A DNA stretch of 63,088 nucleotides, counting the filler, from Asterionella formosa (taxonomy: Eukaryota), in NCBI GenBank assembly GCA_002256025.1. It is 29 parts of 29 records of this genome, joined end to end, with 100 filler letters (N's around TTAATTAATTAA, not from the genome) between each part and the next. Parts side by side here need not be neighbours in the genome. Positions count along the whole stretch, not along the records: positions 34,904 to 36,981 come from NKIB01000481.1; positions 37,082 to 39,158 come from NKIB01000482.1; positions 39,259 to 41,335 come from NKIB01000483.1; 26 more parts are not named here. The stretch is one strand, 5' to 3'. Made by a program: the position numbers and the translations under genes. Under the pieces are notes generated by a model. That model searched no databases. It saw only the letters and a program-made list of their open reading frames with translations, and was not told where the DNA came from. Shown in pieces: positions 1 to 63,088 of this stretch; position 1 is the first letter of the stretch, and the number at the start of each line of letters is the position of its first letter.

Positions 1-5
1 ACATT

Positions 6-2086
6 ATGTATAGGACAGCGCAATGGGTCAAGAATCAGACAGCTGAAGTCTATCGAGATGCTTTGATTCAAGTATTCCGTGTTTATAATACCGGAGGATT
101 TAAAATTACAACAATCCACTGTGACAACGAGTTTCGACCTTTGATGGAACAAATTTCCAATGAATTTCAAGTCACTATGAACTACGCAAACCCACAAGAA
201 CATGTTCCCGAAGCGGAGCGAAATAATCGAGTGATTAAAGAACGCGTGCGAGCAGCTTATCATCGATTACCTTTCAACCATTTGCCGCGACTGATGATTA
301 AGATTCTAGTGACAGAATCTGCAAGGAAACTGAATTTCTTTCCGGCAAAGAACGGGATATCCCCGTATTACAGTCCTCGTATGATTTTACATCAACGAAA
401 CCTGGACTATGCTCGACATTGCCAGTATACATTTGGCACTTATGTCCAAGCACATGAAGAACCTGTGTTTTCAAACACAAATGCACCTCGCAGCCTAGAT
501 TGCATTTTTCTACGCTACAATGACAATGTGCAAGGAGGTCATGAATTGTTACACCTACCTACGAATTCATTGATCACTAGACGAACAATTACTCCTCTAC
601 CACTTACCCCAGCAATCATGAATCAAGTACACGCCCTTGCTGTGCAGGAAAACATGCCAGATGGTCTCAAGATAGCAAATCGAACGGGGCAACTATTTTA
701 TGATAGTGCTTGGATTGCAGGAGTGGATTATGATAATGAAGCATTTGAAGATGCACAAGACGAAGATTATGAAGATCAAGATGCTAGTGACAACGAAAGC
801 AATGATGAAATTCTCGGAGAAGAAGACTATGATGAAATGACTCCGGATGAAATATATGAAGCAGAACAGCTCGAATTAAATGACAATACTCAAGAGGATG
901 ACCCTGAACCTGACGAGGGCAACAATGAGAATAATATTGAAATGAATGCAGATGAAATCCAAGATGAGGATGAAGAGCAAGCAACTGAAACTGAAAATGA
1001 AGAGGCATTGTTAGAAGTCAATCCAAGCACTCAGGATGACTCAGACCCAAATGTTAGAACTACAAGGTCTGGAAGAGTCTCAAGACCACCATCAAAACTA
1101 ACTATGGTCCAAAATCATTTGCATACCCAAGCACACTGTCGAGAAGAATACACGACTGATAATGCGAAAGTGATCGCAAAGACAATGTGTTATATGAATG
1201 AGATGTGTATCGATAAAGAAGCATTTCACTTTGTTCAGTCATACAGCTTAAGGAAAGGCCTCAAGAAATTTGGCCAGAAAGGAAGAGACGCTGCTTATAA
1301 GGAAATGAAACAACTACATGATAGAGTTGTGTTTGAACCGATTAGGATTGAAGACCTAACTGATATCGAAAAGCGACGTGCAATGGAAAGTCTAATTTTT
1401 TTGGTTGAAAAGAGAGACAAGAGCATTAAAGGCAGAGCATGTGCCAATGGCAGTTCGCAACGTGAATACATGGAAAGAGATGAAGCAGCTAGTCCAACTA
1501 CCATGACTGAATCTGTTATGATAACAGCAACAATTGATGCGAAGCAAAATCGCGATGTTATGACTGCAGATATACCCAATGCATTTGTGCAAGTGGATAT
1601 CGATGAGAAAGAAAAAGGGGAACGAATCATTATGAAGATTAGAGGTTTACTTGTCAATATGTTGACAGAACTCAGCCCCGAGACTTATGAAAATTATGTT
1701 GTTTATGAAGGGAACAACAAGGTCCTATATGTTAGGATGATCAAGGCATTATATGGCATGTTACAGTCATCATTATTATATTATAAGAAATTTCGGAAGG
1801 ATATTGAGTCAATTGGATTCAAGGTAAACCCATATGATCCATGTGTTGCAAATCGCATTGTTAATGGCAAACAGCACACAGTTACTTGGCACGTAGACGA
1901 TTTGAAATCAAGTCACGTGGACAGCAAAGTGAATGATCAATTTTTGGAATGGCTCAAAAAGAAATACGCTTCTGACGAAATTGGTGAAGTCAAGGTCATG
2001 CGTGGAAAGAAGCATGATTATTTGGCTATGACGCTAGATTACTCTATTCCAGGAGTGTTGAGGGTGGACATGACCAAATATGTGAA
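6..2086 (+). mobile_element. Ty1/copia (diatom CoDi-like) pol: integrase, acidic linker and reverse transcriptase; uninterrupted but truncated by both contig ends
   Basis: Integrase CDNEF...HVPEAERNNRVIKER; RT motifs TADIPNAF, KALYGMLQS, NPYDPCV, WHVDDL. INT precedes RT, which is the copia order. No internal stops. Confidence 0.95.
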
Positions 2087-2186
2087 NNNNNNNNNNNNNN
2101 NNNNNNNNNNNNNNNNNNNNNNNNNNNNNNTTAATTAATTAANNNNNNNNNNNNNNNNNNNNNNNNNNNNNNNNNNNNNNNNNNNN
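2087..2186. other. Artificial contig spacer (first of 28): 44 N + TTAATTAATTAA + 44 N
   Basis: An identical 100-bp linker with stops in all six frames recurs every ~2.18 kb. Contig lengths fall from ~2086 to 2074 bp. Adjacency across spacers has no biological meaning. Confidence 0.99.
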
Positions 2187-2233
2187 TTTAACTAATGTCA
2201 ACAAGTACTGAACGAGTAGATTAATTGTTAAAC

Positions 2234-3074
2234 ATGGCGTAAGTGTTGTGATTTGACTTCATCGGAGACGTTTGTAACGAGACAAGTGAAATAGAGATAG
2301 AAACAATGAGAGGAAGAACGAAGGAAAGGAGGATCGAACGAACAATGAGAACGTAATTCCAATTATCCGCACCGCAGTCTTGCCTGCAATCAAGGAAGAC
2401 CTGTGGATAGACTAGCGTTACCATCCGATGGAGATTGTGGGGTCTAATCACCATGGTGACGCTCATCGTGAGCCTGAGCTGAGGTGATGTCCTGCGTCTT
2501 GATTTTCCTCTTGGATAATCAATGACTGTCTCCTACCTTTCCCATCGATTGATTTTCGCATTCCCCTCACGCTCCAAACTACGATGCTCATATCGCCTCC
2601 CCTTTCTCTCACTAATCCCCATTATATAGAGACGAAACCCCAACGACAGTCGCAGCGTCTGGTTCCCACTTGCCCGTGTGCAAGGAAGGAGAAGAAGTAT
2701 TTGGTGTGGCACATCTCTTCGCTTCCTTCAATGACACCTTTGTCCACATTACTGACCTTTCGGGACGAGAAACTATGGTGCGCGTCACTGGAGGCATGAA
2801 AGTCAAGGCAGATCGCGACGAATCCTCCCCATATGCGGCCATGCTTGCCGCCCAAGATGTTGCGGCCCGGTGCAAGGAATTGGGTCTCACGGCCCTTCAC
2901 ATTAAGGTTCGAGGGACTGGTGGAAACAAGGCCAAGTCGCCTGGACCTGGAGCACAGTCTGCTCTTCGGGCATTGGCTAGAAATGGAATGAAGATTGGAC
3001 GTATTGAAGATGTTACACCCATTCCTTCGGACTGCACTCGTCGCAAGTCTGGACGTCGTGGTCGTCGTCTTTAG
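2234..3074 (+). CDS. RPS14: 40S ribosomal protein S14 (uS11); exon 1 2234-2238, intron 2239-2629, exon 2 2630-3074
   Basis: [25 protein letters not shown]...[32 protein letters not shown] donor, CTCACTAAT branch-like site and TAG acceptor restore the frame (MADETPTT...). Confidence 0.97.
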
Positions 3075-4493
3075 ATTTCCTATGATTGGATTGGACGATG
3101 TCATAACAATATGGATATACTGTCGTTTTTTGCATTTTAATGAAACAGTGGTCACTATACTACTAGCTTACCAGTGTACCGGTAGTAGGATTGTGGGGTA
3201 CTGTAGATGAATGGTAGTGCCCCAAAGGCAACAAGGGATTTGTTTGTCCTTTCTGCAAGGACGAAAACATCTCCAGCACGTTTCAACCAACCAGACAAAA
3301 CAAGAAGTGAAAGGAGGGCCTCAAGACTCCACAGACATGCATCATTACTGGTTCATAGTTTGTTTTGCAAATACATCCATGACACAACCCTGATGGCCTC
3401 CCTTGCAGAAATCACTCATATGGTCTAAAAGCCTACTGGTAGGCAAATTTAACATTGCAGTAACTTCTTCTAGGTACAGGTAAGGTTGTAATGGCAACTT
3501 CCAATAATTTGGCCAAAGTTCCATTATTGATGCAGTCAATGTTATAGACAACAAAACTTGCAGTTTTGAGGATTGTGGTTTTCAAGTGCTGCTCATTTTA
3601 TTAATCAGACTTGTTGGCAAGAGAGATCTATTTCTTGCATAGGCTATGATTGATCCACCATTCTTGAGCAGGATGCTGCCTGTGTTTGTTCATGCATGTA
3701 TTGGATGGAATGCTCATGGAGGAATGATCACTTCATGTCAAGAATGTAGTACATTATGTGCCTCCTTTTGCTCATTATTTAATACATCTTCCAAACCAAC
3801 AAAACATGTCATCCCTACATCTCATTCGAGTTTGTATGTACTGTCCTGTCCTGTACATATGAAGAAGTGCTCCATGTGTCTTGACATATGTAGGAACAAT
3901 GACTTTGCTCCTTCCATGTAGCGGTAGTACATAAGTGGGCGCGCTCTGATAAAAAATTATAATGTCATCTGTATTATAACACAAATCGGGTACTTACCAG
4001 GTTTACCAAATTTGGTCAACACAAACACAAATTTTTTACAGTTATAAATAACAGTGCATTATATAAAAAGATGTTTCGGCATGAATGACTAAATAGAATT
4101 TCCCCGGAATATTTCAAGACTTGCTTGCTCATACTCAAAATGGCTTGCTCTTGCCAAAATAGGTATGCATATTGCATATCATTACATATCAATCAACCTC
4201 CTCAAAACATCGATTGTCATCGCTTTTAGATTTCGACCATGTCTCGATCTTCTTCTGTTCAAAGGAGAGCANNNNNNNNNNNNNNNNNNNNNNNNNNNNN
4301 NNNNNNNNNNNNNNNTTAATTAATTAANNNNNNNNNNNNNNNNNNNNNNNNNNNNNNNNNNNNNNNNNNNNGTTTGCATGTTAACATGCATATTACTAGA
4401 AAACTGGGGAGGTACAACAAGGGATTTCATTTCATGACAAAGCTATTAGAGGTGATGGTATTACCCAGTCTATACAAGGCAGTATATATACTG

Positions 4494-4770
4494 AGCTTTG
4501 TCGAAGGTGCTAGTTAACTACCACTGCACTACATAGCGACGACTTTATGTGCCAGGTACCTGGTACCAGGTACCCAGTCTAAACGAGTACCGGTACATCG
4601 CTACATAGCTTTTTTGTCGAAGGTGCCGGTGCACAACAAAGCTACGACTATATGTACTGGTACCTGGTACCCAGTCTACCCTGTACTCAAGTACCGGTAT
4701 ATGTACATCGCGAGCTTTGTCGAAGGGGCTAGTTAACTACCAGTGCAGTACACAGCTACGACTATATGTA
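4494..4770. repeat. Degenerate ~105-115 bp tandem repeat, about 3 copies, rich in GGTACC
   Basis: AGCTTT(TT)GTCGAAGG...ACGACT(A/T)TATGT recurs at ~4495, 4607 and 4713. Confidence 0.75.
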
Positions 4771-5279
4771 TGGCCATAAAAGGTTGCGCTGAGAGTTGAT
4801 TATTTTTCGGGTACGTTCGTAGTATGTGTGCATACATACCGGTATATATACTCCAGTTCCCATCATGTGTCGTACATGTATACGTGCATAAAATTGTAAT
4901 TGTATATTTGAAGCATCCTAGTGCCGGTATGGGGCATATTGCATGTACTATATCGGTTGTCGCATTATGAAACGATGTACCAGGGTACCAGTACCAGGTA
5001 CCGGTAAACTAAAATTGTCTATGAATCTACATTACCGGTGAGAGTCATACTACGCACCTGATACAAAAAATACATACAACAATTTGGAGACGTATTATGT
5101 ATTATGTATACATAATTCGCGACTATTCATATCTATCAATGCTATCAAAACAAAGAAAGGAACTACCGTCATTAAATGTGGGAACGTATCCTCATCATTA
5201 GCAACAACAACACCATGTCACATCGTCCTGTCGTTCATGTTTCAACGTTTATATAATATTATTATGTATATTACCACGA

Positions 5280-6455
5280 ATGATACAACTACTGCTTGGA
5301 CGACGACGCAATCCTATTCTATCATTCGCTGGTCGCTTCATTTTGTTCCTACTTGTGTTTTCATTGTCCAGCATCGAGATCCGAAAGTACAGTGCCATAT
5401 TTCACAATGATGCTACTACTCATAAACATGTGAACTATACGAGTCAGCTGCTCCCTATCTTTTACTCGTCCGCCATTACTACCATTTCACCACAAGTGAA
5501 AGTGGCGACGCTAATGACAACAGCCAGGAATGATGATCTATTTGTTGACACTAACAGTATCTTGGAAGAAGTTGCAACAGGAGGAGGCATTCATGATTTT
5601 ACGAAGCTTGAAGAAATAGACGATATTGTTTCGTTGCCAAATGAAAGTAATAGCAATCATTCAGAAAGGAAGAAGAAGGATAATAAATCGCACATCACTC
5701 ACGACTTTTCTACATCAAGCAAGGCCGAAAGGCAACAATTAATAGCACCATGGCAAATCAAACTGGATAAGAACACTATAGCCAAGGGCTCTTCCTACAA
5801 ACACAAGAATGATCCGCTCAATATACTTTTCCTTTACGGCGATGATTGGAGACATGACTCTATCGGTGCTGCTGGCACTCAAATAGTTCACACACCGTTC
5901 ATTGATCAGCTCGCACGCGATGGCATACGATTCACCCACAACTGTGTCACCACATGTCACGTCACAAGACGGTTCATCCTCACTCTCCACATTGGTACGA
6001 TACGTGGGAACATTCGTTTCCAGCCAAGTTACGTGAGGCAGGGTACTACGTAGGTCACGTGGGAAAGTGGCACTTTGACCGTAAGCGGTTTGCCCAAAAA
6101 AAGTTTGATGTTGCATCCTTTTATTATGGCAAACACTGGTATGGGAAGCTACACACGACGACAAGGAGTGAGAGAGATGGAATTCATTTTCTCAAGAATA
6201 GACCAAGAGACAAGCCTTTTATGCTCTCGGTGTGCTTCTTTGCTCCTCATTCCGTGGATCACAGTGAAGAGCAGTATGAACCTCAACCAGAAAGCATGAG
6301 CTTGTACGAGAATGAGACGGTAGTGGATCCTGTGAGCAATACACTAGAAGCCTGGAAGGATTTGCCCAGAGATTTCAAAAATAACAACGAAGCAAGACGC
6401 CGCTGGAGAATGAGATTTGACAACGCAACCAAATATCAAAAGATGATGAAGAACT
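5280..6455 (+). pseudogene. Type I (formylglycine-dependent) sulfatase with a frameshifting deletion of the catalytic motif; 3' end truncated
   Basis: LNILFLYGDDWRHDSIG...TPFIDQLARDGIRFTHNCVTT, then the frame switches to MSRH...GYYVGHVGKWH...PFMLSVCFFAPH. The expected CxxSR motif between them is absent. N-terminal TM anchor present. Confidence 0.85.
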
Positions 6456-6713
6456 NNNNNNNNNNNNNNNNNNNNNNNNNNNNNNNNNNNNNNNNNNNNT
6501 TAATTAATTAANNNNNNNNNNNNNNNNNNNNNNNNNNNNNNNNNNNNNNNNNNNNATGTGAACGATTACAAGATAGATCAAATAAGCTCACAATAAGGTG
6601 GGATTAGAACAGAAGGTTTTAATTCACTGAGCTTGTCTAGAAAGAGCAAGCATTGCAGTCAGACTGCAGAAGAATTCAACACGCTTGCAAGCAGATCAAC
6701 TTCGTTTTGCAAC

Positions 6714-8642
6714 ATGACTGAAGAAAAAGGTGAGACCATTCGCCTTGTGAAGTTTGATGGCGAGGACGCCAATTGGCATGAGTGGAGTGTGAAGACACTT
6801 GCACTAGCCAAGACAAGAGGATTCAAGAATGCCTACATGAAGGATACCAATCCATGCAGCGATGCTGTCTACGAAATCACACACAAAGACGATGTCAAGA
6901 AGATCTACGAGATGAACGATCGCGCATACCAGCTCCTGATTATGAGTTGCACTGGGATTGCGCTTGGTTTGGTTCACCAAGCCAAGACAAAGAATCATCA
7001 AGACGGCGATGCATTCCTTGCTTGGACCTACCTCAAGGCTCGCTATGTTCCTAATGCTACAAGCGACTTAATAATCCAACTGTCAGGACAGTTCAACAAG
7101 TGCATCTGTGAGGGGAAGACGCAAGACCCAGATGAGTGGTTCATCCAACTCGAGTTGTTGAGGAATCGAATGGCGACGATTGATTCTGCTTACGAAAAGA
7201 AGGATCTCGAGATGATTGCCCACATACTTGACAAACTACCTAAGGAGTACTCAGAAGTGGTAACAATGGTTGAGGCTATGCCCTCCCTAACACTTGAAGA
7301 CCTTAAGGCCAAGATACGTGCGTTCTTCAAATGCAAGTTTAAGAACGAAAAGTCGGATGGCGAACTTGCTCTTGCTGCCTTTGGAACTAAGTTCAAAGGA
7401 CTCTGCCGCTCTTGCGGCAAGCAAGGACACAAGGCAGCCGATTGTCAAGTCAAGAACAAGGGCACACGGTGACGGAAACAGGCCTCCTCCGAAAGGCATC
7501 AAGTGTTTCAATTGCAACAAGCATGCCGGACATATCGCAAAAGATTGCCCTGAACCCAAATGAGAACGTACTACAACGAAAGAGACCGGCATGTTTGTTG
7601 GCATGTGAACGGCTGACTACAAAGACATCGAAGCAAACGAAAAGAAACAAGATATGAATGACAAGTACAACGAGAACGACGATAAAGAGTGGACTTTTGT
7701 CGGTATTTGCGAGGAAATTATTGATGATTGTGATGTAAAATTTAATAATGAAGAGTTTTGTGCCTCTGCTGTTGCTCCTCGCTCTATTGCCCTACAGGAG
7801 AATTGGCTCGCTGATACTGGAGCTACCGCCCATATCACAATGAGTGATGTCGGTATGACAAATGTACGCCCAGTCAGTGTCACAGTTGTTGTCGGCGATG
7901 GCTCGGAAACTAAATGTACAAAACGCGGTGACATCAAGCTCACCAATGGAGAGAAGACTATGACATTGAAGGATGTCCTGTACACGCCTAAGCTTCACAA
8001 GAACATCATCAGTTTGGGCGTCCTAATCCGTGACGGTTTTGACCTTTCAGTCACAGGGTCTACAATGACAGTTAAGAAAGGTCGTGGAGGACATATTTCA
8101 TTTAACAGAGAGACCTATGGAGTTCTCTATTATTTTAAAGGAAATCGCGCGAGTTATGCCGATGTCGTATCCATGGTTATTGCCCAATTGTCCCAGGGGG
8201 CCGAAAGTACCAACAACTTGTCTACAAACACCCATACAGTTATGAGTGGGGAGGACAAAATGAAGTCACAGGATATCAACGAGGCACACGATATCTACGG
8301 GCATATTGGGGAAGCCGCACTACGTGCTACGTTCAAAGCACTGAAGATAGAACTTTCTGGTATCCTCCGGTAATGTGACGGATGCTCTAAGGCAAAGGCG
8401 AAAGCAAAGGCAGTTTCAAAAGTGTCGACTGTACAGGCTGTACTACCCGGTGAACGGATTTTCGTGGACACTTCAGGGCCGTACAAAAAGTCCATTGTGG
8501 GAAGCAATTACTGGATACTTGTGGTTGATCAATTCTCTGGAAAGTCATGGAGTTTTTTTGTTAAGAAGAAGAATTTACTATCCAAAATTGTGGACGAGCT
8601 ACTTATCAAGCTATTTGCAGCAAAATATGTCATCAAGTATCT
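6714..8642 (+). mobile_element. Ty1/copia gag-pol, degenerate (gag, two zinc knuckles, protease, GAG-pre-integrase, start of integrase)
   Basis: CRSCGKQGHKAADC, CFNCNKHAGHIAKDC, WLADTGATAH, HDIYGH...CDGC, RIFVDTSGP. Frameshift near 7470; stops at 7561 and 8371. Confidence 0.92.
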
Positions 8643-8742
8643 NNNNNNNNNNNNNNNNNNNNNNNNNNNNNNNNNNNNNNNNNNNNTTAATTAATTAANN
8701 NNNNNNNNNNNNNNNNNNNNNNNNNNNNNNNNNNNNNNNNNN

Positions 8743-8982
8743 TTGATGCACGAATGGAGCACCCGTCAGATCGACTTTCCATTGGCGTAACCTCAGGCAG
8801 ACGCCAAGTGCGTATTGTACATGAAGATACCTCATGGTTTTCAAGTTCCAGAGGGAGGTCGATCCGACCACTGCCGCAAGATCCTTAAAAACATACATGG
8901 TGGTCAGAAGCAGGCTGGACGGAAGTGGTCTCAACACCTGACCAAGGGACTGCTATCGGTAGGGTTTGCTCAAAGCTCCTCC
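8743..8982 (+). mobile_element. Copia reverse transcriptase fragment, cut by repeat family AB
   Basis: Reads TRQIDFPLA*PQAD..LYMKIPHGF...LKNI(H)G..KQAGRKW..HLTKGL.SVGF with a stop and a frameshift. Confidence 0.8.
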
Positions 8983-9620
8983 GTCTGTAAATAAAAAAAT
9001 CATGCATATAGAATCAAGGGTATCGTACGCTAAGTGGCACAGGATTTTCGCATATATGATAATTTTTGGATCAAAAATATGATCAAGGAAAATTGTATCT
9101 ATGATGATTTATTAATATGTTACCGACCTTGAAGTATAATGATAATAAGAGCATTATCATCACACAATGTATATAAACTGATCAACAACATTTCTCGTCA
9201 ATATCATTAACCTTCTCATATTATTTTCACTTCTCGTGATCGCCTGATGTAAATTATAACTACAATGCATCCTAAAATCAGCTAAACTATATGCTATCAT
9301 TTGAATTGTTTCATCGTATATCTATTTTAAATAAGATCATATTTATAATTACAAGGATTGTTAAAAAAGGGTTGGAACGGATCTTAATTTAATTATCAAG
9401 TTTAACAATGATATTTCTGTTTCGACAGCTACCCAAGGAATGTTTCTCACCTCTCCACTTGTCTCAATGTATATTCCTTCCTCGCTCTTTCTTCCTCTGT
9501 TCTGAATCGTGTGCGAGGCAGTGCCTTACTGATGCTGCGTCTCTTTCCCTGCTGTAAGTGTCATTCTGAACTTGCCGACTATTCCGTTGTTTGATTGTTT
9601 TTATTGTCCTATGCATGCAG
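8983..9620 (+). repeat. Non-coding dispersed element AB, left part (copy 1)
   Basis: Closely similar to 50557-51190 and 61923-62560. All three start at GTCTG(T/C)AAATAAAAA. Confidence 0.9.
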
Positions 9621-10825
9621 TGGAGAATGCTTGCTTATTCCATGTGGTACCGTAGACATATTTTAATATCTCTGAAACCATATGGGTTTGATCAATAGTC
9701 ATACAATTGGGGCTAAAGAGGAACCGAAGGCCAAAAAATGTGAGACAATTCCCAAGTTATGAACCTTCCAGTGAGATTCTAAGGTGGCAACAATGTGCTT
9801 GTATGTAGTGACAGAATGTGTTCCAATGAGGATATCATCAGTAGCTCTGGCTATAATGACATGGTGAGTATTCATAATTCCTTGGTAAATGCATTGATCT
9901 GCTCGATTCTTTACTAGTCCAAGTTCCCCACATATGACTTTGTCAATATGGTCTCCCCATTCACGGGATGCATCTTTGCGACCTTGAACATGTGCAAACA
10001 TTTCGACTCCAAGAGTTTTCCATGGATATTTGTTACTAGCCAGGAGTGTTTTAGTCATTGACACATATTCAGTAGGGAATCTAGTTTGGAACCATAGGAT
10101 GTACTCAGGAAACACTCTGAGCCAAATGCGATTGCCAGCTTCATTGGGAGGTGCTGGGGTATTTTGAAATGCATTGCTAATATCAAGATGGTAGAAATCA
10201 CAATGCAGATATGTACCAATGGCAAGAAAAACTTTGATAGACATAGCCAAGATGGTTGGTGCAAAAGATTCAGTGTAATCTACTCCTTTGATTTGGAAAC
10301 TGCCATTCACACAGAGGCGAACTTTGCGATCATTGATTTGTTTTGCAGTATTAAGGACATGTTTGAGGACCAGTAAAGCTGGAAGTATCGTTGCATTGAC
10401 AGGAGGGAGTGATGGAGGTCCAAATTTTCCAATACTGTGACAACTATAGTTCTGCAGTCCACTCCCCTTTAAATGGTCCTTTCATTGCTTCGTGAAAAGA
10501 GCGAGGGCATTGGCTGGCTGGCGTAGAAGTTCTCGAAGAGACTGTGAACCCTGATCTGAGCATACTGAGAGCACCTGCACCAAAAGTGAAGGTGTCATGC
10601 CATAGAGCATTAGCGCGAGGTTTCTTCACAGACAGGATGGTCAAGTTTGTAAGAATACCAGGGACAAAGTGAGGATCATAGTGATCCCTTAAGGATAAAC
10701 AACCACGGGTTGCGCTCTCATATCCATCTAATAACTCTTCTGCATCATTTACCGTTTGAACATCATTACCGTTAATCTGTAACAGAATGCGACCACGGAG
10801 TAATTGCGTAGGTCCTTTGGTCATA
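9621..10825 (-). mobile_element. Divergent Copia pol fragment (PDZ-like segment and RT), degenerate
   Basis: PRSFHEAMKGP, NGSFQIKGVDYTESFAP, HLDISNAFQN, QGRKDASREW, RATDDILI. Contains stops and frameshifts. Confidence 0.85.
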
Positions 10826-11400
10826 NNNNNNNNNNNNNNNNNNNNNNNNNNNNNNNNNNNNNNNNNNNNTTAATTAATTAANNNNNNNNNNNNNNNNNNN
10901 NNNNNNNNNNNNNNNNNNNNNNNNNGAGTATTCTTGTAAAAATACCTATTACAGGTTATTATTATATCCAAACCACGCGTCAGACTTCATTTTGTGTGGC
11001 AAGTCTGGACGTGTTAAAATAACCAACCCTCACCTCTCTTTTATATCATGTAAATATATGATGTATTATTATCAGTATGTTATGTACATATGTGGAGTAT
11101 ATAGCTATAGGTACCCTGGTACAAGGGTACCAGGTACCTGGTACCGGTATATTTTGTTGTTGGACGGAAAATAATACCCGTAGTGACAGCTAGTGCACTA
11201 GCAATCAAGTAGCAACGTTTACACATGCAGTGATCATGAATGTTTGTAATTTCGCTGTTATCATCATCTTGTTACAACCAAAACCAAACTCTCATTCTTC
11301 TTTGCCTGTCTCATCCCTTCTTCATTTGAATTGAATTTGTTACCACATAACCTATACAACCTCCTCCCAAATTACCAAAATCATTTATTCCAATTTAAGC

Positions 11401-13008
11401 ATGTCATACACAAGTGGAAAATTTGCAGCTCAAGCAAAACAGGTTGCAGCAGACGATAAGGCTGGTTGTCCGGAAAACACCATTCTTGCCTATAGAAGAA
11501 AAATGGCAGAATTCCTTGATTTTTCTGTCATGCCTTTCCATCCAACAAGGTGGTGGATGGCATCCCATCTACAACAGTGACAGAAGAAAAGTTCTTTGGC
11601 TTTCTATGGTATCAATCAAGACGTCATCAGCAACCCAGAGGATGACCAGGTCAATGTAAACCTTTGGAAGAAAAATTTTCAAAGGATGATTATAAATCTG
11701 TAATTTCCAACATTGATTGGATTTTAGACAAGCTATTTGGATATAGTGTACTCAATCAATATCGATCAGCCATCCTAGATTTGCATGCACAGCAATGGGA
11801 TGGAGGATGCAACAACATACCCAAGGAAGTACTAATGTCTGGCCGTGTCAAAAGATTACTGAAGACAGTAAAAATGAGAAAGACACAAATTGCGAAAAGC
11901 AATTTTGATGAAAAATTGACAAGTGAATTCACGCCATACACTGCTGCTCAAGATATACCAAGACTTGAAGATTTTTTCTTTTAAAAAAATTTGTTATCAT
12001 CCATTTATTCAGTGGCATCTTTACATGATCAATATTGTCTTTTGATGACAACAAATGGGATCTTAAGAGGCAAATCACTCTTTGAGTGCGAACTTAGCGA
12101 TATTTGTTCCTTGTTACACAAGGATAAAAATAGTCTAGAGGATATTTTAAGTCATGTGATGCGCATTGCTGCTGGGAAAACAAATGGTTTAAAGACTCTT
12201 TATGAACGTTGTATTTGACATCGTAATGTCAATGAGTGTGCTATTGGTGCTCTTGGATTTTATTTAACGACAAGATTTATGCAGAGTGGAGAAGCATAAT
12301 CATTTGATTTTACTTCAAACAAAGCCTGGTTCAATATTAAGCTGTTGACAGATTCTTGGGGCTTCGACAACACTATTTCAGTAACTGATCAGCATATGCG
12401 AGTAACATGAAGAATGCTTGCAGACACCTTGGCATTATTTCAAAACATTTCGTGCATTTTGGTCGATCAGCTGGTTCAGTCAAAGCAGAATTGGATGAAC
12501 TTGATGGCTGTAACATCAATGACCTTGGAAATTTGAAAATGGATACTCGACGTGATGTTTATTCAGCTAAACTGCCAATGAAAGCCATGCGTGTTATGGC
12601 TGACCATCCAGATGAAAACGGAAGTGTTTTTTTGCCACGAGATCATATAAAACATCAAACCTTCAATGACCCTGCAACAAATAATCCTTCCATTTATTGA
12701 AAAAGAAATTGAATCTATTGATGCAGCTACCAATTCTACCGCCTTTGCTTTTCTTAATTTGCTCTCTTGCCTCCGTGTCGTCATTCTGCAAGATGCAGCA
12801 ACAATGATATTGAATGGTCGGGGTCATTTTTTGTTCACATTGGATGTGTTTAACTGTGAAGAGTTCAAAGAATTTTTAAATAATATGAGTCATCATCTGA
12901 ATTTGGTTCAGGATCCAGTGGATCTTAGAATTGACTCTATTTTACCTGGTGTCAGAGATCGATTTACAAATTTGCATTCTGAAATGAGAGCAAACTTTTC
13001 ACAGTTGA
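11401..13008 (+). mobile_element. Crypton-type tyrosine recombinase (Ndc10/CryptonF-like lineage), pseudogenised
   Basis: PENTILAY..KMAEFLDF, TVTEEKFFGFLWYQ, NQYRSAILDLH..Q, GILRG.SLFECELSD, GKTNGLK, HFGRSAG...LGN, YSAKLP. Many stops and frameshifts. Confidence 0.8.
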
Positions 13009-13289
13009 NNNNNNNNNNNNNNNNNNNNNNNNNNNNNNNNNNNNNNNNNNNNTTAATTAATTAANNNNNNNNNNNNNNNNNNNNNNNNNNNNNNNNNNNN
13101 NNNNNNNNCAGGTAGGTACTCAGGTACCATGGAACCTGGTAGCTGGTACAACCTAAAACTGAGAGTCAACATTTAAAAACTCCTTCCGACTAAAATTATC
13201 GAAGTTTCTTAAATTTTAATTCGAAACAAGTACGAACTTTTTTGTAGTTGATAGAACGGGGATAGCTATCATTTAGTCATTTTGCATGA

Positions 13290-13480
13290 TGTTACAATCA
13301 TTCTCAAATGTTTGATGCTTGTTTTACCATTTCTATGTTTATTACAGTTATTCTGGCTGTCATGGCTGCTAAAATCTGCAATTTTAATGCTGGAAAATTC
13401 GATGTGCCCCATATTGCCCCTAAATAAAAATTACTTGGAGTCTAAAAATTACTTAGATGTACCCGAATTGCAAGACAATA
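13290..13480 (-). repeat. Dispersed repeat family D
   Basis: Reverse complement of ~59778-59990 (AAATTCGATGTGCCCCATATTGCCC.TAAATAAAAATTACTT...CGAAT.GCAAGAC). Confidence 0.8.
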
Positions 13481-13859
13481 CCTGGAACAGGAATTCCCTT
13501 GAGAAAGGGGAGTACGATTGGGGTGTGTAAAACAGATTACCAGTATCTCTCTATATCGGTGTACTGGCTGGTATTTACAACCTGGAGTACCAGTTACCTG
13601 CAAGTTGCGGTAATTTTGCTTTTTCGTGTCATTCCCCAACCTGACAGATGCATCACGACTCAGCACCCATTGAGAAATCAAAGTTCAAAACTTATAACGG
13701 CTGGCACTGCTGGCCGAAATAAACAAAGACTATACAAAATTCGATATTTTCAGATAATTCAGAAAAAACAGATTTGACGAATCGTCTTTTTGGGTTAAAG
13801 TACTGAAGGACTATTTTAGTTAAGGAAAACAGGCTCTACTTTAAGCAAAACGACTTTAA

Positions 13860-15051
13860 GGTTGCGGCCCTGCAGTTACAAATTGTGATGTCCGTTTTTT
13901 CCCAAAATATTTGTATGATGTACCTCAATCCACACATCACATACAAGTAAACATAATACTAATTAAAGGTAAAAATAGTTTTCACCATTACAACCACTTT
14001 GCATATGCTTAGATACTGTCATCGCTCGACTTAGGGCTATGTTCTATCTTCGGATATGGTAAGGACCTCATTTCTGGAAAGAAACTGCAGTTATGTATCA
14101 GAGATTAGTAACTACCGAAAAACTAGTCAAAAAAGGGGCTACGAAGATTTTCAAAAAATCTACGATACATAACTGCCACTTCTCTCCAGAAGTTAACCAC
14201 TGGCGTTATGGGTACACGGCTATCTATTTTAATCATCATGAAACCCCATAGATGTAGAGCAATCCTGCTCTTCCAAAAAGTCAACCCGATCGGTTTTTTC
14301 AACAGTCGCCAAAATATTGGAATCGAAATTAGTACGTGCAAAAACGTTCTCGTAGACTTAGAGTCTTGCGTAGGTATGTTTTGCTGAACAATTCTCTGTC
14401 CGAAAAGACTCTAGGGTGAGTTCCTGCGTCACTACACATATTCTGATTGGTTGAATTGAATTTACTCACCTGCTCCAGATCGGCTGCAGTATCCCGGTCT
14501 TGTAAAATTACACCAGCCATACTTGAACCACATGTATTAGATGTACTGTACCGGTACTTGGTAGGTAAAATAAGTACTACCGGTAGTTTCATCATCCATC
14601 GTCATTAGGTACCAGGTACCCTAGCTAGCACACCGTTACTCCGGTATTGGTTTATATACCGGTATGTGCCTTTGAGTGTAGAGTAATACCGGTATGCCTT
14701 TTGGGGGGTAGAGTAATATTAAATCTACATACAGCAACAGAGATTCAATATAAATGGATAAAAAAATCATGAGTATACATTTAGGCATACTCCTGATTTA
14801 TATATGTGTTATGGCGTCAAACAAAATTATGTCTACATTCAGCAACGTAGATATAGTATAAACGTTTAAATATCATTTTTGTTTGTTTAAAATGGAACTC
14901 TGTCTATCTGGCGCCGACTCCTATTTAATTCAAATATTCAAGTGGACACTCAAATCATGGGAACTCATAGCAGCAAACTCCCTGTTCCATGCCATTTTTA
15001 CAACCCTAGCGGCGTTTTCTCCAAACTAGGGTTAAGCCGAGGGCCGCAACC
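13860..15051. mobile_element. Complete non-autonomous DNA transposon with 12-bp TIRs and TTAA target-site duplication (Kolobok-like)
   Basis: TTAA|GGTTGCGGCCCT at 13856-13871 and AGGGCCGCAACC|TTAA at 15040-15055. No coding capacity. Internal inverted repeats. Confidence 0.8.
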
Positions 15052-15611
15052 TTAAATGTGTTGTTTTCATTTTTGTTCTTGTAGTTTTATAGTACTTTAA
15101 GCAATATTTTGCTTAAACTACCGGTAGAAGTCCTCAATTCACATTCTGGCTGCTAAATTTATATACCCCCGGTAGACAAACATACCTAGCNNNNNNNNNN
15201 NNNNNNNNNNNNNNNNNNNNNNNNNNNNNNNNNNTTAATTAATTAANNNNNNNNNNNNNNNNNNNNNNNNNNNNNNNNNNNNNNNNNNNNTTCAACTGCC
15301 CATTGGCATTTGCACCACAATTGCAGCACCGATTGGACCACTATTGCTTAGAGAAACCAAAATTGCACCATCAGACTACCCATATATTAAATCCGTGCTA
15401 CTGCCTGCACTACCGTAGTGATATTTTCTACATAGGATCACGATCAGATTCATATAAGATATGTAACGGCCATAGCCTACCCGGTACATACATGTAATGG
15501 GACATACCAGTACTAATAAAATATTGCAAGCATTTTGTATCATATACCATATATAGGTTACTAAAAGGTAATGAATTTTTAACTAAGGCACTCCTTGCTG
15601 ACGTCATACAA

Positions 15612-16452
15612 AGTAACTTCGACACAATTACCATCTCGTCCGTCTCGTCTTTCTCCATCTGTCTATCGTGTAGGGTCATAGGGACGTCATAGGAATAAGA
15701 CTACTGCGAACCGTAGACTAATAGAATAGCGATCCAAGAATAAGCTAAATATCGTAAATGGCTTTTTGAGTTCGTTGCTAAGTAATGTGTCCCGTTCCCA
15801 AACTCTGGGTTTGGTCCGTGTCCTTCCTCCGGGTTCTGCGGCAGTCGAGTTGCGCTTGGCCAAGGGGGGGACTTAGGGTGGGTGATTTAGACTATAAATT
15901 GCGAAAGGCTTGGTGATGCTTTTAGACTGCTTCTTTGAATTGTTATTCAAAGAATTGTGCGCTTTGCCCCTCTTACTATTTCACTGAAGATAACCTCACG
16001 TGGTTGCTCTTGTCTTTCCTTGTCTTAGCTGCCAACTCTTGGTTGTTCGACTCAACTCTAAAAGCTAAAACTTAATAGTCACGTTGTCGCTATATTAATG
16101 CCTCAGCTTCGACTCCTTCGATTCGATTGCGAATTTATTTGTAGTAGGGGCTTGCTTCTTTGCATGGCCCTATCGCGTCCGTCCTTGTCTGTAATATAAA
16201 CGAAGTAACTTCGACACAATTACCATCTCGTCTGTCTTGTCTTTCTCCATCTGTCTATTGTGTAGGGTCATAGGGACGTCATAGGAATAAGACTAATGCG
16301 AACCGTAGACTAATAGAATAGCGATCCAAGAATAAGCTAAATATCGTAAATGGCTTTTTGAGTTCATTGCTAAGTAACGTGTCCCGTTCCCAAAGTCCGC
16401 GTTTGGTCCGTGTCCTTCCTCCGGGTTCTCCGGCAGTCGAGTTGCGCTTAGC
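15612..16452. repeat. Direct duplication of ~250 bp (15612-15862 and 16204-16452) from the 3' end of the pogo-like remnant
   Basis: AAGTAACTTCGACACAATTACCATCTCG...GCAGTCGAGTTGCGCTT occurs twice with few mismatches. Confidence 0.9.
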
Positions 16453-17171
16453 CGATCCACTTTCGAGTCACGACGAAATTGTTATGCTAGTTCCAGTCTC
16501 TCTGATGGCCTGTACCTTCTGTGACAATTCAAAAAACCGTTGATTCAATTTCTGCTTCTTGTTTTGTTCCTGGATTTCATGCCGGTGTTTGATTTCCAGC
16601 ATATGCTCAAAAAGCGGTGGTCCTAGACAAGTGTTTCCAACAGCAAAATGCAGTCCTGTGGTAATTCATTTGTTTGTGTCGATTGCTGCTTGTGCTGTTT
16701 GTTTTCTTTTCCTGGCATGTTCTGCTGCATCATTACCATTTCGCACATCTTCTCTGTTTATGTATTCAACAATTTGATTTGTAAGAGTTCCTGAAAGTCC
16801 TTCTTGCAGGTTGAGCTGGTCAGGTGTAATAAAGGTTCTGTTGCTGTGTGAGATTCAATTCAATGGGACAACACCAAATTTCGTCAGCTGTATTTCAGGA
16901 TTCAACAAACAATTATAGTTCAAAGGTCCCCAGCCTCGCTCTGCTACCGCTTTTTTGTTTGTGCATAATCTCGCAAATCTTTTTTCCCAAGAAGTGAATT
17001 TGCAAGTTGCAGTCGCTCCCTCTTGGCATGTGATGGGCGGACGCATTTTACCCAACTGATCAATGAGCTCCACAATGTAAGGTTCCACTTCAAGCATAGG
17101 TGAGATGCGAGCTGTGTTTCATCTACAACGCCGATTATTGGTACAACCGCCACAAAAAAAACGCTAGTCAA
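16204..17171 (-). mobile_element. Internally deleted pogo/Tc1-like DDE transposase remnant
   Basis: The N-terminal MLEVEPYIVELIDQLGKMR.PIT...LQLANSL segment is joined directly to C-terminal WEKRFAR..TNKKAVAERGWGPLNY. Both resemble diatom DDE_1 elements. Confidence 0.55.
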
Positions 17172-18515
17172 ATGTGGTCACCCAAATTAATTATTTGGGT
17201 GGCCTACTATGAAAAATTGGGCTACGTACATAATTTAAGGGTATAAACCAAATATAAATGTGATGCATCATATAATATATATGATAGGATTGAACTAAAA
17301 TAGTTTCGACAACTTCCATAAATTTTTATAAACCCACATAAATTTTGAGGCAAAGTAACAATATTTTTGTANNNNNNNNNNNNNNNNNNNNNNNNNNNNN
17401 NNNNNNNNNNNNNNNTTAATTAATTAANNNNNNNNNNNNNNNNNNNNNNNNNNNNNNNNNNNNNNNNNNNNTAAATAATCCCTATATAAATCTATATCAA
17501 ACCATCATCAAAACGAATGAAAGTAAGATTATTGACACAAAAACTGAAATAATATTTGAGTTAAAAGGCAAACGCATTATTATTTAAGGTTTAAAAAATG
17601 AAAACAATTAATAATAAATGAATAGATGATGCAAAGGACAAATAATATTGTGGCAGGAAAAAGCTTTAGAGTGAACAATAGGGTAATCGAAACTAGAATT
17701 TGAATATAAAATTTTCTTCAGGTACGTAGTAAAAAATATGTATTGATAGTCATACAAAACGACCATAATCATCAACTTTAAAAACTTCATATCTCTTGAA
17801 TTATGAAGCTTCATTACTAATTAAACAGACCTATTGAAAGCGAAGAGCCTGTTCTACATTTAGCTACGTACTTGATTTGTTGTCACCATGAAATTTGACT
17901 AAAATAGTTTGAGTCGAAACATGGGGTAAACTTTATATGACTCTCAGTTTTTAGGTGGTACCTGATTTTACAACGAGGTACGACGTACCAATACGGCCAA
18001 TATTACCCCGTGTCTTTGACTAAACAGGTGTCCTGGTACCAGATCCCAGGTACCAGGAACTGACCAATTACACGTATGTACAGCTATATAGAAAGAATCA
18101 TTATAGTATACCGATCGTCATTTCAAATCAGTACTGGTCACCAGTACAAATCTACAAAGTTACAAGATACAACTACATTATACTGTACAGTAAAGTGTTA
18201 AAATTGCCGTACAACCATTATCATTGACATCAAAAACAAACACACCATGATGATCACACCGTCCATTGTTTCTCATTCAATTCTTGTCCAATTGGCACAG
18301 TCTTTAATCGATTCAGTAAACCCCCCTCATCTTCAGATATGACATGAAGATCTTTTTCATACCGACAGCAATTACATTTTTCAAACCATAACATCGATGT
18401 ACCATCATGTCGCAACTGTTGCCACGCTCATGGAATTGCTAAACTCCACCTAAAAGAAACAACAAATATTGGCACTTGACCATGTCAGTCAGGACGCACC
18501 CGCAAATGCGAAATT

Positions 18516-19289
18516 TTATATATATAACATGCATAAGGCCGTTGCTAACGGTGGACGAAAACGCAAACCAAACAGTGTTTTGGTTTGGATGTTTGCAAAC
18601 ATTGTATGTTCCAATGGGTATCTAGCTTGTTGTTGCAGAAGACCTTTCATCCGATCACAAGTGCATGCAGCAGATTGACTCAGACCAAACAATGCATTTC
18701 CCACAATTGAATTGTTAATCAAATCTTCTGATAAAGCCAGTTTTGCTGCTTCTACTGATGCATCCTCAACTTTCAGCTGGCCTCTGCTTCCAATGGAGCA
18801 ATCAATTGACATATCAGAAGAACGACTGAAACTTCGTTCTTCTGCAACCAATTCTCTAGCTGATGCACGGCCTGCTGATTCTTTCTTGCCATTCTCAAAG
18901 ACACAATCCTTTGTTAGCAAGAGAATAGACTTGAAGTCATCTCTAGCAAATGGTCCAAACAATTTGAATCCAATCCAGCCATGAAAATAATAATCCACAG
19001 GCATCCCAACATCATCATTCAATGCCACCGCAGCACCCAAGATTTCCTCCTCCTCCTCATCATCCACATCATTAGCTGGATCGCTGTAGCTGGTTCGACC
19101 CTTCAGATATCGAAACATATGGTTTAATACATGGTTGTCATAGTCTTCAACATTGTTCCCGGAAGGCAAAGTCCCATCAGGGAGTAAAAATTGCGACCCA
19201 AATGCTAAGGCCTTCTTCCAATTCAGCAGGGCATGCTGAGCCATCTTCAATAGAGTTCGACCAGTAATTAAAGTGGACATATTTTTCAT
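18516..19289 (-). CDS. Hypothetical protein, possibly a transposon accessory ORF
   Basis: 257-aa ORF with LPSG, an acidic tract and a YYFHGWIGFKLFGP motif. No recognisable catalytic domain. Confidence 0.4.
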   Translation of the reverse strand: MKNMSTLITGRTLLKMAQHALLNWKKALAFGSQFLLPDGTLPSGNNVEDYDNHVLNHMFRYLKGRTSYSDPANDVDDEEEEEILGAAVALNDDVGMPVDYYFHGWIGFKLFGPFARDDFKSILLLTKDCVFENGKKESAGRASARELVAEERSFSRSSDMSIDCSIGSRGQLKVEDASVEAAKLALSEDLINNSIVGNALFGLSQSAACTCDRMKGLLQQQARYPLEHTMFANIQTKTLFGLRFRPPLATALCMLYI

Positions 19290-21832
19290 TCCAGTGCCTG
19301 CAAGAGATCTTGGGAGAAAGAGAGCTCTTGGCTGGAAGGGGTGCTGGCACCATGATCAAGGATGCTGATTGTTGGCAATTGACAGATGTTGTTATGTTCT
19401 TGTTGTTGTTGTGTACCTGGTAATATGCACTTGGAATATATATTTACGACTCTATATTATATATACATACTGGTGTGTAGTTGGATGACAACAAGACAGC
19501 AGCATCGCTCAAATTGCGGGAAAAACTAACTAATTCCCAAATAGGAATGATANNNNNNNNNNNNNNNNNNNNNNNNNNNNNNNNNNNNNNNNNNNNTTAA
19601 TTAATTAANNNNNNNNNNNNNNNNNNNNNNNNNNNNNNNNNNNNNNNNNNNNATTTATTTTGCTGAATCGTGCTATGAATTCCAGATGTCTTGTAGTACC
19701 AGTAAAGAACTGCTGTGACCCGCCCACTGAAATCTCCTATTCGTCTGATTAGTTCGACTAAACCTATTCCATGCCTTGCGAGAATCAAACTTCAAGGTCT
19801 TGTTAACTAAAGGAGTCAGCAGGTTGTGGATCTGTCGATATTCTCTTAGAAGGTCGAGGTTCTGTGATACGACCCCTTTTATGTCAACAAAATTTTCCGA
19901 TAATGGGTCACAGCCGTACTAAAATTTTTATGTATAATTGTATATAATTTTATATACCATTACGATCACGGATTACCCTGTTTGGTTTTCGCAAAATAAT
20001 TTTTAAGAATTTTCGTATCCAGATGTACCAGGGTACCTGTTACCATCGGTACATCATAATCACACACAAATACATTCAGCCACCGATACCGGTATGTGCC
20101 GGTATCGGTACACACTTTCTTTGTATTGTTGTATGGGGGCTGATGGTATGTAGGTCGACGTTGGCGCGCCCGATTATACATGCTCAAGTTACTTCAGCAA
20201 TATCAGGGAATAGGGATAGGTTTATGACAAGAATCAATTGCAAAATAAATCGCATGCGACATTTTTGTATATAGTTGCGTATATGACAAAACAATGAATC
20301 CTCAAAACATGGGGTAATCCGTGTTCTGGCAATATTTTCGTCGATTGCACTTTTCAACCAATATTTTAGGGGAGACAAATTGCTATAAACTTGTATCTAA
20401 TTGCATATCCTTAAAGCGTACATGGTCAAGATTTGGGTCGAAGTTTTAAAATTAACTTATTGGCATTTGGTGGGGTCAAACCGTGTTTTTCTCCTGTTCA
20501 GTGGGTCACAGCGGTTCCAATTTTTTTTAGTGGGTCACAGCAGTTTTTTACTGGTACTATTTATGATAAAATGTGTCGCTGTCCGGTAACAAGTTGTCCG
20601 TTTCAGGAAAATGACCGCAGCTTGCAGGCAAGGCAACCAGATGCGGTCATTTTGCTTAAATAAACAATTTGATCTGGGATAAAGACAGCTGATGCAGATG
20701 CTCAAGATGTTTGATTATATACATGTATAAATAAATATATAGAACGGTATGTGTTTTGATGGTCTGTGGCGGTTAGAAATATGTATCTTGTATGAAGTTT
20801 TTCCCTATTTCCCCTCACACAGTGTATGCAGGATTCGCATGTATAGGGTTTACGTCATCCTCTCCCACCATGGTGAGCGAATGTTTGAATTTGCGATTTT
20901 TCAGCACTGCCCTTTCAAGATATGTCCGGAGTAGCGCTGAAAACGGTACGGTAGGTAGCTTTGGACTACCGGTACGCATAAATATTTTACGACCACATCT
21001 AAGGAAGAATGCATGGTGTTGTATAACAATATATTCCTACTACAATTCGGTGGGCACTACACTACCGGTAATCATGAATCATGCTTACCGTACTTAGCAT
21101 CAGCAGAGGATTGTTGCAACATACCTCTGGTGGAGTCATTCTATGGTCCACAGATTGCTAAGTATAATACATTTACGACTTCATACGACATCTTGAATAC
21201 CGGTACCTACCGGTATATGGACAAAATGTAAGAAAGGAAATGCTTCGATACTAAACATATGAAGAAACAGTTCAAAGTAAAAGTACCGGTATCCTGAGAG
21301 ACTGACTGACTGACTTGCTTTCATTATGATTCATCATCTCAAGCATGTTGAAACATGCATGACAAGATACTTTATGACTACTACTAATAAATGATTCTTA
21401 CCGGTAGTCTAGTGCTAAGAACACATTTACATACAAGTTTTACACGTGATGCAACACTTTCTTTGTTCCAGATAGCACTCATTTTGTTTCGATGGTAGTC
21501 GTCCACATCTGTCTCATAATCTTGAAATCCTCTCTCCCCCGCAAAGCAACAACAAGGACCACCAGATTGAACAGCACGAGACCATATAACAATGACAACC
21601 AATGATACCAACACAGGTAATATGGATGAGTGCCATTTGAAGGAAGCGCCAGTTGTGACAGCAGGCAGTACCAAGGTCGCGGATTCGACTACGCCATGGC
21701 CATTGCAAGGAATCGGAGAACCTCACGAGAATNNNNNNNNNNNNNNNNNNNNNNNNNNNNNNNNNNNNNNNNNNNNTTAATTAATTAANNNNNNNNNNNN
21801 NNNNNNNNNNNNNNNNNNNNNNNNNNNNNNNN

Positions 21833-23911
21833 GCATGATCACCACGCCAGTGCTCGATATTTTGTTGAAATCCTTCCAGTACATCCACTTGAAAGCCATC
21901 ACTTTCAAGAAGTCTTGGAGGAACCAGAACACCAACGAGTACAGCCAAACAAAAAAGAACAGCCCTACGTTGTGAGAAAGTCCTTCAACGGCGACACCAT
22001 CAATTTCCCCAGTAGGCCAAAATAGAGCAAGAATCGAGGAGAGGCCCAAAGCAAAGCAACAACCGCCAAAAAGCATCGGTGCTGGTTTCACACTCCAGAA
22101 GTAATCACGTCCTGTACGTGAACTGAACAATGTGAGAAAGTCAGATACGGAAACCTTCAAGTAAATTGCAGTTGTAACCTGCCCGTATTGCAATGGGTTC
22201 ATTCCAACTGCAGCAAAAAAACCTTTCGGGTCCCAGCTGTTCAACAAGAAACTGAGGAGCAGCAATGACGAACCACATGACACTGCGCCTAACGTAGAAC
22301 TGGTCAAGAAAATGGCAGGGAGATTCCATCGGTTGGGGGTTGTGCTGGCAGTCGCGTAGTCATAGGCAATTGAGATCAAAGTACCATCATTCAAAAGGGT
22401 GATCAACATGAGCATGATAACCGGCATCTTGAAAAATGCAGGCCACTCTTGACCAACCATGATATCGGCTTCCGCTGGCGCAAAGTCCGCTGGATGAAAC
22501 GCAAAGATGGCAATAAAGAAGAAAAATAGCAACTGGAGTGTGGCAGCGATCCGGTATGTGATAAAGTTACTCATTCGTGTAAAGATTTCTCGAGCAATCA
22601 AAATTCCATGAATAATAGTTCCGAGACCCGGTTCGGTGAGAACAATATCAGCTGCAGCACGAGCGGCGTCCGTGGCACCAGCGACAGCGATTCCGATATC
22701 AGCTCGCTTAAGGGCAGGTGCATCATTGACTCCATCACCAGTCATTCCAACTGTGTAGTGCAACTCACGAAGGCATTCAACAATCAAGTATTTGTGTTCA
22801 GGGTAAACCTGGGCAAATCCATCAGCAGCGAGGCAAAGGTCACCGTAATTTTTGCCGAGGTTAGCAGGTTTCTCCTTGGTTTCCGGATCAAGCATGGGAA
22901 GTCTTTCAGAGGTAAAAATTCGGTCGCCCATTTCAAGCTGGGCAGCTGTGTTTCGAGCAATCAGCAAGTGATCTCCAGTAATCATCTTCACTTGAATACC
23001 GTAATCGTGTGCATCCGAAATAGTCTGTTTAGTGTCTGGACGAGGAGGGTCAAGAAACGTCAACAAGCCAATCATTTTCCAAACGCCATTGACGGTTCGA
23101 CCAACAGCTAGAGATCGAATTCCACGTTCACCAAGACGAGCAACATCCTTTTCGACAGCCTCGACAGTTGCAGTTTCAGAGGAATCCAATAACTTCAAAA
23201 TGACGTGCGGAGCCCCTTTAGTGGTCTTGTATTCCTCGCCTGTCTTGTTATTTTTCACTGTTCCTTCGGTACGCTTGATCTGAGGATCAAAAGGTAGGTA
23301 ATCAAGCTGCTCGTAATCGTCAAGGAGAGGCATGTTGACTGAACCAAGTGTGAGGCGATCAAGAGCATCACGGGCGGGCTCCTTCCATTTTGCTGCCATG
23401 GCAGCATAAACAAGCACGGATTCCTGATTCTCTCCTTCGTAATAAATAGGAGTTTCATCTTGCAACACCATTGTATTTAGAGTAAGCGTCCCAGTCTTGT
23501 CAGAGCACAGAATTGACATACCCGCCAGGTCTTCAATGGCGGACAATTTGGCAACGATAGCACCATGCTTGACAAGGTTTTTCGAACCAATCGCCAAAGT
23601 GGTTGTGGTGACAATCTCGATGGCAAGGGGAATGGATGCTACCAAAAGGACAACGGAAAACGAGAGAGCTTCTTCGGTAGTTTCGCCTTTTTTGATTAAG
23701 TAGATAAAGACGATGATGACACATGTCAAGGAAAGGCTCACCAAAACAAACATGATCTTCATGAGGATGATCTGGAGATGGCTGAGCTCGTGTGTGTTCT
23801 TCAACAAACTAGCAGTCTTTCCAAAGAATGTATCAGCGCCTGTGAACTCGACTGTGCCTTCCACCTCTCCGCGGACGACAGTCGATCCCATCTTACAGGA
23901 ATCTCCCTTGT
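21833..23911 (-). CDS. Plasma-membrane H+-ATPase (P3A), internal part, variant 1
   Basis: ASIPLA, CSDKTGTLT phosphorylation site, KGAP, DPPR, MITGD, TGDGVNDAPALK, TLLNDGT. Confidence 0.95.
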
Positions 23912-24011
23912 NNNNNNNNNNNNNNNNNNNNNNNNNNNNNNNNNNNNNNNNNNNNTTAATTAATTAANNNNNNNNNNNNNNNNNNNNNNNNNNNNNNNNN
24001 NNNNNNNNNNN

Positions 24012-26090
24012 GCATGATCACCACGCCAGTGCTCGATATTTTGTTGAAATCCTTCCAGTACATCCACTTGAAAGCCATCACTTTCAAGAAGTCTTGGAGG
24101 AACCAGAACACCAACGAGTACAGCCAAACAAAAAAGAAAAGCCCAACGTTGTGAGAAAGTCCTTCAACGGCGACACCATCAATTTCCCCAGTAGGCCAAA
24201 ATAGAGCAAGAATCGAGGAGAGGCCCAAAGCAAAGCAACAACCGCCAAAAAGCATTGGTGCTGGTTTTACACTCCAGAAGTAATCACGTCCTGTACGTGC
24301 ACTGAACAATGTGAGAAAGTCAGATACGGAAACTTTCAAGTAAATCGCAGTTGTAACCTGTCCGTATTGCAATGGGTTCATTCCAACAGAACCAAAAAAG
24401 CCGTTTGGGTCCCAGCTGTTCAACAAGAAACTGAGGAGCAGCAATGACGAACCACAGGACACTGCACCCAATGTAGAACTGGTCAAGAAAATGGCTGGGA
24501 GATTCCATCGGTTGGGGGTTGTACTAGCCGTGGCGTAGTCATAGGCAATTGAGATCAAAGTACCATCATTCAAAAGGGTGATCAACATGAGCATGATAAC
24601 CGGCATCTTGAAAAAGGCAGGCCACTCTTGACCAATAAGGATTTCGTCTGCCGGAGGGGCAAAGTCCACGGGATGAAAGGTGAAGATAGCGATGAAGAAG
24701 AAAAATAACAGCTGGAGCGTGGCAGCAATCCGGTAAGTGATGAAGTTGCTCATCCGAGTGAAGATCTCTCGCGCTATCAAAATTCCATGAATAATAGTTC
24801 CGAGACCGGGTTCGGTGAGAACAATATCAGCTGCAGCACGAGCGGCATCCGTGGCACCAGCGACAGCGATTCCGATATCAGCACGCTTAAGGGCAGGTGC
24901 GTCATTGACTCCATCACCAGTCATTCCAACTGTGTAGTGCAACTCACGGAGGCATTCAACAATCAAATATTTGTGTTCAGGGTAAACCTGGGCAAAACCA
25001 TCAGCAGCGAGGCAAAGGTCGCCATAATTTTTGCCGAGGTTAGCAGGTTTCTCCTTGGTTTCTGGATCAAGCATGGGAAGTCTTTCAGCGGTAAAAATTC
25101 GGTCGCCCATTTCAAGCTGGGCGGCTGTGTTTCGAGCAATCAGCAAGTGATCTCCAGTAATCATCTTCACTTGAATACCGTAATGGTGTGCATCCGAAAT
25201 GGTCTGTTTAGTGTCTGGACGAGGAGGGTCAAGAAACGTCAACAAGCCAATCATCTTCCAAACACCATTGAAGGTCCGACCAACAGCTAGAGATCGAATT
25301 CCACATTCACCAAGACGAGCAACATCCTTTTCGACAGCCTCGAGAGTTGCAGTTTCAGAGGAATCCAATAACTTCATAATGACGTGCGGAGCTCCTTTAG
25401 TGGTCTTAAATTCCTCGCCTGTCTTGGTGTTTTTCACTGTTCCTTCGGTACGCTTGATCTGAGGATCAAAAGGCAGGTAATCAAGCTGCTCGTAATCGTC
25501 AAGGAGAGGCATGTTCACTGAACCAAGTGTGAGGCGATCAAGAGCATCACGGGCGGGTTCCTTCCACTTTGCTGCCATGGCAGCATAAACAAGCACGGAT
25601 TCCTGATTCTCTCCTTCATAATAAATAGGAGTATCATCTTGCAACACCATTGTATTAAGAGTTAGCGTCCCAGTCTTGTCCGAGCACAGAATCGACATGC
25701 CTGCCAGGTCTTCAATGGCGGACAATTTGGCAACGATAGCACCATGCTTGACAAGGTCTTTCGAACCAATCGCCAAAGTGGTTGTGGTGACAATCTCGAT
25801 GGCAAGGGGAATGGATGCTACCAAAAGGACAACGGTAAACGAGAGAGCTTCTTTGGTAGTTTCGCCTTTTTTGATTAAGTAGATAAAGACGATGATGACA
25901 CATGTCAAGGAAAGGCCCACCAAAACAAACATGATCTTCATGAGGATGATCTGGAGATGGCTAAGCTCGTGTGTGTTCTTCAACAAACTAGCAGTCTTTC
26001 CAAAGAATGTATCAGCGCCTGTGAACTCGACTGTGCCTTCCACCTCTCCGCGGACGACAGTCGATCCCATCTTACAGGAATCTCCCTTGT
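24012..26090 (-). CDS. Plasma-membrane H+-ATPase (P3A), internal part, variant 2
   Basis: Same motifs and same 2079-bp length as variant 1. The first and last 127 bp are identical to variant 1. Confidence 0.95.
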
Positions 26091-26190
26091 NNNNNNNNNN
26101 NNNNNNNNNNNNNNNNNNNNNNNNNNNNNNNNNNTTAATTAATTAANNNNNNNNNNNNNNNNNNNNNNNNNNNNNNNNNNNNNNNNNNNN

Positions 26191-26450
26191 GTGAAGTACC
26201 ACATAATTAACAATCGTACGTAAACGAAATTTCGAAAAGTCAAATGAATTATTTGAAACATCAACTAATTCAGTCTCGTGTTCAAAATTCATTGTGAAAA
26301 CTTCACATGAAGCAGTTAAAACTTCACATGAAACCGTTAAAAGTAATCTTTTTTACGTGAAGAGTGGCATTAATGCATGTGAAGTACCACATAATTAACA
26401 CTCATACGTAGACGAAATTTCGAAAAGTGGCGTATTTCGCGTCTTAGATG
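26191..26450. repeat. Repeat family C terminus
   Basis: Matches ~48148-48407 and 32726-32786. Shared end ...GAAAAGTGGCGTATTTCGCGTCTTAGATG followed by TA. Confidence 0.88.
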
Positions 26451-27728
26451 TATCAGAAATTCGTGTATGAAGTGGGAGGGATAGTGTGACTGGATATCAT
26501 TGCTGGCAGGATTTTTGACAAGGAGGGAACCAAGATTTTGTTGTCACAGGCATTTTGTACTGTCTGTGATTGCTCTTGGCTCCTTCTTGTTCTAGCATTT
26601 CCATCAATCTCTTTTTCAACTATTTTTAAAGAAATCATTAATGGCATCAGAATATGATCTTATGCTTTTTCTCAATTTGATATCAGGACAACATACAGTA
26701 TCAGAAACTACACCAATATTTTACTTAGTAATAAGTGGTCAATCTATTGACATCATCCTTTGTTTCTCCTACTTTAGTATCATGGCTATACTGGAATAGC
26801 AAGGATTTCAGAAAAAGTGAGACGTTTATGACTACCAGTACTGGTAGTTTGAGTCATGGTGGTTACATCCTTGTTTGTCTTTTTGATCAAGCAAGCATTC
26901 GCCTAATTTCTGTGTGGCTAAAAAAATTCATCTCAGCATCTTACTGGCGGTTTTTAATGGTTCTTGCGCACAGTCAGTACCTGCACATACTAGGTGGAAT
27001 GGCGCTTATGATCAGAACGTATACTTTGCCTCGAAGCAAATGAACGAAAAGCGTGTTTTGGCCAATCATAATACACCTTTGCCAGTATATGTAGGTACCA
27101 AGTACTTTGACCTGAAAAATCAACACAACTGGCAGCCCTACCACTATCAAATATCCAACAAGACTACAGGCAAAAAGCACCCAAAGCCTCTCGAAGGCAA
27201 AGGAGGAAGATATCTACCAAGGAAAAAGACAGCAACAAAACCACCAAGAAGAAATGATAGAGACAAATCATACCACTCTCCAGTTCATAGAGCCAGAGCA
27301 CGAAAACATCCAAGTAGCAGAACACACACAATCAGGGCAGGTCCCATGGTTACACACAGATAAAACACAACTGAGAAACCCAGAAAACAAATCACAAAAG
27401 ATAACAAAGCAATTCACAACAAAACTCAGAAAAGCGCAAGACAACCAGCCAAAGGTTACAATCAAAGATACAGGCAACAACAAGAAATCCAGACATAGAG
27501 TCTCAAATCACATGGGGAGAAAAACACATAGCCATAGAGGACAGAACCCTCAGACTCTAGTTCCAAAACATCAAGGGGCTACATCTCCAAAGGAAAAAAG
27601 TATTGTTCAACAAATATACCGGTAGATCAGTAAAAATTGTCAAGAGTCCAATCTTGCCTACATATTTTATCTAACCCTAGCAGCATTCTGTGCATAACAC
27701 ATATGGACCACTATTATGTCATCAGTAA

Positions 27729-28269
27729 TTAGAAATCTTGAGGGACTGATCCATTGAATGCATCTAGAATATTGAGACTTGTCAACAGGCCAATCTCTGT
27801 GGGAAGTGTGCCATTGAAAGTATTGTTAGACAAATCTAGAATATCGAGACTTGTCAAGAGTCCAATCTCTGTTGGAAGTGTGCCAGTGAAAGTATTGTTG
27901 GACAAAGATAGAGAAAAGAGACTTGTCAAGAGTCCAATCTCTGTGGGAATTGTGCCAGTGAAAATATTGACAGACAAATATAGATCATTGAGACTTGTCA
28001 AGAGACCAATCTCTGTGGGAATTGCTCCAGTGAAAGTATTGTCATACAAATCTAGATTATTGAGACTTGTCAAGAGTCCAATCTCTGTGGGAAGTGTGCC
28101 ATTGAAAGTATTGTCATACAAATCTAGATAATTGAGACTTGTCAAGAGTCCAATAACTGTGTTATCATACAAATGATATATCATTTTTTTAGATAATTGA
28201 GACTTGTCAAGAGTCCAATCTCTGTGGGAAGTGTGCCAGTGAAAGTATTGTCATACAAATGTAGATTCT
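27729..28269 (-). pseudogene. Leucine-rich repeat protein (24-aa units, 72-bp repeats), frameshifted and partial
   Basis: Repeated LxLxxNxFxGxxPTEIGLLTSL. One unit near 28150-28190 is broken. Confidence 0.8.
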
Positions 28270-28497
28270 NNNNNNNNNNNNNNNNNNNNNNNNNNNNNNN
28301 NNNNNNNNNNNNNTTAATTAATTAANNNNNNNNNNNNNNNNNNNNNNNNNNNNNNNNNNNNNNNNNNNNGATTGAATCTCGCGCCATTCGGAAGTTGCGA
28401 CAACCTTACAGAAACGAGTCCCTCAAGGGCTATATAATTGATATGGACAAATAGAAACCGCTAGCTACCTAGTATAAAATTGTGTTTTTGTTTTCTG

Positions 28498-28593
28498 TAA
28501 TTTGAAGTAATCCTCCGATGTCTTTAATTTGAAGTAATCCTCCGATGTCTTTAATTTGAAGTAATCCTCCGATGTCTTTAATTTGAAGTAATC
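28498..28593. repeat. 27-bp minisatellite, about 3.5 copies
   Basis: TAATTTGAAGTAATCCTCCGATGTCTT repeated head to tail. Confidence 0.95.
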
Positions 28594-29774
28594 TTCCCAT
28601 GTGGTATCATGGGGTTGCTCCTCCTTAGGATCCTATTTTCTGTTTTGATTTCTGAACAGAGTATGTTAATGGACACCTTAACCCTAGTTTGAAAATCATC
28701 CCTTTCCTTGGATTGATTCCAGTGTACCTAGGTTCATTGTACTCTCAGCACTTTTTCAAGTTGGTTTACTTGACATACTGGAAGAGCCTACACTTCCGAC
28801 AAACTTATATACAATTAAGAAGTCAAAAGAGTAATAGACTCTTTGATACTATTTTCTTCCTTTATACAGGTATAAGGGTAAGAAAGGGTCATCACAACAT
28901 TCTGGTATCACCCTGATCATCATTGCAGCCATGCCGGTAAATTAAAAGAACACCTTATAATAGAAAAATAATATGTTTTCTTTTCTGCACAGCCATCTAA
29001 AATATTTGGGTTGCATAGTACCTGGCACTAGATGTACAACAAGGAGACAAGAGCATGGGGGAGGACATGAGCACGGGATTTAACACTCATTTACCACCAC
29101 AGAACAATCTAAACTTATAGAATCACAAGGTTGCTTGCTTTAGTTGTCAAGAAAACTGGATTTAGATGCACATGAAATCGTCAACCTTGATTCAAGTCAA
29201 GTTTGAGACACATCATGTCAAGCAATGTTTAATGACATCTTGAAAGAGAGCAAAGGAACCATGAGCAGCACATTGCTTGACTGGGACCAAGCTTGGAGTT
29301 AGTTGCCTTGAGGTCATCATGTTTACACCGACGTATCCTCATGCATAAATTGCTTGCAGAGAGGTACTAGTAGGGAGTTGCGTATATTTATGCTGCCTGT
29401 ACCAAATGGGCATACTGAGCGAGCGAAACCTGTCACTGAGGAAGCAAGGAGAAATGAAGGGGGGCAAGGGCAAGTGTTAAATCATATCTATCAGCCAGAG
29501 GAACAAAAAAATTTAGATGAGCACATCAGTTCATGTGGGCTTACCATAATCTTGCCATTGACTCTGGCAAATTCAATCCAGTACTACAGCAGCAGCAGCA
29601 GTGCTATCAACATGGTATTGTGGCAATTGAAGACCTTGTAAAGAATATGAAGACTCATGTGCATTGATTTGCCTTGGACTTGGATTACAAGCTTGTAATG
29701 AATGTCAATTGATTGGAGCGATTGTTGATTGTTGTAGTGTGATGGTCAACATTACATAAATACATGTATGTATA

Positions 29775-30172
29775 TCATTCATGCTACAAGTACCACCATC
29801 ATGATGAGGTCAGTATACCACTTTATATCAATGCCACACCATTTGGTAATGTTGATTTTCTCCTTTAATCAAATCCATCAATATTCAATCAATATGTGAA
29901 AGTAAAAAACTCATGTCACCGGCAGATAGAATATAATAAGGTACTATTAATATATTATTCATGCTACAAGTAACATCGTCATCATGATGAGTTCAGTATA
30001 CCATATTATATCAATGCCACACCATTTGGTAATGTTGGATTCCCACTACTGATTCTCCAAGAATGAGTAAATCCATCAATATTCAATCAATAGGTGAGGT
30101 TGAAAAACTAATTTCACTGACAGATAATATAGAATAAGTTACTATTAATATATATTCATGCTACAAGTACAT
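29775..30172. repeat. ~180-198 bp tandem repeat, two full copies plus a partial one
   Basis: ATTCATGCTACAAGTA recurs at ~29777, 29957 and 30155 with conserved downstream sequence. Confidence 0.85.
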
Positions 30173-30814
30173 TGCTATTGATCATCGTTACACAAGTACT
30201 ATCATATGGACATTGAGCCAACTACAGAGCTATTACAACCTTGATTTAATAAATGACGTAACCTTGTATTGGAACTAATCACCTTCTAATTTACGATTTT
30301 TATAACATGAAAAGGATTCCATATATATATGATATTTAATGTGAAATAATATTTTATGAACCAATTTAGATATTTTGTCAACTTGTATTGGAATTTATTA
30401 CCTTGTATTGGGTGGTGGTGGTGTCAGTGATCAAAACCCAATACAGGNNNNNNNNNNNNNNNNNNNNNNNNNNNNNNNNNNNNNNNNNNNNTTAATTAAT
30501 TAANNNNNNNNNNNNNNNNNNNNNNNNNNNNNNNNNNNNNNNNNNNNTACCGTAAGTACATCCTGTCTATTTCCGTTTAGACATTCCTCAGACTACCTAG
30601 TCTTCGGACACCTGTCGACATCAACAGCCTAACAGACACACTCTGACAACCTGGTAGTAAAATATATCAACCCTCCATATAGAATACCGGTACATAGTAG
30701 TATACTGGTATACATACATATTATACGTAAAATGTTGATATCCAATCATTGTCAGTGGCATCCCCTTTGGAAACTCAAACAACGATTGCTTCGAAATTAG
30801 CACTAACCCGCATC

Positions 30815-31477
30815 ATGGCGTCATCGATCAATAGCAACGACAGCGCTTCAAACAATAGTACTATCAATGATGTTCCTATAACACCATGGAATAGACAAGA
30901 GTGGATGTTCCCGTCGTACATCCAACCAGTGCATATATTGTTTGGCTCTGCCATACCCCTTTGCCTCGGCGCATATTTTGGGTTTACCAGGCAGATCAGA
31001 ATCTACAAGAAGGAAGCTGCAGCTGAAGCTGCGGCAGAGGCGATGAATGCAGTAAGTAATGTAGTTACTACAGAAGGAAAGATATTGGCAGGACGAGCTC
31101 TGACTATAGCGACCATGTCCAGCGTTGGGGGATTTGCTCTGACTGGGGCAGGTACGTTTACATTGACTACTGTTTTTCTCGTTTATTTTATTGCAACAAT
31201 TGAGCTTATTTGGTAAATCTGTGCAGCAATATTCTACAGTTGTGGGTTCCAATCAGTAGATGAAGCTTTTCTCTCGTTTCGAAGCTGGGGCCAACGCAAA
31301 CGACTTGAAATTGAAGCAGCCTCAATTGATCTAGGAGTTGACGACCACCCTGACGCAATCGCTACTAAGAACATGTCGGAAGAAGAAGAAATGGAATATT
31401 TCGAAAAGAAATACATGAATGACATAGAGAAAAGAGTCAGTGTTTGGTCTTGGCAGAGAGCAAAGGAAAGTAAATGA
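30815..31477 (+). CDS. Small membrane protein, TMEM242/DUF1358-like; intron 31152-31226
   Basis: AG|GTACGT...TGCAG| splicing gives ...AGRALTIATMSSVGGFALTGAAIFYSCGFQSVDE... with two hydrophobic segments. Confidence 0.6.
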
Positions 31478-32725
31478 AAGCATCACCAGTGAGACTGATG
31501 ACTTCAGTATTGCAATCCTGCTTTCATTTTATTTGATGAGAAACTGATCGAATGCCAATGACTCAGTGCATCATGTTGAAGTAAAATCAGAACTTTCTCC
31601 TAGTTGGTGTGAAGTCAACACAACCTCATGATGGAATATTCTCGTCTCTACTTTGCTGTATATGTCTAGGTAAACTTTGTAATATGTATTCTGGTATTCT
31701 GTTTTAAAGTGATAGAAGGTGTTCTTATTTCAGACAGTACAAGAAAAAAAGCACACACGGGAAAATAATTTCAAGATAAAGATTTTCTCAGTTGTTTTCA
31801 CCCTTGGAATGTTTCATCACATCGATGCTCACCTGCACTAAATCCTAAAGGATACCCTAACCTGATTGTCTCTTTTTGCAGTGATTGTCAGGCACCTAAT
31901 ATCAGGGTAGTCTACATCAAAAGTGAGATTCAGAAGTACACAACAGCTACATTATGTTGTGAGAGGCTTTAGTCAACACACCTAGTTAGTATGTCAAGAA
32001 TACTGCATCAATCGCCATGTGTCATGAGGACTGTAGAATGAGTAAAATGGTGTGTTAGTTAGCATGTCAAAAAGCTCTCAAACAAGGCTGGCGTTTCATC
32101 AACTGATATAGAAAGCTTTAAATGTACTAAAGGGAACAACAGAAAACATGTTCCCAAAGTGTGATGTGCAGTGCAAGAAACGAGACTGAAACTAGAGGTT
32201 TGTTACAAAGCTTATCATCAAGAAATAGTGAGAATGAACAAAGTAAGTAAGGTTAATAGTGAATACTATTCAGAACATAGCAGGAATAGATAATCATGCT
32301 ACCATAGCGTAACAGGTACGACCTACTCCCTCCATGGATGTTAGTATAGCTGCAACACATTCAGTTGGTAGATGGTCCCAAGAGCCTCACTTTTGCGGAC
32401 ACTGCTGTATAAGCCCAATGATATTCCTATGCAAGATGATTCTGGCGAACTTTGCTCATGCTTGATTGCTATCAAATTTATGCGGCAGGTGCAATGCTAA
32501 ATAGTGACGCATGTCCAGTGATACATGTCCATCATGTAGCGCCATTGAATTTTGTTAGCAGGCCAGCCTACCAATGTTGCTCCACCTGAAATTGCATGCC
32601 CATATCAGCAATGAGTCGAAACTGANNNNNNNNNNNNNNNNNNNNNNNNNNNNNNNNNNNNNNNNNNNNTTAATTAATTAANNNNNNNNNNNNNNNNNNN
32701 NNNNNNNNNNNNNNNNNNNNNNNNN

Positions 32726-32786
32726 CATAATTAACACTCCTACGTAGAACAAATTTCGAAAAGTGGCATATTTCGCGGCTTAGATG
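32726..32786. repeat. Repeat family C terminus (copy 3)
   Basis: CATAATTAACACTC.TACGTAGA..AAATTTCGAAAAGTGGC.TATTTCGCG.CTTAGATG. Confidence 0.8.
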
Positions 32787-34500
32787 TTTGTCTGCAGCGG
32801 GAGAGTCCTCGGGATGAGGAACAGCGGCCCTTACGAGAGTACTACCAAATGCGTTTTTGGCTGCGCCCATTAACAGGACATTAGCCATCGCGATTTTTGC
32901 CATGCCAGTCTCAAGGGGCTTAAGCCTGATGACATCGGCAAATGCTAATTTCCACCTAATGTAACGGGTGTACCTCCTGCCAATTGTCCTGCATTCAATG
33001 CCAGCGATTTTGTGCATGATTCAAGGAATGTTTCACATTACGATTGACCCAATGGGTCAATACAAAGCTCGTTGGTAACATACTGCTTCAAGATCTCGTA
33101 GTTTTTCAGAGCGGACGCATTTGGGTGGTCAGCACAGCCCAGAGAAGCATGAGTACCTCAACGCGGACCACTTCCGAGCAAAAGTAGTGCACACCAAGTT
33201 GCCCTGCTTTGGCGTCCATGTTTGCTCATCTTGCAAGTGCACCACAAAACTCGGCAACTTCAAACAGTGAGCTACCTTTTGCAGCATTCAGGGTACCTAC
33301 CATCAGACCTCCGCCCCACAACTGCGGTAGAGGATCAATGCCGGCATTTCGGCATGTTACCCAACCACGCGAGGGGGAGGTTGCAACTCCTCATCTTCCT
33401 TCGACTTGTACTGGTAATAATCAATGTCTCTATCCGTTCCCAGTTGCTCTTCGTCTGCCTCAGATAGAAACCACCATTTTTGCTGTGAGCGCATTGTACA
33501 ACGAAACAGTGTCAGGTCCTTTCCGGGACCACCGGGCATACCCGTCAGCTGTAATGCATCACTCCTGCGAATTCGAATATTCCGTTGACGAATTGGAGAC
33601 CTCCTGTTTGAGACACCTGGAACATCTTTGGTGATTTTTGCATGCCTCGATACATTCCTTGAGCTGTTCCCAACCAGTTAGTCTCAAGGGAAGTGATCGA
33701 GACGTGATCAACTTCAAAATCAGACCGCGCCAAAACGAATAAAACTTATACGTCTGCTTTCGACGATGAGAGACAACGAGATGATCAAAGATTTTCTGCA
33801 AATAGTACTCGCGACAGTTGATGATCAGCTCCGGTGGTTGTTTCTTGAGGGATTCATCGGTAAAGCTGTTCATTTAATCCATCACAGCTTGTGACACCAT
33901 GATTGCATGATCTTCCATCTCCTTTGCAGACGACTTGTCATCGTTTCCAATTTGTTGACTGGGAACGGCATCAAACGAGCGCGTTCAGAATCTGATGCAA
34001 AAACTCCAACAAAGTGAAAAGCGGTGTATTGATCCTGACTGACAAATAGTCAGCAAGCGTTGAGAAGCCGCCTTTGGCATGGAACCATTGAATCATGCAT
34101 CGCGACCCGAATTTCAAAAAGCCCATTCAAGTGATTCTTTCACATTCCAATTTCCTTTGTAGTAAAGCTTTCTTTCGATTGAAAATAAGAGCTAAGAACT
34201 GGAAGCAAGGAACACTTGCCTTTGCGTTTTTTTTGTTGGATCTTAATGTCGTTCGCAATGATCACGGTCGCAAACTCCAAACTTACTTCCACACAACTAC
34301 TACGTTCCTGTTGTCAGATCGTTAAAGGCTGTTTGCTCTATACGAGAATTCCAATAACTTGGTGCATGTATCCCTCAACAAAACGCCGAGCAAGTTCCGA
34401 TACCTTGGTGCCAGAAACCGATTCGATGCATCCAATGATTCAACTGTATTTTTCCATGCAACTGCGCATCAAGCCGGAGAATGAACGAAGAGTTAGCATT
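32787..34500 (-). pseudogene. Degenerate 5' part of a large ubiquitin-specific protease (USP9/24/34-like) gene
   Basis: Fragments in shifting frames: YKFYSFWRGLILKLITSRSLPLRLTGWEQLKECIEAC, FVNGIFEFAG, LTLFRCTMRSQQKWWFLSEADEEQLGTDRDIDYYQ. These resemble the N-terminal region of diatom USP34-like proteins, recalled rather than searched. Many stops. Confidence 0.55.
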
Positions 34501-34634
34501 ATAGTCATTCAGCTCAGGCGTTCCTTGTCCGAAATTGCTCGTCAGAAATAAAAGATATTTGATCCGGCATACCGTAGGCCTCGGTAGTCTTCTACTGAGG
34601 AAAGAAAATACCTCCAAGGTATTGGCAAATATTT

Positions 34635-34803
34635 ACGTGGTCAGTATGAGGTATGTAACAGCTCAAAATTCTACCGTGTAGAATTTTTGGTAGAATTTTT
34701 TCACTCGTTTGGGTAGCATCTTCTACCTCATCATAATAACTAGGTTAGGGTTAACAGTGATATTTTCCAGGGCGAAAATTCTACCCATTGTATTGTTATC
34801 AAC
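34635..34803 (+). mobile_element. Putative Crypton 5' subterminal region (second copy)
   Basis: Collinear with 42388-42540 upstream of the Crypton ORF, with the same TTCTACC/GGTAGAA inverted motifs. Confidence 0.6.
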
Positions 34804-34903
34804 NNNNNNNNNNNNNNNNNNNNNNNNNNNNNNNNNNNNNNNNNNNNTTAATTAATTAANNNNNNNNNNNNNNNNNNNNNNNNNNNNNNNNNNNNNNNNN
34901 NNN

Positions 34904-36231
34904 AAACTTACCGGTACATTTTTGTCATCTTAACTTTGAGAGAAGGTAAACGTTTTGTCAGCTTTGTTCCAACAGAAGTGAATAGGTCCAACGAGCGACA
35001 AGAGCACTTACGCAATTTGGTTTTGTTTTACATTGGTGCTCCCCAACAAGCGAAATGAGCTGTTTAATCAACTGAGAAAAAAGGAAATGTGCCTGCGTTT
35101 AGTTAACAATTTGTTGTTGTCCTGCCTCCCAACGATTGTCATCCAAGTAGCTACCACATTGATGGCTTCATTACCTTAAACATTCTCCATCCTTCGAATG
35201 CGCAATGTGTCGAAGTCACAATGTTTTTCGTTATGTATTGCGAAAATTTTCTTTTCTTTTAATGTGCTTTACTACGACGTATCTTTTCATGAAGCAGCAG
35301 GCATTGTTTGTTAACATGAAAGAACAATTTCAAAAATATATATGCCATGCATATAGAAATAAAATTTTTAAATATATATATATATATATATATATATTAA
35401 GTGTTATAGATTTATAAAATTCAAACGCGCTCTCGATATGGAACATCTGATATGGTTGAGATGATCATACTCGCATATACATAATTCGAAAATATTCAAT
35501 GCACTATATTTCCATTGTTTTCCACGACTACGTGTACCGGAATTGTTTCTGAAATTTGTTTGCATCGATATTTTCTACGTCCGTTGAATCTAATTATTTA
35601 GACCGTTAAAAAGCCGCCAGGGTTTTGGTAGCAAATTGTTTAAGCCCCTTTTTTGGTCGGGAGCTCTTCATGTGTACCGGTACATCATATGACAATAACA
35701 ATATATCATATATATATACAGAGTACCAGTAGCAGGTAGTAAGTGATATACTGGGGGTAGTCGGAGTAGTAAACTAGCAACAGAACACCATATGTTCAGG
35801 ACTGTTGCTACTGCAGTGGGACAGTAAATCATCATAGTTTTAGGATCGTATGATCATAAAACTAAAAACCAAAAGAACACCATATGTTCATGACTGTTGC
35901 AATTACATTGGGACAGTAAATCATCATAGTTTTAGGATCGTTTGATCGTAAAACTAAACATAAATAGAACACCATATGCTCATGAATGTTGCAATTACAG
36001 TGGGACAGTAAATCATCATAGTTTTAGGATTGTATGATCGTGAAACTGAAAAGCGGTACCGGTAGTCAGAGTAATAAGCAAGCAATAGAACACCATAGTA
36101 AATCATCATAGTTTTAGGATTGTATAAATAGAACACCATATGTCTATGACTGCTGCTACTACAGCGGGACAGTACCGGTACCGGTAAATGAATTTAAGAT
36201 CATCGAACTTTAAGGAAGACAACGACAACAG
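34904..36231 (+). repeat. Element AB, right part, with ~92-bp subrepeats (35782-36172)
   Basis: Near-identical to 39259-40288, 51375-52215 and 62745-63088. The end TTTAAGGAAGACAACGACAACAG is shared with ~57311-57333. Confidence 0.9.
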
Positions 36232-36569
36232 CTGGTCGTGTTGCTGGTCCACTTTTAATGGCCAAAGAAGGAAGCGACGAAAAGATCACCATCACGAGCG
36301 GAACGAGAGAAATCGCTTACGACGCCAAGTCTGGACGATTCTTTGAGACTAACTTGCAGGAAGAAGAATGCATTCCTGACGAGGAATACTGTGTCGTCGA
36401 TCCGGAAAGTGGGGAACTCATTCGTCTCACAGTAGCCGAAAAGGAGCGTATCTTTCTGGACGCGCTTCAGTCCTACTATGCCACTGGAAGGCAAATGCTC
36501 AAGGATGACGAGTTTGACCTATTGAAGGAAGATTTGCAATGGAACGGATCTGACATGGTTGTCATGAAT
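36232..36569 (+). pseudogene. PGRL1: PGR5-like 1 gene fragment (N-terminal stromal part), truncated
   Basis: EKERIFLDALQSYYATGRQMLKDDEFDLLKEDLQWNGSDMVVMN matches the PGRL1 motif E.E..FL.ALQSFY..G...M.NEEFD.LKEEL.WEGS.VV. The coding similarity stops abruptly and there are no TM helices. Confidence 0.85.
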
Positions 36570-37081
36570 GTTTCTTCCTGTTTGTGATCAATATCCCATC
36601 GATCCATTCGTTCTCGCAAATGTTTTACTCGATGCCACCAGTCGAAACGATTGAGGTAATGAGTAGATATTGGCAGGACGCGCAGACGTTGGAGATATAT
36701 AGAAATAACAGCCTCTGCAAATGCATTGTTTCATAGATACGAAATTAGTTATCATTTACTAACAGCTAGGTATATGTGTTACGGTTAGATCTCTTCCATT
36801 TCTCCTTCAAACTGCATCATATTTCTCCGAACACTACTACCCGTAGTAAGGTAATGTTCATAAGGTAGATGAACATTTTCTTCTCTTGCAGCAGCATATC
36901 TTCTGTTCAGCTCCTCAGTATGGCAAGCTCGTTCCCTTATATTGTAAGCAGAGAAATTGCCCGATGTCTCAGCATAGCACTNNNNNNNNNNNNNNNNNNN
37001 NNNNNNNNNNNNNNNNNNNNNNNNNTTAATTAATTAANNNNNNNNNNNNNNNNNNNNNNNNNNNNNNNNNNNNNNNNNNNN

Positions 37082-37670
37082 AAGTGGCAGCAAGCCCTTC
37101 TGCTTCAGCAAGTGGCACATTGTTGTTGGCATTCGAAGGCAAGTTCTGATGCTCTGTAGGTGCCTTCTTTATCGACTCATCTATAGAAATGGATTCAGTG
37201 GGATTGCTGTCACTTGGTGTTGGCTTTGTTGGGGAAGAGGGATGTTGTCTGTGGTCCCTCTTGGCCTCAACCAGTTTTTGAATATCATTTAGTAAATTAC
37301 TATCAATTGAATCATCTCCGAGTTCAAGTGTAGTCAAGACAGTATTGACCTTGAGAGCCTCTGCAATGGCCTTGGCTCCGTCATCACCAATTGAATTATC
37401 AAAGAGATTAAGTTCAGTCAAGACAGTATTGACCTTGAGAGCCTCTGCAATGGCCTTGGCTCCGTCAACACCAATTGAATTACTATCGAGATCAAGTGTA
37501 GTCAAGACAGTATTGACCTTGAGAGCCTCTGCAATGGCCTTGGCTCCGTCATTACCAATTGAATTCTCATAGAGATAAAGTTCAGTCAAACTTGGATCAT
37601 TCGCTTTCAACCGTTCGACATATTTTTCCAATTCTGTTTCTTTCTTCTTTCGACGAAAAGCTTTTAGCAT
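37082..37670 (-). CDS. NLRC3/RNI-like LRR protein (28-aa repeats), 5' part
   Basis: LKANDPSLTEL, then three 84-bp units LxLxxNSIGxDGAKAIAEALKVNTVLT. Confidence 0.85.
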
Positions 37671-37951
37671 TGTCAATGTCGTCTTGAATGTAATGAGAGT
37701 TGTCTTTGGTTTATTCGGTTTATTCGTGCGACTTCTTTGTTTGGTTCTTGTTCGTGTCTCGTCGTCGTTGTCGTTGTCGTGATTGAATTCTGCTAAAATA
37801 GTTTCTCTATGACTTGTCGCAGAATTCTACGATGCAACTCATTATTGCTCCTGCATGATAGATGGAAAATGCCGAGAATTTTGTCGATCCTCATTGGTAC
37901 CAGGTACCTGGTGAAGTATCTAACTAGAAGTAGTAGTATTTGTTGAATATA

Positions 37952-39158
37952 TGAGCTTATTAATTAATCCTTATGTATAACTCATTTCCTGAACTGACAT
38001 CAAAGTATAGAATAGGTGTTAGTCGAGTTCTCTCATTATTGAATTCCGATATATTTGACATAACCCCAACTCTATATATATCTGTATCGATGTGCAGGAT
38101 TGCTCACTCTCCCACACTTGAGGGAAAACATTTTACCTATGAAAAGGTTTGATACGACGAATATTAATTCGTTCGGTAATATGCATAGTGCGTTGAAAAG
38201 TAACTGTACCATTGGCATGTACTTGAATAATAGTATAAGGACCTCGTCCACGATCATCCAAAGTAGTAGGATTATCCAATAATATTAAAATCTCGTCACC
38301 CACTTTGTAATCATAAGATCGACGACGGAAATTTGCACGACGTAAACGTTCGTCAATTATCACCTGTCGACGTTGATGTATTAATTGTAAATCTGTAATC
38401 AAAGGAATATTTAATATCATATCACGTTGGAAAACCCATGCTCCTGGTGAAATACGTAATATACTATGAATAGTAGCTCGAGCTGCATATGACGCAGCTG
38501 CAAAACATGTATCCACAATATTTTGGGCTTGAAATTCATTGATTGGAGGATGAGCCTTTAACATAACTCGTAGACTATTGCTGATAGATTGATGGAAACG
38601 TTCACAGATAGCATTTGCTTGTGGATTCTTTACTGTGGTAGTCACATCTTTGATTCCATTCAATACTAACATGTGTAAGAAAGGAGCACCAGTAAATTCA
38701 CCTCCATTGTCATGTATACAACGTTCTGGACGGGGATATCTGGCTAACCAATCATTTTCAAATTTCATTGCAATATATTCTGATGTTTTATTGGTGATAC
38801 GTGAAATTTCTGCTAAATTGGTGACTGTGTCAATACAAGTTAGAGCACGAAATTCAATCGTTTGAGCAGCCACTGTTATCTTCCATGGACCAATTAGATC
38901 TACTGCGACTTCTGACCATGGTAATAATAATGCATTCCTGGGTGGAAGTTCACCAAAACCAGTACCAGGTAATTTTGTACGTTGACATGCTTCACATACT
39001 CTTACAATATGTTCCACTCTTGTTTTTAATATAGGGTGATAAAAATGTGTAGCAATTGTAGCATTTAATCTTGTCATACCCACATGAGCTAACATCTGAT
39101 GATACCAATTAATAATAGGATCCAATAATGATGTAGGAATAGCAATACGCCAAGTATC
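37952..39158 (-). mobile_element. Ty3/gypsy 3' end: integrase (38133-39158), purine tract and putative 155-bp 3' LTR (37952-38106)
   Basis: HHCC (YHQMLAH...CEACQ), VAVDLIGPW, IHDNGGEF, NPQANAICER, GPY module. GGGAGAG precedes an LTR bounded by TGAGC...GCTCA. Confidence 0.88.
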
Positions 39159-39258
39159 NNNNNNNNNNNNNNNNNNNNNNNNNNNNNNNNNNNNNNNNNN
39201 NNTTAATTAATTAANNNNNNNNNNNNNNNNNNNNNNNNNNNNNNNNNNNNNNNNNNNN

Positions 39259-40288
39259 TCGAATAAAACTTACCGGTTCATTTTTGTCATCTTAACTTTG
39301 AGAGAAGGTAAACGTTTTGTCAGCTTTGTTCCAACAGAAGTGAATAGGTCCAACGAGCGACAAGAGCACTTACGCAATTTGGTTTTGTTTTACATTGGTG
39401 CTCCCCAACAAGCGAAACGAGCTGTTGAATCAACTGAGAAAAAAGGAAATGTGGCTGCGTTTAGTTAACAATTTGTTGTTGTGCTGCCTGTCTCCCAACG
39501 ATTGTCATCCAAGTACCACATTGATGGCTTCATTATATTACCTTAAACATTCTCCATCCTTCGAAGGCGCAATGTGTCGAAGTCACAATGTTTTTCATTA
39601 TGTATTGCAAAAATTTTCTTTTCTTGTCATGTGCTTTAATACAACGTATCTTATCATGAAGCAGCAGGCATTGTTTGTTAACATGACAGAACGATTTCAA
39701 AAATATATATGCCATGAATATAGTAATAAAATTTGTAAATATATATATATATATATTAAGCGTTGCACATTTTATAAAATTCAAAGGCGCTCTCGATATG
39801 GAACATCTGATATGGTTGAGATGGCCATACTCGCATTTACGTAATTCGAAAATACTCAATGCACTACCGGTATATGTCCATTGTTTTCCACGACTACCGG
39901 TACGTGTACCGGTATTATCTCTGAAATTTGTTTGCATCGATATTTTCTACGTCCGTTGAAACTAATTATTTAGACCGTTCAAATGCCGCAAGGGTTTTGG
40001 TAGCAAATTGTTCAAGCCCCTTTTTTGGGCGGGAGCTCTTCATGTGTACCGGTACATCATATGACAATAACAATGTATCATATATATACAGGGTACCAGT
40101 AGCAGGTAGTAACTGATATACTGGGGGTAGTCGGAGTAGTAAACTAGCAACAGAACACCATATGTTCAGGACTGTTGCTACTGCAGTGGGACAGTAAATC
40201 ATCATAGTTTTAGGATCGTATGATCGTAAAACTAAAAACCAATAGAACACGAAATGTCTATGACTGCTGCTATTGCAGCGGGACAGTA
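39259..40288 (+). repeat. Element AB, right part (copy)
   Basis: High similarity to 34904-36172, with only about 2 subrepeats. Confidence 0.9.
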
Positions 40289-40399
40289 ATTATACCGGGA
40301 AAATTTGGTACATCACCCGTTATCGTGCGTTGCAATGGCCCGCGACAGGGTGGCTGTGGTTATGGAGCAGGGGGTAGAACGCCACAACATGACGAAGTC

Positions 40400-40740
40400 C
40401 CAAGGATCATGAATGGGAAGAAAACTTTGCTGCATTCTGGTGGTACCATTGAACTTGGGAAACAGCAAGGAAGGTTGTATCCCGCCGTATCAAACGGTTT
40501 CGAATAAGAGAAGTTGGAACGAAGAGATGTGACAAGAACTGACCTGACACTTCTGTCCGACTTGGTCGATGGATGTCTCCCGCCTATTTGTAACTTCCTG
40601 CGCAACACAACAAAACTTGCCACAACGACGAATCAAACGGGTTTCGAATATGAGGAGTGGTTGGAACGAAGAGACTTGTCATAAACATGACACTTCTGTC
40701 CGACTCGGTCGATGGAGCAAAAGAAACGACACCAGTGTCC
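40400..40740 (+). pseudogene. Possible degenerate helicase-associated (HA) repeat gene fragment
   Basis: DHEWEENFAA, RRIKR twice and DTSVRLGRW twice, spread across frames. Confidence 0.35.
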
Positions 40741-40864
40741 GGTTATTTGCAAATGGCTGTACTTGATTAAAAACAAACAACCATTTTGTTAGTAACTATT
40801 TATGAGTAAATAAAAATTCTTACTTCCATCTTTCCCCATAGGAATCAAGCAAAAACGAAAGTGG

Positions 40865-41047
40865 TCCTGACGAGGAATACTGTGTCGTCAATCCGGAAAG
40901 TGGGGAACTCATTCGTCTCACAGTAGCCGAAAAGGAGCGTATCTTTCTGGACACGCTTCAGTCCTACGATGCCGCTGGAAGGCAAATGCTCAAGGATGAC
41001 GAGTTTGACCTATTGAAGGAAGATTTGCAATGGAAGAACGGATCTGA
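40865..41047 (+). pseudogene. PGRL1: Second PGRL1 fragment
   Basis: Matches 36375-36553 with 4 substitutions and one 3-bp insertion. Confidence 0.88.
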
Positions 41048-41435
41048 GCATATATATAGCAATTTAGTAGCGAAGTCACTCCGCCTGTAATGTACAAAAG
41101 TCGACAATGCACATACCGGTACTCACACGCTAATCAGGTTTGAGGCAACGGACAGTGGTTCCAACGAACGAATGATGATACCACGGGTACCAATTTTTCC
41201 AACGAAAGAACTTGTCTCTCTATTGATGAGGATGACACGGACACCGACTTTTCCAGGAGCAAACAACAATGAAGAGACCCACTTCGTCTGCGTCGCTCTA
41301 TTGATGGTAACAAAGATGCGGACAAGTTCAACAGTNNNNNNNNNNNNNNNNNNNNNNNNNNNNNNNNNNNNNNNNNNNNTTAATTAATTAANNNNNNNNN
41401 NNNNNNNNNNNNNNNNNNNNNNNNNNNNNNNNNNN

Positions 41436-41865
41436 ATAGGTCCATGTCACACAGCTTGCTCTAGGAACCAACAAACCAACAATCAAGCAGGTATTGTGGA
41501 CAAACAAGCAAACATGGATGTGGATCCTGATAATGAAAGTAACCTTCCAAGACACCAAAACTATATTTGTTGTTTGGTAAGAATGGGAAGTTGGAATCAC
41601 CGAACAAAAAACCAGGAAGGCTTCTATTTACAAGCAGCAGGGAGACAGGGAGCAGGATGAGGAAATATGCATCTACTATTGGCAGCGCAAGGTTGTCTGG
41701 GATGCAGTGGCAACTCTAGCTAGTTTGAGTGGTTACATGGCACATGTAGTCCTGTATTAAATCTATGAGACATATGGTCAGGATAAGATTGTTACTCACA
41801 TTCTCGTCAACCAAATGTTGAAAGGTTGCAGTGGTGGTGGGCATCCACAACTACAGCCGTGTTAA
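41436..41865 (+). mobile_element. Degenerate 3' end of a Crypton (CryptonS-type C-terminal, GCR1_C-like domain)
   Basis: KTIFVVW*EWEVGI...YYWQRKVVWDAVATL..SGYMAHVVLY*IYETYGQDKIVTHIL..M....GGHPQL. Confidence 0.7.
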
Positions 41866-42593
41866 GCTAGATAAATGCGTATACTACTAAATAATAACAT
41901 AAATACTTACTATATGAAATTCAAATTTCATTTTCAATGTACTGTACCTTGTTATTTCATTGCCTGCTTCTTACCTGGTATAAACACCAGACCAGTTGAA
42001 TCAGCAGTACACACAACGAAGCTAGCAAAATCCGGCAACACCAGGTGCTGGCACCTGGAACATACCGTGGTACCAGCTACCGGTACCTGGTACCAGGGTA
42101 CTTCATGCATTGTAACAGCATCGCCCCTGGTACCAGGTACCAGGTACAAGCAACGGTGGCACCGCCCACTCACACACAGTGCATGCTTTGTACGTGCATC
42201 ATGATAGTTAACTAGTGCACTAGCTTTCACAACGACAAAAAAAAGTACCGGTAGTATTGGGGGTAGAATTAATTGTCAATACTGGCACATTATTGACGAA
42301 ATTCTACCAAAGTAGTATTTTTCTGCAGGGCTCCGGTAGTGTTCTACTCTGGACAGGTCAATACTGTCCGGTACCCCTCCCTTGCTTGACCGTGGTGAAA
42401 ATATGGTATAGACAAAGGCAAAAATTCTACCCAGTAGTACTGGGGGTAGAATTTTTTTTCACATTTTGGTAGAATATTCTACCAACGGACCAATGGAACC
42501 CTGCAGTATGCCATGGTATTTTCCAAGAAATTCTACCACGATACAACATGGTATGAAATGGGATTGAAGTAAAAAATTAAACTAAATATCAAC

Positions 42594-43512
42594 ATGGCGA
42601 CAATGCCAACAAGAAGAGTAAATGAACCTACACAATCCCCTGTTTACAAGAGTGTCCTAATTGCTATGATGTCATACAGAGATGGCATAGAATATTCTAA
42701 AAGCTACGAGTTTAGTCCAGAGGAACTTGGGGAAGTTACACCTGAGGATGTCTACAAATGGATGGCTATGAAAGTCTATGGCCGTCCTGATCCAAACAAT
42801 GATGACAATCCAACACATGGCCGGTCTTCTTCCCTGGAATACTACAAAAAGGCATTGTCGTATTTTATGCCAAATCGACTCTCCACTTGGAATGCTATTA
42901 TGCACAGTGGCAATCCAACAAGGTCTGTGCCTGTCAATAATCTCATCAAGGCAGTAAAAAAGAAGGAAGTGCGCAGACAAGGGAAACCATCACAAGCAAG
43001 GCGACCCCTAGAATCCCAAGAGTTCTCCAGTACAATGCATATCCTTCATTCATTCAAGGACAGTATTCATCGGTATCAGTTGCCTGCACTATGTGTCTTT
43101 CAATTCCACATGGTCGGCCGAATTGACGATTGTGTGCAATTAACAAAAATAAACCTAACTGCGAATCTTCGATTTCCTTTCACTCTGATGGCCAAGCTGT
43201 GTTGGACAAAAAACGCTAAAGAAGAGAGGGAGGCACCAAACCAGGTACTCATTGCATCCATGTCGCAAGACTATTGCGTTCTCCTTGCCTTGGCTGTTCA
43301 TCTTGAGACAGAATGTATGGAACAAGGCGCATCACCTGAAAATCCATGGGTGTTTTCGCTACAAACCAACAATCCATCAAATGCTAAAAGAAAGGCCTAT
43401 ACAATTCTGCGTGATGATGTATGGGAAAGTAGTGAGTTCAAACGAATGAACAATGGTTTGATTGGCACACACAGCCTTCGGAAGTACCCATCAACACATG
43501 CACGTCGAAATG
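42594..43512 (+). mobile_element. Crypton (CryptonS-like) tyrosine recombinase, intact ORF, 3' end truncated
   Basis: GRSSSLEYYKKALSYFMPN, SGNPTRS, catalytic-type MVGRIDD, WTKN..EEREAP.Q, GTHSLRK (HxxR). Confidence 0.88.
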
Positions 43513-43612
43513 NNNNNNNNNNNNNNNNNNNNNNNNNNNNNNNNNNNNNNNNNNNNTTAATTAATTAANNNNNNNNNNNNNNNNNNNNNNNNNNNNNNNN
43601 NNNNNNNNNNNN

Positions 43613-45370
43613 GCGGATTTTGCGTAGGGTCCGCTAATATCAATAAACAGTCTTTCTCCTGGTGTCGTAGCCTTCTCTTGCGTCATCTTGGGTACTGCGC
43701 GTGCTTTCGCCTTGGCTGCTGCGCATCCTGCGCACACCTTTAATTTTCCCACAAGTTTCCACCCAAATAATTTCGATGTCTCCTCACGAAGACATTTTTC
43801 TCCCACATGTCCAAGCATTTCATGCGCTTCATTTATTTCCACAATCACATCATTATTTTCGTTAGCGTTTCTTTTCTCGATCGTTTCACTAATCGCTTTT
43901 GTCGTCTTCTACTTTCGTCCATTCACTCTTGTCTTCTTTAGTATCATAGTCGATAGATTGTTGTGTTGGCTTCTCGCTTTCTTGTTCAACCTCCAACACC
44001 GTTTCCTTTAGAATAGGCGTTCCTTGCACATGGTACATTGCACCAATTGTCCTCGTTTCATCACGTTTGCAGATCAAAAATCCGTTGTTGTTTCTGATCG
44101 TCATCTTATCATCGTCAAACATAACTTTATTTTCCTTGTCAATAATTCTCGAAATGCTGATAATGTTCTGCTTGAACTCCGGTGCATAGAGCACATTGGT
44201 GAGTTTCAACACTTTTCCTTTGTCTGTCGTCGTAAGGGTCACCGTACCTGATATGGTCGCAACAATTGCTGCTCCGTTTCCAACAAGTACTGTTTCACGC
44301 ACTGTGCGCTTGTCCTCCATGATGCGCTCGTCATTGCATATATGTACCGTAGCACCACTGTCTAGTAGCTAACAGTCCTTATGCATGCATGTATGATTTA
44401 CCTCTTCATTATACCTTGCCTCACTACACGTCACCACGAACATTCCTTGCATAGTGGTATTGGCGTCTTCTCCCTTCTGCTTGATTGGTGCAGTTTGTTG
44501 ATTGTTGCCCTCACTGGCATAGTGCCCCATCTTCTGGCAATTATAACACTTCACATTCTTTCTCTTACTTTGTTGCTTGGGAGTTAATTCTTTCTTTTCT
44601 GTAGTATTGCCCTGGCTTCGGCAATCAACTGCCTTGTGACCATACTTGCCACACTTCCTGCAGTCTCCCTTAAACTTGCTCTTTGAAAAGAAGGCCTGCT
44701 CGCCATTCTTATTCGTCTTGTTTTCGTCACGCACATACAAATCGTTATAGTTGCGTACATTCTTCATAACCTCTTGGATCGTGAGCTCGGAGCTCGCGAG
44801 ACCAAAATTTTCAACCACCAAACTCTTGTAGACTTCCGGTAGGTTGTTGATAACATGGGCCACATAGGCACCATCCGAAATTGCGGAGCTCGTACAGATC
44901 AATCGTTCTCGAATTCTATCCAACTCCTCAAACCAAATGTTGGGGTTCTCACTCTCGTTAATCGTCTATTTTGTCCATTGACCTGACAATGCAATCACAT
45001 TTGCCATATTACTTGACTCGTACGGAGACACTAACTTGTCCCACGCTTCCTTCGCATTTCCACTGGGGAAATCATCACTTCTGGCACCATTTACTTATCC
45101 AAATGGTCCACTCTGACATGCCATAATCAAACTTGCATAGGCAACCATATTATTTCGTTTCGCACGCTTCTCATTGTTATCACTTGGGACAATCTTCATT
45201 CCAGCTGAATCTCTGCTCTCACCTGGTGATACTTCATCTCCACTTAGGATTCCTTCAAAAACTTTGTAGCAGGCGTAGGCCACAAACTTCGCTTTCCAAA
45301 CATGACACTTGGCATCGGAACCATCAAATGTTGGCAACTGCACTCCTGGCGATTCGTCATCAATTCCCAT
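43613..45370 (-). mobile_element. Ty1/copia gag-pol, degenerate
   Basis: LPTFDG..WKAKF, CRKCGKYGHKAVDC, CYNCQKMGHY, *LLDSGATVH, HEMLGH...CAGC, RLFIDISGP. Same architecture as 6714-8642. Confidence 0.9.
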
Positions 45371-46242
45371 CTTGAGTAGTACCACCCTTTCAAACCTATC
45401 CGCTTTAAAGCATGTTGAAATGGTCCGTACTCCTTCCTGCAGGCTGGGTCTCTCTTCACGTAGACTCTTACGTGCTCGTAGTACTACCTAGTACCACTTT
45501 CTTTCTCTCTTGTCTCTGCTTCTAGCCTTCCTGCTAGATAGACTAATTGACCTTGCTGTCACTTAACACACTGTTTCCTCGGTTGATAATCTAAAACTCA
45601 AATTAAATTATAAGCTAAACTAAATGTTTCCTTTCCATGCATCTTTGCTTCCTGCAAAGTCGTTCTAAGACTCTCTTCGAGTTTCCACTNNNNNNNNNNN
45701 NNNNNNNNNNNNNNNNNNNNNNNNNNNNNNNNNTTAATTAATTAANNNNNNNNNNNNNNNNNNNNNNNNNNNNNNNNNNNNNNNNNNNNCTTTGTCCCAA
45801 CACACAGCAAGTCAGCATTCACTAACATGTTCTTGGCAAATAATACATTGTGTGCAGGTGCTAACACGGAAATGACCAATTTGGCAAAAGAATTGAATTG
45901 AAATCGAATTGGAGAGTGTACCAAAAGGGGAAATTAGCAGAGGATAAAGCCCATCATCAAGGCTGATCAGCATCAGCGAGTTTTCGTTGTGCTTGATAGT
46001 GGCAGTTAAGATGGAACCATCACTCAATCAACTATTTCGTACTGACTTGTTTGGTGCTGTTGTTTTTCCAAGCTTCAAAAGATGCACATGGCACTCACTC
46101 AATTCAATTATGAAAATTTCGATTAGTCTTGAACAATTACGTGTAGAAGGGAGAAATCACTCGATGATCAACCAATATCATAAGTCCAACCACCAAAACA
46201 TTGGGTGTAACTGCCTTTCTTGTAATGTTGCAGGAACCATGA

Positions 46243-47342
46243 TCAAACACTAAAAATGTGGGATGTGTCTGCAAAGACTGCATTCCATGTTTGTGTATCA
46301 GGGTGGGCATCCCGATAGGATTTTGGAAGACCTTCAGCATGATGGATCTTCAACAGGACGCGATAGTCACCAAGGAAGGTAATGCTCCCATCACCGCACA
46401 AAAAGAAAAACTGCGGATAATTTGCACGGACTCCACTAATTCGGCACAGCTCTTGTCGCCTTCGTTTTATTCAAGATGCATGCAGTGAGTTACAGGAATA
46501 CAAAGACAGAAAGATGATAAATGACGGCTTGAAACTACCTACCGAGAACGCTGCATGGGATCCATTCCGTCCACCACTTCAAATGGGACTCTTCTCGCCC
46601 GCAGCAGCGCCAATGCTTCTATTTGCTGATATTCCTTGGCCTCGTCCAAACAGCCTTTGGAAATCAGTACCAAAAGCTTCTTTGAATTATCGACTTCACA
46701 AGCTGCCTCTCTTAACTGAGTGCTTTTTGTCGACACATGTTCTTCACGTCGTTCTTCCGGCGAGACGAACAATCGCACCCCTCGTTGATTCGTACTTCCA
46801 TAGGAACTCATTTGCCTATCATTTGAGAATAATCTTGATGGAGAAGAATGCATGGAACTGCATGCATCTGGTGATCCGCATGATCGATTGTTGCCTTTGC
46901 GAGTACATGCATTTGCTTGATATAGAAGTTGAGGTGACATCAAGCACTCCTTCTCATATTCAAAATTCAGAGTCCCCCTTGAGTTTGCCTCAGACGGAGA
47001 AGCAACTAATTTCTTTTTATCTGCCTCCCATGCCCGTCTCGTATCGATCAAGGCATTCTTTACAGTGGGTAAAATTGTTCGGATATGAGCAGCTTTGGCT
47101 TTTGTCGCAACAAGTCGATTTTTTCCAGTTCTTAAAAAGCGCCGAGGATAGGCATTACAAAAGTATTTCTTGGCTCCTTTTGGAACCAACAGGTAAATAA
47201 AGAAGCCGCCGCAGATTGCGACAAGAGCATTGTTGTGTTGCGATAGTGTGTTGGAGGCATCAATTAACTTGATGTTTTGGGAATCCTCAAACGACCCTTT
47301 CGACAAATCACCGGGAACTGCGGGAAAGTGTAATTCACTCAT
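46243..47342 (-). CDS. Protein with a C-terminal SH3BGR/glutaredoxin-like domain; intron 46460-46542
   Basis: Splicing at CG|GTAGGT...GAAG|G gives LLVLISKG...VPFEVVDGMDPMQRSRRQELCRISGVRANYPQFFF...FLGDY. Confidence 0.75.
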
Positions 47343-47987
47343 TTCTCAAAATAGTACTTGCTTATCGTTGCAGTAAGAAAGAATGCCAACGACAAGCAAT
47401 GGATAAAGAGTAGACCACCAGGTGCCATATAATAACGTTTTCGTCATTGCATATGCCTGTGTCGGTTAGTTCATATCGCATCATCAGGGAGTTCGGGGAA
47501 AGACCGGATCTTGCGAATTTTTGTACGAACAGGGAGACCGGCTCTAGCTATCGTCTTGCCATTCGGTACCTGATACCTGGTACCAGGTACTTCTTATTCA
47601 CACCCTGAATTTTAGGTTAAACCGACACCTAAAAGATGGTCTGTACAAAATGTACACACGAGAACGACTTCTACCTCGGGCGGACCACACCCATCCATAC
47701 CTAATACAGAAAGCACTGATAATACGTTGCAGGGCGGAGCAGATGACAAAAAATATTGTAACTGTAGTATACACACAATATGTAAATTGCGACTCACTAT
47801 CACTTCATTTCAACCTCAACCAAATGATAGAATGTAGATGAAATGAATAGCTAGCTATTAGAAGNNNNNNNNNNNNNNNNNNNNNNNNNNNNNNNNNNNN
47901 NNNNNNNNTTAATTAATTAANNNNNNNNNNNNNNNNNNNNNNNNNNNNNNNNNNNNNNNNNNNNAAGAGCAGGATCTTAGTTGAACT

Positions 47988-48407
47988 TTCAAATGAATTA
48001 TTTGAAACATCAACTAATTCAGTCTCGCGTTCAAAATTCATTGTGAAAACTTCACATGAAACCGTTAAAACTTCACATGAAACCGTTAAAACTTCACATG
48101 AAACCGTTAAAAGTAACCTTTTTACGTGAAGAGTGGCATTAATGCATGTGAAGTACCACATAATTAACACTCGTACGTAAACGAAATTTCGAAAAGTCAA
48201 ATGAATTATTTGAAACATCAACTAATTCAGTCTCGCGTTCAAAATTCATTGTGAAAACTTCACATGAAACAGTTAAAACTTCACATAAAACAGTTAAAAG
48301 TAATCTTTTTTACGTGAAGAGTGGCATTAATGCATGTGAAGTACCACATAATTAACACTCATACGTAGACGAAATTTCGAAAAGTGGCGTATTTCGCGTC
48401 TTAGATG
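47988..48407. repeat. Repeat family C with ~190-210 bp internal duplication and 21-bp subrepeats
   Basis: The TCAAATGAATTATTTGAAACATC unit occurs twice. AAAACTTCACATGAAACCGTT occurs 3 times in the first unit and 2 in the second. Ends CTTAGATG|TA. Confidence 0.9.
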
Positions 48408-48949
48408 TACATCGCTTCATGTGCATACACCAGTACTACAATGTATTCTCCTATCGACGAATATGGGTCATGTATACGACCCGGCGGCTCGGCAAATATT
48501 TGAAAGTGCACCCAAGGAGCGGTACGCGTACCGGTATGTCCAATGATGATCATCTACTGGTACCCGTCGTGAATATAGCACCGGACTGTCAGTACACCCA
48601 AGAAAATGTTAAATGTTAATCCAATGTGGCCAGCGTGGGTTTGCACGACCTCGCAAACCAGGCCAATCAAACAGAGGAATGTACTTCATGCTCACCAATC
48701 ATATTATGTATGTGGAAGCGGGTACTTACAATGGAATTTTTCTGACAGGAGATTTTAGGACTAAAAATTCCGGCACACGACTGCCATTCCAATGATGACG
48801 TTTCGGCACTTAATAATTCTGATTCCGATATTTTGGCGACCGTAGAAAAGGCCGATTTTGTCGAGTTTTTGGACGACGATAGCTAAACGTTGGCCGGGTC
48901 TGATGGCGATTTAGATACATAGGTAACTTTCAAATAGCACCAGTATGTA

Positions 48950-49290
48950 ACTTCTGGCGAGAAACTGCAGAAAGGAACTTCGGTTTTTTTACTATGCCAA
49001 ATAAACAGATTTCCCCCGAATTTTCGAGTCTTTTTAGCATAGCTAAAAAACCGAAGTTCCTTTCTGCAGTTTCTGACCAGATCCTATATACTGACGATAT
49101 ATTGAGTGAACCTACACCCCTACTTTGTCCGAAGACTGTATTTAAGCATATGGAAAGGGTGTCTATTGGTGAAAGCTCCGTTGAGCGTTATACATTTTTA
49201 ATTTATATGTGTAATGTACGTGTTTGATTAGTCTGACTGAATATTATTTTCTTAACCCTACCTCGAGCTAGGGGTTCAAATGCAGCAACC
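48950..49290. mobile_element. Right part of an element related to 13860-15051
   Basis: Perfect 30-bp inverted repeat 48960-48989/49045-49074, subterminal AACCCTA...TAGG(G)GTT hairpin, terminal GCAACC|TTAA. Confidence 0.6.
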
Positions 49291-50140
49291 TTAAACCGGT
49301 ACCTGGTACCTGGTATCAGGTACTCGGTACTTCGGTATGCAGCAGCAGTAAGGAGAGGAAGGTGTGACTGATGGGACACCAACAGCAGGTGAAGGAGGGA
49401 AGTCTGAGCTGCCAGTTTGCTTTTGGAACTATATACTTGGGTTGCACTGCCTCCCAGCAGATCGAGATGCAATGTCACCCTAGTTTTGATACCAATGTGG
49501 ATGACAGCAGCCAGTCGACTCTCGTCTTGAAGGAGTGTTGACTCCTGACTACTAGTTATTGCTGGTAGCAGGAGTGACAAGTATGCAGAATGATGATTGA
49601 GAGTCCAGAAATGCCTCAAATGTGGTGTTTGAAGAAGTTTTCAACAATTAACAAGTTGATGAACCAACAGAAATGATGCAGGATGTGTGTCAAAGAGGTA
49701 GGAGGGAGGAAGCAATTCTGTCAGTACTATTGTAGTCTTTCTGTTATACCAAAAACTATTTGTTCTGTGGTAGGAATGCAAAAATTTGGAATTAGGTTTG
49801 TAAGGTTGCTGAAAATTTTACAAGGATTGAGCAGGATATAGTAAGAAAGGTGGAGTATTGTTGCTTGGCAAAGCGTTGTGTGGGATATGATGACTGCCCT
49901 ACTTTGAGCTGCGTTTTTTTCACTGCCACATTGCAAATTGACAAAATGTATGAGGTATATATTCCAGATAGAACAGTGCCACAGATTAGATTGCCAATCA
50001 ATTGAGGATATCTGCTGATCATCACACTGGTGGTCATACANNNNNNNNNNNNNNNNNNNNNNNNNNNNNNNNNNNNNNNNNNNNTTAATTAATTAANNNN
50101 NNNNNNNNNNNNNNNNNNNNNNNNNNNNNNNNNNNNNNNN

Positions 50141-50556
50141 AGCAAAACGCCGCAACAGGAATGGGGTACCCTTCCTCTATTTGACAAGAGATGAGGATTA
50201 CAGCGAAATTGATGGTGACAATTCCATAGATAACGATGCAACACATCTTATTAAAAATACACCTCTATACGGCACAATTTTTCAGGCTGATAACTACAAC
50301 CTGTTTCAAGTCCTGGTCAGTTGGACCAGCGGAGGCACAATGGAGGCAATAGTTGATCGACACAGGACCACATCAAATGGGCGTGCAGCCTGGAGTATTA
50401 TAGTTTCTATGATGGATGGACAAGATTCCAAAAATGCCCGCAATAGGGATGCTGACATTTGGATCGACCGAGCTTTCTACAAAGACAAGCGTTCTCAGTT
50501 TTCATTTGATCAATATTGTGCGATTCACATTACATCCAATATGGAAATGGAGGAAC
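50141..50556 (+). mobile_element. CoDi-type Copia gag fragment, cut by element AB
   Basis: TPLYGTIFQADN..LFQVL...NGRAAW...FYKDKRSQFSFDQY..IH resembles diatom copia gag. Confidence 0.65.
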
Positions 50557-51858
50557 GTCTGTAAATAAAAAGTATCATGCATATAGGATCAAGGGTATCG
50601 TAAGCTAAGTGGCACAGGATTTTTGTATATATGATAATTTTTGAATCAAAAATATGATCAAGGTATCTTGTATCTATGATGATTTATTAATATGTTACTG
50701 ACCTTGAAGTATAATGATGATAGGAGCATTATCATCACACAATGTAAATAAACTGATCAACAACATTTCTCGTCAATATCATAAACCTTCTCATATTATT
50801 TTCACTTCTCATGATCGCCCGATGTAAATTATAACTACAATGCATCCTAAAATCAGCTAATTTATATGCTATCATTTGAATTGTTTCATCATATATCTAT
50901 CTTAAACATGATCATATTTCTAATTACAAGGATTGTTAAAAAAGGATTGGAACGGATCTTAATTTAATTGACAAATTTAGCAATGCTATCTATGATTCTA
51001 CAGGCCAGCAACCCAACGTTTCTCTCTCTACTTGGCTCAATGTATATTGATCCTGTCTTGCCCTTTCCTTCCTCTATTCTGAATCTTGCGCCATGCAGTA
51101 CATAATGTCTTGCATTTCTCCCTGCAATTAGTGACACTCTGAACTCACCGACTATTCCGTTGTTTCATTGGTTTTATTGTCCTATGCAGAAACAGTAACA
51201 ATGAGAAGGAATGATTGGTTAGCTAGTCATGTTACATTGACACAACGACACACAATTCCACCGTATCCTCTTGCTTCACTTACCACAAATCAATGCAACT
51301 GATGCATAAGTCTATTATAGTAAATTGTCAGTAAGCCAAACTCTTGAATAAGTACGTTTCGGGTATCCAATGTTGTCGAATAAAACTTACCGGTTCATTT
51401 TTGTCAGCTTAACTTTGAGAGAAGGTAAACGTTTTGTCAGCTTTGTTCCAACAGAAGTGAAAAGGTCCAACGAGCGACAAGAGCACTTACGCAATTTGGT
51501 TTTGTTTTACATTGGTGCTCCCCAACAAGCGAAACGAGCTGTTGAATCAACTGAGAAAAAAGGAAATGTGGCTGCGTTTAGTTAACAATTTGTTGTTGTG
51601 CTGCCTGCCTCCCAACGATTGTCATCCAAGTAGCTACCACATTGATGGCTTCATTACCTTAAACATTCTCCATCCTTCGAATGCGCAATGTGTCGAAGCC
51701 ACAATGTTTTTCGTTATGTATTGCATAAACTTTCTTTGCTTGTCATGTGCTTAACTACGACATATCTTTTCATGAAGCAGCAGGCATTGTTTGTTAACAT
51801 GACAGAACGATTTCAAAAATATATATGCCATGGATATAGTAATAAAATTTGTAAATAT

Positions 51859-51889
<31 letters not shown>

Positions 51890-52215
51890 TAAGTGTTATA
51901 CATTTATAAAATTCAAAGGCGCTCTCGATATGGAACATCTGATATGGTTGGGATGATCATACTTGCATATACATAAATCGAAAATACTCAATGCACTATA
52001 TGTCCATTGTTTTCCACAACTACCTGTACCGGTATTGTTTCTGAAATTTGTTTGCATCGATATTTTCTACGTCCGTTGAAACTAATTGTTTAGACCGTTC
52101 AATTGCCGCAAGGGTTTTGGTAGCAAATTGTTTAAGCCCCTTTTTTGGTTGGGAGCTCTTCATGTGTACCGGTACATCATATGACAATAACAATATATCA
52201 TATATATATACAGAG
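50557..52215 (+). repeat. Element AB (left and right parts contiguous)
   Basis: Joins the 8983-type sequence to the 34904-type sequence in one contig. Confidence 0.92.
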
Positions 52216-53399
52216 NNNNNNNNNNNNNNNNNNNNNNNNNNNNNNNNNNNNNNNNNNNNTTAATTAATTAANNNNNNNNNNNNNNNNNNNNNNNNNNNNN
52301 NNNNNNNNNNNNNNNTAACGTAGGCAAAAATTAAAATATTGCTGCCTTTGGATTCCCGAAATTCCCTGGAATTCCGAATTTCTATGGGCCAATTTTGAAT
52401 GACATGATTCCATTTGAAATATTTAAATCAGTGGAAATTTGCCTGTATTTTACATAGATTCCTTTTCCAATCCACTACTGGTAAATATATAAACAGTCTA
52501 AATCACCACTCGGTGTCTATGTACTATCCATCGTACAAGTATACAAGTGTGATCAACATCTACCGTGTGTGTCATATGACCCAGTGGCATGGCACATATT
52601 TGTTGATGACTTATAACCTAAAACGCAACAATCAACCATGAGTGAAATTACACAACATCAGGAATACAGCAATGGCATCTTTGAATTCAACTACAGTCAT
52701 GATTCATGTCCAACATGGTTGTCAAGACCGGTTCATTAAAGACCGGTTAATTGTAGAGTCGGAATTGGAGGGAAATGAGGCATGCATCTTCTGTGAATGC
52801 TGCGATTTTGGTTGCCCTGAATGTCAGTGCCGATGGGATGAAGTCGAAGAGTTGATAGAGAAGTTTTTGGAAGATGATTTCATTTTTACAAGAATGAAGG
52901 ATTAAGACATCACGCCATCAAGAGAACGCAATCTTGTTTACAAGTTTTGATCAGAACTTTCTGTGGACCATTGGAAAAAGGAGTTTGGTATGAACGCCCT
53001 GACTGTTGTTTCAAGCGGTTCAATCGTCCCTTTTGAAAAACAAGAACCCAAACGAAGAGTACATTGGTTTCAAACCAACTCCTAAATGTTCTAAATCTAG
53101 TAGTGATTTGTGTTTTTACTATTTTCATTCATTTCATTATTAAATCAATGTCAATCCACCTATGTACATTGCTTCAAAACCTTCTCTAGAAAGGAGGTGG
53201 GATACTAATATGACAAATAGAATTTTATTTTTACACGTTCTAACAAATCAACCACAAACACAACAACATCAACTAAAGAGAAAATCATGCCTCATTCCAG
53301 TGGTGTGGTGGCCATCTCATTTCCGAAATTGGAGTTGGTGGTAACAAAGGAAGACGAAATATGGTTGCCATCAGAATTGGTGGTCCTCTAAAATGCCAT

Positions 53400-53434
<35 letters not shown>

Positions 53435-53899
53435 GGGGAGNNNNNNNNCCTCAAAAATGGTGGCCCTCAAAAAACCCATATCCTCCCCCCCCCCCCTCCA
53501 CAACAATCACATCACCAATTGAACAAATCACATCGTCACCAATTAAATGAATCACATCCTCACCAATTGAACCAGACTCTCAACTGCACAGAAATCAGAT
53601 AATTGACAATAATACATTGTCGAAATTGCTTCAGGAAGATAGAATGTACTCCTGCCAAAGATGTGTTAATACATTTGTAAAAGAATATTGCAAACAATCA
53701 CTTCATGAATTTGTAACTTACTTTCAATCAAACAGAAAACAAAAGGTGTCCATCGAACAGCAATGTGAAGCATTTCTAGACGAGGATACTATCTTTGACT
53801 TTCCAATTTCATGCATGATGAACCAACCATTGATTGTTGTGTCAACCAAAAATTTCGGCTTGGCAAGCAAGCGAATTCAAAGTCTCCTCTTTGACTTGT

Positions 53900-54263
53900 T
53901 AGAAACTGATTTCTAAACTCGAATCTGCAAGAAGCAACAAGCAGCAATGGAGACAAAAATTATGAGATAAGAAATAAAGAAATCAAAGAAGCAAAACACT
54001 TTTCTATCAACGAACAGTTTATTTAGGGTTGTCACGAAGCCGGAATGGGACCGGCTGATGCAGATATCTTCTGCTCTGCAATGAACTTACCAATTGCCTT
54101 TGAATTTTCGTCTACGCAATGTAACATCAGCAGTATTGTAGAGGAACTGGTGGGAAAGGCTGAAGTTGCTGTAACAGCTCTTGCAATGAAAGAGGCGTGT
54201 CAGGAAGAAATGATAGTACATCAGAAACTCAATGTGCATGAATGAGGAGATTGGGCTGACAAT
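53900..54263 (+). mobile_element. Mutator-like/Kolobok-type transposase N-terminal remnant
   Basis: FSINEQFI*GCHEAGMGPADADIFCSAMNLP...AMKEACQEE resembles the YxIN...GxG....FC..MNLP...M..A..EE motif. Confidence 0.5.
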
Positions 54264-54390
54264 TGTTGGAGAAAATATTTTAGGAAAGAAAATCCCGGTA
54301 TAAATTACCTACTACATATTGAATCGAATGAATCAAGAAAGAATATGGTACCAGAGAATTCGAAAACAATCTACGCCAACAGTAAAAACC
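54264..54390 (+). mobile_element. Start of a Copia LTR inserted in the transposase remnant
   Basis: TGTTGGAGAAA... is homologous to 61295-61435. The contig ends exactly 127 bp into it. Confidence 0.75.
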
Positions 54391-55039
54391 NNNNNNNNNN
54401 NNNNNNNNNNNNNNNNNNNNNNNNNNNNNNNNNNTTAATTAATTAANNNNNNNNNNNNNNNNNNNNNNNNNNNNNNNNNNNNNNNNNNNNACATCACCAC
54501 TTGTATTTGAAGCCATTCTTTTTCTAAAGATGAACCGTCATTTTTGGAATGATGTTATTGTAGGAAAAGCGATGGGAAGGACACTTGCTCCTGCAGATGA
54601 ATTCTAGAAAATAATCCATTAAAATTTACCTATGTTATTCTTTGCTTAATATAAAAATATATGGACCACTTCATTTGCAAACTATTCACATCACGATAGC
54701 AAGATTTGATAAATTATCATCTATTCATTGATCTCCGTCTACTTTTTCTCTGGTAGAAAAATAATGTGAAATAATGTTTAATTGCAAGTGCAACATTTCC
54801 AAATAACTTTTAAAAACAATCTACCTACAATATACTAATTAAAGCAGGATTTAACAATATGAAATCAGGCAAATAATGACAATGATGAAGTTTCTTTCCA
54901 GCTACTGATTCTTTAATAACGGTATGATGATTAAGTCTTTTCGTTACAATGGACAGTACCATCCATTTGGAAAAGAATAGAATAAGATAGTATCCCAACG
55001 CCATGGAAAGGGCCAGTTCATCATTCATGTTGTAAAATC

Positions 55040-56375
55040 TACTCACAAAATTGAAATGATATGTTTCTACTAGGCTACTACTGGCTGCTGGATAAACCAT
55101 TTCTTTACAACCATAAGACCGTTCCGTTATGTTGAACATTTCAATTGACTGGGGACTAATATAGTTTGGAAGTGTATCCATATCTCATTCTTGGAACAAT
55201 GACAAACGACATAAAATGGTCATCATGTATTGTTGTCGCATAAATACACAAAATTGAAATGATAGGTTCCTACTACTGGATATTCCATAACAACTTAACA
55301 ACCATGAGACCTTTCCATGATGTTGAACATCTCATTTGATGGGGCAATAATATAGAATGAGATTATACACTTACCTCATTCTTGGAACAATGACAACCCA
55401 CATAAATACACAAAATTTAAATGATTGGTTCCTAGTACTGGATATTCCATAACTTTACAACTATAAAACCTTTCCATGATGTTGGACATCTCAATTGACT
55501 GGGGAGTAATATAGAGTGATATTATACCCATATCTCACTCTTGGAACAATCACCAACGCCAAACAATGGTGAGCATGTGATGTTGCAGCATAAATACACA
55601 AAATTGAAATGATTGGTTTCTACAACTGGATATTCCATAACTTTACAACAATGAGACCTTTCTATGATGTTGAACATCACATTTGACGAGCCAATAATAA
55701 AGAATGAGAATCAACCCTCATCTCATTCTTGGAACAATGACAAACGACATAAAATGGTCATCATGTGATGTTGTCACATAAATACACAAAATTGAAATGA
55801 TAGGTTCCTACTACTGGATATTCCATAACTTTACAACTATGAGACCTTTCCATGATGTTGGACATCTCAATTGACTGGGAGGCTGTATAGAAAGAGATTG
55901 TATCCATATCTCAATATTGGAAAAATCACATACAACATAGAATGGTCATAATGTCATGTTGCAGCAATAATACACAAAATTCAAATGATAGGTTTCCACT
56001 GCTGGATATTCCCTAACCTTACAACTATGCGACCTTTTCCATGATGTTGGACATCTCAATTGACTGGGAGGCTGTATAGAATGAGATTGTATCCATATCT
56101 TATTATTGGAAAAATGACTTACGCCATAGAATGGTCATCATGTCATGTTGCAGCGGCATAAACACACAATGTTGAAATGAATGGTTCCTATTACAAGTTA
56201 TTCCATAACTTCACAACTATGAGACCCTTCCATGATGCTGCACATCTCAATTGACTGGCTAGTAGTATAGAGTGACATAGTATCCATATCTCATAATTGA
56301 ACAATTACTAACACCATAGAATGGTCATCATGTAATGTTGCAGCATAAACACACAAAATTGAAAGGATAGGGATC
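55040..56375. repeat. Diverged ~189-bp tandem array, about 7 units
   Basis: GGATATTCC(A)TAAC anchors at ~55278, 55440, 55628, 55817, 56003 and 56197. Confidence 0.9.
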
Positions 56376-56665
56376 CACCACCGCTTCTTTGGTAATGGTA
56401 TGCTTGTACTCCGGATTCTTTGATAGCATTATGAAGATGAGACTTTTTCAAGATAATTTACAGATTAACTCACTGGGGGAACTACTTTTGAATATATTAT
56501 GATAGCATCAATAGCAATTTTTTTCTTGTTACCTATATGACAACCACCAATTTCAGGTCACCAGANNNNNNNNNNNNNNNNNNNNNNNNNNNNNNNNNNN
56601 NNNNNNNNNTTAATTAATTAANNNNNNNNNNNNNNNNNNNNNNNNNNNNNNNNNNNNNNNNNNNN

Positions 56666-56895
56666 TGTATTTCATTTGTCGAAGTCGTGTCTCTGCATGG
56701 TTGTGCCAGAATTGCTGCAGTCTTCGAGCGCACACCATTGCTTGCCAGATTCACTAGGATGCGATCATAACAGCTTGCGGCATCATTATCGACGACTGCC
56801 AGTGTTAATCGTTGCTGCCTCGATATGTCATACGTTATAATTTTTTTGAATAGTACATCCATGGTGCTGCGATTTTTATGGGAGCCCTGCATCAT
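56666..56895 (-). mobile_element. Non-LTR retrotransposon RT fragment
   Basis: QGS...ST.D...K.ITYDISRQQR..LAVVDNDAASCYDRI (RT subdomain 2-3 motif). Confidence 0.75.
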
Positions 56896-57333
56896 GACAA
56901 TAACAATATATCATATATATATACAGAGTACCAGTAGCAGGTAGTAAGTGATATACTGGGGGTAGTCGGAGTAGTAAACTAGCAACAGAACACCATATGT
57001 TCATGACTGTTGCTACTGCAGTGGGACAGTAAATCATCATAGTTTCAGGATTTTATGATAGTAAAATAGAAAGAGAGTAGTCGGAGTAGTAAGCGAGCAA
57101 CAGAACACCATATGTTCATGACTACTGCTACTGCAGCGGGACAAAACAAGATATGCTACAACTCAAACTCGGTTCTTATTTTGTATATGATAATGTAAAT
57201 AGCACTGTTGGTTTTATGGTATCATATCTAGACAGCGTAAAATATTATATGTAGTGGCTGATGATTCATTTCACTGTAGCTAGCAACACCTTATTTAAAG
57301 ATCATCGCACTTTAAGGAAGACAACGACAACAG
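56891..57333 (+). repeat. Element AB, right terminal part
   Basis: ATGACAATAACAATATATCATAT...AGAACACCATATGTTC...AAGGAAGACAACGACAACAG, as in 35690-36231. Confidence 0.85.
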
Positions 57334-58324
57334 TTATCTAGTAGTACTATGTCTTCAAAAAAAATAAAGAGGTTCATGGAAGCAAAGAAGCGACATGTGG
57401 CAAATACTGCCGGTATGGAACAAAGAAGCAAGTACCAAAATGAGTTAACAGAGAAAACGCGAATAGGCGATTATCCAAAGGAACCCAATTGGCGACAACA
57501 GGGAGTTAGTGGGGGTACTAACCCATCGTCGATGGGGACACCATCAGCTACTAGTACAGAGGATCCCGTAATAGATAGTGAAATCAATGATGACGTTTCT
57601 TGTTCAGTTGTTAAACAAGAAAAATGGCTCCTGTTGATGATACCATTAATAACTCCCGGATGCAGATGGACGACATGGTATCATTTCATAAATTTTCCAC
57701 TTGCGCAGACCAACAAGCAAGTACATGACAAACTGAGGGAAAAAATTTTGCACTTGCCAAAGGATATTATCAATTGGTCAATGAACTCAATGAGCAGCCT
57801 TATCAGAACGTTGTTCCCGCTCAGCTAAAATTGAACCAAACCATTAATTGTAACAAAGGGTGTGAGTTTTATTTTAAAGACCAAGAAGTTTTCCTGTGAA
57901 CATGTAAGTTTGAGGTTATAGTTCGTGAATTGCAGGTACTGTAAAACAGAATATCAATATAATTTTCTTTTTTTTCTGCTCCCAAAAGAGAATCAAACAT
58001 CCCGCCCTATCTGGTCCAAGTAGTATGAAGGCATTTCCAATCACAATTAGCGTGTATTTGTTCCTTGAAAAGTTCAACTGAAATGAAAAATTCATAAACG
58101 TATGTTTTTGGCAAGAGGAGACACCATATGAAATGATACAACTGAATTGAGCGTTGTTGAATTTCATAACATACTTTCGGCAGCATTTTTTGTAACTGCT
58201 TTGAAACCGCATGAATCAAGGAAGTCTCTGAATTCGCAAGATCTTATGGAACAGATACAAAAAATTTAATTTTGGATCTCTTCTCTTGGGCTGCACTCCT
58301 CATGTCATTTGGAGAATTGTTTAT

Positions 58325-58740
58325 TTAATGTGTGTTGCGTTTATAATCTACCTTTTTTCGCACTTCCTGTTGTTTTTGTTGTTGTGTTTTGTGCTGTTTT
58401 GGTTGAAAATACTCCTGAAATGATTGTTGTCCTGTTTCTGCTCCTCCCTTGAAAATGAACATCTCTCCTGAATATTTCCCCTCTTCTGCTATAGTCCCTC
58501 CTAATTTTTTCATCATGCTCCGATTGGGAAATCGTATTTTTTTCATTATGAAGCACCTCTTTTCTATCTTTCCACGCTCCAATGATTACTTTCCAAAATT
58601 GAGCCCGATGTATTGCCGCTGTAGCCCAACTGTTGCACTGCACTTATTTTGGTTGCATATCTTCTTCCTCTGAACGGTAAGCTGCACTTTTCCGTACCTT
58701 GCCAAGATACCCCCTCATCGTCAAAATTATGCCCAGTTGG
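58325..58740 (-). mobile_element. Non-LTR retrotransposon ORF2 C-terminal remnant
   Basis: MRGYL...SWATAAI...WK....AWKDR..VLH Trp pattern, frameshifted. Confidence 0.5.
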
Positions 58741-58840
58741 NNNNNNNNNNNNNNNNNNNNNNNNNNNNNNNNNNNNNNNNNNNNTTAATTAATTAANNNN
58801 NNNNNNNNNNNNNNNNNNNNNNNNNNNNNNNNNNNNNNNN

Positions 58841-59576
58841 TCCTCCGTCGCATCCTTTCACTGCACTGCGCGGAAAATAAATCAGGAAGAATACTTTCCA
58901 CAATTGCTCGTTCCAACAGTTGAATAAGGTAACTTTTTGTCTCGGCACTTTTGACTCCGGGAATCACATCCATCTCGTAAAAGAAAGTGACGACCGTTAA
59001 GTTCCCGGATTCCAGACCAAAATTTCCTGTTGAGCCAATGATACAGTATTGTTGGTATGGTTGGCTGTGAAAAGAAGAAGGAACTGGCGTGCGAGAAATT
59101 ACGCTAGGGCTCTCAGATCCAAAAGTTGGAGCAACGGAATTTTGCGCTGAACTATTCGGCAACATGACAGAAGGAGCGGGTGTAGTTGGGGCTGATACAG
59201 GGGCGACTGAAACAGGAGCAGTTGTAACGGGCAAAAAAGTTGTAGGGGCCACGGGAGTAGATGTGCCCGACACTGGACTCGTTGATACAGAAGAAATGGT
59301 GATCGGCGAGCTCGTTGAGGGCCTAAAGGTCGCGGCGACAGAGGCCCTTGAGGGTTTAAAAGTTTCAAGAGGCGCCGCCGATGGCGAATCAGTGTACGTC
59401 ACAAAGATGTTGTCGTGACCGTCGCCACTATCAGGATTTGGATGTCGTTTGTGCCTAGATTTACTAGGATCTGATCTTTTGGATTTGGAATAAGTCTTTG
59501 ACAGCGATGGTGCTGAAAGTAAGAAAATAAACAAAATAGCGTGACGGCATTTGATAATCCGCACTCTGCAAGTCAT
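58841..59576 (-). CDS. Secreted Ser/Thr/Pro-rich protein, 5' part
   Basis: Hydrophobic signal (AILFIFLLSAPSLS), PV(T/S)AP repeats, then a globular segment (FFYEMD...LLERAI...LF...C). Confidence 0.7.
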
Positions 59577-59777
59577 TCTACTGTCCTCGGTGTTGCAATG
59601 GGAAATGATTCCTTATTTCCTTGTTGTGATGCTCGCGTTTGTACTTGTGGTTGTTCAGGTTCCTTCTCTTTAGGCAGTTAAAAATAAAAATTCTAAAAAT
59701 AAATGCAATTTCGTTTATGAATTTGTTGATCATCCGTGAATTCATCTGCGCGCATGGTAATTCCGGCAATCCCCACC

Positions 59778-59990
59778 CTAGCTATCGTCTTGCCATTCGA
59801 GTATTTCTAAGTATTTTTTAGGCTCTAAGTAATTTCTTAAGTAATTTTTATTTAAGGGCAATATGGGGCACATCGAATTTTTCGGCAATAAAATTGCCGA
59901 TTTTAGCATGACAACCAAAATAACGGTAATATGCATGGAGATGGTACAACAAGCGTAAAACACACGAGAATGATTGTAACATGCAACATC
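59778..59990 (+). repeat. Dispersed repeat family D
   Basis: Inverted homolog of 13290-13480. The terminal 22-mer is identical to 47544-47565. Confidence 0.8.
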
Positions 59991-61294
59991 AATGAAAATT
60001 GAACATGATGTTTGGAGCAACCAAAGTATGAAATGCGATGTAATAAGTAGCATCAAATGAGAAATAGAAAAAATTGTTTTGGGTTAGAAATGAAATAAAA
60101 AATAAGAGTTCCAATGGAGACGTATGCATTGTGAATCATTGTAGTACTTACACACCAGGCAACATTCACTTTCCATCACCACACAATCGAAGACCAAGCA
60201 AAATAAGAAGGGAAAAGCTGAACCCAATCTTGACCTACATCGTTATGTAGCGTTAATGGTCTGGTTTCTGCAACCATGCACATCGCTGTAGTAGCCTGAC
60301 ACAAGTAGCAGTATTTCCGCCACAGTCATTCCTCTCCGCTGCCACCAAACAAGCAACCCTGATCATTCCATTCTGAGCAAGCATGATCGCCATGCTGCTC
60401 CAGCACTATTGACTCTCTCTAGCTGAGTATTCGTCATGTAGCTTCTGATACGAACTCGTAGTAGAAATGTAGCAAAGCGCGTTAGTACAAGAAAAGCATT
60501 GCTTGGCGGCAATATTGACATCATTGTCAACGACTATACAAATCAACAAATACGATCAACAACGGCACAATACCACATCTTCAATGAGTAGTCATTGATA
60601 AATGCATTGGTTCTTATGTAGATATGTACAATCGAAACAAAACGACAGTGCGTAACGACAAACAACGATGGAAGCGATCAAAACAAACCACGGAAGCAAT
60701 CAAATCGGAAAGTCGGCCCCATAAATACGATCTACAATCCACATTCAGTATTCCACTGTTGTACTCACCGATCCGCTTCAACTAGCATAACAAGCAGCAG
60801 ACGATGGGATCAAAGAAAGACAAACGTTGCCTATTGCAAGCCCGAATAGAGCAAAGGCAGGCAAGATAGAGTGAGAACTATATTTGTGAGGACGAAATCG
60901 GGCATACGGTACGTNNNNNNNNNNNNNNNNNNNNNNNNNNNNNNNNNNNNNNNNNNNNTTAATTAATTAANNNNNNNNNNNNNNNNNNNNNNNNNNNNNN
61001 NNNNNNNNNNNNNNTTTTCATTTTTGTTCTTGTAGTTTTATAGTACTTTAAGCAATATTTTGCTTAAACTACCGGTAGAAGTCCTCAATTCACATTCTGG
61101 CTGCTAAATTTATATACCCCCGGTAGACAAACATACCTAGCTACCGGTATACCGGTGAACCTTATTTCATATGTACATACCGTTATAGCTGCCTGCGTCA
61201 CTAATAGAGAAGGAAGGTAAAAAAACCGGGTATGGAACCTATTACTGTACCAGTATTGCAATTCGAAACTTTGGCTTTTGGCTGCAATTCCTTT

Positions 61295-61882
61295 TGTTGG
61301 AGAAATTACATAGGAAAGAAAAATCCCGGTATGATGAATTACCTATGTACTACATATTGAATCGAATGAAGCAAAAGAATATGGTACCAGAGAAAACTCA
61401 GAATTCGAAAACAATCTACATCGCCAGTAAAACCCAAAATTCTATTAAAGCTCTTAGGAACGATTACAATCGATTACAGAAACATCGTTGTTCATAACTA
61501 CAGCCTATTTGGTCCCTGACGTGTCCTAGTAACAGGATACAAGATAGAAATAGAGGGCTTCGGGACGCAATTTCAACAGTTTCAATAGAATTAGCTGGCC
61601 AGGAAGCGCCGTAATATTACAATCAACAACAGGCGGACTGTGGAGAGTCCGGAGACAAGATTTGAGGGTACCAGACCATCCAGAGTCTGAAGAAGTCGCA
61701 CAAGGCGCATTATGAGTGGCAAGGGAACGTTTTCCAAGAAGGCTCAGGCCAAGGGCAAGTTTCAAGCCAAGGGAGGAAGCAATCATGCTTCTCACAACAT
61801 CAAGAAGTCAGTTAATGACTATAACTACTACCTCAAATCGACAAAGCAGGCATCTGACTATGAGACACCTTTTCCACCTTAA
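61295..61882 (+). mobile_element. CoDi-type Copia 5' LTR (61295-61578) and truncated gag start (61712-61882)
   Basis: TGTTG...CAACA boundaries. The gag reads KKSVNDYNYYLKSTKQASDYET, a typical diatom copia gag N-terminus. Confidence 0.75.
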
Positions 61883-61922
61883 GTGCTTATATTGCAAGTG
61901 CATACTCCCAAATACGCTTAGT

Positions 61923-63088
61923 GTCTGCAAATAAAAAGTATCATGCATATAGGATCAAGGGTATCATATGCTAAGTGGCACAGGATTTTCGTATATATGA
62001 TAATTTTTGGATCAAAAATATGATCAAGGTATCTTGTATCTATGATGATTTATTAATATTTTACCGACCTTGAAGTATAATGATAATAAGAACATTATCA
62101 TAACACAATGTTTATAAACTGATCAACAACATTTCCCATCAATATCATAAACCTTCTCATATTATTTTCACTTCTCGTGATTGCCTGATGTAAATTATAA
62201 CTACTACGTATCCTAAAACCAGCTCAACTCTATGCTATCATGTGAATTTTTTAATTGTAAATCTATCTTAAACATGATCATAATTCTAATCACAAGCATT
62301 GTTCTAAAAAGATTGAAATGGATCGTAATTTAACCATCAAGTTAAGCAATGCTGTCTATTAATCTACATGCCAGCGACCCAACGTTTCTCTCTCTACTCG
62401 GCTCAATGTATATTCCTCTTTGCTCTTTCTTCCTCTGATCTGAATCGTGTGCGAGGCAGCAGTGCCTTACTGATGCTGCGTCTCTTTCCCTGCTGTAAGT
62501 GTCATTCTGAACTTGCCGACTATTCCGTTGTTTGATTGTTTTTATTGTCCGATGCATGCAGTTACAGTTACAATGAGAAGGAATGGTTTGTTAGCTAGTC
62601 ATGTTACATTGACACAAGAACGCGCAATTCCATCGTATCCTCTTGCTTCACTTACCACAAATCAATGCAACTGATGCATAAGTCTGTAATAGAAACTTGT
62701 CAGTAAATTCTTGAATAAGTAAGTTTCGGGTATCCAATGTTGTGGAATAAAACTTACCGGTTCATTTTTGTCATCTTAACTTTGAGAGAATATAAACGTT
62801 TTGTTAGTTTTGTTCCAACAGAAGTGAATAGGTCCAACGAGCGACAAGAGCACTTACGCAATTTGGTTTGGTTTTACATTGGTGCTCCCCAACAAGCGAA
62901 ACGAGCTGTTGAATCAACTGAGAAAAAAGGAAATGTGCGTTTAGTTAACAATTTGTTGTTCTTGTGCTGCCTGCCTCCCAACGATTGTCATCCAAGCACC
63001 ACATTGATGGCTTCATTATCTTAAACATTCTCCATCCTTCGAAGGCGCAATGTATCGAAGTCACAATGTTTTTCGTAATGTATTGCGA
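61923..63088 (+). repeat. Element AB (left part and start of right part)
   Basis: Collinear with 50557-51725. Confidence 0.92.

Follow-up and report, generated by a model that had tools for sequence, protein, structure and literature searches.

How did pieces of PGRL1, a gene of cyclic electron flow, come to lie beside the same non-coding repeat on two separate contigs of the diatom Asterionella formosa? The window analysed here, a stretch of 63,088 nucleotides, consists of about 30 short contigs of approximately 2.08 kb each with N/TTAATTAATTAA linkers between them, and two of these, contig A (34904-36981) and contig B (39259-41335), carry both the repeat, termed AB, and a PGRL1 piece. This pairing had been proposed in a first-pass annotation of the window, and the alignments agree with it: AB is 91.6% identical over 1,038 columns between 34904-35919 of A and 39266-40289 of B, with 92-bp tandem units downstream of the alignment in both contigs, and the PGRL1 piece is 95.7% identical between 36374-36556 and 40865-41051, with four mismatches and two gaps. 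The substitutions D>N, A>T, Y>D and T>A between the two pieces are, as was also claimed, all non-synonymous. The coordinates of the features discussed below are collected in Table 1.

Table 1. Modules of contigs A and B and related copies elsewhere, in positions of the whole window.
Feature	Position	Strand	Remarks
U1, 5' part of U alone	8982..9621		interrupts, at its left end, an ORF weakly matching RVT_2
AB body, contig A copy	34904..35777		91.6% to B
T, 92-bp tandem units	35778..36171		three full units, then partial ones, ending in ACCGGTACCGGT; TRF
e, final 60 nt of AB, 5' leader of multicopy ORF-X mRNA	36172..36231	+	RNA and DNA contigs
PGRL1 piece (putative pseudogene), contig A	36231..36569	+	codons 38-150 of P0131, intron-less; tblastn
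Spacer past 3' break of PGRL1 piece	36570..36654		contig A
3' end of gene Y	36655..36981	-	transcribed multicopy gene converging on PGRL1 piece
AB body and 1.5 T units, contig B copy	39259..40289		alignment to A
D module	40290..40864		98.4% to L005 2832-3403
PGRL1 piece (putative pseudogene), contig B	40865..41051	+	codons 86-145, AAG insertion, four non-synonymous changes
W, right flank of B-type piece	41052..41335		same flank in L003
U and AB copy	50557..52215		U = 50557-51382
Partial AB, T and e copy, third contig	56890..57333		same ...ACAACGACAACAG end
ORF-X first exon, 159 aa	57349..57825	+	usual partner of AB end
U and AB copy	61923..63088		window comparison

The PGRL1 pieces and the missing intron

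The piece in contig A proves longer than earlier described when it is compared with P0131, a full-length PGRL1 of 330 residues with an N-terminal targeting peptide and a membrane/Cys-rich C-terminal half. By tblastn it is 97.3% identical to P0131 over 113 aa, and the corresponding copy in the metagenome contig L004 is 100% identical. The A piece lacks the signal peptide and the entire C-terminal half; with A restricted to residues 38-150 and B to residues 86-145, neither has the full length expected of a functional gene, and PGRL1 residues 1-37 and 151-330 are absent from the pieces. The two fragments had been described as ending near the same codon, but A ends after MVVMN and B about five codons earlier, at ...GGATCTGAG followed by CATAT; both ends recur in other public contigs. 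The GTTTCT that follows MVVMN was considered as an intron start and rejected, as cluster members read through it to a stop codon. The Glu in SGELIRL of A and B was likewise discarded as a derived marker, given that full-length P0131 also has Glu.

The PGRL1 fragments show signs of decay. The short copies differ by six distinct substitutions, every one of them non-synonymous, and 11 of the 16 fragment protein clusters (113 member sequences in total) have a frameshift or an internal indel. Each copy seen is either 3'-truncated or runs off its contig. The PGRL1 pieces are most likely without function. The piece matched no Pfam family, and a literature search on PGRL1, diatom and pseudogene returned no amplified PGRL1 pieces among the matches listed.

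The origin of the pieces is best approached through an intron that they lack. In all 12 diatom genomic PGRL1 ORFs compared (P0106 and 11 proteins from the longest contigs among the matches listed), the sequence ...ERIFLD[AS][LI]Q is followed by unrelated sequence beginning with V. The pieces in A, B, L001, L003, L004 and L005 are contiguous across the corresponding DALQ/SYY site, and L002 stops just beyond it. To judge by a relative of 93% identity and by other diatoms, the parent gene would carry an intron at this site, and the pieces would have lost it, as expected of a retrocopy. As they are without the conserved intron after DALQ, the pieces would derive from spliced mRNA, and we infer that those of A and B represent a processed pseudogene that arose by reverse transcription. 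The 5' boundary of the A piece has the form expected of a template switch, in that the e leader is joined to PGRL1 codon 38 in the same orientation, sharply, and with one shared base.

The AB repeat and the modules around the pieces

The fragment in contig A had been said to begin exactly at the common end of AB, and it does, with ...ACAACGACAACAG ending at 36231. Within the window the 24-mer ending ...ACAACGACAACAG occurs only at 36208-36231 and 57310-57333, with no occurrence expected by chance, and this common end is real because at 57333 a different sequence, ORF-X, comes next. ORF-X is the usual partner of the AB end, with 90 X1 contigs, two X15 contigs and one X18 contig continuing past 36231 into its start; in contig A the end is fused instead to PGRL1 codon 38. 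The e segment sits near one end of a 3,673-nt polyA RNA contig (X18 record 19), and the first ~210 nt of AB in contig A are part of an exon of a minus-strand spliced polyA RNA with a loose end at 35007. The suggestion that PGRL1 travels as cargo of the AB family is therefore only half sustained: the piece has been multiplied with repeated DNA, but the AB end is an ORF-X leader, which argues against AB as the carrier.

The AB copy of contig A is also 94.1% identical to 51383-52215 and 92.2% identical to 62750-63088, and the U segment of 50557-51382 indicates that the repeat reaches ~0.8 kb upstream of the starts of the A and B contigs. Because the U end has three unrelated left flanks, the AB family looks mobile, to judge from sequence, and it may have a role in the spread of PGRL1-bearing units. 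ORF-X belongs to no known family: Pfam gave no match, and phmmer against 1.84 billion proteins gave 28 clusters of relatives, nearly all of them short ORFs, and no longer ones. No direct terminal repeats for AB/ORF-X were seen in the sequence examined, the other end of the element lying outside it.

The flanks of the two pieces are equally informative. The 575 bp that precede the B piece had been taken for debris, but they constitute a defined module, D, which is present in 5 of 5 metagenome loci, L001, L002, L003 and L005 among them, lies between gene Y and gene Z in L005, and has no look-alike in the other contigs of the window. W, the right flank of the B piece, appears in L003 after ~565 extra bases past the B-type end, and these bases contain no terminal inverted repeat. 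Downstream of the A piece, gene Y is represented by RNA contigs of 887 nt (X18 record 24) and 1,253 nt (X15 record 16), and its ORFs extend onward in L004 and L005. The segment 36632-36682, which spans the boundary between spacer and gene Y, recurs ahead of e in P0133 and P0170. Gene Y had no match in Atlas, and the gene Y exons, gene Z and the D and W ORFs matched no Pfam family, matches to RhiE_B and Sen15 being weak, below cut-off, and disregarded. Rfam and tRNA scans were both empty, and viral contigs held neither a PGRL1 30-mer nor the AB end. The ATTGC-N4/5-GCAAT module joint, which belongs to another family of this genome, was matched once, at a different place in the window and no more often than chance would give.

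Copy forms, abundance and the origin of the array

Comparison with the metagenome loci connects the two contigs. L004 matches A at 99.0% over 795 bp, and the B form is found in L001, L002 and L003. L005 combines the 5' junction of B (the D tail) with the 3' junction and downstream sequence of A, and is 99.89% identical to L004 over 2,716 bp. Positions 1-82 of L005 are repeated at 3327-3408 (99%) at a spacing of 3,326 bp, and whereas PGRL1 codon 86 comes after one of these copies, gene Z comes after the other; similarly, P0133 (JGI) and P0170 (ENA) share a back-joint, 36681>36201. Both are direct repeats with a novel end-to-start junction, the signature of tandem or segmental duplication. The sequence ahead of D varies: it is preD in L001, L002 and L005, T in contig B, and an exon of gene Y in L003. 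In the order given by L004 and L005, each of them is found upstream of D. Within AB region 783-965, the identity of A is 99.4% with L002 and 96.7% with B, but 95.1% with the ORF-X-linked copy. A, L005 and B form a series joined by common junctions. Judged by these, A and B are not independent captures, being linked through the L005 intermediate and its 3,326-bp tandem duplication, and an internal deletion in an A-type array would yield B. All four combinations of the 5' and 3' junctions of the PGRL1 pieces exist, so the order of events is not unique. Some of the metagenome copies may be orthologous loci from different strains, and the 3' part of P0133 is possibly chimeric through assembly.

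The pieces, found in five metagenome contigs, are also abundant in sequencing runs. In a mapping confined to contig A, run X1 contributed 192,870 aligned contigs and X2, an independent run, another 4,326. Cover is very deep in these two DNA runs, and the PGRL1 bins are as deep as their flanks, although summed Logan contig depths are not copy numbers and have no single-copy yardstick. The variant base at 36264 is carried by more than 100 X1 contigs. RNA contigs carry the PGRL1-piece junctions; one polyA RNA contig continues at 36568 into the true NRKEATYLAAM sequence and, like the full-length P0131, points to the true gene, and empty X18 bins at 36234-36373 carry no evidential weight. These data support the view of the PGRL1 pieces as many-copy passengers of repeated DNA; the repeats that host them in this freshwater diatom would be both strongly amplified and unstable.

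Taking together the junctions, the intron loss, the decay, the many copies and the RNA contigs that carry the junctions, we interpret the pieces, with moderate confidence, as products of one chimeric processed PGRL1 retrocopy that was multiplied by tandem and segmental duplication and reshuffled, with A and B as its decayed derivatives. Spliced PGRL1 mRNA would have been reverse-transcribed and the copy, from codon 38 on, joined to the ORF-X leader e at the AB end, either by template switch or by insertion and repair. The copy would then have been shortened at codon 150, beside the 3' end of the convergent gene Y, and the block multiplied by tandem and segmental duplication, with the 3,326-bp duplication creating the D/codon-86 junction and a 481-bp unit the back-joint. 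Other forms would result from internal deletions and recombination between copies; contig B could be an array that has lost ~2.9 kb between the T repeats and D, bringing AB beside D and the short PGRL1 piece. We likewise infer the order of these events, and that the copies spread through duplication and not through transposition.

A retrotransposon provides another, rather unlikely, explanation: U-AB-T-e-ORF-X would be the element, PGRL1 mRNA would have replaced ORF-X by an in-particle template switch, and the chimera would have spread in trans. It would account for an intron-less piece that follows, in the same orientation, directly on a leader whose polyA RNA is at least 3.7 kb long, for a U terminus with three different left flanks, one of them within the weak-RVT_2 ORF, and for the similar magnitude, in two DNA runs, of the summed depths of the e bin and the first PGRL1 bins; the available text of PMC13317346 describes such a mechanism for LTR retrotransposons. 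However, ORF-X has no reverse transcriptase, gag or Pfam family and only short ORFs as relatives; neither an LTR pair nor a primer-binding site nor a tRNA match came to light; the PGRL1 piece is followed by a convergent gene on the opposite strand rather than by element sequence; and a single array suffices to derive each context in which PGRL1 was seen.

DNA-level capture, in which PGRL1 would ride between the ends of a Helitron or a Pack-type TIR transposon as the first-pass annotation had envisaged, is highly improbable. Gene pieces do adjoin a repeat on several contigs, but the conserved intron is absent from them, and such capture does not fit that. Pack-MULE and Pack-TIR elements have terminal inverted repeats and target-site duplications, and Helitrons have 5'-TC ... 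CTRR-3' ends, a 3' hairpin, and insert between A and T. A search for inverted repeats of at least 14 nt around the pieces of A, B, L005 and L002 gave none that bracket a piece; it yielded AT-rich palindromes and, in L002, a single unrelated hairpin, and nothing else. The AB end reads ...CAACAG, not CTRR, followed by C or T, and has no nearby hairpin; one D copy starts TCTATT and ends ...CTAG followed by T, which we take to recall Helitron ends, but it too is without a hairpin. The D/PGRL1 junction is accounted for by the 3,326-bp tandem duplication, and the 14 distinct ORFs searched against Pfam include no transposase or Rep/helicase. That A and B are alleles of one locus, or an artefact of assembly or amplification, is scarcely credible: the assembly is very fragmented, with contig ends that overlap by 127 nt, and De Bruijn assemblers can make chimeras across shared repeats, but both flanks of the PGRL1 piece differ between A and B, the same junctions occur at 98-100% identity in five metagenome contigs from five data sets, as well as in the independent DNA run X2 and in RNA libraries, and both forms and their intermediate are found in independent data sets.

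Implications and comparison with known systems

In kind this is an ordinary pseudogene case, notable for its scale alone: a repeat-rich diatom genome has been able to multiply part of an essential photosynthesis gene, probably to very high copy number. Its practical consequences are those of contamination, with PGRL1 pieces polluting protein databases and metatranscriptome assemblies as chimeric models that have no targeting peptide, such as P0133 and P0001; only the full-length, P0131-type form should be counted as PGRL1 in annotation, and estimates of PGRL1 expression in A. formosa will be inflated by repeat-derived RNA. The case would become more than one of pseudogenes only if the pieces yield small RNAs against the true gene. 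It is very doubtful that the abundant transcribed repeat feeds small or antisense RNAs that tune or threaten the single true PGRL1, through piece RNA from thousands of copies that lie partly tail-to-tail with gene Y; if it did, the regulation of photosynthesis in this diatom would be under a brake carried by a repeat.

Several known systems resemble parts of this arrangement. As in plant Pack-MULE, Pack-TIR and Helitron capture, gene fragments lie in multicopy, non-autonomous DNA that is often transcribed, but those elements, as described in the available text of PMC13317346, copy genomic DNA between defined ends, whereas the present pieces have no intron and are bounded by neither TIRs nor the ends of a Helitron. 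The same text reports abnormal template switching in the LTR retrotransposons Veju and BARE-2, which likewise places foreign RNA sequence behind an element's 5' region; unlike them, the AB/ORF-X family yielded no LTRs, gag or pol. In Pseudocercospora fijiensis, according to the portion of PMC6710886 at hand, histone H3 in a hAT element reached hundreds of copies with the aid of the transposon, so that, as here, a host gene sequence is present at high copy in repeats, with the copies inactivated and the original intact. There the carrier of the gene is a complete hAT, ends included, and the copies are killed by RIP; in A. formosa neither transposon ends nor a transposase were found, and the sequence is a gene piece only, apparently mRNA-derived. 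Closest in form are the WEIRD/MGL/Mg-SINE chimeric retrogenes of Magnaporthe and their mammalian counterparts, which the accessible part of PMC2104539 attributes to RNA template switches during reverse transcription, with flanking direct repeats and a poly(A) tail revealing the LINE machinery. Like those chimeras, the present one would be a head-to-tail fusion of two transcripts in a common orientation, the ORF-X leader with spliced PGRL1 mRNA, and both kinds of chimera are transcribed, apparently non-functional retropseudogenes; relative to what is described there, the copy number in A. formosa looks far higher, and the later spread has seemingly proceeded by duplication.

PGRL1 pieces and the missing intron

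The window (63,088 bases) holds 30 contigs of about 2.08 kb each, separated by N/TTAATTAATTAA linkers, and the evidence was drawn from it, from one metagenome scan, from protein collections and from four public runs aligned to contig A (34904-36981). Contigs A and B (39259-41335) have 1,016 bp of a repeat, AB, in common at 91.6% identity and PGRL1-like stretches that are 95.7% identical, bearing out the first-pass annotation, which had placed this repeat together with a PGRL1 fragment on both contigs. The reading frame in A matches diatom PGRL1 proteins. Numbered by the full-length database protein P0131 (330 aa, with an N-terminal signal peptide), the A/B differences are D94N, A115T, Y120D and T122A, and all four are non-synonymous, as had been reported. 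The targeting peptide and the C-terminal half are absent from both pieces. Further copies were found with a 30-nt PGRL1 pattern on five metagenome contigs, L001 to L005, each from a different data set; residues 38-150 of P0131 are 100% identical to the L004 piece and 97.3% to that of A.

PGRL1 pieces, neighbouring genes and further copies of the AB repeat; e is the last 60 nt of AB and D the module before the PGRL1 piece of B
Feature	Location	5' side	3' side	Extent, identity or character
PGRL1 piece of A	36374-36556 (stretch compared with B)			residues 38-150 of P0131
PGRL1 piece of B	40865-41051 (stretch compared with A)			residues 86-145 of P0131, AAG inserted
PGRL1 piece of L004		leader e, as in A	A-type, then gene Y	99.0% to A over 795 bp
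PGRL1 piece of L005		D tail at codon 86, as in B	A-type, then gene Y	99.89% to L004 over 2,716 bp
PGRL1 pieces of L001, L002, L003		D tail at codon 86	B-type	~98% to B
Gene Y	L005 496-2498 (minus)			multi-exon, transcribed or open
Gene Z	L005 3366-4160 (minus)			multi-exon, transcribed or open
Other AB pieces	51383-52215; 62750-63088; 56890-57333

All 12 diatom genomic ORF predictions for PGRL1 (P0106, which is a relative with 93% identity, and, among the 120 matches listed, the 11 proteins whose contigs are longest) read ...ERIFLD[AS][LI]Q and then run on into unrelated sequence beginning with V, the pattern expected from a GT donor, and a conserved intron therefore lies after Gln117. This site is uninterrupted in A, in B and in the four metagenome copies that extend past it (L001, L003, L004 and L005), and the pieces are thus descended from spliced mRNA. 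The 3' end of the piece in A was considered as an exon border and rejected: members of the fragment clusters described below continue through MVVMN/RKEATYL as far as the stop codon, so that this end is a break within exon 2.

The AB repeat and the ORF-X leader

AB is a dispersed repeat with pieces in five of the 30 contigs, and in both A and B it is followed by 92-bp tandem units. The start points of A and B were rejected as an element end and are assembly breaks, since a module of ~0.8 kb, U, continues the repeat upstream in three contigs. U starts with GTCTG(T/C)AAATAAAAAG at 50557, 61923 and 8982, with three unrelated left flanks, and at 8982 it cuts into an ORF that matches RVT_2 weakly (7e-6). 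This start (GTCTGTAAATAAAAAG...) looks like a true element terminus, and because of its varied flanks, one of them within that ORF, the AB family may itself be mobile. The same features are what speaks for a retroelement having taken up PGRL1 by abnormal template switching, a route of gene uptake treated in the available text of PMC13317346; we consider this unlikely here, and no transposase, Rep/helicase or reverse transcriptase was found in the units.

The 3' end of AB, ...CTTTAAGGAAGACAACGACAACAG, occurs twice in the window, where none is expected by chance. At 36231 PGRL1 follows, so that the fragment in A does start exactly at the shared end of the repeat, as first described; at 57333 it is followed by TTATCTAGTAGTACTATG..., the start of a 159-codon reading frame, ORF-X. 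The last 60 nt of AB (36172-36231) map close to an end of a 3,673-nt polyA RNA contig (X18 record 19), and in the four runs aligned to A the ORF-X start follows position 36231 in 90 contigs of DNA run X1, two of RNA run X15 and one of RNA run X18; this identifies the AB end as the ORF-X mRNA leader. The junction in A connects the leader to PGRL1 codon 38, with one base common to both. No Pfam family and no longer relatives were found for ORF-X; a search of 1.84 billion proteins gave almost exclusively short ORFs as its relatives. On the minus strand at 34904-35113, polyA RNA contigs connect ...ATGCATAAGT to CGGTTCATTTTTGTCAT across a GTAAGT..AG intron at the AB 5' edge, and a spliced antisense transcript thus has part of AB as an exon.

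Several other features of these sequences are recorded here. Two public 'PGRL1' models from the same species group, P0001 and P0133, begin in the ORF-X leader and not in a signal peptide, and are probably chimeric assemblies or chimeric copies. The motifs ACCGGT/GGTACC are found repeatedly, at several junctions as well as before the ORF-X leader. Contig 37082-39158 shows by eye a leucine-rich-repeat-like ORF with an 84-bp period and, downstream of it, a long minus-strand ORF with the look of a retroelement integrase. A contig end at 15064-15190 is identical over 127 nt to the start of another contig at 61015-61141, and the two are assembly-graph neighbours with a k-mer-type overlap.

Proposed duplication, deletion and recombination

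L005, with the 5' side of B and the 3' side of A, links the two forms. The last 82 nt of D (40290-40864) occur twice in L005, 3,326 bp apart and 99% identical; PGRL1 codon 86 comes after one copy and gene Z after the other. This doubling is the signature of a tandem duplication in which the D end and codon 86 form the new joint. A D copy ending CTAG/T was set aside as a Helitron-like end, its junction being explained by tandem duplication. D is preceded by a sequence termed preD in L005, L002 and L001, by the tandem repeats in B and by an exon of gene Y in L003; each of these has its place upstream of D in the L004/L005 order, and they are therefore explained by simple internal deletions within an array of that kind. 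A deletion of ~2.9 kb would bring AB close to PGRL1 in B. AB is also present upstream of D in L002. Over AB positions 783-965 the identity of A is 99.4% with L002, 96.7% with B and 95.1% with the ORF-X-linked copy, values that fit the proposed deletions over only ~180 bp.

P0133 (JGI) and P0170 (ENA) open with sequence from downstream in A (36632-36682, 100%), then enter the leader from 36201 and proceed into PGRL1. Their order is that of a back-joint from 36681 to 36201 defining a unit of 481 bp made up of the leader, the PGRL1 piece and 113 bp, and it implies that the unit is repeated head to tail, or is circular, in some copies. A near-length protein search recovered 16 fragment-ORF clusters of this species group (113 member sequences), with 3' ends that are A-type in five, MVVMNRK/HT in three, B-type in four and frameshifted earlier in four. 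In three clusters the long 5' part occurs together with a B-type end; the four junction combinations are thus all represented, which requires recombination between copies.

Past the A-type 3' end sits gene Y, which is convergent, transcribed and multi-exon, has no assigned family and appears to be multicopy; no Pfam family was found for Y or Z, and Z has by eye an HxD...H pattern. Upstream of its AB copy, L002 contains a hairpin-type element (2121-2542) of two nested near-perfect inverted-repeat pairs, with arms of 104 nt and 98 nt that are 95-96% complementary. L003 (reverse strand) has ~565 extra bases from ACCGGTATATAGC past its PGRL1 piece, where B (41052) has ATATA, and no terminal inverted repeat was found in them.

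Decay, abundance and comparison with known systems

Internal indels or frameshifts are present in 11 of the 16 clusters. In the short copies all six distinct substitutions are non-synonymous, four being G>A and three of these at CpG, a pattern that fits neutral decay, with small numbers. Aligned to the 2,078 bases of A were 192,870 contigs of X1, which is probably the source sample, and 4,326 of the independent DNA run X2. Summed depths, which are not copy numbers and have no single-copy yardstick, were 1.2-3.0 million (X1) and 73,000-318,000 (X2) in the PGRL1 bins; those in the AB bins, likewise sums and not copy numbers, reached 0.7-8.6 million and 62,000-925,000. A variant base at 36264 is present in 105 X1 contigs, and a single-copy piece would not show such depth and variant behaviour. 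Among the RNA libraries, X18 contains the D-PGRL1 junction as well as the true continuation NRKEATYLAAM, and X15 contains the B-type end; the true gene thus appears in RNA data alongside the pieces.

The gene-capturing transposon proposed in the first-pass annotation holds insofar as multiplied PGRL1 pieces stand beside a repeat, but against it are their spliced-mRNA origin, the failure to find inverted repeats of at least 14 nt flanking the pieces, and an AB end that is not that of a Helitron. The leader-PGRL1 fusion resembles the chimeric retrogenes from template switches described in the available text of PMC2104539, and the amplification of PGRL1 resembles that of histone H3, multiplied with transposon aid in fungi, in the corresponding text of PMC6710886. 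Unlike both systems as presented there, the PGRL1 case is without demonstrable element ends, and its pieces have spread, as far as seen, by duplication.

Follow-up and report, generated by a model that had tools for sequence, protein, structure and literature searches.

On which DNA sites does the recombinase of a Crypton act, and where in them are strands exchanged? A 2026 review states that the transposition mechanism of Cryptons has not yet been shown experimentally (PMC13565253), and only terminal direct repeats of 4–6 bp are described for these elements in the available text of PMC3212892. The question is raised by a locus of Asterionella formosa (assembly GCA_002256025.1) at which a cluster of inverted repeats (42253–42540) precedes a tyrosine recombinase ORF. 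The original prediction read these repeats as lox-like recombination sites of an intact Crypton recombinase, with accessory binding sites as a fallback, and pointed to a homolog with conserved spacing at 34635–34803.

The locus and its surroundings

The window, i.e., the whole stretch of DNA that was analysed (63,088 nucleotides), consists of 29 contigs, each about 2.08 kb long, with N linkers between them. The repeat cluster and the start of the ORF both lie within one contig (41436–43512), and the cluster and its homolog are not neighbours. The features are collected in Table 1. Sequencing runs containing the stretch are mostly freshwater metagenomes, so the host is probably an alga of fresh water. 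In contigs of four runs aligned to this contig a circle and a tandem look alike, and these contigs give no measure of expression; presence of the stretch in an RNA library is no proof of transcription. Other contigs of the window carry two near-identical P-type ATPase sequences with the same cut points (21833–23911 and 24012–26090), probably alleles or paralogs that were separated in assembly, a 279-aa open frame without Pfam match (18516–19355, minus strand), and broken copia-like gag-protease-integrase frames read from motifs (6597–8694 and 43613–45689). Broken ORF pieces at 12389–13010, also on another contig, match NDC10_II (E 8e-7) and probably belong to a different Crypton lineage.

Table 1. 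Positions of the element copies, the core site, the half-site array and the recombinase ORF in the window.
Feature	Position	Strand	Remarks
Older decayed copy A' of family A, 3' part and right end	41436–42289	+	Young copy follows head to tail
Right-end pair of reverse half-sites, in tandem with a 12-bp period	42250–42270	-	TAC of the core arm is 9 bp away
Left core arm GTCAATAC, part of the upstream copy's right end	42275–42282	+	Constant at family A right ends
7-bp spacer TGGCACA	42283–42289	+	Last three bases, ACA (42287–42289), are the only ones that element and targets share; putative crossover
Right core arm TTATTGAC, first bases of the left end of the young copy	42290–42297	+	Left-end matches
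Left-end-proximal inverted half-site pair, 4-bp gap	42300–42319		10 bp from the spacer; same place in A–D
Internal core-like site (arm, 6–7 bp, GTA)	42357–42374	+	A–D alignment; filled and empty versions
Triad: forward 42423, degenerate reverse 42434, reverse 42446	42420–42456		Equals the 13-bp inverted repeat
20-bp palindrome of two back-to-back half-sites	42466–42485		Perfect
Last forward half-site	42529–42537	+	One base further on, the match of a gene-less family A lineage ends
Tyrosine recombinase ORF, 5' 306 codons	42594–43512	+	Includes R176, H293 and R296; stops at the contig end
5'-truncated left region of a subfamily B copy, same array	34573–34803	+	Triad at 34667–34697

The recombinase and the class of the element

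Contrary to the original prediction, the window does not show an intact recombinase: the contig stops after 306 aa of the ORF, short of the catalytic Trp and Tyr. The identical 306 aa occur in seven contigs that all end at one place, as would be expected if the assembly broke in a young repeat. The metagenome contig L262 carries an unbroken ORF of 706 aa, identical to the window ORF at 304 of 306 aa over the common part, in which R-H-R-W-Y are all present. Among 60 aligned proteins the first R never varies, and conservation of H, R, W and Y is at least 90%. The modelled structure of the 650-aa protein of subfamily D (pLDDT 84) matches Cre, Flp and Xer, with a Z of 15.4, an rmsd of 3.7 and 225 aligned residues for Flp, as expected of the YR fold. 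The YR regions of the four subfamilies are 64–69% identical to that of A.

Against GCR1_C, for which the Pfam cut-off is 23, the C-terminus of D scored 23.8 bits and that of A 21.7 bits, and GCR1_C is precomputed for many homologs. A single-sequence model of this C-terminal domain (pLDDT 64) gave no clear fold when compared with 48,161 chains (best Z 6.1, rmsd 3.3, 62 aligned). A Pfam scan of the 306-aa ORF of the window returned nothing below E 0.068, and NDC10_II had no match in the protein of the family. NDC10_II is a mark of CryptonF. Complete family A copies measure 2.65–2.73 kb, with space for one ORF and with no RT or DDE transposase. Terminal inverted repeats are absent; only the 7–9 bp core arms and the half-sites are inverted between the ends.

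By these sequence features, in which the testable characters of Cryptons were found, the element is Crypton-type and may belong to group F or S. CryptonS and CryptonF, in the available text of PMC3212892, likewise have a single tyrosine recombinase ORF, a length of about 2.7 kb, no long terminal inverted repeats, a short near-direct terminal repeat that matches the target, and gene-less derivatives. CryptonF combines YR with GCR1_C (PMC3212892), and the present family also has YR with a C-terminal GCR1_C, at marginal scores. CryptonS is said to be without GCR1_C, whereas the family has a weak one; the 2011 definition used older models (PMC3212892). CryptonS termini are TATGG in the majority, or else 5–6 bp repeats (PMC3212892); those of family A are not TATGG, and its ACATTA/ACAGTA form a repeat that agrees at 5/6 positions.

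Element ends and end-to-end joins

The left end of the young family A copy is at 42287. In 9/30 loci fetched with the protein the match to the window starts at precisely this base, in a further 2/30 it starts within 9 bases of it, and the remaining loci are partial or come from other subfamilies. Searches with patterns of the right and left ends of family A gave 54 and 58 matches in the genome, respectively, with 0 matches for each reversed control; up to 30 loci were fetched for each pattern. The mapping of the element ends is solid.

The sequence before 42290 belongs to the older copy. Its segment 41462–41854 has 73–75% identity with the 3' coding end of copies of family A, and 42177–42289 matches their right end. 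The segment 42275–42297 is the right end of this decayed copy joined to the left end of the young copy, and the order across 42262–42308 is half-site, GTCAATAC, TGGCACA, TTATTGAC, half-site. A pair of inverted repeats claimed there does exist, as 9-bp arms 29 bp apart; it is not one cis-site and spans the junction of a right end with a left end. The order A'-then-A was also found in L262, which comes from an independent assembly. Further end-to-end joins occur in L001, L002, L038, L040 and L350, in subfamily C (L178, L180, L222 and L151), and in metagenome relatives (L258 and L261). In the literature, an extrachromosomal circle as intermediate of Cryptons has the status of a proposal. The join in the window most likely arose by integration of the young copy into the right junction of the older one; such a junction is a perfect target in its own right. 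The join was also considered as the circle of a single element, a reading that was dropped since the copy upstream is another element and a decayed one.

In L092, L093, L249, L362 and L363 the ends of two subfamilies are only a few bases apart, either as a C right end before a B left end or as a B right end before an A or A-like left end. The pattern suggests that Crypton-type subfamilies may target one another's junctions. A right end of subfamily D was looked for and not found, and the similarity among the D copies L145, L143 and L141 continues over at least 900 bp beyond the stop codon; D is therefore longer and may carry extra sequence.

Target sites and inheritance of the spacer

Insertions of family A sit in TAC-N4-ACA-GTA. 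Junctions were counted after end-to-end joins had been removed and near-identical flanks collapsed. Among 26 left junctions of family A, TAC stands seven bases out in 19 and ACA is present in 23; the first four spacer bases form 22 different words, and the spacer of the element occurs in none (0/26). The 27 right junctions carry TGGCACA (21), TAGCACA (4) or another spacer (2), followed by GTA in 23/27; AGGGACA and CTGCACA are the odd right spacers. A right spacer TGTGCCA, without the ACA triplet, occurs in L043, L056 and L058 and is hidden by the collapsing of flanks; all three of these right ends lie inside the internal site of D.

Subfamily C has TAC at 19/28 and CCG at 22/28 left junctions, with the element spacer at 1/28, and both GTTCCCG and GTA at 19/20 right junctions. 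In subfamily B, ATA was found at 14/14, TAC at 9/14 and the element spacer at 2/14 left junctions; its right junctions (n = 29) are much noisier than those of A, with CTATATA in 16 and RTA in 15. Left ends of subfamily D have CTG in 7/8. The triplet is thus ACA in A, ATA in B, CCG in C and CTG in D, and in the junction sequences each spacer remains with its left arm. The spacer length of 7 bp is read from the TAC...GTA dyad, not from mapped cuts.

Filled and empty sites could be compared for one family A copy (L118). A repeated host flank gave 31 matches, and of the 12 loci fetched two contained family A and 10 were empty. The complete copy in L118 has the host spacer on its left and TGGCACA on its right, followed by the sequence that follows the spacer in the empty paralogs L333, L335, L339 and L341. 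ACA stands at both ends of family A, and there is no true target duplication in this comparison. All four subfamilies retain the internal core-like site, which lies about 70 bp in from the left end, and insertions of family A, in either orientation, occur in its C and D versions (L026, L003, L036 and L268).

Proposed strand exchange at the core site

It seems rather probable that this 2.7-kb Crypton-type element moves by way of a core site with exchange of one strand pair, together with an accessory array bound by its own protein. The core site would consist of two short arms (minimal dyad TAC...GTA) around the 7-bp spacer, and the joined element ends would pair with a host TAC-NNNN-ACA-GTA. 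The crossover would fall at the right edge of the spacer, where three bases (ACA) match. By the established chemistry of tyrosine recombinases, with which the available text of PMC2817482 agrees, the bottom strand is cut at the right spacer edge, and ligation needs 2–3 matching bases there. The recombinase would exchange the bottom-strand pair only, at this edge, and the second exchange would be blocked because four spacer bases are unmatched. A single exchange would give the left arm, its own spacer and the right arm of the partner, as seen at both junctions. The Holliday junction would then be resolved by replication or by a separate resolvase; the sequence fits both equally, and strongly biased repair is also compatible with it. 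Excision would use the same edge and so keep the element's own spacer constant.

Exchange of both strand pairs at the same core site in the style of IntDOT or Tn916, with tolerance of mismatches and a strong strand bias in repair or segregation of the heteroduplex spacer, or with both cuts inside the three matching bases, is rather unlikely. IntDOT does complete both exchanges over a 7-bp overlap with 2 matching bases (PMC2817482, as far as its available text goes), and the odd right spacers, few in A and many in B, are possible captured host spacers. However, a second exchange at the left edge followed by unbiased segregation would place the element spacer in about half of the left junctions, and the counts of 0/26 (A) and 1/28 (C) argue for exchange of one pair. 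Cuts within the triplet are at odds with the TAC/GTA dyad, which is centred on seven bases and not on the triplet.

The half-site array

The perfect 13-bp arms with their 11-bp spacer and the perfect 20-bp palindrome were present as predicted. Both are built from one half-site, which reads AATTCTAC in A and B, AATTAAAC in C and AATTCAAC in D. The 13-bp inverted repeat represents the outer two half-sites of a triad, and the third lies in the 13-nt gap, in degenerate form at 42434 (GTAGTACT) and as an exact copy in the homolog (GTAGAATT); the gap is therefore no free lox-type spacer. The homolog retains the half-sites and the 13-nt gap, and it also has the second palindrome, although in degenerate form (GGTAGCATCTTCTACC, 34711–34727), and a last site at 34777–34785. 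The homolog is a copy of the sister subfamily B (about 65% aa identity); its left terminus is lost, and its contig carries no ORF.

In all, about ten half-site copies stand in fixed order and spacing near both ends of the element. The left ends of A–D share one order of 8-bp half-sites, consisting of the inverted pair, the triad, the back-to-back pair and the last forward copy. The heptamer TTCTACC occurs 7 times (both strands) in 42253–42540, and in 1000 dinucleotide shuffles no 7-mer of at least three kinds of letter rose above 4 occurrences. The half-site core is CT in A and B, AA in C and CA in D, and the switch is concerted at most sites; exact counts in A/B/C/D are 6/6/0/0 for ATTCTAC, 1/0/6/0 for ATTAAAC and 0/0/0/4 for ATTCAAC.

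The right-end half-site pair recurs at identical spacing in subfamilies B and C and, in a count without shuffle control, in 8/34 metagenome relatives examined. A pattern of the end geometry (TAC-like, 7 bases, 10 bases, half-site pair) was present in 18/48 metagenome relatives against 0.39 expected from shuffles; it was composed after the matches had been seen, and one of the 18 is family A itself. The other 30/48 are without the pattern in the available stretch. These 48 of 80 loci were chosen for their upstream sequence, with some near-duplicates dropped and some kept. A stricter half-site-pair pattern gave 16/48 against 0.9 expected, about four of the 16 being without end context. In the upstream sequences of 68 metagenome relatives, exact 8-mers were for the most part no more over-represented than expected by chance.

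Gene-less copies also retain the array. In three gene-less lineages the match to the autonomous left end stops 0–1 base past a half-site. These lineages comprise 9/31 A copies, 8/18 B copies and 21/33 C rows, each standing for one founding event; in family A the 9/31 left-end copies diverge at 42538 into one common sequence.

The repeats at 42420–42485 are probably accessory sites for the protein of the element, and the fallback of the original prediction has become their best reading, as candidate binding sites. The array would be bound by the element's own protein, most likely through its C-terminal GCR1_C-like domain, and would build an end-pairing complex in the manner of the arm-type sites of lambda Int; binding would perhaps also repress the promoter of the element. 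A role in end pairing is favoured because right-end sites exist and gene-less copies retain the array, and autoregulation may come on top. The GCR1_C helix offers a hint that this domain may read the array motif. It is KFIYYRRK in A and B, which also have one motif, KVQYC in C and KCLYC in D. In several branches of relatives, Y-H in the helix goes with xCAC and Y-C with xAAC, and Y-S and Y-Y do not predict the base; motif labels in this comparison were assigned by eye, and the relatives with Y-H may form a single clade. No general code from helix residue to base could be established among the relatives.

It is improbable that the internal array is an autoregulatory operator or promoter module only, used by the element protein or a host factor without any end pairing. 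Most sites do fall within 300 bp upstream of the ATG, and the annotation of GCR1_C is that of a transcription-factor domain, but the right end has two sites as well, at a distance of 9 bp from the core and remote from any promoter, and gene-less lineages retain the array up to a site boundary. A host factor would also leave the concerted change of motif between subfamilies in one genome unexplained.

A lox-like role in crossover or resolution, as first proposed, is very improbable for both the 13-11-13 repeat and the 20-bp palindrome. The arms are perfect over 13 bp, and a second, res-like site could leave no boundaries; nevertheless, no cluster of element ends occurs inside 42420–42485, and the boundaries map to 42287–42289, in a site of TAC, 7 bp and arm that places the crossover 130 bp from its earlier position. 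Sites of the lox/FRT type have a spacer of 6–8 bp that contains the crossover. At 42420–42456 the spacer is 11 bp, is occupied by the third half-site and coincides with no boundaries, and the half-site gaps of the array are 3, 4 or 15 bp or a 2-bp overlap, never 6–8 bp. That the cluster comes from an unrelated MITE, or the junction from assembly, is hardly credible: the assembly is fragmented, and L042 and L047 have the same upstream copy with other endings, so that the join could be an assembly-graph path, but among the 50 matches listed of 62 genome-wide matches to the inverted repeat all are in Crypton-type left ends (34 A and 14 B by spacer, by eye, the other 2 checked separately), the same join exists in L262, joins also occur in subfamily C, and the core-site conclusions rest on host junctions rather than on this join.

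Comparison with known systems

The following comparisons refer to the available portions of the papers cited. CryptonF-1_cRei of Chlamydomonas is like family A in having a terminal motif that matches the target and a clean empty site (PMC9977147). It differs in its motif (CACCG, with the target CAYCG), and activity has been observed there and is inferred for family A. Its copy number rises despite observed excision (PMC9977147), and the available text gives no core or accessory sites for it.

Integration of VGJ-phi and CTX-phi by XerCD proceeds as proposed here, with homology on one side of the central region, one strand-exchange pair, and resolution of the junction by replication or repair; excision of VGJ-phi uses the same side and XerC (PMC4246890). 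These are bacterial phages that use two host recombinases at dif, so the likeness is one of working only. In contrast, family A would use one element-encoded enzyme on many degenerate targets in a eukaryote. SEs are like family A in that the spacer of the circle junction goes to attR and that of the target to attL (PMC10214605). They need four proteins, and their left spacer is copied into the circle, so that the footprint changes with each move, whereas the right spacer of family A is constant (PMC10214605). IntDOT and lambda Int share with family A a 7-bp overlap, a short match at one edge and separate arm-type sites (PMC2817482). IntDOT differs in that both exchanges are completed and in its variable coupling sequences. 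IntDOT and lambda Int bind the arms with an N-terminal domain (PMC2817482); the candidate domain of family A is C-terminal.

Supplement 1 of PMC3212892 lists the repeats CAGTAT, TTGRTA and AGGTAG/AGWTAT, and on the other strand TAACTA/TACCTA and TATGG. Taken from the table without flanks, these can be read as 2–3 bases followed by RTA or TTA, like ACA-GTA and ACA-TTA. More tentatively, this Crypton lineage may represent a eukaryotic counterpart of the copy-type integration of VGJ-phi and SEs, in which a recombinase of two specificities (core arms, and arrays read by GCR1_C) would exchange one pair at a 3-base match and leave resolution to replication or a resolvase. Triplet and array motif would then change independently and provide natural orthogonal enzyme-site pairs, and the published 5–6 bp repeats of Cryptons would consist of the final 2–3 bases of the spacer and the right-arm RTA. 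In the available Crypton literature, a body that extends neither to the original 2003 paper nor to the Repbase reports, no account of the dyad, of one-sided spacer inheritance or of the array was found.

Significance

Overall, the locus contains a real and well-defined cis apparatus of a known transposon class, to which one-pair exchange and binding by GCR1_C are added by inference. The family supplies an intact 706-aa enzyme, a joined-end site, a target consensus, and a prediction of the strand and the position of the cut, and its sister subfamilies, with other triplets and array motifs, are built-in controls of specificity. One-pair exchange with replicative resolution, if true, would account for clean excision plus gain of copies as in Chlamydomonas (PMC9977147, available text). 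Arm-type sites read by GCR1_C, if true, would provide an ancestral role for a domain that was later domesticated in yeast Gcr1, Hot1 and Msn1. In addition, a eukaryotic integrase that is compact and has a loose TAC-N4-triplet-GTA target could serve as a tool.
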